Positions 1 through 64,000 of a DNA stretch of 64,000 nucleotides are shown here, piece by piece; within the stretch, counting starts at the first letter, position 1; each line of letters opens with the position of its first letter. The stretch is from Owenia fusiformis (Eukaryota). The stretch is from NCBI GenBank assembly GCA_903813345.2, contig CAIIXF020000001.1:2790001-2854000 (forward strand), read 5' to 3'. The position numbers and the translations under genes were made by a program. Under the pieces are notes generated by a model, which saw nothing but the letters and a program-made list of their open reading frames with translations, was not told the origin of the DNA and searched no databases.

Positions 1-50
1 AGCTTCATTTCAAAAGATAATGTCTTGAAATATCTGAAATGTAATTTCAG

Positions 51-370
51 AATATGCTGTGCCAAAACTACGAGAAGCTAAAATGAGGATGATACCCTCC
101 CAAACATGTTCTGAAAGGATTTTAACGACGGACAACCAGTATTTATGCGCAGGGTATGCTACGGGATATGTCGGGGGTTGTGAGGAAGACTCCGGTGGCC
201 CTCTAGTTTGTATGGACATGAATAAACGCTGGAATCTACTAGGGACCTACAGTGGAGGACCAATGAATTGTGGGGTTGGTAGCGGTGTGAGACCCGTAGA
301 ACCAAATGTGTTTGCTAGAATAACTCACTTCTCAACTTGGATGGATAGTATTATGAGACTGAATCGGTAA
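51..370 (+). CDS. Terminal coding exon of a chymotrypsin/trypsin-family (S1) serine protease or protease homologue; upstream exons outside the window
   Basis: Acceptor ...aatttcag ends at 50. Translation ..YLCAGY..GGCEEDSGGPLVC..WNLLGTYSGG..CG..PNVFARITHFSTWM matches the S1 C-terminal motifs (CAG, DSGGP, PxVY/FxRV..W). Stop TAA at 368-370. Confidence 0.9.
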
Positions 371-1013
371 TAGGAAAGTTACAGGGGCCAGTTACTCAAA
401 AGCATATACATTATACATAATTGTGAATCTTTTAATCAATCATTGATAATTTTGCCTTTTCTTGCAACTGAATGATTAACTTGATGCCATGATTAAAAAG
501 CAATTCATTATCCATGGGATATTTTACATGTGGATATGACATGCGGCTTTATAATTTCATAATTCACAATATGGTATTGCAAACAACAAAGGCTTTCGAG
601 TAACATCTTTCAAATTCAGGATTGAACAAAAATCACTTCCTACCTTGTATGTAAACTTATTACTTATTCTACTCTGCCTGCCTAATGAACAAACAAACAA
701 ACAAAATTATGCAAAGCTACATGAAATGTCTCAAATTCATCGCTTATTCATTTATCTGTGGCTGTGCAGATCACAGTGTAGAAAAGCCCAGATTGGTTGC
801 TGAAAAAGTCTTGTTAAGGTGTTTGTTGTATTGCTCCATATGTGCAAATATTCTATGGAAAAGAAATACGGGCACATTGATTATAGGTGTATTTATGTAG
901 TTTATCCGTTTATCATACACATTTATACCATCATTTGCTTTGTAAAGAGCCTACATAAAAATATTCAAATTTCTTATCCTACTCTTCTTCAGTAATGAAG
1001 CAATCGCATGCTA

Positions 1014-1084
1014 CAGTAAAACCTGTCTTATCCAAACACCAGATGTTCAGATTATAGAGGTGTTCAGATATGCAGGTTTTACAG
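1014..1084. mobile_element. Internally deleted Tc1/mariner-type MITE (family A, TIR CAGTAAAACCTG)
   Basis: TA|CAGTAAAACCTG...CAGGTTTTACAG|TA, with internal GTTCAGAT repeats shared with other family A copies. Confidence 0.7.
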
Positions 1085-4026
1085 TAGCCCAGTGTGTGTG
1101 TGTGGTCGCTATACAGATATAATTGACACCAAATGTGTCAACTCTTTATATCATTTGAAATCCCTGGTTAAAGATATTCAGAGTGGTTTTTCACTTGATT
1201 ACACTTGTATTTAAAAAATTAAATCATGTGATGTAGCAACGAGACGTATGTGATAATAGGACCATTTTACAGTATATAAAGTCTGTGGTATTTATAATAT
1301 TCAGGGATAATCACATGTACCCAATCTGATATAGATAGAGCCTTTTTGCTTAGTTTAAGTGACTATACGTAAGTTAAAAATGAAATTGCACCATATTGAA
1401 TGATAAGAAATTGTCATAAAATCCTTAGTGAAGAAATTCCATCGACATGTATTATATTCCCATATGTATACTTGTATCATTCCATTCTTTGAATGGTAAC
1501 TAGATCAATGCATTTTTGACATAAACGAGGCAGGGGCTTTGTTTCTTATTAACATGTTGTAGTACCAGTAACTTACTAGTACTTATTGGCACTAGTGCTA
1601 ACCTATTTGTTAAGTACTACATTTACGTTAAGTGCAGAAGCGCTTGTCAGATGATTTTCTATAAAGGAGCTGCTTTTTTCATGAGACTGATCAAACCAGT
1701 TTATTGTTTTCAAAATCTTGTTTGAATTTTCTCAGATTCAAAAATTTAAATCATTGATTTTTTACTATTTTGAGACAGAGAGCTTACACACTAATTACAC
1801 ACTCCCTCTGGGACATGTTTCTGTATGTTAATTCAACCAATCCATTCTCTTTTGCTTTCTACTAATGATTTACCCCCTATGAAAAATAGGTGTATACTAT
1901 CAGGGGGAAAGTCAGGATCTAAAAGTGCCTCGCTTGGCTACACCCGTGACTATAACAAAAGCAAAAATAAGTATACAATGTACATATATTTATATTTGAG
2001 GTTGTGAAACTGTACTTTCGTAGATGTACACATATATATTTTTATATCTAAATGTTATGAAAAGTGTGCCACAAGCACTACATATATCACATTAGATACA
2101 TGTATATAATATCATGTAATATCTGAACAATGAAAGCTCATTTTATATCTAGAAGTTTTAAAATGAATGAAACAACTGTACAGCATGCCATATAGGTATA
2201 TATTTTAGTGGTATACACTGTATTTACAATGAACATTTTATAGATGATTTATATTAGACTTTCTCCCACTTACAAATGATATATATTTTGTATTGTTCTA
2301 ATGTGTCTAGAAGTATGCAGTACCATAGGGGAGTTTGTCATAAATATGTCTGAAGAACCGTTAAAATATATTTAACATAACACTTCATATGTCTAAACCT
2401 CTTATCAGCTTATTCACTTCATACAAACGTGCGTATTAGATCGGTTAAAACAGATAGCGGGTTTATATTTTATTTAGGCAAGTGTTTGCTTTATACAGCA
2501 CTCTGATAACCGATACCTCAATCTTAGGGTCTACCTATCCATATGCTACATGGTACATAATATCACATATTAGGTATATCGAAGAATGAAAATTATTCCA
2601 AATATTTAGGATATTCGTATACTATTGAGTATGTGACCAGGTTGTGTAAACAAATATACAATATACATTCCAAGTGATTTTATTCCCGTATTGTTAGAAT
2701 TATTGTGATTTTCTTTAAAATGGGGCGTGATAAAATCAAGGTGTTGAATATTATCTGAAGAGTTTTTAAAGTCACTGTGACCTGATAAACTTGTTTTAAA
2801 AATGCAATATCTGTAGTAAATGACAATTTAAGAAACTATTGCAAAAATTATCTATCATAACATTTTTGTGTACTACAAATGTGTAGATTTTTAAAAATGG
2901 TTTATATAAGTTGTACATATTAGAAATCTTTACTATTTTAAAGTGTTTTAGTGTAGATGTATAAAAGCATAGGCATTTATCCCATGATTGTATAAAAAAT
3001 GGTAGATATTCATCCTTTCTTAAATGGCGCTAAAATGGTTGCTTTTGTATATAAAAATAACACTGAGATGTTACACAGTGAACTTTACTGATGTGAGTAA
3101 ACTTAATTTCACTTATGTTTATTTATATTTTTATATTAACAAAATATATTATGATATGATGCTTTTGTAAATGCTTTTGTTGTGTTCTTTTCTCATTCAT
3201 GTACATCGCTTTCAACGTTGTTTTTTTTATTATAAATGAGTCATGATCTATGTGTTCTTATTGAACTTTCAATATGTCTTGAATGAATAGCATTATTGTA
3301 TCCTTTAAAATTCTTTATAATACGATTTTATTAAAAAGCTTTCTTCGCTTTTGTTGTTAAAGTTCATCCATTATAAAGCCACAACTTCATTTTAACCAAA
3401 CAATAAATGACTATTTGTTGGAGGAGACTCGAAATTGTATTGAAATATATTTTAGACTTAAACCAAGTCCCAGGTAGTCATTGATATATTCTCGACACCT
3501 TTCTTTTGATACTAGAGTTACCGTGACCCAGACGTGTTGTCCCTCTGCTATGGTAAAGCTTTACCAAACAAGCAACCCAGGACAAAGTATATAGACTTAA
3601 CGAAATGGTTGTATGCGTTTGCCCTTATGTGTCCCTGTTTCATTTCCTTAGGCGTAGATTTAAGGTGACACAGTATATGCTCCTAAATAGAGGGATCATT
3701 TAAAGATCTGCATTAACTTGAGTTATATTTTATGATTTATTACAAATTTGAACAGATTGGAGGTCTAATGATTGTAAACATCAATTTTATAAGGCAAACA
3801 GTTGACAAAACCATCTTCAAAGGGATTTTTTGTTAAAGTTAAAAACGCAAGAAATGAGCATCCTTAAGTGAGTTGAGTTCGATAATAAACATGGGTTTAT
3901 GTTGGAAAAGTCAGTAACGAACAAACTTTTCATTAAAAATGAACTCATTGAAAGTTAATTGGTTATTGATTAGTTGTATTCTTAGAATGTATCAATGATG
4001 AATCACGGGACTTTTCATGGAAAATT

Positions 4027-4550
4027 AACTAGATGCAAGTAGAAATAATCTTGATTTACATCATTAATCTTGATTTAGGTCATTAATATTAAGAATTTAG
4101 TCAAAGTGATGTCATATTTGAAATCTACGATAAAATTACATCTAAGAATATGATTTTAAATCTATAAAATAATGAAGAGTGAAATATTTCACTTTTCTTG
4201 GGTTGGACAAATAGTATTTCCTTTTACTGGACATACTTTCATTTGTATAATGGTCAGACACATAAGGGTCACTTATGAAAATTGATCCAATATCCCAGAT
4301 GCGAGTAGAAATAATCTTGATTTACGTCATTAAAAATTCACAGTTCAGTCAAACTGATGTCATCTGGTTTTGAAAAGAGTTTATCAACTTTGAAAATTTA
4401 ATTTTCTTTGAAAATGTGACTTCTAGGTCGGGGAGACTCCCCATAGACCCCATGTTGTAAAACCACAAAAAGTGAAATATTTTTTCTTGTGTTTGGCAGA
4501 TAACATTGTCTTTTACTGGACATATTTTAATCTGATAAAAGCACAATAAG
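4027..4550. repeat. Two tandem degenerate copies of repeat family B (AGATGCGAGTAGAAATAATCTTGATTTAC...)
   Basis: Copies start at about 4027 and 4294. The second is an inverted match to about 6005-6228. Confidence 0.7.
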
Positions 4551-4625
4551 AGTAACCCCCCTGATGTTTTGGCTCTAAGATGTATAAGAAGTTGGTCTAT
4601 CTACTTACCAACTTTGAGGCTTCAA

Positions 4626-4940
4626 CCCGGGGGGGGGGGTACTCCCATATATTTGCTACATGGGGACGTACCGCTAAAGTGGGTCACTTTTTCGCTGAAA
4701 AATCCTTAGATGTGGGTCCCATTTTGATGAAAAAATCCCTCGAACTGGGTCTTCTTTTTGAAAAATCCTAAAACTGCGGATTATTTTTGAAATAAATTGC
4801 CGGAAGTGGGTCTTGTTTTTTGAAAATTACCTTGAAGTGGGTCTATTTTTGAAAGAAAAACTCTAGATGTGGGTCCATTTTAGAGAAAAAAATCCCTAGA
4901 TGTTGGTAGAAATTTTGAGTATCAGCGGCACCCCCCTGTA
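4626..4940. mobile_element. Non-autonomous element beginning CCCGGGGG...GTACTC with internal ~32-bp repeats (AAAATCCYTAGATGTGGGTCCCATTTT)
   Basis: GC-rich terminus plus about 6 degenerate GTGGGTC-containing subrepeats. The right terminus is not clearly intact. Confidence 0.5.
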
Positions 4941-5350
4941 CAAAGTGACTTTGGACTAATTGTGTTTTTATCCAACAGTTGGTTGTTCTGATGGTTGTAC
5001 TGTCAATATATCGGAGATACTGTGCCCTCAGTTTGTTCTCAAGATAGATATCTTATATATGAGCAATTAAGGGAGATCACTGATTGTCTGGGGATGAAAC
5101 CAAGGCGACATTCCCCCTTTAATATGAAATCTGATTGTGTATTTACCTTTTACAAGGAGTTGGTACATGTTTGTTAAAAAATATAACCCATAACCATAAC
5201 CCATTAATGTAATAATGTACTCGAGCCCCTTTTCATTATAATAACGAAAGCTTTCTCTCTAAATATATATATTATAGTTTGAAAAAATTCCCACGTAAAA
5301 ATTGAATAAATCACATTTAGGTGGGCAAGCACCTCTTAAAATCTTCACTT

Positions 5351-5875
5351 GTAATTATCATAGGCCAAGGGAAACACTAGTAAGGCCATAAGAAGTAAAT
5401 TCTTTGTTTTGTGTCCCCTTGCTTGCACGGTTTTGAGTAAATCAGAAAAAAACAAACACATCCAAATAGCGCAAGGGCCTGAAAGTACTATCGCATTTCG
5501 TTCAGTCAGAATCAGAAATGACGGACGTTTTGATGTCGATCAAAATTGACAGTGTTATTGATTACTTTGGCATACATTGTGCATTTTCTTATTTTGGTTA
5601 CCTTTGATTAATAGCTATGTTTAAATATATTGTATATGATGTTATAGATATGTGTTTGTAATTATTGAAAATTGGTATGTCATCCCTTTATTTGCCCATA
5701 CATTTCTTAAGCAAACAAGTTTGTATTTTTTCTTGAGTTTGTGTTTGTTTTCCTTGTACCATTGCATGATTTTGATTTTGCCAGGACACAAAACAAAGAA
5801 TCTACTTCTTATGGCCTAAGCTGTATTTCACTTCTATATACAGCTATTTCTTTTCCCTTGGCCTATGGTAATTAC
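5351..5875. mobile_element. Small inverted-repeat element interrupted by the Harbinger-like MITE
   Basis: GTAATTATCATAGGCCAAGGGAAA (5351-5374) pairs with TTTCCCTTGGCCTATGGTAATTAC (5852-5875), one mismatch. Confidence 0.65.
5384..5816. mobile_element. PIF/Harbinger-like MITE
   Basis: 33-bp TIR GGCCATAAGAAGTAAATTCTTTGTTTTGTGTCC / GGACACAAAACAAAGAATCTACTTCTTATGGCC, flanked by TAA on both sides (3-bp TWA-type TSD). Confidence 0.85.
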
Positions 5876-6228
5876 CCAAATGCGAGTAGGTAGTTACCAG
5901 TTTCACCACCAGGTGGCTGATTCGGGTCAATTAACATGGCAGGTATATAAGAAAGTTCCCTTAAACTTGAATATTATCAATTTAAGTGGCTCAATTTTCA
6001 TATAACCCTTATGTGTCTGATACTTATACTAATGAAAATATGTCCAGTAAAGCAAAATATTATCTGGTCACTAAAAGAAAAGATATTTCATTTTTTGTGA
6101 TTTTATAGCATGGGGTCTATGGGGAATCTCCCCGAGCTAGAAGTCACATTTTCAAAGAAAATTAATTTTAAAGTTGATAAACAATTGTTAATGACGTAAA
6201 TCAAGATTATTTCTACTCGCATCTGGGT
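5874..6228. mobile_element. MITE-like copy of family B with ACCCARATGCGAGTAG termini
   Basis: ACCCAAATGCGAGTAG at about 5874 and CTACTCGCATCTGGGT ending at 6228. Its right ~220 bp is the reverse complement of 4294-4550. Confidence 0.6.
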
Positions 6229-6630
6229 TATTATATGCCATTTCAGGCATGTAAGGAATCTCAGAAATCACCCCCAACATAGAATTTGAACAGATAGTTG
6301 AATTTTCTGAAAGGAAAATCTACCCCCATCTCTCTGTACCAAAGAAATTTTTTTAAGTCTCATTGGTACAGAAAGATGGGGGGATGAATTTTCATGGGAT
6401 CTTCATCTAGAACTGCCCCCCCCCACATTTCTTAAGTCAGTAAGTTGATAATCTCCAACCAAATCTAACATTCTAATGTCAACAAATGAACTATTCATTG
6501 TATTTTTGTAAATCTATAATTAATCAGTTATCACATGTTAAAAATAAAAAAAAACTGATCAGATTTCAATCCATTTCCCACATTTCATATTTAGCCAATC
6601 ATTGTAAGGGAGTTTTATTTTCTAAATCTG

Positions 6631-6792
6631 CCACCAGATGGCATCCATTTTGAAGTCTCAGTTTAAAAGAAAAATGGCGGACGAGAAGTCGAGGTTTTAG
6701 TTTTTCTGTCTATTTCCTCTGAATGTACATCTATAGGTCCCAATGGTGTAGTTTAAAGGGATCCAAGACGGAGGTCAGGACTTGTAGGATAG
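6631..6792 (+). promoter_or_regulatory. Putative EXT1 core promoter/5' leader: CTCF-like motif, YY1-like AAAATGGCGG and upstream AUGs
   Basis: CCACCAGATGGCA 6631-6643; AAAATGGCGG 6671-6680; uATGs at 6674, 6723 and 6743 before the ATG at 6793. Confidence 0.5.
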
Positions 6793-7688
6793 ATGCAGGC
6801 CAAAAAGAGGTATGTGCTCCTAGCCTCGAGCGTGATATGCCTCGGATTGTGCTATTACATCGGCTTGCTAAGATTTCTTCAAAATGGTGAAAATTTATCA
6901 AAATACAAACATCAAAAACTGGTTGGTTTCATGGACCACAAAGACTTCAGATATGACCAGGATTTACATCTGTCAGCCAGGCATAGGAGAGATACATGGG
7001 TTCATAAAATATCTCACAAACATTGTCGCATGGAGACATGTTTTGACATGTCAAAATGTAAGGGGGATTTCAAAGTGTATCTTTATCCACAGTCACAGGA
7101 AAAAGTGTCATCAGCTTATAGCAAAATCCTCACATCTCTGCAGAAATCACGCTATTACACAACAGATCCAGCACAAGCGTGTGTCTTTGTCCTTTCCATC
7201 GACACTCTGGACAGGGATCATCTCTCAAAAGACTATATCAAAAATATCCAGTCTAAAATTGAAAGTCTCGGAACTTGGAACAATGGCCGTAACCATTTAT
7301 TATTCAATTTGTATTCAGGAACTTGGCCGGACTATGTTGAAGACCTTGGCTTTGATATAGGAGAAGCGATGCTTGCTAAAGCTAGTATAGAAGTAGTAAA
7401 TTTTAGATCAGGGTTTGATATTTCTATACCGCTATGGCACAAAGAGCACCCTCAGTCAGGGGCGGGGTCTGGCAACTTACAGACAACAACCATACCCTCT
7501 CTACGCACATATACATTAGTATTCAAAGGTAAACGTTATCTAACTGGAATAGGTTCAGAGACCAGAAATTCATTGTTTCATTTACATAATGGGAATGACA
7601 TAATTTTGCTTACATCCTGTCGACACGGAAAGGACTGGCAGGATTTCCAGGACAAAAGATGTGCCACGGATAATGCAGAGTATGACAA
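6793..7688 (+). CDS. EXT1: Exostosin-1 exon 1 of 9 (signal anchor plus N-part of GT47 domain)
   Basis: MQAKKRY start as in vertebrate EXT1, TM segment, CRMETCFD, WNNGRNHLLFNLYSGTWPDY, LVFKGKRYLTGIGSETRN. Donor AA|gtaagt at 7689. The nine exons total 2184 nt = 727 aa + stop, in frame. Confidence 0.97.
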
Positions 7689-10510
7689 GTAAGTCCTATA
7701 CTAGATATTAAGTCCTTACTTTTAGTTTTAGACCACATGACTCTTTGTAGATGTGATCAATCTCAGTTTGATTTTCAGTACTCAAAAACAGTTTTTATAC
7801 TCACATTTGAACTGTTTTTACTCACAATGAGTTCATTTCACACTCAGGATCATTCTGAGATATACTCACAATGTTACGTGTCTGTATTCATAATCAGACA
7901 ATATATTCCGAATACATTATAGTTACACATCTTGGAATTTCAAAATTGTCTACTAAATTATAGTACCCTGTTGGTTTGAAAGAGCACATTAATATGTTGT
8001 CATTTTTCATTTTTAAAATATTTTTTATTCCAGGTCATGTTTTATTTCCAGAAAATTTCTCATTTATATGATTGACATTTTTATTTTCCTATTAACACAA
8101 ACATTTTCACAGCACAGTAGTCGTGACACATCAACAGATAGTAATTGTGGTATAAAAGTACATGTATATATGTAGTATATCCAAACATGACTGACTGTTG
8201 AAATAGTTTATACTAGTCCCCTGTAGGATGTCCATTTAGCAGGTAAAAAGATCCAAGGAACAGAACCAAGCTTTCAAACATTCTTTAAAGTAGTAGAAAA
8301 ATGTTTTGAAATATCCAAAAAAAGGTATTTCATTTACCAGGGAAGTTTATTTGATCATATACACAATGTTATACATGTGTTATTAAATATTTGTAAGGGC
8401 CATCCTTATCACAACATGTGGGTGTCGTGAGGGTTCTGATAACTCAGAGGATGTCTGTTATAAGTCTGTACAGATTGTTCATTTATTTTTAAAATCAGGA
8501 AATAATATGTCAATAATTTGTCAATGAGCTACTTGAAGTTTTCCAAAATGATGATATCATCCTAAGTTCACTAAAACATGTGGTTTTATACTTTCAAATC
8601 AAAGACTCCTTCCTCTTTGGTGAGTTTGGTCTCAATTTTGTAAAAGTTTGATATTTGTATGTGTAGTGAACAGGGGTAAATATGTGATTGTTTGGTATTA
8701 CTTTAACTAATAAATTTGTTGTATGACTTTCGTATCAATATCTCAAGAGTTGAGAATTAAACAATTTGCTAAGTGTGTGTGGGAAGATTGGATAGGCCAA
8801 GGCTTGTCCAAGATTTATCTGAAAGCCACGACGTGACGATACTTCATTGTATAGATTGTTTGTCTGTCTCAATCCCAAAGACGAAAGATATCAACCTAAA
8901 TTCATTCATAGCTTATCAAGCACATACCTTTGAAAGTTTAAAGTATTTCAGCTATGCCATATTATCGTACAGCTGACTATTGACTTTTATTATCAAAAGT
9001 TTCCCCTCCTATATATATGTATACAATTTGAAGTTCTCAAGCTAGAGTTAATGTTAGCCTTACACTTACCCAATCATTATTTACACATTATGGCGAACTG
9101 TAAAGATACGACTTACTCATTTTCAAGAGTTACTTCATACTTGTATATATTTTGATACGGCAAACTTAAACCAACTATAGTATATTGCTTTCTTTAATAA
9201 CCATTTATTTTCGATAATTTCAAAACTGTCACATCTTTGATATAAATTGTGATTTACATTTCAACTGGGCCAAACCTTACATGCTAACATCTACTGATTT
9301 TGAATCTTACGACTTCTGATCTTACGATTTGTTGTTTAAATATTCCGATATTTTAGTGACGTGGGCTGTTCATATAACAATTGGACAACTCCCACATATC
9401 AGAGAATGTAGAACTTTAAGGTTAACAGTAACTTTGTTACTATGATAGTTAAAACATTATCAATAATTGAAAATGAAATAGGAAGCCGGACTTTTAATTT
9501 TAAGAAAATTGACAAGAATGAGTCATTTAAAGTCCTTTAGATAAATAGATAATTGCTACTTGTGGGTAATGATAAGCTGACTAAGATTTGAAAAGGCCAC
9601 ACAGATATGGACTATGAACATATTGCAAATGGTATTTCAGACAAATTCTCTTAATTCAGATATAAGACTTGTCTGGTAAACCACTTCACTACCGAATCTA
9701 GATAAATAATTTAATATTCCTTTAATTATATGTGTCATTGTGATATATGTGAGATATATTTATGAGGTTTAGACATTTAAGATAAACTTATTCTACCTGT
9801 TTATATATTATAACTGAACTCTATAACTGAACTCTACATACATTTACCACATATGTATGTACCCGAACTATATGTATATTTACCAGACAGAATATGTCAT
9901 TTTCTTGTCTAAAATATATACACCTTCCTCCAAAATACCACTTATGTTTAGGTAACTTTTCAAATACCTTTGTAATATTTATTTTAAGTTTTATGCCGTA
10001 AAAGGGTTTATTAGTAGGTAACTCACATTTAGTTGCTACGATAATGTTTACAAAAATGATTACATGAAGGAAAGTTTTCTTTAGATATTACTTGAGTGCA
10101 ACACTGCACCTTGAAATAAATAAATAATTACGTTCACTAAGATTTGGTTGAACATTTCTAAAGATTGAAATAATCCAGTAGTGAATATAATTTTGGCCTG
10201 CTTTTCTAGTAAGAAAATTAACAGTTACAAGATGTTGGAATGTTGAGGCTTGTCTAGTATAAAAATGCTAACTATGTAAGTCTCCCTGAATCTACCATCA
10301 ATCATTTATAGTCAAATACAATGACAGAAACTTGGTGATTTTTAAGTGGCGTTAATTTCGAAATAATGTGATCTCACCATATTTGTGTTCAGCAACACGA
10401 TTTTGAAACATATCACTTATAATTTATTAATGACATGCGGTTATATCAAACCATTCAATAAGTTCTATCTATTGTCTTATTATTAATGTATAATATATGA
10501 TTTTGATATG

Positions 10511-10929
10511 ATTTGGAACATTGGGATCGAATCATAATGAGGAGCCATCGTATGATAGAAGTACAGATCTATAGAAGTACAGATGCATAGAAGTACAGAT
10601 GTGTGATAGAAGTACAGATGTATTGAAGTACAGATGCATAGAAGTACAGATATATAGAAGTACAGATGCATAGAAGTACAGATGTATAATAGTAGATTTG
10701 GAACATTGGGATCGAATCATAATGAGGAGCCATCGTATGATAGAAGTACAGATCTATAGAAGTACAGATGCATAGAAGTACAGATGTATGATAGAAGTAC
10801 AGATGTATTGAAGTACAGATGCATAGAAGTACAGATATATAGAAGTACAGATGCATAGAAGTACAGATGTATAATAGTAGTACAGATATATAATAGAAGT
10901 ACAGATGTATAATAGAAGTACATCTGTAC
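10511..10929. repeat. Minisatellite (16-21-bp ATAGAAGTACAGATGC-like units) within a 185-bp higher-order duplication
   Basis: Spacer ATTTGGAACATTGGGATCGAATCATAATGAGGAGCCATCG occurs at 10511 and 10696, each followed by a run of GAAGTACAGAT units. Confidence 0.92.
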
Positions 10930-13900
10930 TATTAAAGTATTACCAACTTAATGGAAGGAGTTTGTCACATAGTGAATGTATCATCAATGAGGTATGAGAA
11001 TGATAACATTAACCTCGTGTGAACTTTGTGACAGTTCAAGTAAATTGATGGATAATTTCACAGTTATACATGTGAAACATGCCATTTGGTTGTGTATGGA
11101 CTCCTATGTTGTCCCTTACAGTCTCATATTCAAACACTATTTCAGGGGAAAAAAGAAGAAAATTTCAGGGAATTTCAGGGGGATACAAAGATTTGATATA
11201 AGTCTTCCAGATCTGCTTCAAACCAAAAGAGTTAATCACATTTTTTTCTTTTTTGAGTACTTTTTTAACATATGTGAGAATCCAATATTTCTATCTTCAA
11301 GGGAGTCCTATTGGAAAGTGACTTTTTCATGTCTGGGATTCTTATAATGGTGTGTTGATATCTCTGTCTCAGACCATAGCTTTATAGTTTAGGTTAAAAT
11401 AACATGTGTTGACTGATATGAGTAGCTTGACAGAAAATATTATCAGAAGCCTAGGCAAACACTTGAAAGTTATCCTCTAAACATATCTCAGTTTCAAAAA
11501 GTGGGGTAATTAAAGTCGTATAGTATTATTTTCCAACTTATTGCACCCGTAATTATAGCGTTGATGGTCTTTATTATGACATTGATCACTGTGATTCCAG
11601 ACGTGTAAACTCCTCTTAAAAATACCTCGTTTAAAACAAGTGCGTCACAAATACATCCCCTTTTAAGTTTGACATTAAAAGAACAGTTGAAAAGAACGTT
11701 TTTCTCAGTTTCAAGATGGAGGGTGATGACATCATTGAACAGTTACCAGATTTCAGTGTTTAGAGATGGACCAACCAAAACTGAAGGCTTCATAAACAAA
11801 ACTGTCAGGCTCGATTTTACATGACCAAACAAATGTATGTGTAGCTCTGGAAAGCATGCAAAAAGTGAAATGGTTTTAAATTACACGATTGCTCCAAACG
11901 TTTCTGTGTTTGTCTACAAATCGCCACATTCTTTCAGTCATCTCATGTAGAAGTATATCTTCTCTCTTTCTTATGGGGTTGCTTCCTTCATATAAGCTCT
12001 CCTCTTATCCTAAATTGTTTTCATATTTTGCTAAATACCACTAGAAAAATGTTTTGGTAGAGACTTTGAAGATGATAGGTTTATAAACTGTGCTCTTGTG
12101 AACCTAAGGCCAGTCGGTTTCTGAGATACCTATTAAGAAAATGACATTTTTGTTGTGTTTAAGTGATGTTTAGTTAAGATGGAATCAAGTAAAAATTAGT
12201 GAATTTTACAGCAGATATTGCACAATATGAATTCAAATAATATAAAATCAAAGTGTTCCCCCAAACTATAGAAATAGACCAGAAAATGGGAGATAAGGGA
12301 AACTTATGGGGAAGTCTGTATAATATGCTTAGTCCAGTGTATTTGTACAGAACAAGGAGATAAATCTCAAGCCTTTGGTGCTTGATGCTAGCAAAGTTCT
12401 ACTTTGTTTTCCTATATGTGAATCCATGATATATATTGAAAGACAAATCAGTGTTACAAGAAACCTGTTATCTCATGCCTTTATCTGTGATGGTGTATGA
12501 CCTTGTACTTGGTGAATCATTCAGAGCATCGTATGGTGTTGAAACAAGATCTCTGGCATCTATGTCATGTCTGGTGATATCATCAACTCATACCCTTTTC
12601 CATACCCTTTCCATAGTTTCGTTTGCTTACTCTAAGCTCCCTCCAGGTCCCAGGGTATATTCAAGAGTCTGTGCCACATGGTAGAAATTAACCTTCCTTT
12701 GCTTTGAAAAAATCGAAAGTAGGATATTCAAATTGTTTTTTCCCAGACAGCCATTTATATTTTACAGTTAGGTGAATAATTTCAATGTTTGGGCATTTGT
12801 TATGGCACATCAGACATACAACCACATAATACCATCTGATGGCTTGTAAATATTTCTAATTGATTACAGCACTGTTAACAAGGCCCTGATTGTTTAGCTT
12901 AGAGAATTAAAACCAGATTTTGTGTTAATCATTATAAATGCTTTGTCTGTATCTCCTCCATTCATACATATGAATTGTGTTTATAGCAGACATTTGCTAA
13001 TCTGACCCATGTTGAGGCACAGGACCTATACTCACCACAAGACCTGGTAAACAGATCCTTAAACAACACTCCAGACAGTGGCTGTGGAGATAATGAGATG
13101 GTCACTTTAGAAGTGTGCTAGGTGTTCTCCCCAGGATTTTTTTATCTCAAGTGGGTGCACATTTGTCATGTTTGCAGTTCACTCGTAAAATATGCTTATG
13201 CTTTCTTATGTTTTCTTATTTCCATCTAATTTTCATGTGGTTTTCAAATCGCAATGAGGCAGCACCTTGTTTAGACCACTGACCCATTATTTCTTTATAG
13301 GATATAGGTTTTAAAGGGGGGGGGGGGAGGTTTCAAATTGACCTTCAAAACACATTTATACTTCAACAGACCTTCATCTTTTCTTATTTCTGGACTAACA
13401 ATGAATGGACCAAGGAGCTCAAACTTACATATATGTTATTGAAAGTTACAATATGCTATGTTATAATTTTCAATATCTAAGTCAAACTTGACCCAGGGTC
13501 AATGGATTATGGCCTAACTTGTGACTTTATAGACGTTTTGTAGCATAGAAACATTCCATTCAATAATGTAATACTATTTTCTACTAGACTTCCTACAGGA
13601 TTAAGTAAGAAACCACTTTGCAGCGTGTGCAAGGCCTCTGTTTTCCCCCAACAATCTTTACTGAGCCATAAATGTGATAATTCTATGATAAATGTATTCT
13701 AAAGCGCTGCACTCATTCACTCTTGTTGAGAAATGGTGGAATTTATGAGTGGATTATCAAGAGTAGGTCACGGTTTATAACAACCTGGTTATTGGTTTGG
13801 TAGTCCTGCATCAAGCCCCTGAACTCACATTATTCTTAGAGTGAGTAGGAGAAAGCATATGTGGTGGATACAGGGGATATATGCAAAACTATGCATTCTG

Positions 13901-15423
13901 GTTTACCAGACCCCTTTTATCTGCTGCTTTCGTGGAAAGTTCAAGACAAATGGGGCGTGTGTATTGCAATGGATTGGACTGGTTTATTTGAAGGTAATTC
14001 ACTCTTTCCTCCCACTTATGTTACAATACAATTTTTAAGACTGATGAATATATGCCTGTAAGGCCAGATATGTTATTTATCTGGTAAGAAACTGGAATAG
14101 TGCTAAATGAGGCCTTTGCCCCTCCCCATGATCAGTGCCCACTTTGTGCTTTAGGCCCATGAGGTATGGAAGAATGATCATTGCAAGACAAGAAGTGGAG
14201 CTGACATTTCTAGAATTGATGCCACATGTGATTGTCAGTGTCATTGACTCATATGTCATGTCAGTTATATTGTTTTTATACAGTGATTCAGACTCTACGT
14301 TTCCCCCTTCATAGAAGATGTTGACACTTTGAAAGTGCATATATGTATTACAATTGTAACTCTCTTAAGAGCAGTATCATCTTTAAGATATAAAATTGAA
14401 CTATTTAAAAGGGTAGTGTCTTCCATGATGGATTATTTGTTTCATTTGATGAGTTCTAGCATCTCTTACGATATACTTGTATTTAAAATACCTCTTAGAT
14501 GAGTACCATATAATGTTTATATTTGGAACCTGATAAATAATTCATTTCATAGCATTTGTGTCGTCGTTTATCTATCACTTTTTCTGATTGATGTTTTCAA
14601 TTTTATTAATGACATATTGCTTTTCCAGATCCATTTGCTTTTTTAATAGAGGTCTAATTTAGAATGCCCCTCAGAGCTAAGACCCATTTATATTATGGTT
14701 TCAACATTCTTAGATACTTAGTTGATACTGCAGTAAGATTCATTACAGACAGTTAAATAAAGTAGATAGGTTCTGTATTTTAGGGATCATCCTACCTTAA
14801 GCCTATAGGCTTAATAATAGGCTTAATAATTGCAGATGAAGCTCTCTTTTGAAGGAGCAAAAATCAGATTATTGAGAAGGGTAGAATCTCCCAAGTCTGA
14901 TCAAAACATTGCATGCTTCATCCAGGTAGAAATTAGCAATGTTTAAGACCACAGAGAATATTTCCGATTTCTGGAATTGATTATCTCCCATCCAGCACTC
15001 TTGTGTATCCAGGCCTCTTCAAACCCTTGGATAACTGGTACATGAAGAACCTGTGGATCAAAACATGCCATATCAGCATATTTAAAGGAAGTTAACTTTC
15101 CCAGAGTTAAACAGTTATAAAAAATTCCAGACAAAATATCATTTTTTTATCTCGTCTATCAGTGTGTATTAAACAATGAAGATTTGTGTAATAGTTCTAA
15201 AGAGTCTTAGGAAGTAATGAAGCCAAGTTAATGCAATTTGTGATAATATTGCCAGAACTAATTTCCGAAACAAAACAACACCTAAGAAACACTTTTCAGT
15301 AATCTTAAACATGAAATTTCAACAAGTTGATGAGACTAACTTCCTGGCATTGCTTGAGATATTTAACATGACTGATGTTTGAGATACCAAATGCCAGATT
15401 ATTGCTGGTATCAATCTTATATA

Positions 15424-15609
15424 CAGTAAAACCTGTCTAATTCAGATGCTTCTCGAATCAGCCAGAAGTGTTCAATTGAGCAGGTGTTCACATTTCGATC
15501 TTTTATAAACATGAAAATTAACAGGAGATAAAAAATTTGGAAAGAGTAAAAGTGTTCACATTGAGATGTGTTTGAATTGGACAGGTGTTCATATATAAAG
15601 ATGTTACTG
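15424..15609. mobile_element. Family A Tc1/mariner-type MITE
   Basis: TA|CAGTAAAACCTGTCTAAT...TTACTG|TA, with internal GTGTTCA repeats. Confidence 0.7.
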
Positions 15610-18600
15610 TACTGTTAAGAACCCTTTCCTGTGTGAATAGATTGCGACAAAATTGTGCAGTAGCCAAAACATGATGTTCTGCCAAAGTTAACCAAATATG
15701 GTGAATGAAAATATTTTGAGAAAATTATGAATTGTTTAATGTAAGAATCAATGGGACTTTCAACTTCCATCATGTGATATTGATAGGTTATTGGCCAAGA
15801 CAAAAATGCATTCTGCTTCTTCGCTTTGAACTATATAAACTGCAAAAAGTAAATTGTCTAGGAGGATATGGGTGTTCTTTTGTGGGTCATACTTTTGTGT
15901 CTTATTTAAACATAAACTTTGCCACTTATTGAATGTGTCTCAAAACATAAAAAGCAACTATATCAAGTTTCTTATCATGATATTTGTGTTATTTTTAGCT
16001 CTTGCTGAAAGTTTTTTTAAATCCTTAGTATTGGGGGTGGGATTTGGGTATTTTATCAACAGTATACAATTTTTTTACCCTTTGCAATCGTTTGACTTCA
16101 CTTCTTAAAATAGAGCTTCATAGTTTAACTAGACCCTGCACGCAGGGTTCAATTTTTTCTGCTTGCTTTAAACAAAATTGAGAGTTTTTTTAAAAAAAAG
16201 AAAAATATAACTGTTTCCATAATAAAATGTTGATTTCTATTCATTTTGCCTGTTGTTTTTTTCATTTATTTTGCCTTTTTCTTATTGTTTTTGCCTGTTC
16301 TTTTTATTCCTTTTGCCTGTTGATTTTATTCATTTTGCCCTTTGCCTCAAATTCTAATGATCAGTACACTTGATTCGATCAATCTATTAGCACTGAGGGG
16401 TGTGATAGTTTTGTTTCTAATGCGAAACAAGTGATGTAAGATCAATTCTTACATGCTATATACTTCCCAAGTTCCCTGTAAAACATCATGTTATTTAAAC
16501 AAAGGCTTCAACAGCCTATCAATTACACATATCAGAAGGTGAGATTATCAATACTCCTGGCTACCAGTAATGAATTGTCCATATAAGGCTACTTAGTCCC
16601 AGGCTGTCCATATTTACAAAAAGCATGTTGAAGTACTGGGTTTACATCAATCCAATGTGTGATGTTCCATGAAATTTTGTATTTAGAAGTAGTAAAAGGC
16701 TGTTCTCGTCAACTAAAATGTGTAAATGAAAATTGAATTATCTACATTTCTAAAAAGCTATATTTTGTTGAAGAGATGGGACCAAGTTAAAAATTGAAAA
16801 TGTGTAGACAAGTTAAGTTTAACATCTTGAGATGACCCCTAGAGAGCCTGTCTCAAATTATAATTTGGTGGTTAAAATTATTTTCTTAAGAGACAACCCC
16901 TCAAGTGCTTATGACTAAAAAAGTTGATTTTGTGGTTGAAATTGTTTTCTTTGGGAAACGCTATTGTTTTGATGCGCTGAACATAATCTAAAATGTACTA
17001 TTAAAACTTTGTCAGACCCATGTAACTAAACATCCTCCTCTGTAACCTTGCATGATTTTCATTAGATTTATTTTGTGGATAAGTAACCTCTATTTCCTGT
17101 TTTGCTTGTAGGCTATAGAGAAAGAGATTCTTGAATATAATTCTTATTGTATTGTATATAGTACATATTTATTATTATGAGATAGAGGGTTGAAGGTTAG
17201 AATGTGCCCCAGGCATTGCAAATCTTGTGAAAGGTGGTTGCCATAGGTCCATCCCAGATATATTTACAAATGTAGTGTCTATGTCACTACGACCTAGTAA
17301 GATAACAAGTCAATAGCTACCTGTAATTCAACTTTCAGTATGCTCAAGCTTTATCATGAATATCGCTAATGAAGATGCACATATGGAAATCAAAATTGTT
17401 ATTGGAATTATATGTGACAATATTTCCTTTTCAATATCCCGTAGTTGTATCAACAGCTTACGCTTTCAAGTACACATATTGAGCCCAGAGTGTTAAGCGA
17501 GTCATAAATAAAAAAAAAAGATTGAAGAAATATGACTTGTAAATGTGCAGTATTTTAAACTAAATAGTTTCATATTTTGACAAATTTATTTCAGTGTTTA
17601 TAAATCTTGGTTCAGTAGATTGTTATTAACGAATATAAGTTTTATCGAAAAGTGAAGTTAAACCTTCTTTAAATCTCAATTAGAAAGATAAAAGTCCAGT
17701 AGGTGTTTTACAAATACATTGTTGAAGTGTTCTATGTATAGCTAGGGTTATCAGGTTGTGAATAGAAACATATGTTTGAGATTTTAACACCTCTACATCA
17801 GGACATCATATATGAGAATTTAACATGATGTCCAGTTTTATTTTCAAGAGTCGCCTATTCAAGTTAATTTAACAATATCAAAAATAAATGTGATAATTCT
17901 TTCAATTGTTTTTTTTGAAGATGTTTTTGAAATGAGTATAAATTCCAATTACATTTAATTGACACAAGCTATTTTTTATTCCAAGCTGACAGTAATTGGC
18001 GTTATATCGCTTTTATTAGACCATAATTGTTTATTTTTCGTATTCAAGATGAATATGTGTAAAACAGCAGGCCCTGCTCTTTGCGTGTTACCCTCCCCCC
18101 AGGCAGCCTCCATACATACTTTTCGCCTAACACAAATGTGTGTGTTTTTGTGTGAAGTTTTTTATAACTTTGAACTTTGTGCGCTCAGTAGGTTAACTGT
18201 TTATTAAAGGCAACTACTACATGTGACATGCCAGACAAAAACAGTAGGTGGCGCCATTAACACATTTTATTTTTCATCCACATAATTATTCCAATAATTA
18301 TGATTCAATGATAGTTTGTATAGAAGTGTTTCCGTTTATTATTCACTTTTGTTTTCATGTATTATATGTTTATGTAAAATTGAATTTAATGCTACTGTCT
18401 GAAAAACTTCTCTGGCCCAGATATTAGACATCATTACCAAAAGTGAGTTTATGGTTTATAATGCAGCAATTAAATGATTTGAATAAAACGTACATGAGAA
18501 ATGTTCAATATTTATCAACATTTTGAATTTTGTAATTAGTCATCAGATGTTTTCTACTGATTTTCTTATCAAGTAGAGTCAGCTGGTATGCTTTTAGTTT

Positions 18601-21088
18601 GCATCAATTAAATGACTAGTGTTTGTATTATATCCTGCGTTAGATATTACAATCAATTTTATTGCCTGTCCTTAATATGCTACTACAAACACATATTCTT
18701 ACAGCCTTACAGACAGAAATACATGACGTTCAACAAGTCAAATTTATGGCTGTTTTAGAGTTTGAGCTCTTAGTTTTTAGTAGTTTGAGCTTTTTATCTG
18801 TATTATATGTGTGATATACGGCGGTGCTATCACCGTTAACATGTATTGATTGTAGGATATTTAATGCCATCAAACTCAACTTTTGTGAGCCATTTCACTT
18901 AGAGTTAATGTCTGTTCAGTTAAAAGTTGATAATCTTGATCACCTATTTATCCCAAAATAACATTATAACACATACTAATTTTAGACTGAATAATACTGA
19001 AAAGTGGTCAATAATATATGACAGAAAGCAGTATTTGAATCAGATAGAATTAGAACTATATAAACTATCATCTGAAACTTTTGCTATTAAAGGGTGACGC
19101 ATATCGTTTAGCAAATCGAACGCTCGTTTCTGGTGTTGCTCACCGTTTAGTATAAAAGGCCCGATCCCGGAATAATACTCAAGGGTTCACAGGTTCGAGA
19201 TCGTTGTGTCAACACCTCTAACTGTTATATAGCATAAGTATATTATAGATCGTCACACATTTATAAAAGGGTGATTTTTATTTTGACAAATCAATTCCAC
19301 ATTTATGGGTGAAGTTTCAGGATCTTCTGTTTGTGTATAATAAGGAAAAATTGGCATCTAAATTTCCCCATAATGTAATAGCACACAGATTGGCATATGA
19401 AATATCCTACAAATGAAACAAAGCAAGACAAACCGGTTTCTAATACAAGGATTTATATTGGATGTTGTACATGTATTCTTTGAACGCAATCACTCTTTGG
19501 ATAACGTTTTCAAAATCATTATAAACAGATTACTTTATCTCAAAGACAATTTCAATAAACTGGATTTTACAGAACTCCCCTTATTTCTTAAAAATGGACT
19601 GATCCAGTTGATTCGCCTGGAGCCGCCATATTGTTTTTATACGGGATGCTAATCGGAACCCTTTAAAATAATGGACTTGGGACTTATTTACCAATGCTTG
19701 GAAAGAACAAATTAATTTGCTCTGAAAGCTAATGCATTAACAGAATGGCATATAAAGCTAACACGAGACCTCTGTTAGCATGATACATTTATGGTGATCC
19801 CTCCCGGCAGCTTTCTGATGGCTTCTCATTGAAGACAAACATCTAGGATGATATCTCTTTAATGAACTCCCTATTAACTAAGACGTAATCATACATTTGC
19901 AGTTCACTTTTACGAAAATTACTTATTTGGGAAGGAAATTATCAGAATTTTAGCTCCTTATAGTGTCGGTTTGACTTTTGTAAGTTAACACACCTTTGGC
20001 AGATCAGGCGTAATATCATGGGGCGAAATGTCATATTTTATTCTAAAATGTTCGCCGTGTTTTGTTCTGCAATTTAAGTTTCCATGTATCTATAATAATA
20101 TTTGTTATATTGAGTGGCTTAATGGATATACCGTATCCTGTTATGATTGTTGTATGATTTGGTATCAAGCTTAATATTGATTGATTGCTCTTAGCTTCAG
20201 GATGTCCTTTGTAATGAATTTCTTAACATTTTTGAAAAAAATATTTCACCAAGAATATGGGCCCCCTTGGAAACTCCAGATGAGTATGCTTACAGCTATT
20301 TGGTATTTTAATAATAATGAAAAATTCCAAGACAGGAGTAAATCGATGTGTCATGCTGATCTATTTGTGATTTCCTTGTGAATCCAGGTCATTATGACAT
20401 TTTATTGGCTATTTCTCTGGAAGGTGTCAATGCGTACTTCTAATCTGTTATTTTTCCATGGATCGCCCCATGTGCTACAAAATCTGTGAAATGTAACTGA
20501 ATCAATAATTATCAGACATGTTTTAATTATAAATGGTTCATTACTTTTTCACTGGGTCCTTACTAGATTAGGAAACGGGAGTTGTATTACTAGGAGTATT
20601 ATCAACAAATAGCATTGATTTATCATTAAACCTAACAATGCACTATCAACATTCAATTGCTTTGATATTTAGCCTGCAATTAACAGTAGACTAATCCTAT
20701 ATACTAGCTTAGGCTTGAATAATTTAGAGAACTAATCCTATACAAATGAGTCTGATATCGGTAGAATTTGATTAGTCAAATTGAGTACATTCATTTTTTA
20801 CTTGTTGTTTGTTCTATCTGCCATTTCTTCGCCAATTCTTCTTTTTTATGTTTTTGTTTGTTTGATTATGCAACCATTGGAATCAAAGGTCAACATGCAA
20901 CCAACTCATTCGTTACGCTCTCATATCTCAGCCATATGACAAGAAGAGAATCTTGAGATATTCAAAATAGAGTACATGTTTGAATACCTACAATCATCTT
21001 ACCGTTCAGAGAACAGTTAAGTCAATGTTTTAAAGTGTAGTGACCCAAGATTACTCATCCTGATCTATCAAACCCTCTCTTAGCTATT

Positions 21089-21256
21089 CAGTAAAACCTC
21101 TAATTTGAACACTACACATACTGGCCAAATGTGTTTGGATTGGCAGGTGTTCACATTTTAGGTTTAACATGAAAGTCTGTGGCAGATTAAAAGCACTAAG
21201 TAAAAGGCGTTCATATTGAGAAGTGATCATGGAAGAAAAGTATACAGGTTTAATAG
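21089..21256. mobile_element. Family A MITE (degenerate)
   Basis: CAGTAAAACCTC...ACAGGTTTAATAG, with internal GGTGTTCACATTT shared with other copies. Confidence 0.6.
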
Positions 21257-21420
21257 TACTATTTATTCTTCAATGAGAGGAGTACGATCGCTGTTAAAAC
21301 CACAATGCCCTAGACTAATTATATTTCATAATTATCTAGACTAAATATATACATCTTGTAATACACAGTATGAATTAAGAGGTTAGATAACAAATTAACA
21401 ATAATTCATTTTTATCACCA

Positions 21421-21564
21421 TGTGACTTTTTGCCAAGCAGAAGAATTGAGGTGGCAGCAGAAGGTGGTCATGACAAGAAAAATAATTACTATTTTATTGT
21501 TGTGACTTTTTGCCAAGTAGCAGAAGGTAGTCATGACAAGAAAAATAATCACTATTTTATTGTT
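21421..21564. repeat. Local tandem duplication (~65-80 bp)
   Basis: TGTGACTTTTTGCCAAG..AGCAGAAGGT.GTCATGACAAGAAAAATAAT.ACTATTTTATTGTT present twice. Confidence 0.8.
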
Positions 21565-22269
21565 TGAGAATGATCTCATTGCTTGCTTGTCACTCACACT
21601 GTGTAGTTATCATATCTCTCTACTCTTAGGTGCCAAAGTAAGTACAGTTGATATAAATCACAATGATATTTACATCATGGTGTTGACTAAACCTGACTGC
21701 AATGTCAAGTTTAGGTTTTCTAACATTTGATCTCAATTATTCTACTCTTTGAATTTGAAGGAGGGCTAATTCTGAATGTCAAGCTGGTAGCTTCATGTCA
21801 TCATGATTCCATCCCATATCAGTGTAATACTATAATTTTATCACCAACTAATATACTTTTTAAGTGATTGATTATATATGAATGTCATCTTGTGCTCTTT
21901 TAGTGGATTGATACAGGGATCAATTAGTACAAAAATGAGTAGTTGTTTGGTAATGATTAATGAAAATAGAGGATATGAAATGGACATTAATGTTGTCACT
22001 ACCATTGGGTTTCCCCTTTCTTTGAATGTGTTCTCCATTGAGATACAAAATAACATAATGAGTTGAGTTACAGACCACTAGCACGGAGAGGAGAAGGGGT
22101 TAAATGAGATGTGAAAGGGGAAACAGTTTGTGAGACACATTCTGGTAGGAAAAATGGTCTGGGAGAGTTTTTAATTTGATTGAAAGTTTCTCATTCAGTT
22201 CTTTGATTTCTAATATATGTGATTTTCCCCTTGGGAGGCAAGTATCCCTTCTAGGTGCCAAAGGATCTG

Positions 22270-22355
22270 ATGTATGGTTGTATACTTTGTATGGTTGTAT
22301 ACTTTGTATGGTTGTGTACTTTGTATGGTTGTGTGGGTGTATGATAGTGTACTTT
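22270..22355. repeat. 17-bp minisatellite (TGTATGGTTGTATACTT)n
   Basis: About 4-5 visible units. Confidence 0.8.
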
Positions 22356-22623
22356 ATTGCTCTTGACAAACAGAACAAACAAACACTTCTAATGTTGATG
22401 TTTTACTTATATTGTCATAATCCATCTGGATAGGCTATTGATATGAAAACTCCCTTTCTTATATGCATATAAGCTATGAATTGAAAATACTTTCTTGACA
22501 CATTTCGATTACTGATCGTGAACATTTTATTTTGATGAACTGTGTTATAAAGTGTACTTGAATATCATCTGGTGATCCGAGGTTATCAAAGCCATCCATT
22601 CATATTTATAGCTCAAACAACAA

Positions 22624-22843
22624 TTGAACTCTTGAAGACTTGACGGGATGAATTGTTGGGGCATTCTGTTCGTTTAATGTAGATAGCCTAGAGCACCATC
22701 TATTGAGAGTTTTCAGAGTCATTACAAAAATAATAGTTGAACTCTTTGAAGAATTAACGCAGATGAACATTGTTGGGTCAAGCTGTCTGTAATGTAGATC
22801 AGCTAGAGCACCATCTATTGAGAGTTTGCAGAGAGCCATTACA
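22624..22843. repeat. Diverged ~115-bp tandem duplication with conserved core CTAGAGCACCATCTATTGAGAGTTT
   Basis: Two copies starting TTGAACTCTT at about 22624 and 22737. Confidence 0.7.
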
Positions 22844-25800
22844 GTATATATGTACTTTCTATTACATATGGTTTTCTATATACATATTGCTACTCACTGC
22901 AAGTTGATCAATTTCAAGTTCAATTTGGATATGTCTCAAATTCAGAGAGTTTCTCTCCCTGAAACATATAAAAATGTTTAAGAAGCCAACTGATAAGGAC
23001 TGAGTTGCTATTTAGCATGCAGCTTGTCCCTTTGGGGTAAAGTGAGGTATAACATGGAGACATTATAGTCTGACCTCACGTCCATACCTTGACCCAATGG
23101 ACTGACCCGTCATGCTCATCTCTCACCTACATGTCAGTAGATTGTTTATCACAGCGTATTAGGATTAATTGGAGTTGGCACTAAGTATTACAATTTCACT
23201 CATCTGCTTAGATTGATAGAATGGAAGATACTGTTGTAGTAGTCTAGCTACAAGGCCTTTTGACCAATACTAAACATCTCCACCGTGTCAGAAGGTGTAT
23301 AGCCAAGTAGTAAGAGGGGGGTTTACTGGGGGCTTGAAGCTAGACTTCTGTTGTAGATTTATTTTCTATTTATTTTCGTGTAGCAACAATTTCATCCATT
23401 CTTCTACAGAAATCCACAACAATGTAACCTTGATTGTGAATGATTGTTTTCCTTTAGTAGCATCTGTATAATCCAGTCTTTACATCACCAAAATATTTTG
23501 ACATCCTGTTGGATTGAAGGTTACTTGCCATATGGAAAACTGGTAGTAATAGTTATAATACAGAAGTACAATATTTAGCTTTAACAGTTTACTTAGGAGA
23601 TCTTGACTGCAATGTATGTGATACAGGAACAGGTGGTGACGTGTGTGGAGTTGTGGATTCACTCAGCTTCTATGGCAACCCTTTTCATGTGTTACATGTG
23701 TTTTCAGAGAGATTCTCTTTAGTTGTTACTATTAGCTTGTGGATGTCCGGGTTCCTCTTTGGCTTATACTATTACTTATGAAAGTTTGCAGTGTTATGTA
23801 ATCCAGTTATTTATTTATTTAGTGAATATCTGAATTTTCACCTTTAAATTCAGCTCAAATTGAATCACTAATTTTAAAAAATATGATTCCATATCAAAAA
23901 CATGTATGATATGCTTTCTATAGTCTTGCGTCAAGCCCTTATGTCCATCTAGAGACATTATGCAATACTACTATATGCAGTATTTAAGAAACACTTTAGG
24001 TTGCTCCCACATACCAATTTCATGCTTAAAGATCATACTGAAATATATTATATGACGGATGATTAATGATTAGAACTTGTAAGGCTCTAGCCTGGCTAGG
24101 GGTACATTCTAAAGTGGCAGATCTCAGAGCTTTGCTGGTACCAAGCTATGTAAGGTTACCTCTCAACATCCAAGGCCAAGTGACACATTCTGATTCATTA
24201 GGGTCCCCCTTTCTCTCAAGCTTGAGAGGGACAGCCAGAAGTCTTGCTTCAAGTCTCTGAACACCACCAGATTGTGGGGAATGTAAAGTGGGGGCTGGGG
24301 GAGGGTTATAAGGGCTTGTAGCTAGACTAACACAGCCTGTACTCTAAGGGATACTACAAGCAGTAGATCCCACATTGCAAGTGTCATAAGACCCTGGATT
24401 CCTATTGGTTAGCCATGCTACCCTCTTAGGATCTACATAATTTCAAAGTTTTGAATTATGGGCTTAGCAACCTTCTGTTGCTTTATTATGTTGTCTTTGG
24501 AAAATAATTTAGATTCAAAAATATCTTCAACAGCTTTATATCTCCTTATTCTGGGCCGACTCAGGGGATCAATTAGTATCTCTTTTTCGAAAGAAACAAA
24601 AATCAAGCTGTTAAGTTGATAAGGGTAATACGTCTTTTAATTTTGTTCAGGGAAAAAGAGAACAGATTGGGAGGGGGCGGTTTTATATTAGAAATTGAGA
24701 AGATTAACAAAAATAAAAGTGTCTCAAATAATATAGAAAACATGCATCAATGAACAATTCCAGTAAAAATGGCAATCACAAGTGAAATAGAAATTGCTAG
24801 CTGACAGCTGATGGATTCTACATTGGGGACAATTGAATAAAACTGGGGAATGACCATTATAATGCATTTAGTAATGGATGAAGGATATGTATTGTCACTT
24901 CAATTGATTGTTCCATCTGTGATTGTTCCTCTCAAGAGAGACGAAAATCAGATTATTGCTGTATAAGAAGACATAATGTATCTACAAGGTGACTTCTATG
25001 ACCAGCCTCGTACTCTAAGAATTAAATAAGTCAACTTTCAAGTCCTTTTATCTCCCTGCCCCGTTATTCTGGGTCCCCTGTACATCTCAACTCCATATAA
25101 GGGATTGAGGCGGAGCTTGAGACTTAATGAAAAATACTAGAATTCATTTAATATGCGGGGGTACAATCAGTGGGTGCCTGTATAATTTTGATTGAAAATA
25201 ATCTATTTAACCAGTCTTTTGTATCTGTCTACATAAATTAATATTGAATTGTTCGTAATACTTATGTCTACATATGGAACCCACATCTTCACAAATTAAC
25301 AATTTAATTAAATCATGGAGAGGAAATTTGTGAGGATGTTGCTATGTAAACCTGTATGAGATGATATACCAGCATCCAGGTTGCTGTCATTAGAGCTAAT
25401 TACTTAAAAAACATACATAAGGCAGGTATAGGTTGATTGGTTACATGGGAATATCAATGCACAGGGTACTTATAGAAAGTATGGGTAAACCAGAGAAGGA
25501 ATATACAGGGCAGACATATGATTAGGTACAAAGTATATAGGGATATCAATATACAGGGGATGGGGGGTGGGCAGATCTGGTTGATAAGGTAGATGGGACC
25601 ATCAATACAGAGGGCACATTTAGATTTGTCACCCTATGGCTTTGACCACTCTAAACTAAATGTTCAGTATTATCATCTCTGCCTTGTATACAAGTATATA
25701 TTGGATGACCCAAGAAGCCTCAACTCATTTCATGGTCATCTGATTTTATCTTGAATACATGTTTTCTTGATGCAAACCAGTGTTATATTTGCCCCAGGTG

Positions 25801-26879
25801 AAGTCTCGCATACCTGCGTTTTTATTTCTTGACAGTGAGGTCAGTGTTAAAAGATTTCTTGTCAAGATTGCTAGAGTTTGTGCCTCAGTGGAAATAAATA
25901 ACACTCGTGAAATTAAGGAGTTACTTTTAGGAACGGGTATATGCTTTAACAGTGCTGAATTATGTACATTAGGGGGTGTCAATGATTTTAAGGTCAAAAT
26001 GACAGGTTAGCACATTTTTGGCAATTGAGTTAGTGTAAATCAATAGAGAATTGTCTCAGTTGTAGCCTTTTCTTGGGAATGTTCATCAGACTGACTGAGA
26101 TATTGTGGATTTATATGATTTTATACATAAGAAAATATTAATGGTGAATTAGGTAGTTGTCCGATGTAGATGAGTGAAAGTCCCCCAACAGTTTACGCAT
26201 TTTTGGTAATATACGGTAAAACTTGTGTCTAATGAGCTGTGAACACTCTGTTCGATAGAATTTCTCAAATGTGAACCCGTCTTTATACCCTTTGCATTTG
26301 TTCGACTTGGCTTCTCAAAAGAGAGCTTCACCTTTGGTAGATTATAACTAGACTCTGCGTGCAGGGTAGTCTTTATATGAACATGATATTAAGTTGGCAT
26401 CAGCATTGTTCACTCAGGGGAAGTTTTACTGTATATTAAAGACAATAGAAAAACTAATTAATAGGCTTCACTTCACTGGAATATTCACAAGTGAAAATGA
26501 GCTCCTTTGATCTACTTCTAAGAGTTACTTTTGATTACTCCATTGTGTTTATACAATGTATGGATTGTTCTAATGGATAAACATAATTGAACATGAGAAC
26601 AATTCAAATCCAGTATTTTTATTATTTAATCCTTGAACTTTTCCATCAGTATATAAAGAGTAGAAAAGCATGCATTGATTTTCTTAATTAGCCCAAGCTT
26701 CATTGATACGTATATTCATGATAGTAATAGTGCGAAAGGAATTGTTATTCTAATGTCTATGAAGTGTCCATTGGGATTTTGATCCTTAATGAGTCATTGT
26801 CGGAAATATTATCCTTTGTCTGAGTGATCCTCCGGGAGGCTGGTTATAGTTGTTAGGAGTCTCTTCGAGATGCTGTCGT

Positions 26880-26946
26880 TTACAGACATTCTTTGGGGGG
26901 AATGAAAACATTCGGGTCTGAAATTCCTACTGTAACGTCATAGAAA
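26880..26946 (-). CDS. EPDR: Ependymin-related protein exon 6 (FYDVTVGISDPNVFIPPKECL*)
   Basis: tttcag| acceptor, canonical GIxDPxVFxPPxxC C-terminus, TAA at 26882-26880. AATAAA on the minus strand at 26623-26618. Confidence 0.93.
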
Positions 26947-27644
26947 CTGAAAGTAAAAAATTGATTAATGTTATGTCAATCTGGAATTATTTGTTGTCGC
27001 AAGAAACAAATTATTTCTATTATCTTAAAGAATAAGTAAAGGGGAAGTCATTAGCCCTGTGTTAAATTACATTCCTTCCTCTTCTGTCCATCGAAGATGT
27101 TCCCGATTGTTGGGAGATTTACCGAAGCGTAGAAATAGCTTCAGAAGATGAAAAATGGTGCTTTATAAGATGCAATCTAATTTCCTGATAATCCAATACT
27201 AATAAGAGACACGAGGAAACAATTACTCTGAGAGCCTATTGAAGGATTCATGAAAGCTGTCAGTGAATGGGATAGTTACAGAATGGTCTTTAGCAAACCA
27301 GGGAAATATAACACCAATGCTTCAGTCTAATCTAATCACTTCTCACTCTCTGCCTTCTAGAGTTACTGGAAGGATTAGTGATGCAATTAAAATACTTTGT
27401 ATTGTTAGAAAGATTAAAGAATGTAAGCATTTTGACAGTTTTACTTGGGGTTGTGTTAACCAGTTGTAGCCTAGAAAGAGAAATGGTGTCAAGAGTTATG
27501 CTGATAAAGAAAATACATTTATATTTGTAGAATCTAAATGAAACCAGTTTTATACTCTTCAGAGTCATTTTTTTGTTATTTTCCTTCATCAGTAGTAAGT
27601 TATTAGAAAAAAGAATGAAGGAACGTTATACAAAAATATTTATA

Positions 27645-27812
27645 CAGTAAACCCGATCTGATCATAACGCCATTTGGACAATCAAAGGTGTTTGAAATAG
27701 CAAGTGTTCACATTTTAAGATTAGCAAGGTATTCAATGATAGATTACAAAATTGGGATGAAAAGTGTTCATGTTGAGAGGTGTTCGGATTGTAGATGTGT
27801 TCAGATATTGTA
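27645..27812. mobile_element. Family A MITE (degenerate) in EPDR intron 5
   Basis: TA|CAGTAAACC start with GTGTTCACATTT and GAGGTGTTCGGATT internal repeats. Confidence 0.55.
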
Positions 27813-27827
27813 ACTATATGAACTTAC

Positions 27828-27912
27828 TGGGTTGAGACGTAATCACTTGATCTACTCCTGGAAGTATGCACTGGGATGCACCCAACAGTGGTAAACTCTC
27901 CATTCCAGCGGA
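27828..27912 (-). CDS. EPDR: Ependymin-related protein exon 5 (VRWNGEFTTVGCIPV...)
   Basis: tttcag|...|gtaagt, 85 nt, FTxxGCIPV motif. Confidence 0.93.
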
Positions 27913-28118
27913 CTGAAAAGTAAAAAAACAGGAATTGAAATTAAATCATGAAATTCATACTTGTAAAAAAATTATTATTTGCTACCATTGTATGTCAAGC
28001 ACTGTATTGTATGATACTGTTTTATTCAACTCATCAAAGAATATTAAGTATAATCAAGTAGTGCCATTGAAAATACAAGTCAAAATCGAACCTATATAAA
28101 CCATATAAAATATCCTAC

Positions 28119-28311
28119 CTGTAGCTCCACTTGACTCTTTGTACTCAGCTCCCCACATTGACACCTCGACCCCAGCCTCGGGAATGCTAGCACCCAAGTA
28201 GGCCTCCCCATAGAATGTAGAGTTCCTCGGCACCTCCTCTGGATACCACTCCCATGTGATTGGTCGCTTCTCACATTTTCTTGTTTTCATGTCAATGCGA
28301 TATTCAACATG
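28119..28311 (-). CDS. EPDR: Ependymin-related protein exon 4 (HVEYRIDMKTRKCEK...VPRNSTFYGEAYLG...VSMW...)
   Basis: ttccag|...G|gtagga, 193 nt, second conserved Cys and the PxxxTFxG..LG motif. Confidence 0.93.
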
Positions 28312-28683
28312 CTGGAAATTAGGACAGAATTCAGTTGAATCAGAATATCTGTTAAATAATATATTTCAAGATCCACAGTCAATATAAAATATGTACAACT
28401 AGGTCATCTCTAAGATACAAACATATAGTTCTGGTATTACTGAGAAAACCACAAATTTGTTACATTGTTCAAGGATTTATATTTAGAAAGTTATTTTGAT
28501 TTGTTGTTATTTGATATCTTTCCGATATCCTTTATGAAGATTGCTAGTATCAAGAGCTGCAAACAATTGAGAAATGATAGTGCTATTCAAAACAATGGGG
28601 ATCTTGACCACCCTGTTTCTACAATGTCAGAGCCTAGTACTTGTGCTAGATCATATGATTGAAAAGGGTTAAGCTTAACTCAC

Positions 28684-28818
28684 CTCCCTGTGTAGGTAGA
28701 GTGAATCTGAGTATTCAGTCCTGTTGTCAAAGTAGATTTTGTCAACAAATCGCACTCTCTGGTTGTATGCATCATAAGACACCTTCCCATATCTTTGGTA
28801 CTTGTAGTTGTGGTCATG
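28684..28818 (-). CDS. EPDR: Ependymin-related protein exon 3 (HDHNYKYQRYGKVSYDAYNQRVRFVDKIYFDNRTEYSDSLYLHRE)
   Basis: ttgtag|...|gtgagt, 135 nt, SYDxxNxRxR ependymin motif. Confidence 0.93.
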
Positions 28819-29059
28819 CTACAAAGCATCAGTTCATACTAAAGTAGTATTAATATTTTATAATGAGACTCAATGATCTCCAGTCTCTAAACTTCTGACT
28901 TAAGTGCCTCAAACTATTCCAAATCTGGAGAATTCTCAATTTTCAACTACAAGCAGGTATAACTTGTTTTTGGATAAACAATTTGACAGATTATCGAGAT
29001 TATACTGTGAATAGATTAATGATTATTAACGTGTTACAATATAAGGTAGAGATACTTAC

Positions 29060-29094
29060 AGATGCTGCATCTCCCTCCCATTCCATGGGAGCCT
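29060..29094 (-). CDS. EPDR: Ependymin-related protein exon 2 (EAPMEWEGDAAS)
   Basis: tttcag|...|gtaagt, 35 nt, completes the ependymin C-x-x-P-x-x-WEG motif. Confidence 0.92.
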
Positions 29095-29116
29095 CTGAAA
29101 GGAAATGTAATAAACT

Positions 29117-29180
29117 GTACACTACACTATATTACACTACACTATATTACACTACACTATACTACACTACACTATGCTAT
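29117..29180. repeat. (TACAC/TATAC)n-type microsatellite in EPDR intron 1
   Basis: ACACTACACTATATTACACTAC... run. Confidence 0.85.
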
Positions 29181-29511
29181 ACCGGCGAGCAATCAACTAC
29201 ATATAATACATTGAGGCTAACAGCCTTGTAAGCAGTTTGTATAGATCTGTTTTAAAAAAGCAAAATTAAAATATTGAGTATTGTGTTAAATGAAATGTGT
29301 TACCATCTTCATTATCAGCCCCTTTGTAAAATATTAGTTATGGTAATAGATATTGAGATGCAGAGACAGCATGCAGCACATTATACACAAAGTATCAAAG
29401 AAAATTTCACAAATAGTTCTTTGTTTAAATCTAGGAACATTTTGCTCAAAAAGATCAAATATTTGGAAATAATTCTGTTATACATAAATTGATAATATTT
29501 TGAATACATAC

Positions 29512-29578
29512 CACATCTGGCAGGGAACTGTGCAGAGGCAGCTGCCACTAAACACAATGTGGAAACAAACAGCAACAT
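29512..29578 (-). CDS. EPDR: Ependymin-related protein exon 1 of 6 (signal peptide MLLFVSTLCLVAAASA-QFPARC)
   Basis: AAAATG start, hydrophobic signal with ASA cleavage site, donor G|gtatgt. The six exons total 582 nt = 193 aa + stop. Confidence 0.92.
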
Positions 29579-31614
29579 TTTGTAGATCAATCTCCTAGGA
29601 TACCTTGAATACAATGATATAACCGTCACACCTCCTTTCAGCTCTGTCTCTTTGGTATCAACAAAACATGGTCCTTCATTGCACATTCAATGTTCATAAT
29701 CATCCTTCTATTTGTCATCATAGAGACTTGTAGGTTTTGATCGAAGATGAGACCTATGTGTGTTTATTTGTGTCTAGTAGATCTTGTGATGTGTTTTAAC
29801 AATTGAGACTCATCATATCTTCATTGTAGATGATCGTAAAAGTAGGTCAATTGATGCACTTAGATATATATGGTACATGAGCAATGTGACCACTTTCAGA
29901 TAACTATGAACAATACAATGCCCTACATGTCTTTATATAATGGTTTGAAACCTCATCTTGGATTACCATTGGTATGAAGTTTTCTTGAAAATTCAAACTG
30001 GTAAGCGAGTATGTTGAAACCTGGGTATTAAGGTGGTCCCATTATGCACCTATTTTGCCAGATTTTTGTTTTACTCTTCCTACCTTAACACATTTGTCTG
30101 GTCAGGCATCTAGAAGAACCTATTGTGATATCAAGTCGCAACTAATTTCTATCACAAACTGTCTTTGTAAAATTAATATCAGATTCTCAAATCTGTGATT
30201 TTTACTGGTGCAATTAAGGTTCAATTTGATGAACCACATATTTGATTTTAAGGTATGACATATAATCACCATTTGATTAGCATTAGAGAGGGGAGGGGGG
30301 AATCATCAGCAACATAGTCACCATTCAGCTTTCTTAACTTTTTCCATTATCCTGAACAGTCTCACACAAAGCTCCGTTAAAATAAATGAAGGGGCACCCC
30401 AGTTGTTATATTTCTTGGAGATGTGTGTATAACTGTATAAGATGTTCAAGTAGAATAAATTTTGGCCGTAACATGTTTTTCTACTCTATTTGTGTATTGT
30501 CTTTCATAATACCTATGGGGCTTTTGCATTTATGTTCTATACCTCAGGCAGAGAGATGTTCTATCAGCAGGTTTACTCTCATATCAATCTAAGGTTCTAC
30601 ATCTACGTTTATTCTGAAGGAGTCTCAGGTGCGTTGTCTGGCTAAAAGCCGCAAATCGCAACTGTTATTGCGATCAGTTAAATCACATGTGTGAACAGTA
30701 TGTGACTTCATAATTGAAAATACATGTAGATATCTAATTTTTGATAACATGTCGATATTGCTTTGATGTATTTCAACGGTGACTTGTGCAGAACAGATTA
30801 CTTCAGAGAATTTTATTATTGGTGGCTGTAGGGAGGTGTTGCAGGTTGAATCATACAGGGATTTGCGGCTGCTAACCTGTTATAATAATGATGAAGGAGA
30901 CGTTTGGGAATAGCACAATATATGCTCCGATGACAGTTAATGCGGGAATGGGTGGAGAAATTATGGTATATCAATGCACATCAATCAAATTCAAGAAAAC
31001 CATTTGTGCTTATGAAAACACCCTTACCAATACAGAAGTTTGATTCTGCTTATTGAAAAGAAAGTCTCATCTGATACACAAGGCTGTGACACTCAGATAA
31101 GCTTATTAGTTTCATTTGGAAGCATTTTTCTTAGGGCAATAAACCGATAACGATAACGTCAGATAACTGAAGATGATGATTTAGGCAAAAACACACTGAT
31201 TAGCTTAGTTGTAGACTCATTAACCAACAGTTAGAAATATATCCTAACTTAAACATTAAGTGTAAAGACATAAACTGTCAGTTACCCACATTTACAAAAC
31301 AACCTGTCTGCGTACATGTATATCATGTTAATAACCATTCATGCATTAATAACATGGGAATTGAGATAAGACCAAATGTCAAAATATATAATAGATAACT
31401 AAGATTGCTAATAATGCCTTGATATCATGAATTAATATGGCATTAATGTGCACTGTTTTGATCGTATAATCCAATGATGTTAATAGTTATTTATTCATAA
31501 CTCAAAAACATCTTTGACTTAGATTATGACTTAGACTTAGACAACCTTTGACTTAGACTACATTTACAAATACCTAGCTTTAAGATATCTTTAAACACAT
31601 CACAAATCAGCTAA

Positions 31615-32000
31615 ATAAATATAGATTCTTGAAAGCAGTTTTAGATTGAGGAAACCATCTGATCTTAGTACAATTTCCTTTCCCCTCTCACCTCCCTTGA
31701 TCACTCTCCAATTATATGATATCTCCTTATGTTCTCCTGCTACAACCAAGCAGATCCCTTCAGGTGGAGAATGGACCCTAGTGATATATGATCAGTGTTT
31801 GTTTGAGCTCAATGATTTCCCAATCAGGATAACGCTTCTTCTTCTTACCCTCTCCAAGAGGTTGACCTTATGCACACTCTTTAAATTTGAGACCATCCCT
31901 TGAGTCAGGACATTACATTTTCTGTATTTAGCTATAATTCATACCGCCTCCTAATTCAACTCTAATAAAAAGTCAAAAAATTCTATCTTTGAATTGGTAA
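31615..32000 (-). mobile_element. Decayed CR1/L2-type LINE reverse-transcriptase C-terminal fragment
   Basis: Minus-strand pieces with stops and frameshifts read RKCNVLTQG, VNLLERVRRRSVILI..SYITRV, RRT*GDII and KTAFKNL. These resemble the KCxVLHxG, LExVQRRATxxI..LSYxxRL, RRxRGDxI and FKxxLD motifs, in the expected order. Confidence 0.55.
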
Positions 32001-32730
32001 GGTTTATTAGCACCAACACTAAGATCATCTATAATAGTCAAAAGTTAGGGTAACTAATCAATGGGGATTTAGGGTATCTGCTTAGTCTGGTCTCCTCAGT
32101 TGGTGGAAGGCTTAGAGTTCAATGTTTGTTTTCTCTGGCGCAATCAGTCAGGCGAGGTGAAATATTGAGATGTTGAAAATAAAGTGTTTTCTTATGTTTT
32201 CATCAGCTTGGAGGATTTACTTTAATTTGTTGTCAGTATCTCCCCTTACTTACAATTGGAAATATTCATTATTTGGCGCTGATATCTATTGAGTTTGGAT
32301 CCTTTTGATGTAGCATTCCAAGTAATTGTGATATAGAAGCTTTAAAAGTTCTGCTTTTTTCCAGATTCATTTTTTTAGTCCACAGAGTTGCATTCTAAGT
32401 TCTTTTTTTATTTTATTTTATGCAATAAAACATGAAAAAGAGAAATTGAATAAAAATAATGTATCAGGCTTGCACGTCTCTAAAATATTTATTATTTCAG
32501 ATTAAGGATCGGATATCAGGTCAATATGTCATCTTTTTGACACTATCATTGACGTCATCTTCATATTTTTCAGATGTTCAACCTTGGTTAATGTTATGAA
32601 TTGAAAAACACATCAAGCGGCAAATGATTCGAAAGTGCACATACTTTGAACCATTTATATCATCCACCTACTGATTAGCTTAATTTGATTATTTTACATC
32701 TGTATGATGGATATTTCGATGTATTTTCAG

Positions 32731-32805
32731 GTATGACTATAAAGTTTTGCTTCACAACTCCACATTCTGTCTGGTACCAAGGGGTCGTAGACTTGGCTCG
32801 TTCAG
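32731..32805 (+). CDS. EXT1: Exostosin-1 exon 2 ([24 protein letters not shown])
   Basis: ttttcag|G...AG|gtaggt, 75 nt, phase 2/2. Confidence 0.95.
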
Positions 32806-33138
32806 GTAGGTGCTCCATTATGTAGAATAATTGAAATAACTAAGTTTATGACACAATCATAGGAAAACGTGGCACAAAAGAATGGAGAGCTGGGTCATTT
32901 TGAGTCGATTTTTAAAGCTGTGTTGAAGACTGTTAATGTTGCTGCCATCAGAGTTGTATATTGTCAACGAAATAGAAATCAGAAAGTGTTTTTGGTCATT
33001 TATATTGCTCAATCAACCATGGGATGACCTGCTATTTGAATCAAAACTTGAATTATTCATTTTATCATCCATTCTGTCAGACTGCATCATTCAGATCAAT
33101 TTTGAAAATGTAAATAAGTAAATAGTTTTTTTATTCAG

Positions 33139-33265
33139 GTTCCTTGAAGCACTCCAAGCTGGTTGTGTCCCTGTGTTGCTAAGCAACGGTTGGGAGCTGC
33201 CATTCTCTGAGATCATCAACTGGAACAAGGCAGTTGTCTGGGGAGACGAGCGACTACTGTTCCAG
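33139..33265 (+). CDS. EXT1: Exostosin-1 exon 3 ([42 protein letters not shown])
   Basis: ttattcag|...CAG|gtaag, 127 nt. Confidence 0.95.
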
Positions 33266-33319
33266 GTAAGAATATAGAGATTATCCCATATTAGGGCTAG
33301 TATATTTGTCAATCAACAA

Positions 33320-33433
33320 CAGTAAAACCTATACATCTGAACACCTCTCTATGTAATATCTTTTTTCGTCTCATTTTCAATCTGAACTTGTTTGGTCAGT
33401 TCCCATGGTGTTCATATTAGACAGACTTTATTG
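33320..33433. mobile_element. Family A MITE (short, degenerate)
   Basis: CAGTAAAACCTA...TTAGACAGACTTTATTG|TA. Confidence 0.6.
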
Positions 33434-36400
33434 TATGTAACTATATTATATATTATGTTTTCCTTCTTGGAATGTAAATGGAATCACAATTGACTGGTTT
33501 GACCAGTGTCATGATGTGTGAACATGTATTAATCAGAAATTGCCTTCATTTCCCCAATGGGTCCCACATAACGAGGCAAAGTAGCGCTAACTATTGGTTT
33601 ATCGCATTATGATGAGTAATGGAGACACACTATGAATTGGGATGAGTTTTATGATAGGAAACACTTCCCTTTATCTTTCTAAGGTCTTATTTGGTGAACA
33701 TGACTTTTATTCAAGAGCTTGTAAAATAAGGAGATAACCACTCAAAAGGCATCATCAAGTACTCCAGTTTCTTTTACATAAAATCTATATCAGCCAAGCT
33801 TACAAATATTATTTGAAGGTAGATGTATAGTGTCTGAAGTCTGATAATACTTTGAAATGTTTACAAAATGTAATCCCAAATAAGGTATATTGGCGGGACT
33901 AATGTATCTCATGTTTTTTGTCCCTTAATGACTGTCTGTACCAATTTTATATACAGAGTTACACAAAAATGCAACTTTTTAATTGTAATTTTACTTTACG
34001 TTATCTCTTTGTCACCCTTACATATCCCACAAAATCCATTTTCATTTAATTATGTTTTGTTTCAAACGAGACAGTCATACTAAATTGCTCTCTATTTCAT
34101 TCACTAATAACATTATCATTCTCATGTTACAAAAGATAAAAATGAATTTTGGAGAACGAAAAGTATGGCTTGTTTGTGTGTAAAGGTCTAATTGCAATCT
34201 ACACACAAAAATTAATAATGAACTGCACGAATATTCAATAACATTAAATCTTACTTCTAATCATACTTGATGGCCATGTTTGGCTTGTTAATCCCTTTTA
34301 TAGGGTTCTTATAGGCCCTGGCATACAATTGTTAATTAATTATAAATTACATGAGGTCATGAATATTTAATTTTGATAGCTTGGGTTTGGTTGATTTTTG
34401 ACATTTTGGGTCAATCTGTAAAATTCTGCCAGTTTTTGGAAAATTGGGACTTAAGACTTATGGAGAATTAATGCCCTCAATTTTTTAAACATTAAATTTT
34501 AATCACCTTTGGGGCTTCACATCCCCCTATACACTAGTATAGTCTCAACATCAATCATCCTTGTCCATAAAGCTGAATTATTTATGATACAGTTAGTAAA
34601 AGTAGTTGTATATGATGATAATGCAGTTGATGTAAGAATGCAGTATTATGGTGGGTTAATGGGAGAACTGACAAATAAACTACTTTAAGGAGATTTAATG
34701 AGATCTAACTTGTGCTGCTGGGAATAATAGCATTCTATACTTTGGCATTCTTTCTATTCCCTACTGAATGGAAATGTTCAACATAATGCAACATGCCATG
34801 TCAAGGATTGTTTTAAAATGTCTAAATGTAGCTATGCTATATCCAAGAATTTGTTGGAGTAAAGTTATGGTTCATGGATGACTGAACCTGTATGTTACAA
34901 ATATTTGAGATGAAGATTTTCAGATTTTATTTTTATGTCGTTTTAATGATGTTGAATGACATGCAGTAGCATAAAAATATAAATGAATTACACGCATCAA
35001 AATTTACTAAAGTGTATGATATGTAACTCACCATGTATTTACATTAAATCATCATCTCTTCTATCTGGCACTGATATATTGCAGTGGGGTTGAATAGACA
35101 TATAATAAAGGAGCTCTATATCAGATCCGGTCAGAGTGACCTAGTTCCAGACTTTAGAAGTTACATTGTAGGAACCTTCTAATATAACATTTGAATCTTA
35201 GAGATACCTAGACCCTAGAAATTACATTGTGTTTACATTGATGCAGTGTCAATTTTTTATATGGCAACTTATATCTAAAGATTGCAAATCAATCGGTCAG
35301 CAGAAAAATCTAGCCATGATTTTTTTAATTTTATATTTTCCAAAGTAGACTGCAGATATTTCTCTTAGAAAATGAGGATTGTGATGTGGTATCCCAACTG
35401 ATGAAGAGCTTCGGGGCTTATCTTGTTGAAGCAGGTTCTCAGTTTCACATCACTCTCCATTACAGCATGGTTAATTGTATTAGATTCATTTGGCTTAACA
35501 TTGATGTGCTTTACGTAACTAATCAAGATAAGTCGAATCTCTGTTATTTACGACGGCTCCATAATCAAACCAAGATCGCGTATCGTAATATCAAAGTACT
35601 TTGCAACCATAGAGAGATATAAATTTTATGACATTGCCTAAGTATATTTTTTATGTCGAGAAACTGAAAATCGGCGTGTTCCTATTATATGGACTATATT
35701 TCATATTCGTGTTGATAGCCTATCAGAATGCAACAACATCAAAATCAATGGCCCACGCATATAGCAATCTCCAGAAAATCTAATTTATATGACTTTGAAA
35801 TAATTCTCACAGGAGAGATCCTTCATTGTGTCAGGACTGGCATTTTGTGATTGATTCTGGATATTACTTGTTGGTTCATTGGTTTGTTATAACATCTCTC
35901 GAAATCTGACAGTCAACTCTGATATGTCACTTAAACAAATGGGATACGATAATGATTTCCAAAATGAATTATTTACAATTTTGTACCAGAAGTGTAACAA
36001 AAAGTTGAATTTATGATTATATATTGATTGCCACATTTTTGTGGTGACATATTGTTATAGCCTCCAACTTTTTGTAGATGGGTTCGGTTGTTTGTGTTTA
36101 GCATTTGGCAGTTGGTGAATAAAGCTCATTCTTATTCTTACATTTAGGTTTCATAGTCCTAGTGTGGGGATTAAATGATTATAATTCTTGCTTGAGATAA
36201 GGGAATTCCCAAGTGTTGCTTTTATTTTTGGTTTTCAGTTATCACTCTTCATCTGATTGAAAATAAGATAGCTTCGTACATTTAAAGTGGATTATCCAAT
36301 TTCATAAAATATAAATGTGTGTGTCTAATTCTCATTATTCGCTGTCTAGTGTCAATCTATACTTACTTTGAAGCTGCTGTATTAAATTGGTGCCAGTTCT

Positions 36401-39400
36401 CCTAAGTCTTAAATGTTTCATCTTTCTGTGCATGCTAGAATCTCATCTCTGAGATGGCAGTCTGTTATTTGTTCTTTCAATTTCATTTGATATGTTATTT
36501 ATGTGATTAAAATAGAAGTCTAAATGCATCAAGTTGATGCTTCTTGTCACATATTGAAGGGAAAATTAATGGTTTCTTGGGATTGCAGAATCTAATGAAG
36601 GTGTTAGCGCTTTCATCTGTATTTATTAGTCTGTAATGATACAATTACAGCCACAATCAGGAATCAGAATTGCTTAATGCAATGGTTAGCAGCTCAAGGT
36701 CTAGGTTAAAATTCTGTACCTTTGTGTTCTAACTAGAGGGAGGGGAGGTGGATACAAGATACATATGTCTTGTAGTCATGTTGCATACAAGTTGACATTA
36801 TACTCCCCGTTGAGCCGTTTTTCTCATTGTTCATATTCTATAACCCGACTCCTTATCTTTCATCAGGTACCATTGGAGGATATATGAGGGGATGTGATAT
36901 CATATGATATAAAAAGGATATGATTTTTGTCCAAGAGCAAATTCCAATAATTGCACAAGATGAGAATGTTTTCTTTAAATTCGATGAAAAAGTGATAACA
37001 TTTCTTCCCAAAATATGTATGATACAGAAAAGCTCCAAAGCACTATAAACTAATAAAGCCAGTCATTAATTCACCCAGGGGTGATTAATAGATACTCGTG
37101 TTGGCAGACAATTCTGTTTTAGAAGATTCAAAGAAAATACTTCAATTATTGATCAAGGAATTTGTAGACAGTTTGTCTGAGACGACCTTTATTAAATGCA
37201 GATTTGCATGCAAGTTGAAAACATTCTCATGGACAATTGTGACAAACATGGTAGGAACCGGTGTAAAACATTGTAACCAAGGTAACTGGTGTAAAACGTA
37301 AAACTAATATTTTTATTATCCTCAAATCTCCGCATTATGCCATTTTGGAATAGCAATCAGTTGGCCAAATATGAAGAAATTAATCCAAAGCTGGCACTGA
37401 GATAGTCAAATATCTTGAAACTCAAGAATCAATTAAGGAGATGCAAAATCAATTAAAAGTGATGATTCTGTTATGAGAGGAATTACACGAGGTATACGAT
37501 AAGTTATCAAAGTCACTTTCAATTTTTACGCTGCAATAAGCATCTGGATAGATTGGATCAAATGAATGTGGCCAGTTCTAATATACGACCATTTCATATA
37601 GTTTCTGAAGCTCTTGGCTGGCTTGGATTAGATTAACATTGCAATAGTGGACGTTTATCTTGGTCTTATTGCAAATCAATATGTAGAAGACACTTTAAGT
37701 TTCAAAGTTATTGATAACGTTGAAGGGTGCTTTTATCTCAAGCTGGTTTACCAATGGCACTTGGAGGGCATTCTAATGAATATTACATTCAAATTATCAT
37801 TGTTTCTCTGAACATTGTGTTTGTAATTAGAACAAATGGTTATCCTCTATGATACCGTTAGGGACAGAATTTTCAAAAACAGTCATCACCATTGGTAGTT
37901 TTTTCACAAAATTGTGTTGTATAAATGTTAATATTGTGTGAATTCAAAAGGAGATATGTTTTTCTAAATGAATGTGTTTTATTCGTAAACGAAGTAATTT
38001 GCATTTGAGGAGCAAAGTGTTATTTTGTAAACATGTTCAAAGCACTTTTTCTCTTCATCAGACACAATCCATTTATTTTCTCCATAATGGGTGAAAATGA
38101 ATGTCACTCGGATTGTCAGTGAGTGTCTATAGTGGAAGGTCAAAGTGATTCGAGACATGGGATTCTTCATAAATAAAATTGTGCGCTAGATTGAAGATGA
38201 TTTGATAAGATTTTAGTTTTTGCAAAATGGTATCTTGGTATCGGTCATGTTGTTCTTGCTTTAAACCAAAATAGGCATGAAATTAATCTAATCAGAAATA
38301 TTTGTGGGGTCATATGTCATTCATATATTTTAATAGAGAAGATGAAGTATTACGACTTTGTCCATATTTCAAGAATTATTGCCAGTTTGTTTCATAGTTG
38401 ATTACAAAAGGAGGTGTATCATTAGTTGCTTGTCACAGTTAAGAATATATATTGCCATAAAACTCTCGCATAGTTATTGTTCGCTTCATTTGACATGTTC
38501 ATTAATATTTGCCGCCTGGCTAAGTCTCTCTATAACCCCATGCTTGCTTTAAAACACCAAGGGATTTACAGGTCACGTTAAAAGCGAGTGTTTAATGGCG
38601 ATTGATTCTACAGTTATATCTTGATCTACGTCATCAATCCAATTTATTAATTCAATTTCCGAAAAAAATAATTTGATAACTGCCACAATTTTATAAAATA
38701 TTCTTATCGCCAAGGGTGATGTCTATGAAACGCATTGTAAATATTGATACAGATACATTTTCTTAAAATGTACCAATTGAAAGCAATAAATGCTGTACCA
38801 CAAATCATACCTTTTGAAAGCTATATATTATGATGAGTTGAAGTTGTTCAAAACCAGTAACTGGGTGGTATCAAAAAATTATATATGTTCAGAAATTTTT
38901 GATTTGAGCGATTATAGCGAATATTAAAGGCAGTAAGTTGATATTAAAACTTGGAGAAGATATTACAGAATCAGGAAATATTCTTTTGTCGAGTCTAACA
39001 TCTTTTTAATTTAACTGATTTGCGTTTGGGAAATCTTTGAGTCTTAAAGCCCATGATTAATTTAAACCCATTAGAGAAACATTCCATTTGGGACCTTCCA
39101 AACCAGGGCTCCATCTCTTGCCATTTAGTTTCTTCGGCACAAATATTTCTTCAAACTGACAAAGAATAACAAAAAATATCAAACTAATTTTTATATCTCT
39201 TTTGGGAATAAAAGCCTAGACTTAAGTTACTTCATCTAATTAAAGTGACAATGAGTTATATAAGTGAATGGTTGAGCCTCACTTCTTGCATATAATATAT
39301 TCCGTAATGGCTGGTCACATCACTCTCATTAGCAAGGGCCTCTGAACTGAATTGCAGTAAAAGTCATGCAGGATGAGCTATATTGTCCGCACTTGCTTTT

Positions 39401-39962
39401 AATCTTGCATGAAATCCCTGTATTATGTATGATATCCCCAACTGGCTTGGGACGTGTATATAACATGGGACTGATGATTTAAAGTGGCGGTAAAGAAAAG
39501 ATAGTGTAAGATGATAGAAACAATCTTTTCAAAAAGCATTCTCACTTATGGAAGGTATTGAAGATTCCAGATGCAGAAAAGTCAAAATTCAATAGAATCA
39601 GAAAAGGGGGCTCTGTTTTTTTTCGCTTTATAACTTTAATAATCAAATCATCAAGTCAAATCATTATCGTGAAGTAAAAGTAAAGTCAGAATTATTGGAT
39701 GTTTTAGAAAATAAAAATAAATTGCAAAATCATATCAATTTATGAAAAGTTAATCGTAACTTGTCTTGAGTCTTTGTTGCCCCTTTTTGTAAGAATATTA
39801 CTTTTAGCTCCATCAGAAAAATTGCTTCAGTTCTATATCAAGTATTCTCGGGTGAAGATGATATTTTTCAATTGAGAGCTCACGTTCCAAGTTTCACATT
39901 GAGCGTATCTGAATTCTGTTAGATTAGCTTTGGAATGATAACAAAACCAACATTTGGATGTA

Positions 39963-40132
39963 GAGTAAAACCTGTATATCTGAACACCATTCTAATCTGA
40001 ACAAATCTTAATGTGAACACATTTTAGGTCCCACTTAGGCTTCTATGTTAAAAAATCTTGAAATGTGAACACCTGCCAATGTGAACTCTTTTGGCTGGTC
40101 CCAGTCGTGCTCTGATTAGACAGGTTTTACTG
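39963..40132. mobile_element. Family A Tc1/mariner-type MITE
   Basis: TA|GAGTAAAACCTGT...ACAGGTTTTACTG|TA. Confidence 0.75.
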
Positions 40133-40556
40133 TATCTTGCCTAGTATTATATAGAGTTGTTCCTATAATCATTTGCCAATTTGTATGAGTTTTACATGTG
40201 ATAGCTTTACTCAGTTACTTATTGGATATTATCAAAATGATGTATTGTAATTGTATATAATTATTATAGAATGTTATTACATGCATCCATACGTGTCTGT
40301 ATCACGTTGTCTGCCATGCTGCATTGTGAAGAAAATCTGCCTTGTGTGCTATTACATTTAACTTATTTTTCTCATTCTCCAGCAAGCAATCTTTGTTAAG
40401 GGATATATACAAGCCCATGGTATGGGAATCAAGCCCATAGCCTCTAGGCTACACATGATCTTTTCGCAAGAGATCCCATTATCTTTACCAGTTTAACTTA
40501 ACCCTATGGCTTGATTTGTCATTTGAGCTCATTTGAGAATTGTTTTTGTTTTTCAG

Positions 40557-40676
40557 ATCCCGTCCATTGTGCGTTCCATGTCGCACCAAGACATCTTGTC
40601 TCTTCAACAACAGACCCAACTTCTATGGGACTCTTACTTTGCTTCCATTGACAGCATTGTCGACACAACTTTGGAG
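40557..40676 (+). CDS. EXT1: Exostosin-1 exon 4 (IPSIVRSMSHQDILSLQQQTQLLWDSYFASIDSIVDTTLE)
   Basis: tttcag|...GAG|gtaaga, 120 nt. Confidence 0.95.
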
Positions 40677-41970
40677 GTAAGATACCATGAGATCCTTAGT
40701 CTCAGACAACTAGGATGATATATTTATCTTCCCTCTAAAATTAAGCTAGGAGTAGTAATAGGAGAATTAAATACAATCTGGATCTTCTGAGAGGGATATT
40801 AACTCTTAATAAAGGATGAAGATCCTACATTGTTTTATTTTCCTGACACTAAATAGGTGACACTTGAATAAATGAACAAATACAATATACATAGTATACT
40901 CTCATCTTACATAAAATCATTTTAATGAGTTGATCTTTCAATGACCCAAGATTACTACTTTTTGAGTTGAATTTGAGGTTAATAAAACAATGAATTATTT
41001 CCCAGTAAGTTAAGAATAAACATGAGTTTACAAATCGAAATTCGCTGATATTGTCCAAGGAAAGACAATGCCATGCACCCTATTATTTTTGTTTTCAAAC
41101 CTGGTATCATTATGGCCCAGCACACAATATGATGGCATTTGTGAGTGACTATGATCTCCATATACATTCCTGGTCCCAAATGTTTATTCATTCATATTTC
41201 AAGAAATCAAGTAGGTGCTGAATAAGCGCCAAATTACATTGTCTCACAGTGTCAATAGTTTAAATCTTTGTTTATAAATATATCTGGAGTTTATTTAATG
41301 ACAATTTATTACAACACATTAAGTTCTAAAAGAGGTGTATATTTGTAGTCAGTCTAATTGGCTCTAATCCTTTATTTAAGGAGTTATACAGGTAACAACC
41401 AAAACCAGTAAAAGTAAACATTGACACAAGTCGTGTTTTATGATAGGTGAAGAGTCTAAAGGTTGGCTCACCCTTTAAAGGAATGTTATTCTCCAGATTG
41501 TCTGTAGATAGCAATGTGCAGTTAGCTGTATAATATACAAAGAATTGTATCCCTTTAAAGAGCCACTTAAGCAAAAAATGTAGGCAGTCAGTGTGTTTGT
41601 TTGCTTTATGTGAGTGTATCCAACTTCTGTAATTATTCACTTTGTCAGTTTATATTCTCATATTATAGATATATATTGACTTATTGGGTCGTGCCAACTT
41701 ATTTGTAAGTAAGAAAATTATTTGCGCACTTTGGGGAAATGTCATTTTCTCATACGCATAATAACAGAAGAATCAATCTTAGATATTTCTGAGATAAAAC
41801 ATTGTTTTTAATGTTAATGTCAAACTAAGATGTCGAAATGACAAATGTTTTTTGGATCCTGTTTTCTATATGCTCTATGTCCCCTTGGGGTTTGAATTTG
41901 GGTTTTTGTTGACTGTGCTGAGTTGTGAACAAGTTGTTGAGTTGTGAACATGTAATGTTATGAATACATA

Positions 41971-42193
41971 CACTCCCCTCCATAAGTCTGGCAACTGAAA
42001 GTCCCCCTATTAATCACTCTTCAAAACCTATTTATGTTTTAAGACTGTGATTTAAAAAGAATCATCAGATTTACCATAATTATGAATATCCAAATAATTG
42101 CAATTAATGAGCAAAATTAAGATTCAAACATTGCCAGGCTTTTATATGCAATCCAATGAAAACCTCTGGTTGCCAAACTTATGGAGGGGAGTG
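41971..42193. mobile_element. Tc1/mariner-type MITE
   Basis: 25-bp TIR CACTCCCCTCCATAAGTYTGGCAAC (1 mismatch) with TA TSD on both sides. Confidence 0.85.
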
Positions 42194-42435
42194 TACATAC
42201 TTGGCCATTTGGATGCACAGACCATATTTCCTTATATTATGTAATTATGATGTGTATCTAAGATACTACTGTGCTTTATAAATGGATATTGGGAACTACT
42301 TACTCAATATATATTTTTGAATATGATATTTGATGTCCCTACAGGGTGTCCAATAACTTGAGAAAACACTGTTCATAATACAGAATATTCACTAAGTTTA
42401 TATTACAATGATTTATTGATGATTTGTTTTTTCAG

Positions 42436-42684
42436 ATACTGAAAGATCGTGTCATGCTCCACCGTCGATCCAGCCTCGTTTGGAATAGTGTACCAGGTGG
42501 ACTGTCTTCCGTGCCAGACTATTCTGACAATATACAGAGTCTGCCTTTTTATTACCACTATCTGGGCCGGGAACCTGGATTGAAGTTTACTGCTGTAGTA
42601 TATGCTACAAATTGTATTTTGCTCACTAGTTCACCTTTGTATAAACTACTAAAAAATATAGGCAAATCACAGTCATTAGATAGG
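42436..42684 (+). CDS. EXT1: Exostosin-1 exon 5 (ILKDRV...WNSVPGGL...PFYY...FTAVV...SLDR)
   Basis: tttcag|...AGG|gtgagt, 249 nt; linker and start of the GT64 domain. Confidence 0.95.
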
Positions 42685-43292
42685 GTGAGTGGGTGCTAAG
42701 AGACTGATGGTGTTCAAATGTTAACAATTTGAGAAAAAAATTTGTTATGGTAACCTCCCTATTCCTTCCATAATTTGAAACTAGATTTACTATTCACATT
42801 CTAGCATCGAAAATTAATATTTTGCGCTATCCGAATTGCCATTTCCCTCTCCTATACATTGGAATTAATTTCAATCTTCCATATTGGTGGGCATATGAAC
42901 ACCATCGCCAACTGGTCAACAGAGTTTGATTCAGAATGTCTGATAAAAGTAACTCAACAGTACATGTTGATCACAACTCTAGAATGATGATAATATACTA
43001 TTGTATACATATCCACTGTAAGAGCCTGTTTCTCAACTATATTGCAGCTCTCAATTTGTCAAATTCAATATCAGCCATTGGTTCATGAATTTGTGATAGG
43101 CAATTAAATTTGAATCCGCCTTATCTGTATGTTTCACCAGATGTTTGAAAATAAATAAATGAAATGAAATGAAAATGAATTTCACGCATGGTTCTCCAAA
43201 ATATAGTGCTTTCTTAATCAAGGGGAGGTATTAAATAATGAAGATCTATTAGACCATGATTGTTTATTAAACTTTTCTGTGGTCTGTTTCAG

Positions 43293-43400
43293 ATAATTAT
43301 TATATGGCACTGCGATACCCCTCCACCCCCTTGGAATCGCTGGCCATTGGAGTCCAGTACGCCAATACATATTGTACAGAGTCATAAGTCATATGTACGG
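43293..43400 (+). CDS. EXT1: Exostosin-1 exon 6 (IIIIWHCDTPPPPWNRWP...)
   Basis: tttcag|...CGG|gtgagt, 108 nt. Confidence 0.9.
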
Positions 43401-43451
43401 GTGAGTACACATTGTAAATATATTGATATGAACAAAGTGTATAATATACTT

Positions 43452-43951
43452 TATACCACTCTAAGTCCAATTACAGTTGTATAACATGGGTCTATAACAA
43501 CGATATACAGTGGAGAGTGGTATATCGTCATCGTATACAACTCCTCCGTATACACTCCAGCGTATACCACTGTAGAAGTGCATTCTGGGAACTAATGAAT
43601 AAAAAAAATCATGAAAATTTTCATGATTTCCTAGAATCAAGTGACGTCATAAATGGTGCCGGCATGATTTGCTAGAATCAAGCCACGTCATAAATGGTTC
43701 GAGATCAACATCAGCATTATTGAGTTGGCTATGGGATATTTTTATGGTTTTTATTGTCGATTGTGTTCGAATCAACTGTACATTGAACTTAGAGTGGCAT
43801 AATAAGATTATATAATGGTTCATTCTGTATATCGTGCATTTTATACTCTTGTGAGAATATACTATATTCACTCGTTCGCTACGCTCACTTGTGAATATAT
43901 AACATACTCACTCGAGTATAAACACGATATACAGAAAGAACCATTATATAA
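43452..43951. mobile_element. Non-autonomous element: ~30-bp inverted repeats (about 43452-43802) followed by a ~144-bp palindrome (43808-43951)
   Basis: TTATACCACTCTAAGTCCAATTACAGTTG pairs with CAACTGTACATTGAACTTAGAGTGGCATAA. The palindrome arms of about 65 bp surround TCGCTACGCTC. Confidence 0.6.
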
Positions 43952-44173
43952 CCTCATAGTATATAAGAGATGGTATATAGTGTACAATGTAAGATATGTC
44001 AAAATATGCTCTATGTGCTCTATTCAATAATAGTTCTTTATTCCATAATTATTGGATATACCAATAATATTAACATTAATATAGTATTTGAAGACCAATC
44101 CCTCCTCTGCATAATCCTGGGATGGTATATTTTATATTCATCAGTTACAATATGTTTGTCATATTAATATCTA

Positions 44174-44351
44174 CAGTAAAACCTCTATATCAGAACACCT
44201 GTCTAATTTGAACACCCTTAAACACTTTTTCTCAGTCCCTAATTTATTATTTCCCATTGACTCACATGTTAAAAATTTGCGATATGAACACCTGCTAATC
44301 TGAACACTTTTGGCCAGTCCGATTGGTGTTCATATTAGACAGGTTTTACTG
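44174..44351. mobile_element. Family A Tc1/mariner-type MITE (well preserved)
   Basis: TA|CAGTAAAACCT...ACAGGTTTTACTG|TA. Confidence 0.8.
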
Positions 44352-45798
44352 TATTTTATATCTGCACTCTGCAGTAATACTTTAATGATGAACTATAATA
44401 CTTGAAGTCTGTGGGAACATACAATAAGTACTGTATTTGATAGTTCTCGGGGTAATTGATTAAACGCCTACTAAGTCTCATCTATAAACATTTATCCTAA
44501 TACGGCAGCACTGCCTGATAAGCTAGCTATGTAAATTATTACTAGTTGTTAGGTGCATTTTTGTTTTCTCCATTACATCTTATATATTCTACACGTATCC
44601 TGCTTTTTCACAATGTTTCTAAAAAATATTTGAATAGAATAGTTGAAATTCCGACATTGAATTGTAATTGAGGGGGTTAATTACATATGCCAACTATATG
44701 AATTCCCTCTCTTCTCACAATACGTTGTTTTACACAAGACACAAAAGCGCCATGATGTTTTATGTCTCGGCAGACAGCAACACGGTGAGGTGGGATGGGA
44801 GATTAATGTTATTATGATTCAACAGATAACAGTTTACAAACAAACCCAAAGTGTTGCTGTGCTAAACTTAGACCTGGTTTGTATTTTGGGAATTATAACT
44901 AAACTTATAGTGTTATATCATTCAAGGGATGTTGCCAAATTACCAAAATATACATTTACATAAAAACTTCATTATCAGAAATTAATAGGGTCGTTTGAAC
45001 CATTACTGCAACGTGGATATTGATTTTGGTCACAATGAAATCTTCTTTAGCTTTGTGTGTCTCTGCAGTCATTTGTTTCAATAATTAACTTTTACGACAC
45101 AATCGACACATTTTGGATAATTGTATATGTTCCCTTGTGCTATCGTTGTAAATAGGCAGGCAATGGTTTGAAATAGATAGGATGTTCAGGTGTACCTGAC
45201 TGGTGCACTGTATCTATGCTACACCTGGTATAACAGTGGGTTGATATAGCTACCTACTAACAGGTCCCTAAAATCAGAGCATCTAGCTTGTTATAATGCT
45301 ATAATATAGAACATTCAGGGGGGATACAAAACCTCAGGATTTCTCTGCAGCACTTCATCTCTGTGTATACATTGTGATAGTCATCACATCTTTCTGTTTC
45401 AAACTATCAAACATCTTGATAAAAGCCTGTGATCTTTTACTATGCTTTGATACATTTAAGGCAAAGTTTAGAGAACATGATGAGTGAGTGTCTGCAGCAG
45501 GTATTACCATGGAGATCATATAACAAAGAGGGGTGTAGATATACTTTTAATTAGCTGAGAGGTGTGGAACTGAATCCATGAGGTTAAAGGGGAATAATCT
45601 TGTATCACCATCAGATCAGTCATGTTCAGATTGCAATATTTCTCAAGTTGACAACATGTTTGTCTCAGATGATCACATGGTGGTTAGGCTATACCTTGAT
45701 TAAATCTAGGAGTTGTATGGGAAACCTCACCTGCTCCCCTCTTATGCCTTCCTACTCTGGGAGGTGTCCGTCATTTCAGAAAAATATTGGTATGACTA

Positions 45799-47240
45799 CA
45801 GTAAAACCTGTATATTCAAACACCTGTCTTATCTGAACACCTCTCAATGTGAACACTTTTTATTATCCCATCGAACGAAGTTCGGAGGGATATAGGGAAC
45901 GCCTCCGTCCGTCCGTACGTACGTACGTCCGTCCGTCCGTCTGTCCGTCCGTCCGTCCGTCCGGGCAATAACTCAAATACCGTTGGCCCGATTTTGTTCA
46001 TATTTCGTACACATATACCCTATGGGGGTAGAAGTTCTGCTCGAAAGCCGATTTTCAAAATGGCCGCTCATTTCAAAATGGCGGCCATTTTAGTGACGAT
46101 TTTACAGTAATTTAGGTGCAATATGTAAAACTGTAATAGCAATATGTTTTAAATGTAAAAAAATTATAAAGGACATTAATAATGCTACAAATGTAGATAT
46201 TAAAAAGCACATGGCAGCCATCTTGAAAAATGGCGGCCTTTACTCGTCATTTTACGATTTTTGCTGTAACTCAAAAAATAGTGGAGCGATTTTGTTCATA
46301 TTTGGTGTGTGAATACTATAAGCATTGCACACTGTCTAAAGACACTTTTGGTAGAAGGTGGCCATTTTGAAAAATGGCCACCATTTTAACGTATTTTACT
46401 ATAACTCGAAAAGTAGTGGAGCGATTTTGTTCATATTTGGTATGTGAATACTATAAGCATGGCACACTGTCCTATGACACTTTTGGTAGAAGGCGGCCAT
46501 TTTGAAAACAATTTTGAAAAATGGCCGCCATTTTAATGTATTTTACATAACTCGAAAAGTAGTTGAGCGATTTTGTTCGTATTTGGTATGTGAATACTAT
46601 AAGCATGGCACACTGTCCTATGACACTTTTGGTAGAAGGTGGCCATTTTGAAAACAATTTTGAAAAATGGCCGCCATTTTAACGTATTTTACTAATACTC
46701 GAAAAGTAGTGGAGCGATTTTGTTCATATTTGGTATGTGAATACTATAAGCATGGAACACCGTCTATTTCTAATGACGCTTTTGGTAGAAGGTGGCCATT
46801 TTGAAAAATGGCTATTCTACTATAACTCGAAAAGTAGTGGAGTGATTTTGTTCATATTTGATATGTGAATACTTTAAGCATGGCACATTGTCTAATAAAA
46901 CTTTGAGGAGTAGTCGGCCATTTTGAAAAATGGCCACCATTTTTATGTGTGTTATTTTACAAGTACGTGTGCAATTTTTCAAAATATTTTAGAGGTGGCT
47001 ACTTAAAAGCATATTATTTCTTCTGATGACAACTTGGCTAGTGAGCAACCATTTTGAAAATGGTGGCTTTTCTGGTGTGTTGTTTTATGATATTTGCACT
47101 TCGTTTGTAAAAATGCCAGCCATTTCTGTTCGATGGGATTCGCTACGCTTTGGCATTGCCGTTGTTCTTGTTGGTCCCTGATCTCCCATTGACTAATATA
47201 TTGAGAAAACTATGTGAATACTTGCTAATCTGAACACTTC
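45799..47240. mobile_element. Family A MITE split by the Helentron-like insertion
   Basis: Left part CAGTAAAACCTGT...GAACACTTT (45799-45860) resumes as GGTCCC..CCCATTGACT..CTAATCTGAACAC from about 47173, collinear with the copy at 44174. Confidence 0.7.
45861..47172 (+). mobile_element. Non-autonomous Helentron/DINE-1-like rolling-circle element with internal ~130-147-bp tandem core repeats
   Basis: Subterminal IR ATCCCATCGAAC (45865-45876) / GTTCGATGGGAT (47128-47139); 5' stem-loop; (GTCC)n/(GTAC)n microsatellite at about 45905-45962; cores at about 46266, 46401, 46547, 46694 and 46822; 3' hairpin GGCATTGCC; T-rich ends, no TSD. Confidence 0.85.
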
Positions 47241-47290
47241 AGATTCATCCTTAGTAGGTATGCAAGGGTAATAAGGACTTCAACAACCTT

Positions 47291-47365
47291 AGAATGGTCC
47301 ATCCCTGAGTGAGCCCCAGAATGGCCCATCCCTTAGTGAACCCCAGAATGGTCCATCCCTTAGTG
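47291..47365. repeat. ~26-27-bp tandem repeat x3 (AGAATGGTCCATCCCTTAGTGAACCCC)
   Basis: Three units visible. Confidence 0.8.
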
Positions 47366-48399
47366 ATGTTGCCAGCCCCAAAGGATAACAAAGCCTAGAT
47401 TAACACTTCTAAAACTAAACCACCCAAAGTTTACATAACATAAAATAATAACATTGTCTGCAATTGTCATTAAAGAAGAAAAAGACAAAACACATAGGAA
47501 ATAAAATTACAAGTATACACTCTAAAACAATGTGCAATTAGAGGTTATCATACTTATCATAATAATGTCAGTTTGACAATTTATATTGATTGATATCATA
47601 CGGTTGTGTCTGATGTTATGTTTTCTTTTGATGCAGTTCAGTTTCACAGGGGATTCTGTTATTAATACGCACTTATTTGTACAAGAAAAAATGTTGCTCT
47701 GACATTCCATGAAGGAACACACACAGTGACTCTATTCTCTTCAAGGTCAAATTGCCCTTCTCTTGAGACTAAATATTACCCTTGTATCTCAAAAAACATC
47801 ATACTTAAAGTTGTTTGTACTTAATTAAACGTTAATTCCAAAAGATCTTTGCCCTAGAAGGATGTACTTATGTGATATCTTATTCTAGTGTTTTCAAGCT
47901 CTTGTGTCTGTCTGAAACCAGGTAAAACAGTCTGAACCTCAGGTGACCTGAGAATCAGAGAAGCCACTTTATTTTTGAAGTCAAGTTGATTTTGAATTGA
48001 TTTGCAAGAACTCGTACATCAGCATTATTGTGGTAAGACACCCAGGCACCCCTAGTTCTCCGTGACTTCTGGTCCCAAAGCGATTTCAATCATCGGTGTA
48101 ACTTTTTTATCTTGTAATACTGTTGTATTGTGTTTATAATTGAAATGTAATATCCAGTTAAACTTACATTGGGCTTGGGACACTGTATTTGCTGTAATTG
48201 GAGGTGCCAAATATCCTGCCAAATATAGATGGCGTACTATGACGGTTTGGAGCCTTGGACATTTAGAACTAGAAATGCTCATTTTGAAGACTCTGGTTGA
48301 TATTTCTGAGATGGCACATTCACTGCTTTTTCTGTAATTTTCCATAGATTTCTTTAAAAAGATATTAAAGAAGGAGGTTTTGATTATTACTAAACATAT

Positions 48400-49040
48400 C
48401 TCCCTGGTGATGGCGCTGTGCATATTGGTATCATTGAATGTTTCAGCATGTGTATTGGTAGAGTTGTTTCAAGATGTATTAAATCCATCTAAATTAGCTC
48501 TCATTTACTCAATCTTCATAGAATATCTTAAAGCATGTTGGTGACAAGCTTTTTGGCAGATAAGTTTTGGATGTAGGATGTGGTAGCCAGTGTTATTTCA
48601 GTCTTTGTGGAAATTCTTATTTCTGTAATTTGATGCCTCGCAGAATTTGCGATCAGTTGAACTTTGTGGTGATCTGTTGAAAGATACCTCATGTGGTTCC
48701 CATACTCACAGGGAGTAAAGAAAACATCACATCCAGTAAATATTACGTGATATCATTAAATAGAAATTGGCATTATCTGGAATTCTTGCAACTCATTCAG
48801 TTCATTTATAAAAAAGTTAGAAAGGTCATGAGAGAGTGGCTGTGGCATCCACTGTTTAGACTATCATTTGTCTTCTTCTATAGGCTGCTGGGAATCATTT
48901 CACGATTGTTATTTTTCTCATCACATGACTGTTCAGTAACGGGAAAGCACCGATGCCTCGCAACCAAAGATGTCCTAGCAAAATTCAGATTCTTATTAGT
49001 TAGGTTAGGGCTTATTAGGGTTTTCTTCGGCCATCTTCGT
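48400..49040 (-). pseudogene. Possible decayed intronless TRIM/RBCC-like pseudogene in EXT1 intron 6
   Basis: AAGATGGCCGAAG start-like context at about 49035. Minus-strand fragments LSNFFINELNE (post-RING-like) and TGCDVFFTPCEYGNHMRYLSTDHHKVQLI (B-box-like), with many stops and frameshifts. Confidence 0.35.
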
Positions 49041-51119
49041 TTTCAGTCACCCATTCAGTAACATTCCAAATAAGATTCAAAATTCTAAATGATCGTATAG
49101 ATTTAATAAATTCATTTCGTTTTTATTATTTCCAACTATAATACCTTCTATTGACCCTTAATCATGTCAGCCTCTTTGACATATGGGTGACAAGAGGTTT
49201 TTACATGTGTATGGCTGTAGTACCTTCAATTGTACAATCTGATTTGTTAAGTGATCCATCTCGCATGAATTGATTACATGCTGATTGGCAATACGTGGAA
49301 TGGCTTTCCTACTTTGACTATCAATCCATTGCACAATTAGAGTGGAAATTAGCATCAAATCTAGCTGATCAGTAGTAATTCTCTCTCTGAATGACATCTA
49401 AATGCGTTAGACTTGATGAATGGGGTAGACGTATATTTTAAGTTCCAGTAATTACAGGGCATAAAGAAAACAGATATTCATTTAACATGATGTTAGATTA
49501 ACATTTAAAGGCCATTTGTGCCAAGGTATTGGATTTACAAGTTGAAATTAGATTTTTCCGTTTCATTGTGACTCTGAAAGTGTCCAATTGGAGTTTCACC
49601 TGATTTCAATAGAATTACACAGTTCCTTGAATTTTTATTTTCATTTAGTAGGATATTGTACATTTTAAAGAAAGATTATTGTTCATGGAATTTCTTGATA
49701 TTTTATCAGTTTGATTCAAGATAGATGGAAATGATTTTCTTCCTCCTCCTTAGGTCAAGCCGACTTGTGGTTATCTCTAACACATACCTTAGATCATGTT
49801 CTAACAGCCTCAGCATCATTTAAGGACCATTTACACATGTTCATAGGCAAACATAGCTCAAGTCTGTGTTATATTGGACCACAAAGAATAAGCTGTACTG
49901 CTTCAACTTCCTGTCAAAAGGTGACGAAAAGTTAATCTTTGCCTAGTATGATATGTTATTTAACAGATCTTTATATATTCCTTGTTGTTTTGGTTAGTTG
50001 TTTAAACTTGGAATAAACACTTATTTTCAACAAGTTTGCACAAGAATTTAAAAGACAAACATTATGTCTAATCTTTGAAACCTCAAGTTACTCATATCAT
50101 CAGTTATATTAATTAAGGAGGAGATTAAACATGAATGAGTTTTCACTTTGCATCAGAAAATACTTGATATTTGTGAAATATAACAAGTAGTCGTCTATAG
50201 ACCAATGAGAACATGTAGCCATCTATAGGCCATTCAGGTAATAAGTAGTCATTTATGGACCAATCAGATAGCAAGTTACTTACTATCTTTGGCCAAATTA
50301 GATAACATGTGACCACCTATAGACCAATCAAATTAAAGGGACACATTTATTATACGCATCAATGAAAAAATAATATTTAAAGTTGTTGTTAAACTTTTCT
50401 GATAGCAATTGCAATATCATATATAGATACTAGAAAAAACTTCTTTTTATCTTAACAACTATGATATTAGATGATCTTAGCTACCCAATCTTACACTTTA
50501 TACCAATGAATTACTTAATCCTAAATTAGCATGTACATAATATCCATAATATGCAATTTTCCACTTTAACTGCCTACAATTAGGTAACAAATTACTGATT
50601 CAAAAGTCAATATCAATCAAATACAGGATATTACTTTTTGCAACTACATGTACGTTAATCCAGTTCTGGTTGATGGTATCAACTATAATAGCTAACTACC
50701 CTTTGGTGAAAATAGCATGATTTTGTTTCACATGCATCCAGTTCAGAGCCAAAGTAGAGGGGTGATATTTTTGAAAAGCTTTAAGAGAATTACAAGACAA
50801 TATGGAAAATATATCTAGGTTAAGATGACACGAGCACAATTTGACTGTATTTGTTGACCATTTGTTGTCAACATTTAAAAGTGTTTAGTGATGCCATGAT
50901 CTTATTTGGCATTACACTAAACTAAGGTCAAAGTGTGCTTTTTACGACAAATATATGCAATTTTTTTGTTGCGTTGACGTCGTTGTGTACTAAGTTAAGG
51001 TTCAAAGCGCTCATCTCTTTGGCGTTATTCATATTCACAATAGTGGATGTGAACTGAATGTCATGTATATACCAGTTTCGTTTTATTATTTAGAAAATCA
51101 GTGCCAATTTTATTTTAAG

Positions 51120-51731
51120 ATAGTACTTATTGTATGTTTCAGACAATCACTGCCAAATTTATTTTACTGTAGTTCTAGGTTTCAGATAATAAGTATCATA
51201 CAAATTGTATAATAGTACTTATTGAATATTTCAGACAATTTGTATAATAGTATTATTGAATATTTCATACAATTTGTATAATAGTACTTATTGAATATTT
51301 CATACAATTGCATAATAGTGCTTATCACATGTTTCAGACAATCAGTGCCAGATCTATTGTATGATAGTACTTATTGTATATTTCAGACATCAGTGCCAGA
51401 TCTATTGTAAAATAGTACTTATTGTATGTTTCAGACAATCAGTGCCAGAGCTATTGTATGATAGTACTTATTGTATGTTTCAGATAATCAGTGCCAGATC
51501 TATTGTATGATAGTACTTATTGTATGTTTCAGACAATCAGTGCCAGATCTATTGTATGATAGTAGTTATTGTATGTTTCAGACAATCAGTGCCAGATCTA
51601 TTGTATAATAGTACTTATTGTATGTTTCAGACAATCAGTGCCAGATCTATTGTATAATAGTACTTATTGTATGTTTCAGACAATCAGTTGTATGATAGTA
51701 CTTATTGTATGTTTCAGACAATCAGTGCCAG
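51120..51731 (+). repeat. 49-bp tandem array composed of the EXT1 exon 7 3' splice site plus the first 14 exon nt
   Basis: Unit ATAGTACTTATTGTATGTTTCAG|ACAATCAGTGCCAG-ATCTATTGTATG. Acceptor-like AGs end at 51337, 51386, 51434, 51483, 51532, 51581, 51630, 51679 and 51717, with degenerate ones at 51142, 51185 and 51234. Confidence 0.95.
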
Positions 51732-51807
51732 GTTTATTCCCTACAAAGACATCCAGACAGAAGCAGTGCTGAGCCTGGATGAAGATGCCTTATTGACCAC
51801 AGATGAG
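51718..51807 (+). CDS. EXT1: Exostosin-1 exon 7 (TISARFIPYKDIQTEAVLSLDEDALLTTDE; GT64 DxD motif)
   Basis: tttcag|ACA...GAG|gtaggt, 90 nt. Only the last acceptor of the array gives an open frame. Confidence 0.93.
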
Positions 51808-52175
51808 GTAGGTGTCTTTACAGTAATACATGTGGCTAATATTCAAATGATTTTTATCAACCAAGTGTTGTATTGTTGTTAGCGCTGGTGGGTGTCATCA
51901 AAATTTCATGAAAAAACGCTTTAACTTCTGGTTTTGTTTTGGGCATGCTTTGTAAATAACTTAGTGACCATTTTGAGTTTTTGGATAAAAAGTGTGATAT
52001 TTATCATTATGTGCCTTGTTTTAATCATAATTTATTTAGCCCAGAAGGAACAGACTGCACGATTACATTTTGCCATACATGTCCTGGACTTTTAGATATA
52101 AAATTATAAGTTAGATCTCTTTAACGTGCTCATCATCTCATTACATCATGTCATTACATTATTGCTATGTTCCAG

Positions 52176-52336
52176 GTGGATTTTGCATTCTCTGTGTGGC
52201 GGGAGTTCCCAGAAAGGATTGTGGGATACCCGGGTCGCAACCACTACTGGAGTGATGCTCATGAGAGGTGGGCATACACATCAAAGTGGACCAATGATTA
52301 CTCCATGGTTCTCACAAGTGCTGCTTTTATACACAG
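52176..52336 (+). CDS. EXT1: Exostosin-1 exon 8 ([25 protein letters not shown]...[17 protein letters not shown])
   Basis: ttccag|...AG|gtttgt, 161 nt. Confidence 0.96.
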
Positions 52337-52361
52337 GTTTGTAGAAACCCAAAGATATATA

Positions 52362-52546
52362 CAGGGTGACACAAGAACAATGGAATCATCATGAATTTTA
52401 TTGTATAGAGTGTCACTGAATGATACAATCAGATTTTAAGAAATTATGTTTAATTTACATGTTAGGACTAACCTACACATGATAATTTAAGAAGATTCAG
52501 TCATAATTGAGAACGTTAAAAGTGTTGCATTTTTTGTGTCACCCTG
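52362..52546. mobile_element. Tc1/mariner-type MITE (TIR CAGGGTGACACAA)
   Basis: TA|CAGGGTGACACAA...TTGTGTCACCCTG|TA, 25 nt into EXT1 intron 8. Confidence 0.8.
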
Positions 52547-52979
52547 TATTACAGTTTTATTAGGAGTATTATTCTCTTTTTAATTCATAATCCAAGAGCA
52601 CTTTATGAGAGAATTTGCAGAGTTAAAATAGTTTGATAGTTCCTTACCCATCATAATCTCCATGGTAACAACAATGGATTATGGAATTGTTTCAGGTCTG
52701 AATATTCTGTACTCCAGCCTTATTGAAGAACAGCATAGAACTGCAGTTCTTTTTAGATTGATTTTATTGGTGATATTTAATGGTATACACTCAAAATGAA
52801 TTCTTTGGGAAGAGAGAATGAATAAAAATTGCATACTTTGTATTTGGTTCTTGTCTCCCAACACTTAATATAAAAAGAGCTGTTTGTATAAACATGTTTT
52901 ACTGTACCATTCTTTCTTATTCAAAGTTTGAAGATACTATGTGTACTGTAATAAAAAGGCAATCTTTGTTTATTTGCAG

Positions 52980-53337
52980 GTATTATTTGCATTACTATAG
53001 CAACTATACCAGTAAACTGCTGTTAAAGACTGTCAATCAACTCCACAATTGTGAAGACATTCTCATGAACTTTGTTGTTAGTCACCTGACCAAGCAACCG
53101 CCAATCAAAGTCACACAACGAAAACTTTACAAAGACTCCATGGCCCCAGGCCGAACGTCAAAATGGCTTGAGGCAGAGCATTTCAATCAACGGCAAATAT
53201 GTATGAATACATTTGTTGATGCCTTTGGTTACGTTCCATTGAAGCGCTCTAGCGCTCGCTTTGATCCACTTCTATATAAAGACCCTGTTGCAAATTTTAG
53301 AAAAAAGTACAAACAAATCGAAGCAGTGGTTTCCTGA
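52980..53337 (+). CDS. EXT1: Exostosin-1 exon 9, terminal (YYLHYY...NCEDILMNFVVS...PPIKVTQRK...HFNQRQICMNTF...FDPLLYKDPV...KKYKQIEAVVS*)
   Basis: ttgcag|G acceptor, EXT1 C-terminal motifs, tandem stops TGATAG. Confidence 0.96.
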
Positions 53338-55008
53338 TAGAGTGATTTCCGAGTAAAATAGGAAACATATTCAGTCGAAGGAGTTCTCGGTAGCCAATCA
53401 GTAGTCAGCATCGATGGATAGGAGCCATTCAGCTGAAAAGCTATTCAGTTTTGTACACAGACACAAAAATAGGGAGTTAGTTCATTTTAGTTCATTTTAT
53501 TTGAGTCATTTATTGTTGCAGTGCTTAAGACTGTAAATGTGTAGCTATAACTCTTCAGTTCACTATTATTATCATTGGAATCTCATCTCATGTATTGCTC
53601 ATAAATAAGTCATCAATTTCACAAAGTAAATTGAAAGAATTGTAATTTAAATGCACAATATATGTTGACAAACAAATCATATTGCTGATTGTATTTATTC
53701 AAAGTTTAGACTTGGAATTGCTTTTCATTATGTAAAAATTGTATATTTATGCAACTGTATTCACAGAAATATAGCTAAATGAAAATGAAATATTAAAAGC
53801 TAGATTTGTGCAGAAAGTGCCTCAAAATGTGGCTGCCAATTTCGAAATCATTGCTATTTGAAATAATAAAGTTGTTACATATTTGTTGTTTATATTATTG
53901 ACTTACAGGAACAAGTTTGAATATTTATAGATTGTAAACAAGTGAAATATTCATGAAATGGCCCCCTGAAATTATTACCTATTTGGCAGTTTGTATGAAA
54001 TGAAAACTTGATGTATCATTTGGTAGTTTTATTTCAATATGCAACATTAAGCCATGGCCACTTGACATGAGTTTTTGTGACTCGTCCTTGTGTACAGTTG
54101 CATATTTTAGCTGAGATGAAATTCCAAAGTCATTCTTTTCTTTTCAATGGTGCTTCAGATGCACACAAGCACCATTGAATAATTAACTTTAAAATTACAC
54201 ACTTGATAAATGGAAACGATAATTATGATAGCGGATAGATATATATTATAAAACCATTGCAGTATTTTTAACAAAATGATATTCATGTAGTACTGTAGTT
54301 ATGTATTTACTGTACATTGGTGTCTCCTTTCATAATCAAGTCGCTTTTGTGCCATTTCTGGTTAAATTAATTCCAAGGTTAACTTACATATAACACTATA
54401 TCTGGCCAAGATAAATCATTATACCATATTAGGACAGTATGAATCATATTAGGTCAGTAATGACCAAATAAGGTAAACTTGCATCACATTTTGTACCATA
54501 TTCTTACAAATAATACTATAGGTAGCTTCAATTCATTTAATAATGTAATGTTTTTTGATATATGTTTCACACAATTTTTAATAAATTATGTCTAGCTGTA
54601 AATTTTAATTGATATTATGAAATTTTTGAGATGTTACATGTACAATTAAATGATGATGAATTAATGATAGGGTAAAAAGATTCAAAAGAATGCATTTGCA
54701 AATTCTTTTAATCTTTTGTGTACAAGATAATTGTGTTTGGCCAACTTCTGACAAGTTTGGTATAATGACTAAACGCTTGTGGTCTTTTGGCATAAAGGCT
54801 TATTGTTTTATGGCTTAAATGCTTATGATCTTTATGCAAAAAGGCTTATGAGGAAAGATGATAGATATTCATTTTGCATGCTTTTACAAGAAAATAACAA
54901 AGAGAACATGAGGTCTTCAGTGTGTTTTTAATCCAACGCTTCATAGTCACATTTCCCCAGTCTATAACAGTGTGTAGTATTCTGGGTAAGTACAATTGTA
55001 CCATATTA

Positions 55009-55075
55009 CATGGTGTCCATGAAGTCTCTTTACAATTACAAAGTCTGTGTAAAATGGAACTTTTTGGACACCCTG
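55009..55075. mobile_element. Tiny Tc1/mariner-type MITE remnant downstream of the EXT1 stop
   Basis: TA|CATGGTGTCCA...TGGACACCCTG|TA. Confidence 0.55.
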
Positions 55076-57290
55076 TATATTGCTGACCTGTTTACGTGAG
55101 TACAATTCTGACCCAATCGTCATGTTAGTTTGTGGTATTATTGGCTCAACAAGAAGCGAGGTTCACCTTTTGAGTAGCCCCTTACTTGAGCTGCAATTCC
55201 GCAGTAAGTTTATGATATGATGAGGGTCGTGAATTGTCCACATTGTTTATGTCTAGTACAGCTTTCCTTACCCAAAGAACCAGCATAATAACTTTAGCAA
55301 ACAATGCCAAGATGGTTGCCATAAAGAAACATTTCAAATTATTTACATCAATGTTTAATAAATATTTAATTGTGATATTGAAAAACAAGCAATAAATTGA
55401 ATTGTTTACTTCCATCTTGGCACTCTTTGTTTTTGAATTGTAGATGAATTGAAGTATTTAGTCCTGTGTATTATGTTTCATGTGAAGCAGTGCACTGTAT
55501 TATAGAACAGTGTAATGTACTGTTACAAACTCGTAGTGTACCTCTAGTGTGCTGGATGTATATAATGTCAGCAGTCAGTCCACACATCACATGTACAAGT
55601 AGTTTATTTATTCTCAGTTTTTAAAGCTGAAATATGTACAGTACAAGAATTGATTTTTATCAAATTTTATCTTAAACTACAGTACATTAGATAATGATAC
55701 GGTTTTAATACTAAATTGTTTTTTTTATTTAATTTTTATTATTTCTATTGAATACACAATAATAAGATAAAAATGTTGTTTGCATCTTGATTTTAATTGG
55801 TAGAATTTGATAAACGGTTTATACTCAGATAATATATTATGGTTTTCAAAATATATGGTTATCCTAATATCTAATGGTGTACACCCTGTAATAATTGGTT
55901 CAGTATGCCAACCAGTAGAAGGCCAATTTTCAGCATTATTTATATATTCCTTATATTATCCTGTTTGTATGCTATGTTTTGTATGTACATCTAGTGACTT
56001 ACATGTATCGAAGGGTGTTTCATTTAATCTTTCTACTCGGTTGTCTCTGTTGGAACATTTCAAAAACTTACTGAATTTTCTATACTCATTATAACAGGGC
56101 ATCAATAGTTGAGTGCAATTTCTATCCAAATTGGGGTGTTGATATATCAAACAATTCAATGAGAAAACAAAAAGAACCTGAAAAAATCATCAAGGCATTC
56201 TCCAAATTGAGGTTCATCAATCCTAGGGCCAATCATGCACTGAAATGCTGTTATATTATAAAGGGGTGGACACTGGACAGTATCCATGTTCAAGTACTAT
56301 TTAAGACTTACAGGATGTGTACATAGAATATAATGCAAGCTCTTATCAATATGTCAAGCCTTTTGAGAATACTGGATCATATCAAACATAAGTTGCTTTT
56401 TGCCAAATCTGTTTCTGCAATAATGCTAATCATGTTATGACATAAATCATGTTATCTGCACATAGGGGGATATGATGTGTTCAATGTACAATACTGTATG
56501 TTACATGTAGCTATATCACTATGTAACAACATGCAATGAATGTGATGGCATTTATTATGATACCAGCAAAATACAGTGTATTTAAAGTTATTATGAACAG
56601 GAAAAATTCAGGATGGATAGTTTGAAATAACAACTTTTTTCATAAGACATTCTGTGTTGGCCTAATTTCTGTATATTTTACTGTCTAGCACACAGGTCCA
56701 AGATATTGCCAGTGTAAATGAGCCATTTTTGGCCTGTGTTGAAGACTAAAAAATGCAGTTCAGTGTTGTTGTCAACCAGCAAATGATACAAGGGCTATTG
56801 TTTATTCTGGGTATGATCCAGTCTTTCTGGTGATCCATTCTGCTTTGACGTTTGCCAAATGAAATAACAGCATCATTTTTAGTTCTCATATTATTTTCTA
56901 ATCTTTTTTAGTATGTTCAATCAAGTATTGCAACAACGACTCGTATTTTACGCATCTGACATTTTTCTGTATAGTCCACCAACTAGCCACGCCTTATTAG
57001 TGTTTTACATTTTTAGTTCAATCAATCAATTGATGTACAGTAGGTTAATATTGCATTAAACTCTACAGGATTGTAAAGTGACATGTTATTGTTGCTTTGC
57101 TGTCTTGATTGAGTTGATTGAGCAGCTTTGCTTCCCTCGAGTTAACCAATGGCAATGCCCGAGACATCACACTCATTATTAAGGGTTTTGTCTCATATGA
57201 ATCAAGTTATACCATTGGCTGATAAAGTGTAAAGTTTTATGATATATGTACATGTATGAATTAAATCAATGTTTTGTGAAGATTTTGATG

Positions 57291-57345
57291 AATAAATAAT
57301 TTGATACAAAATATAATAATGATGTTTGTTTCTGATGTTTTATCC
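57291..57345 (+). terminator. Candidate distal EXT1 polyadenylation signal
   Basis: AATAAA at 57291-57296 followed by GT/T-rich GATGTTTGTTTCTGATGTTTT. A proximal AATAAA also lies at 53865-53870. Confidence 0.4.
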
Positions 57346-58278
57346 AATAAAGTCCCATATCACGTTTAGAACGGGGATTCTGGAAAAGTCATTGGATAAT
57401 GGGAAGAATACTTTAACTATCTAAGGAGGCAGGTCATTTCCACTGATACAAAGAAGACGAGAATTTTAAATTTTCGTTGAGCACTTCAAGAATTCTGACC
57501 TCGATAAAAGCAAACAAACAAAGTTGTTAACATACAAAATGTCACTACCTGCTATTTGTTACAGATGATGAACACCAACTGCCAAACACCATCCACAGAG
57601 TTGGAGACTATAACAATATGTCAGCACTTATGAAGTGACATAAAAAGCATTGAACCATGCAGCACATTTTACATCATTCATCCAGATCATATTCATATTT
57701 TACTCCAAATGCACATACAGTTTTCATTATATATTTTAAAGATTGAGGACTCTGATCTACGTGCTTTTTGGGGATCTCTTTTAGACATGATAAAGTATGC
57801 CCCTTCACTCATATGCAAATACTAGCTGGCAATCACCATGAAACTACAAAAGCAAAGGGGATGTACATGTTAATATTTTTTCATTTATTTGAATAACAAA
57901 GTTTTGTACAATACATTAGGTAGCACAATTGTATGCTACTTGTACTTAAATAATATTACACAATATTTTGAGACTATGATGTGTTTAATATCATGATGTG
58001 TTCCCCTGTCCAACTAAATCTAAAATGTGAAATGGAATCAGAAAGCTGAAGATACCACACATGTGGGCGCAAATGAGTTTGAAATACATTCAAAAAAATA
58101 TTGGCTTTATAATGGATAAAGCAATTTTTCACTGAACATGGTGATTTAACACTTTATCCATTAAAAAGCCAAAATGAGGTAACTGAAACAAAGAGACATA
58201 TTTCACCCCAGTAAATACTGATCGAATGATTGATTGATTGATTGATTGATTCCATTACTTATATTCTACCAAGCAATA

Positions 58279-58440
58279 CAGTCAAACCTTTTGAAGTGGA
58301 ACACCTTTGATACCTTAAAATAGTGTTCCACTTGGGAGGTGTTCCACTTCAAGAGGTTCACTTTACAAGTTAATGAGTGGATAGATTTTGAAGTGTTCCC
58401 CTTATAGATGTGTTCCACTTAAAAAAGTGTTCCACTTAAA
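58279..58440. mobile_element. Left part of a Tc1/mariner-type MITE (CAGTCAAACCT) with GTGTTCCACTT subrepeats
   Basis: TA|CAGTCAAACC start and five GTGTTCC(A/C)CTT units; right TIR not seen. Confidence 0.5.
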
Positions 58441-59279
58441 AAGAAACAAATGTATTATGTAAATCACCATAACACAAACAAGTATACTAGGACAGCATAC
58501 ATTGAGCACACAACACATTGGAAGCATTTTCACATTTTCAAAAGTATATGTACAAAATTCACAAAATGTTTTTCAAAAATATGCAAATTTTTAAATCAAC
58601 AGATCAATTTTTAAAATGACAAATTGTTAAAATGCATTATTGAAAATTACACACCATTCAATATTCAATCATTATTCCACAAATCTGTAATATGACTAGT
58701 TTCAGTGATTTTTATAGTGCAAATTGTACAAAGATGGAAGAAGTCTCTAAGATGGGGCCTGGAAGGTGTATATATGAATTCATGTATCGGATAATCTTAA
58801 AGAATCACTTGTTATACATGTTCCCTGGACCTTAACATCCCCAATTCCCTGTAGATATGAGTTGACTCTTTTTTGGCCCTATCTTAGTGATCCTCCCTCC
58901 CCCAAAATACAATAAAGATAAACTCTACACTATATGAGCACATTTGGTGTCTGTAAACATTTGCAACATTTTATTGTGATAATATGCCCCTATATGGATT
59001 ACGGAGTGGTTAGAAGGAAATTGTACAAATATGGTTATTTAGTTGCAATAATTTTGATTTTACAGAAAGAAAATCCATATGTTTGAAAATATCAAAAACG
59101 TACATAGGAAACCTACCAAATCAATATACCATTCAACATTATCTAGTTATTGGTAAAACGGGGTATAGCTGATCAGATACTATGGGATACAGGTTTGCAT
59201 AAAATCCAGAGAAAACTTTTGTTAGGGTTGTTCTAAATCCAGATTATATTGAGTTTTGCCACACAGCATTCTGATTGTA

Positions 59280-60960
59280 CTAAAACATAGGATTCAGTAT
59301 TGCCCTAAAACACAGGATTCAAGACTGCTTTAAATCCAGATTGCTCTAAAACACAGGATTCAGGATTGCTCTTAGTCCAGATTGCTCTAAAACACAGGAT
59401 TCAGGATTGCTCTAAAACACAGGATTGCTCTGAATCTAGATAGAGGATTCAAGATTATTTAAAAGCAGATGATTCAGGATTACTCTAAATCCAGATTGAG
59501 GATTCAGGATTGCTCTAAATCCAGATTGAGGATTCAGGATTGCTCTAAAACACAGGACTGCTCTCTGAATCTAGATAGAGGATTCCAGATTATTTAAAAG
59601 CAGATGATTCAGGATTGCTCTAAATCCAGATTGAGGATTCAGGATTACTCTAAAACACAGGATTGAGGATTCAGGATTGCTCTAAAACACAGGACTGCTC
59701 TCTGAATCTAGATAGAGGATTCCAGATTATTTAAAAGCAGATTTAGGATTGCTCTAAATCCAGATTGAGGATTCAGGATTGCTCTAAATCCAGATTGAGG
59801 ATTCAGGATTGCTCTAAAACACAGGACTGCTCTCTGAATCTAGATAGAGGATTCCAGATTATTTAAAAGCAGATTTAGGATTGCTCTAAATCCAGATTGA
59901 GGATTCAGGATTGCTCTAAAACACAGGATTCAGGATTGCTCTAAAACACAGGACTGCTCTGAATCTAGATAGAGGATTCCAGATTATTTAAAAGCAGATG
60001 ATTCAGGATTGCTCTAAATCCAGATTGAGGATTCAGGATTGCTCTAAAACCAGATTGAGGATTCAGGATTACTCTAAATCCAGATTCAGGATTACTCTAA
60101 ATCCAGATTGAGGATTCAGAATTGCTCTAAATCCAGATTGAGGATTCAGGATTGCTCTAAATCCAGATTGAGGATTCAGGATTATTCTAAATCCAGATTG
60201 AGGATTCAGGATTGCTCTAAAACCAGATTGAGGATTGCTCTAAAACCAGATTGAGGATTCAGAATTGCTCTAAATCCAGATTGAGGATTCAGGATTGCTC
60301 TAAATCCAGATTGAGGATTCAGGATTATTCTAAATCCAGATTGAGGATTCAGGATTGCTCTAAAACCAGATTGAGGATTCAGGATTACTCTAAATCCAGA
60401 TTCAGGATTACTCTAAATCCAGATTGAGGATTCAGAATTGCTCTAAATCCAGATTGAGGATTCAGGATTGCTCTAAATCCAGATTGAGGATTCAGGATTA
60501 TTCTAAATCCAGATTGAGGATTCAGGATTGCTCTAAAACCAGATTGAGGATTCAGGATTGCTCTAAAACACAGGATTGAGGATTCAGGATTACTCTAAAT
60601 CCAGATTGAGGATTCAGGATTGCTCTACATCCAGATTGAGGATTCAGGATTATTCTAAATCCAGATTGAGGATTCAGGATTGCTCTAAAACACAGGATTG
60701 AGGATTCAGGATTACTCTAAATCCAGATTCAGGATTGCTCTAAAACACAGGATTGAGGATTCAGAATTGCTCTAAATCCAGATTGAGGATTCAGGATTGC
60801 TCTAAATCCAGATTGAGGATTCAGGATTATTCTAAATCCAGATTGAGGATTCAGGATTGCTCTAAAACCAGATTGAGGATTCAGGATTGCTCTAAAACAC
60901 AGGATTGAGGATTCAGGATTACTCTAAATCCAGATTGAGGATTCAGGATTGCTCTACATC
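59280..60960. repeat. ~1.7-kb minisatellite, 30-bp unit GGATTCAGGATTGCTCTAAATCCAGATTGA, with higher-order variants
   Basis: Dozens of near-identical units. The left part interleaves a GAATCTAGATAGAGGATTC.AGATTATTTAAAAGCAGAT variant block five times. Confidence 0.97.
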
Positions 60961-61017
60961 CACATCACACAAGAAGCTCAATGATTGCTAGCAACATATT
61001 TATTAAAAGCACATGTA

Positions 61018-61176
61018 CTAGAAGTTTTGTTGTCTTTTCTTCTTAGCTTCTATAGCGTCATGAATTGGTTGCCTCTTGGCATGATATCGTTTATGAAGTT
61101 CCTCAATCTCACGCTCCATTTCTGGATCTAGGCTTGCTATTCTTTGTTCTAACTCTTCTAAACTCATATTCGTAAT
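61018..61176 (-). CDS. STK3: Hippo/MST (STK3/STK4) kinase terminal exon, SARAH domain (ITNMSLEELEQRIASLDPEMEREIEELHKRYHAKRQPIHDAIEAKKKRQQNF*)
   Basis: ttttcag| acceptor; LDPxMERE IEEL..RY.AKRQPI.DA..AKK.RQQNF is the MST1/2/Hippo C-terminus; TAG at 61020-61018. Confidence 0.95.
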   Translation of the reverse strand: MTNMSLEELEQRIASLDPEMEREIEELHKRYHAKRQPIHDAIEAKKKRQQNF

Positions 61177-61394
61177 CTGAAAAAATGATAACTTATATTC
61201 AGCTAATTATAAAGTTTATGTTACATTTATTTTGTCAGTGATTAGGCAATATGAGAATTGAATTAATAATCGTTTTGATATGCATGGTTCAAAAGATTTG
61301 TATTATACAGATTTGTCTTATATTGTTTCTTAAATATTGTCTAGCATGTTTTCTCTTTAAAAGTACATCCATTTTTAGAGCTTGTGGCACTTAC

Positions 61395-61624
61395 AAAATC
61401 AAAGTCCCCTTCGATAAAATTCCTCTGAAATAAAGGTCCACTGGGGGGTAGGGCTTGCTTCTGTGGGGGAGGAGTAGGGGCTGGCTGGGGGGTACTGACT
61501 GGTGGAGAAGGTTGCACTGGTGGGGGTTGCACTGCTTGCTGGGGGGACTGTTCCCGTTCTTGCCTTTCAAAGTGGTCCAAATAAGCTGGGCGGTATTTGC
61601 TCTTTGCATTCTCTGTGTCATGTC
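61395..61624 (-). CDS. STK3: Hippo/MST kinase penultimate exon (..KYRPAYLDHFERQE..Pro/Gln-rich linker..EGDFDF)
   Basis: ttttag|GA...TTT|gtaagt, 230 nt; RPxF/YLxHF and GDFxF motifs precede SARAH. Kinase-domain exons were not found in the window. Confidence 0.9.
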
Positions 61625-63178
61625 CTAAAATATTTTATATATTGTTAAGTATGTTGTACATCAAAAAATAGTCTTATCATGGGCCTCCCAAAAATCCTAT
61701 GTTTAAAAGCACATACAGAGAATATATATAAGTGTATGTGAGTATATGTGTAAGTGAGTATGTGTGCTACTTCTGCAAAGAAAACAGCTATCTACAATAG
61801 ATGGCAGCAGCTGACTGTATTGAAATTACTAGGCATTGTCTGAAAATAATTATGGTATTCATAAATGGGGATTCCCCTAAAAATGTATAAAAGGTATAAT
61901 ATGATGTCATAAAATGTTTAATTGCTTGCAAATATTTCGATCCTCTTACAGTTTTTACACCTTATCTTCTGCTCTTTGATAAGCTCCTGCATTAGAATTA
62001 CAGTATACATGACAAATTAACTGTATTAACTATTAATACAGTATGAGATGTTCAAGTAAATATAAAGGCATAAGATCAACAACTACCAACAAAGAATGCA
62101 ATCAATAAATAAATTCCCTGACTATGCCCTAACGCCACAGATTTGACTGACACAATGTACAAAACACAAACACAATTCAGAATTGAGCCTACATGATATT
62201 ACAAAATACAGCCATGGATGTATGTTTCAAAGTTTATCATCTGTAGATAAAAAGCATGATGTAACACTTTCTTTTTAACTTATCTGGTATTAAATTTAAT
62301 AAACATAACATATTTAATATACAACTAGGCACGACACATTTTGCCTGTCAACTTTTGTATTGCAAAGATGGGGTTTCTTTCAGACCACAAATGGCATGCC
62401 TGCTACATGTACTTGCTCTGTCTTGCTTTAATTGTCATCACAGAGGCTCAAAGGTATGTATAATTTACTTTAACGGTTTAAAATGTGAATTATGGTGTCA
62501 TATTTGGATTAACCTTCAAAACAACTAGAACAAATAATGATGAAAAAAAATGTTAATGGATCCATGGATATTATACAGATTTGAACAAAAGAACAGAGCT
62601 CATTGGTCACTTAACCCTTTATACCTGAAACGAGAAACCCCACAAGCGCATTTCTATTTTTCAATTATTGAAAACTCATAAAAAAACAAAATGAAACTAG
62701 AACTTAACATCTGATATACTTTAAAAATCTTATAAATATAGGAACAAGTACTTGAAAATGATAAATGTTCAAATCAAATTACTCACTACTGGAATATTTG
62801 ACAATCTTTTTTGTACAAAGGTTATATTGTGATGTAAGCACAGTCAACTATCAAATATTCTATCAGAGCAACAATCCTATCACATAATTTTCTCTTGAAA
62901 TAAATAATAGCATCTGCAGATATCTCAACATTTTCCTGTTTAGCTATAGTTTCATTTGTTTCATAAAATATGAAAAGTTGCTAACATTTCAGCAAGTAAG
63001 CCAAAACTTTAAAAGTTTAATCAATTAAAATTTGTGTTTTAACTCATAACCTTAAACAATATTTCAGGTCCTTTCGACATTTAGATTTCATAAAAGAGCA
63101 GTTAAGAAACTATTGTAATAAAATTTTATTTGAAGAATAGGACTGGGGAGATCTAAAGCTTATTCTTCACGCTTCCTA

Positions 63179-63275
63179 GTCAACTCGTACCCAAGACAAC
63201 TCATACCCAAGACAACTGGTACCTAAGACAACTCGTACCCAAGACAACTGGTACCCAAGACAACTCGTACCCAAG
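63179..63275. repeat. 16-bp tandem repeat x6 (GACAACTCGTACCCAA), possibly the subterminal array of a non-autonomous DNA transposon
   Basis: Six units directly visible in a Hippo intron. Confidence 0.85.
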
Positions 63276-64000
63276 ATTATTTTCAGTATTATGGTTGCAT
63301 ATTGGGGAAAAAATAGAGTTTGTAATGCTTTCATGTTATAATGTGAATCAAATAATCCTCAATATTTTTTGAATTTAGACGACATTTTTTCTCAATGGAT
63401 CAGTAAAGCATTTTTTTTATTAAATAAAAGAAGTGCTTGAAGCGCTTGTTCTCAACATTTTTTTGTCAAACATATATATAAATAAATATAATTACAACAT
63501 TAGATCTGACACTTGTTCCAAACACTCATATATAAACATACAATATTTTGAAAAATGATCATGAACATGTGGAATAAACATATTGTAACGGCTAGCCTAA
63601 TTTGGGTAGTGTGGGTGTTTTTAGACTAGGCTAGGTCACTTTGGGGATACGTTGTACACATTAAATGTACGTGTGAAAATAAAGAGACACAATAATTAAT
63701 GAAAGCTTAACAATATATATTCTGGCTTCATCCGCCTCAAAATAATACAACACAAATTGATACTAAGTTTCAGTTTCAGAGGTGCGAATTATAAGTCCTT
63801 TATGCAATTATATTTGTATATTTATCTCTATATATAAATGTTCATCACTAATATAGTTTTTCATCAGCTGAGCGATGCATATTCTAAGTCCACCAAGTTG
63901 AAGATATAATCTAAGTTCATCAAATGAGTTGGTGAATATTCTAAGTCTATCAAACTGAAGATGTATGGAATCTGCTAAGTTCTTCAGATTATCGATGAAT

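Follow-up and report, generated by a model that had tools for sequence, protein, structure and literature searches.

Tandem repeats that lie over exon/intron boundaries are known from amphioxus, where they are called "mirages". They were first named at the amphioxus Adh3 gene (Canestro et al. 2002, as cited in PMC3087553) and, in the available portions of two reports, are described in Adh3, globin, troponin C, and PGBD5 (PMC3087553, PMC3902484). The globin mirages are those of BflGb6 and BflGb9 (PMC3087553), and troponin C and PGBD5 are treated in PMC3902484. Mirage units are 10-160 bp long and 81-100% alike, and the length of the repeats differs between haplotypes (PMC3087553, PMC3902484). 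The repeats copy splice signals, and many units contain AG/GT signals, yet splicing was regular by RT-PCR and is undisturbed according to the authors, as far as these portions of the reports go (PMC3087553, PMC3902484). A related idea, set out in the accessible part of PMC2891723, is intron gain by tandem duplication of proto-splice sites. In human BRCA1, a tandem duplication covers the boundary between intron 9 and exon 10. This pathogenic duplication, a single 2-kb copy with 1617 nt of exon in it, persists in the mRNA, according to the part of the report available (PMC11839443). In the literature searched, subscription journals aside, mirages were found in amphioxus only and no annelid case was found; an annelid mirage seems to be unreported there. 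No usable report of classical competition experiments with duplicated 3' splice sites was found in the same literature. Here, we describe a boundary-derived array in the EXT1 gene of an annelid and compare it with these systems.

The stretch of DNA analysed (the window) is 64,000 nt long and comes from the annelid Owenia fusiformis. It carries EXT1 on the + strand. When the peptide of exon 6 was compared with longer database proteins, P0001, a product of 727 aa named by its source as Owenia fusiformis, was the sole match among five candidates. All 727 of its residues are placed on nine exons in the window, 721 of them uniquely by exact 6-mers and the other six at exon boundaries. Pfam finds two domains in P0001, Exostosin_GT47 (PF03016, residues 92-374, E 1.2e-62) and Glyco_transf_64 (GT64; PF09258, residues 457-708, E 1.8e-86). 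The named relatives that score best are exostosin-1, 1a, and 1b (567 proteins with E <= 1e-10 among 702 candidates, of which 120 are listed). The gene is EXT1 (exostosin-1, with GT47 and GT64), on which the two domains and the best named relatives agree, as the first-pass annotation had proposed. Apart from P0001, the best relative among the matches listed is 60-61% identical. No other Owenia form of EXT1, whether alternative or transcript-derived, is present in the protein database among the 120 matches listed.

The exons around the array were placed by the P0001 mapping. Exon 6 (43293-43400, +) maps exactly, encodes residues 490-525, and ends in phase 0 (TAC CGG|gtgagt). Intron 6 (43401-51717, +) is 8317 nt long, with an abundant dispersed repeat at about 45860-47172 and the boundary-derived arrays at its 3' end. 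The authentic exon 7, the seventh of nine, is 90 nt long (51718-51807, +), encodes residues 526-555 (TISARFIPYKDIQTEAVLSLDEDALLTTDE), including the conserved SLDEDA motif of the GT64 domain, and ends at the donor GAG|gtaggt. Exon 8 (52176-52336, +) and exon 9 (52980-53337, +) follow; exon 9 is the last coding exon, with the stop codon at 53335-53337.

Other genes lie beside and within EXT1 in the window. Upstream, a trypsin-domain exon (38-370, +; PF00089, E 3.9e-12) forms the end of a serine protease gene. Within the 25-kb intron 1 of EXT1, an ependymin-domain exon is found on the opposite strand (28054-28365, -; PF00811, E 1.3e-14), and it is probably part of a nested gene. Downstream, a frame on the - strand (61018-61206) ends in the SARAH domain of Mst1 (PF11629, E 1.3e-23). 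A Hippo-type STK3/4-like kinase gene, convergent with EXT1, has its C-terminal exon here. A proline-rich frame upstream of the SARAH exon (61341-61634, -) has no Pfam match. Between EXT1 and the kinase gene, a satellite-like array (59299-60962) has a period of 30/60, about 27-54 copies, and TRF scores of up to 1582; its long open frames on both strands are artefacts of the repeat.

In O. fusiformis EXT1, the 3' end of intron 6 and the start of exon 7 are repeated head-to-tail. Tandem Repeats Finder (TRF) reports 9.1 copies of period 49 at 51307-51738, with 88% matches and a score of 668. It also calls an older 34-bp array (51196-51325, 3.8 copies) and a truncated 38-bp unit that abuts exon 7. 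In splice-site register, the 49-bp unit takes 28 nt from the end of the intron (GTATGATAGTACTTATTGTATGTTTCAG) and 21 nt from the start of exon 7 (ACAATCAGTGCCAGATCTATT). The unit straddles the host gene's own intron/exon boundary, as set by the P0001 mapping, and includes the splice signal. The first-pass annotation had recognized the repeat as a copy of the EXT1 exon 7 acceptor, and the P0001 mapping and the TRF period both bear this out. It had also divided the unit into intron end and exon start, which stands, but its exon part of 14 nt was too short: this part is 21 nt with two mismatches to exon 7 (+15 G>A and +17 T>C), and 14 nt is the perfectly matching portion.

Copies of different ages follow one another toward exon 7. 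The oldest, decayed boundary copies lie at 51085-51195 (+), and two AGs, at 51142 and 51185, survive in them. The parts derived from the exon (AATCAGTGCCAATTTTATT and ACAATCACTGCCAAATTTATT) resemble exon 7 beyond +14, out to about +27, further than the young units do. With these copies, the array begins near 51085, ahead of the interval 51120-51807 given in the first-pass annotation. A 34-bp sub-array of 3.8 copies (51196-51325, +), seen by TRF and in the sequence, is built of units with an internal 15-nt deletion. One of these retains CAG (AG end 51234), and three read CAT. The young 49-bp array (51307-51679, +) contains decoy AGs that end at 51337, 51386, 51434, 51483, 51532, 51581, 51630, and 51679. 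It is followed by a truncated unit of 38 nt (51680-51717, +) without 11 nt of the exon-like part. Its last 28 nt form the genuine end of the intron and contain the real AG (51716-51717) as well as a pyrimidine-rich tract and a branch-point-like TACTTAT. The earlier count of eight acceptors plus older degenerate ones ahead of the real site at 51717 is thus correct, since AG ends are found from 51337 to 51679 and older AG-bearing copies end at 51142, 51185, and 51234.

The copies are confined to this boundary. The boundary 20-mer TTTCAGACAATCAGTGCCAG occurs eight times in the window with up to two mismatches, always inside 51137-51731, and has 0 occurrences in 100 shuffles. Extra copies were found for only one of the 16 internal EXT1 splice sites, the exon 7 acceptor. 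In 21 TRF rows there are 10 distinct tandem arrays, which together occupy about 5.6% of the window, so an array on one of 16 splice sites is geometrically unsurprising. An exact-match scan of metagenome contigs with a 24-nt decoy-specific word returned 0 stretches.

The array, or its length, might be a product of mis-assembly. Assemblies are prone to error in tandem repeats, none of the contigs listed from the DNA run X1 spans the array, and a mis-assembled mirage in a draft genome is noted for an amphioxus globin in the available part of PMC3087553. However, the units differ at diagnostic positions, and the 1-nt deletion in one unit, the truncated 38-nt unit, and the separate 34-bp sub-array are unlike the products of collapse or expansion. 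The span of the array is only about 0.65 kb, and words from X1 are present in 30 of 30 bins, including those of the array. Furthermore, a published O. fusiformis assembly, which may not be the source of the window, had long reads with an N50 above 25 kb, according to the part of the report available (PMC9977687). An artefact is therefore hardly credible as the origin of the array.

The direction of copying can be read from exon 7. Its first residues, TISARF, align with a conserved block, [TV][IM]S[SAQN]RF, which is followed by an invariant-looking SLDED motif in 14 bilaterian EXT1 proteins, hand-picked for taxonomic spread from the 120 listed. Since the start of exon 7 lies in a conserved block, its coding sequence is old; the exon was the template and the array the copy. 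The change +15 G>A is present in seven of the seven full-length young units and +17 T>C in six of them; the exception, at 51435, retains T at +17 and shows G at +16. The real exon 7, which must encode Arg-Phe, carries neither the +15 nor the +17 change. The young expansion thus began from an upstream copy that had already diverged. The amplification most likely started at a short internal repeat, TATTGTATG, of which each unit has two, by unequal exchange or by slippage in replication. A single hot spot appears to have been amplified at least three times, leading from the decayed copies to the 34-bp derivative array and then to the young 49-bp array.

A donor-like word lies in the same part of exon 7. 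The donor of exon 8 is CAG|GTTTGT (52336/52337), and exon 7 has a similar internal CAG|GTTTAT at 51731/51732. Of the seven full-length young units, six have CAG|ATCTAT in place of this look-alike, and the copy at 51435 has CAG|AGCTAT.

The decoys closely resemble the real acceptor at 51717/51718. The eight young decoy AGs upstream of it differ from the real site over -20..+3 by 4, 1, 0, 1, 0, 1, 0, and 0 letters, in order. When an old copy (51143) is included, five decoys are identical to the real site in this interval, the others being 51435, 51533, 51631, and 51680. Local splice-site score therefore cannot explain the choice of acceptor. Each unit has its own branch-point-like TACTTAT, pyrimidine tract, and AG, and the AGs of successive units are 38-49 nt apart. 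The identity of these five decoys and the complete set of signals in every unit favor one alternative in particular, namely that decoys capture much of the EXT1 pre-mRNA without regulation and divert it into nonsense-mediated decay (NMD). The allele would then be hypomorphic, with a strength that depends on copy number.

Splicing to any young decoy would lead to an early stop. Exon 6 (phase 0, 43400) joined to 51338, 51533, 51582, or 51631 is read as TISARSIV before a stop codon, and the same stop follows TISARAIV at 51435 and IISARSIV at 51484. The copy at 51387, which has the 1-nt deletion, gives TSVPDLL and a stop. Joining to 51680 shifts the frame, with a stop at 51770-51772. From all young decoys, translation would thus end within 7-30 codons, with two more exon junctions downstream of the stop. 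For a stop at such a position, NMD is expected. A hypothetical decoy product of about 533 aa would retain GT47 (92-374) and only the first 69 residues of GT64, and would lose the LDEDA motif encoded by exon 7. The first-pass annotation had read these frames largely correctly. Early stops for the decoys ending at 51337-51630 are found as it stated, although the peptide is not TISARSIV throughout; TISARAIV, IISARSIV, and TSVPDLL also occur. Its frameshift of the 51679 copy to the stop at 51770-51772 agrees with the translation of the joined sequence. Its product of about 533 aa, with GT47 and without the GT64 motif region, fits the domain limits of 92-374 and 457-708 and the position of LDEDA in exon 7.

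Three raw stranded RNA runs (X21, X22, and X23), chosen by species label, and the DNA run X1 were used for the region 40400-53500. EXT1 is expressed in these runs: exon 8 has 10-22 RNA reads, and the mean depth of the last bin is 17-23. Position 51747 in exon 7 is covered by 5 (X21), 13 (X22), and 9 (X23) reads, all with a synonymous A>G (AAA to AAG). In the bin that contains most of the young array (51325-51761), mean RNA depth is 0.58, 2.07, and 1.12 in X21, X22, and X23, and in the preceding bin (50888-51324) it is 0.24, 0, and 0. After the 44 exon letters in the former bin are removed at exon depths, about 459 letters remain over the 393-nt array, which is a summed depth of about 1.2. The corresponding value is 27 for exon 7 and, for seven intron bins free of repeats (47829-50887), about 0.8. 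RNA depth over the array is that of intron background, and bulk inclusion of array sequence does not occur in the three RNA runs. This bound is coarse: the sum of each decoy's fraction times its included length is at most about 17 nt. Within this limit, the 38-nt decoy could be used at a rate of up to about 45%, or the 87-nt decoy at up to about 20%, and steady-state depth is blind to RNA already degraded by NMD.

Annotated splicing gives a similar picture. The sole Owenia gene model among the 120 matches listed, P0001, joins SYVR to TISARFIPY, that is, 43400 to 51718, and uses the last acceptor. The published O. fusiformis annotation pipeline used RNA-seq junctions, according to the available part of its description (PMC9977687); the source of this junction in the gene model may be protein homology and not reads. 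Junction reads with an overhang of 14 nt or less fit most copies equally, and the array is a trap both for gene prediction and for the alignment of short-read junctions. RNA folding of 51300-51830 gave a minimum free energy of -133.8 kcal/mol (z = -1.87); among 100 shuffles, 6 folded equally well or better. This fold is unremarkable and offers no argument that structure masks the decoys.

Two further observations were made in these reads. Exonic differences from the window at 51747, 52274, 52986, 53301, and 53319 are present in all or nearly all RNA reads of the three runs, and in the X1 DNA contig where covered. The sequenced individuals thus differ from the haplotype of the window. Dispersed repeats in the EXT1 introns (45860-47172, 43459-44332, and 41711-42584) have a summed word depth of about 2.5 million in DNA contigs, against about 70 in the flanks, and RNA depth of up to about 1580. 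The element at 45860-47172 has sharp ends (45859-45863 and 47172-47173) and an internal 146-bp tandem repeat of three copies (46364-46807), and most of its RNA reads are in the EXT1 sense.

Taken together, the array is probably a mirage minisatellite, that is, a local tandem amplification of a 49-bp piece of the intron 6/exon 7 boundary, which is near-neutral or slightly costly and no regulatory device. Since the copies sit upstream of the authentic exon 7, they merely lengthen intron 6. The spliceosome would mostly use the last acceptor. Among the acceptors, this one alone adjoins the real exon body, with purine-rich stretches (such as GAAGCAG and GATGAAGATG) and the exon 7 donor 90 nt downstream. 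Exon definition would then account for the success of the last acceptor; like splice-site proximity, it is a general idea about such choices. Transcripts spliced to a decoy would meet an early stop and be expected to be removed by NMD, and any such leak would presumably be noise. Low-level use of decoys with removal of the products by NMD may occur. As its fallback, the first-pass annotation had offered a neutral expansion in which the acceptor nearest the donor is used, and it is this fallback that the gene model, the RNA depth, and the amphioxus precedent favor. Against the near-neutral reading stands the human BRCA1 duplicate, whose retention in mRNA indicates, in the part of the report available, that upstream duplicated acceptors are usable when enough exon is copied (PMC11839443).

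Most of the confidence left beside the near-neutral reading goes to the substantial, unregulated leak into NMD described above, which we nevertheless consider unlikely. EXT1 is dosage-sensitive in other animals, and this counts against a heavy loss of its transcripts. The depth bound is loose for the two nearest decoys, as such a leak would require, but RNA depth over the array is at intron background and the gene model uses the last site. Furthermore, amphioxus mirages are reported without aberrant mRNAs in the available portions of PMC3087553 and PMC3902484.

A regulated use of the decoys is far less probable. The first-pass annotation had suggested a poison-splicing/NMD rheostat for heparan sulfate synthesis, tunable by repeat length, or an EXT1 of about 533 aa with GT47 only. 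The reading frames are as it claimed, and the truncated product would retain GT47 (92-374). However, the rheostat finds no support in the use of the last acceptor by the gene model, in array RNA at intron background, or in the amphioxus mirages, which are reported without aberrant mRNAs. The functional short form is likewise unsupported, since the sole Owenia protein in the database among the matches listed uses the last acceptor and no truncated isoform is found there. In addition, the older copies show the decay expected without selection (in the 34-bp units, AT has replaced AG), and the fold of the array RNA (z = -1.87, 6 of 100 shuffles) is unremarkable. We give either form of this suggestion very little credence.

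The exon part of the unit could also serve as an in-frame micro-exon cassette. The 21 nt ACA ATC AGT GCC AGA TCT ATT encode TISARSI without a stop and are followed by a weak donor, GTATGA, so that heptapeptides would be inserted. The following intron would be at least 77 nt to the AG of a later unit, or 66 nt to the real AG. The length of 21 nt is divisible by 3, and GTATGA shares the G at +5 with eight of eight real EXT1 donors. However, with T at both -1 and +4, this donor falls below all eight real ones in strength, and two units have GTATAA and one GTAAAA instead. A 21-nt exon is also hard to define, and no isoform bearing an insert is present in the protein database among the matches listed. 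Such cassettes are about as improbable as a mis-assembled array.

A broader functional reading joins these possibilities: the array could be a length-variable dial on EXT1 output, through copy-number-dependent capture by decoys and NMD, or its TISARSI micro-exons could be spliced in before the GT64 catalytic motif. Taken as a whole, this is improbable. If the dial worked through decoy capture, heparan sulfate synthesis would vary between individuals with array length. If either the dial or the micro-exon reading were true, the array would be the first mirage minisatellite to act as a functional splicing element.

The near-neutral reading places the EXT1 array closest to the amphioxus mirages. 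As in amphioxus, head-to-tail units span an intron/exon boundary with its splice signal, the authentic copy lies at the edge of the cluster, and the units are 81-100% alike. Regular splicing, indicated by RT-PCR in amphioxus, is probably unaffected in EXT1, where the gene model uses 51718 and RNA depth over the array is at intron background. Unit sizes are also comparable, with 10-72 bp in amphioxus Adh3, 150-160 bp in the globins, and 49 bp in the EXT1 array. Length polymorphism and RT-PCR support are features of the amphioxus mirages. The EXT1 array differs in its annelid host, in its host gene, and in having three generations of copies, including the 34-bp derivative array. The annelid case suggests that mirages occur more widely in marine invertebrates whose genomes are polymorphic and rich in repeats.

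As in intron gain by tandem duplication, a duplication that bears a splice signal is absorbed in an intron and the coding sequence is unchanged. The EXT1 array, however, makes no new intron; instead, the existing intron grows by 49 nt per copy. The array also shares with NAGNAG or short-range tandem acceptors, and with poison sites of alternative splicing coupled to NMD, the presence of AGs upstream of the productive one whose use leads to a stop. The array does not belong to the former class, since its AGs are 38-49 nt apart, each with its own TACTTAT and pyrimidine tract, and not 3-12 nt apart behind one branch point. For the latter, the stops are confirmed, but decoy use is not seen at the level of RNA depth, no sign of conservation or regulation was found, and the next best protein is 60-61% identical among the matches listed.

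The human BRCA1 duplication is similar in that a copied intron end and exon start place two acceptors in a row, with a premature stop if the upstream one is used. However, the EXT1 units copy only 21 nt of exon, and RNA from the array is at background. This contrast would fit a decision by exon context, which the 21-nt decoy stubs do not have. The EXT1 locus is a natural competition experiment with nine acceptors in a row. Since five decoys are identical to the real site, letter for letter, at -20..+3, the cause of the last acceptor's success lies outside the classical 3' splice-site signal.
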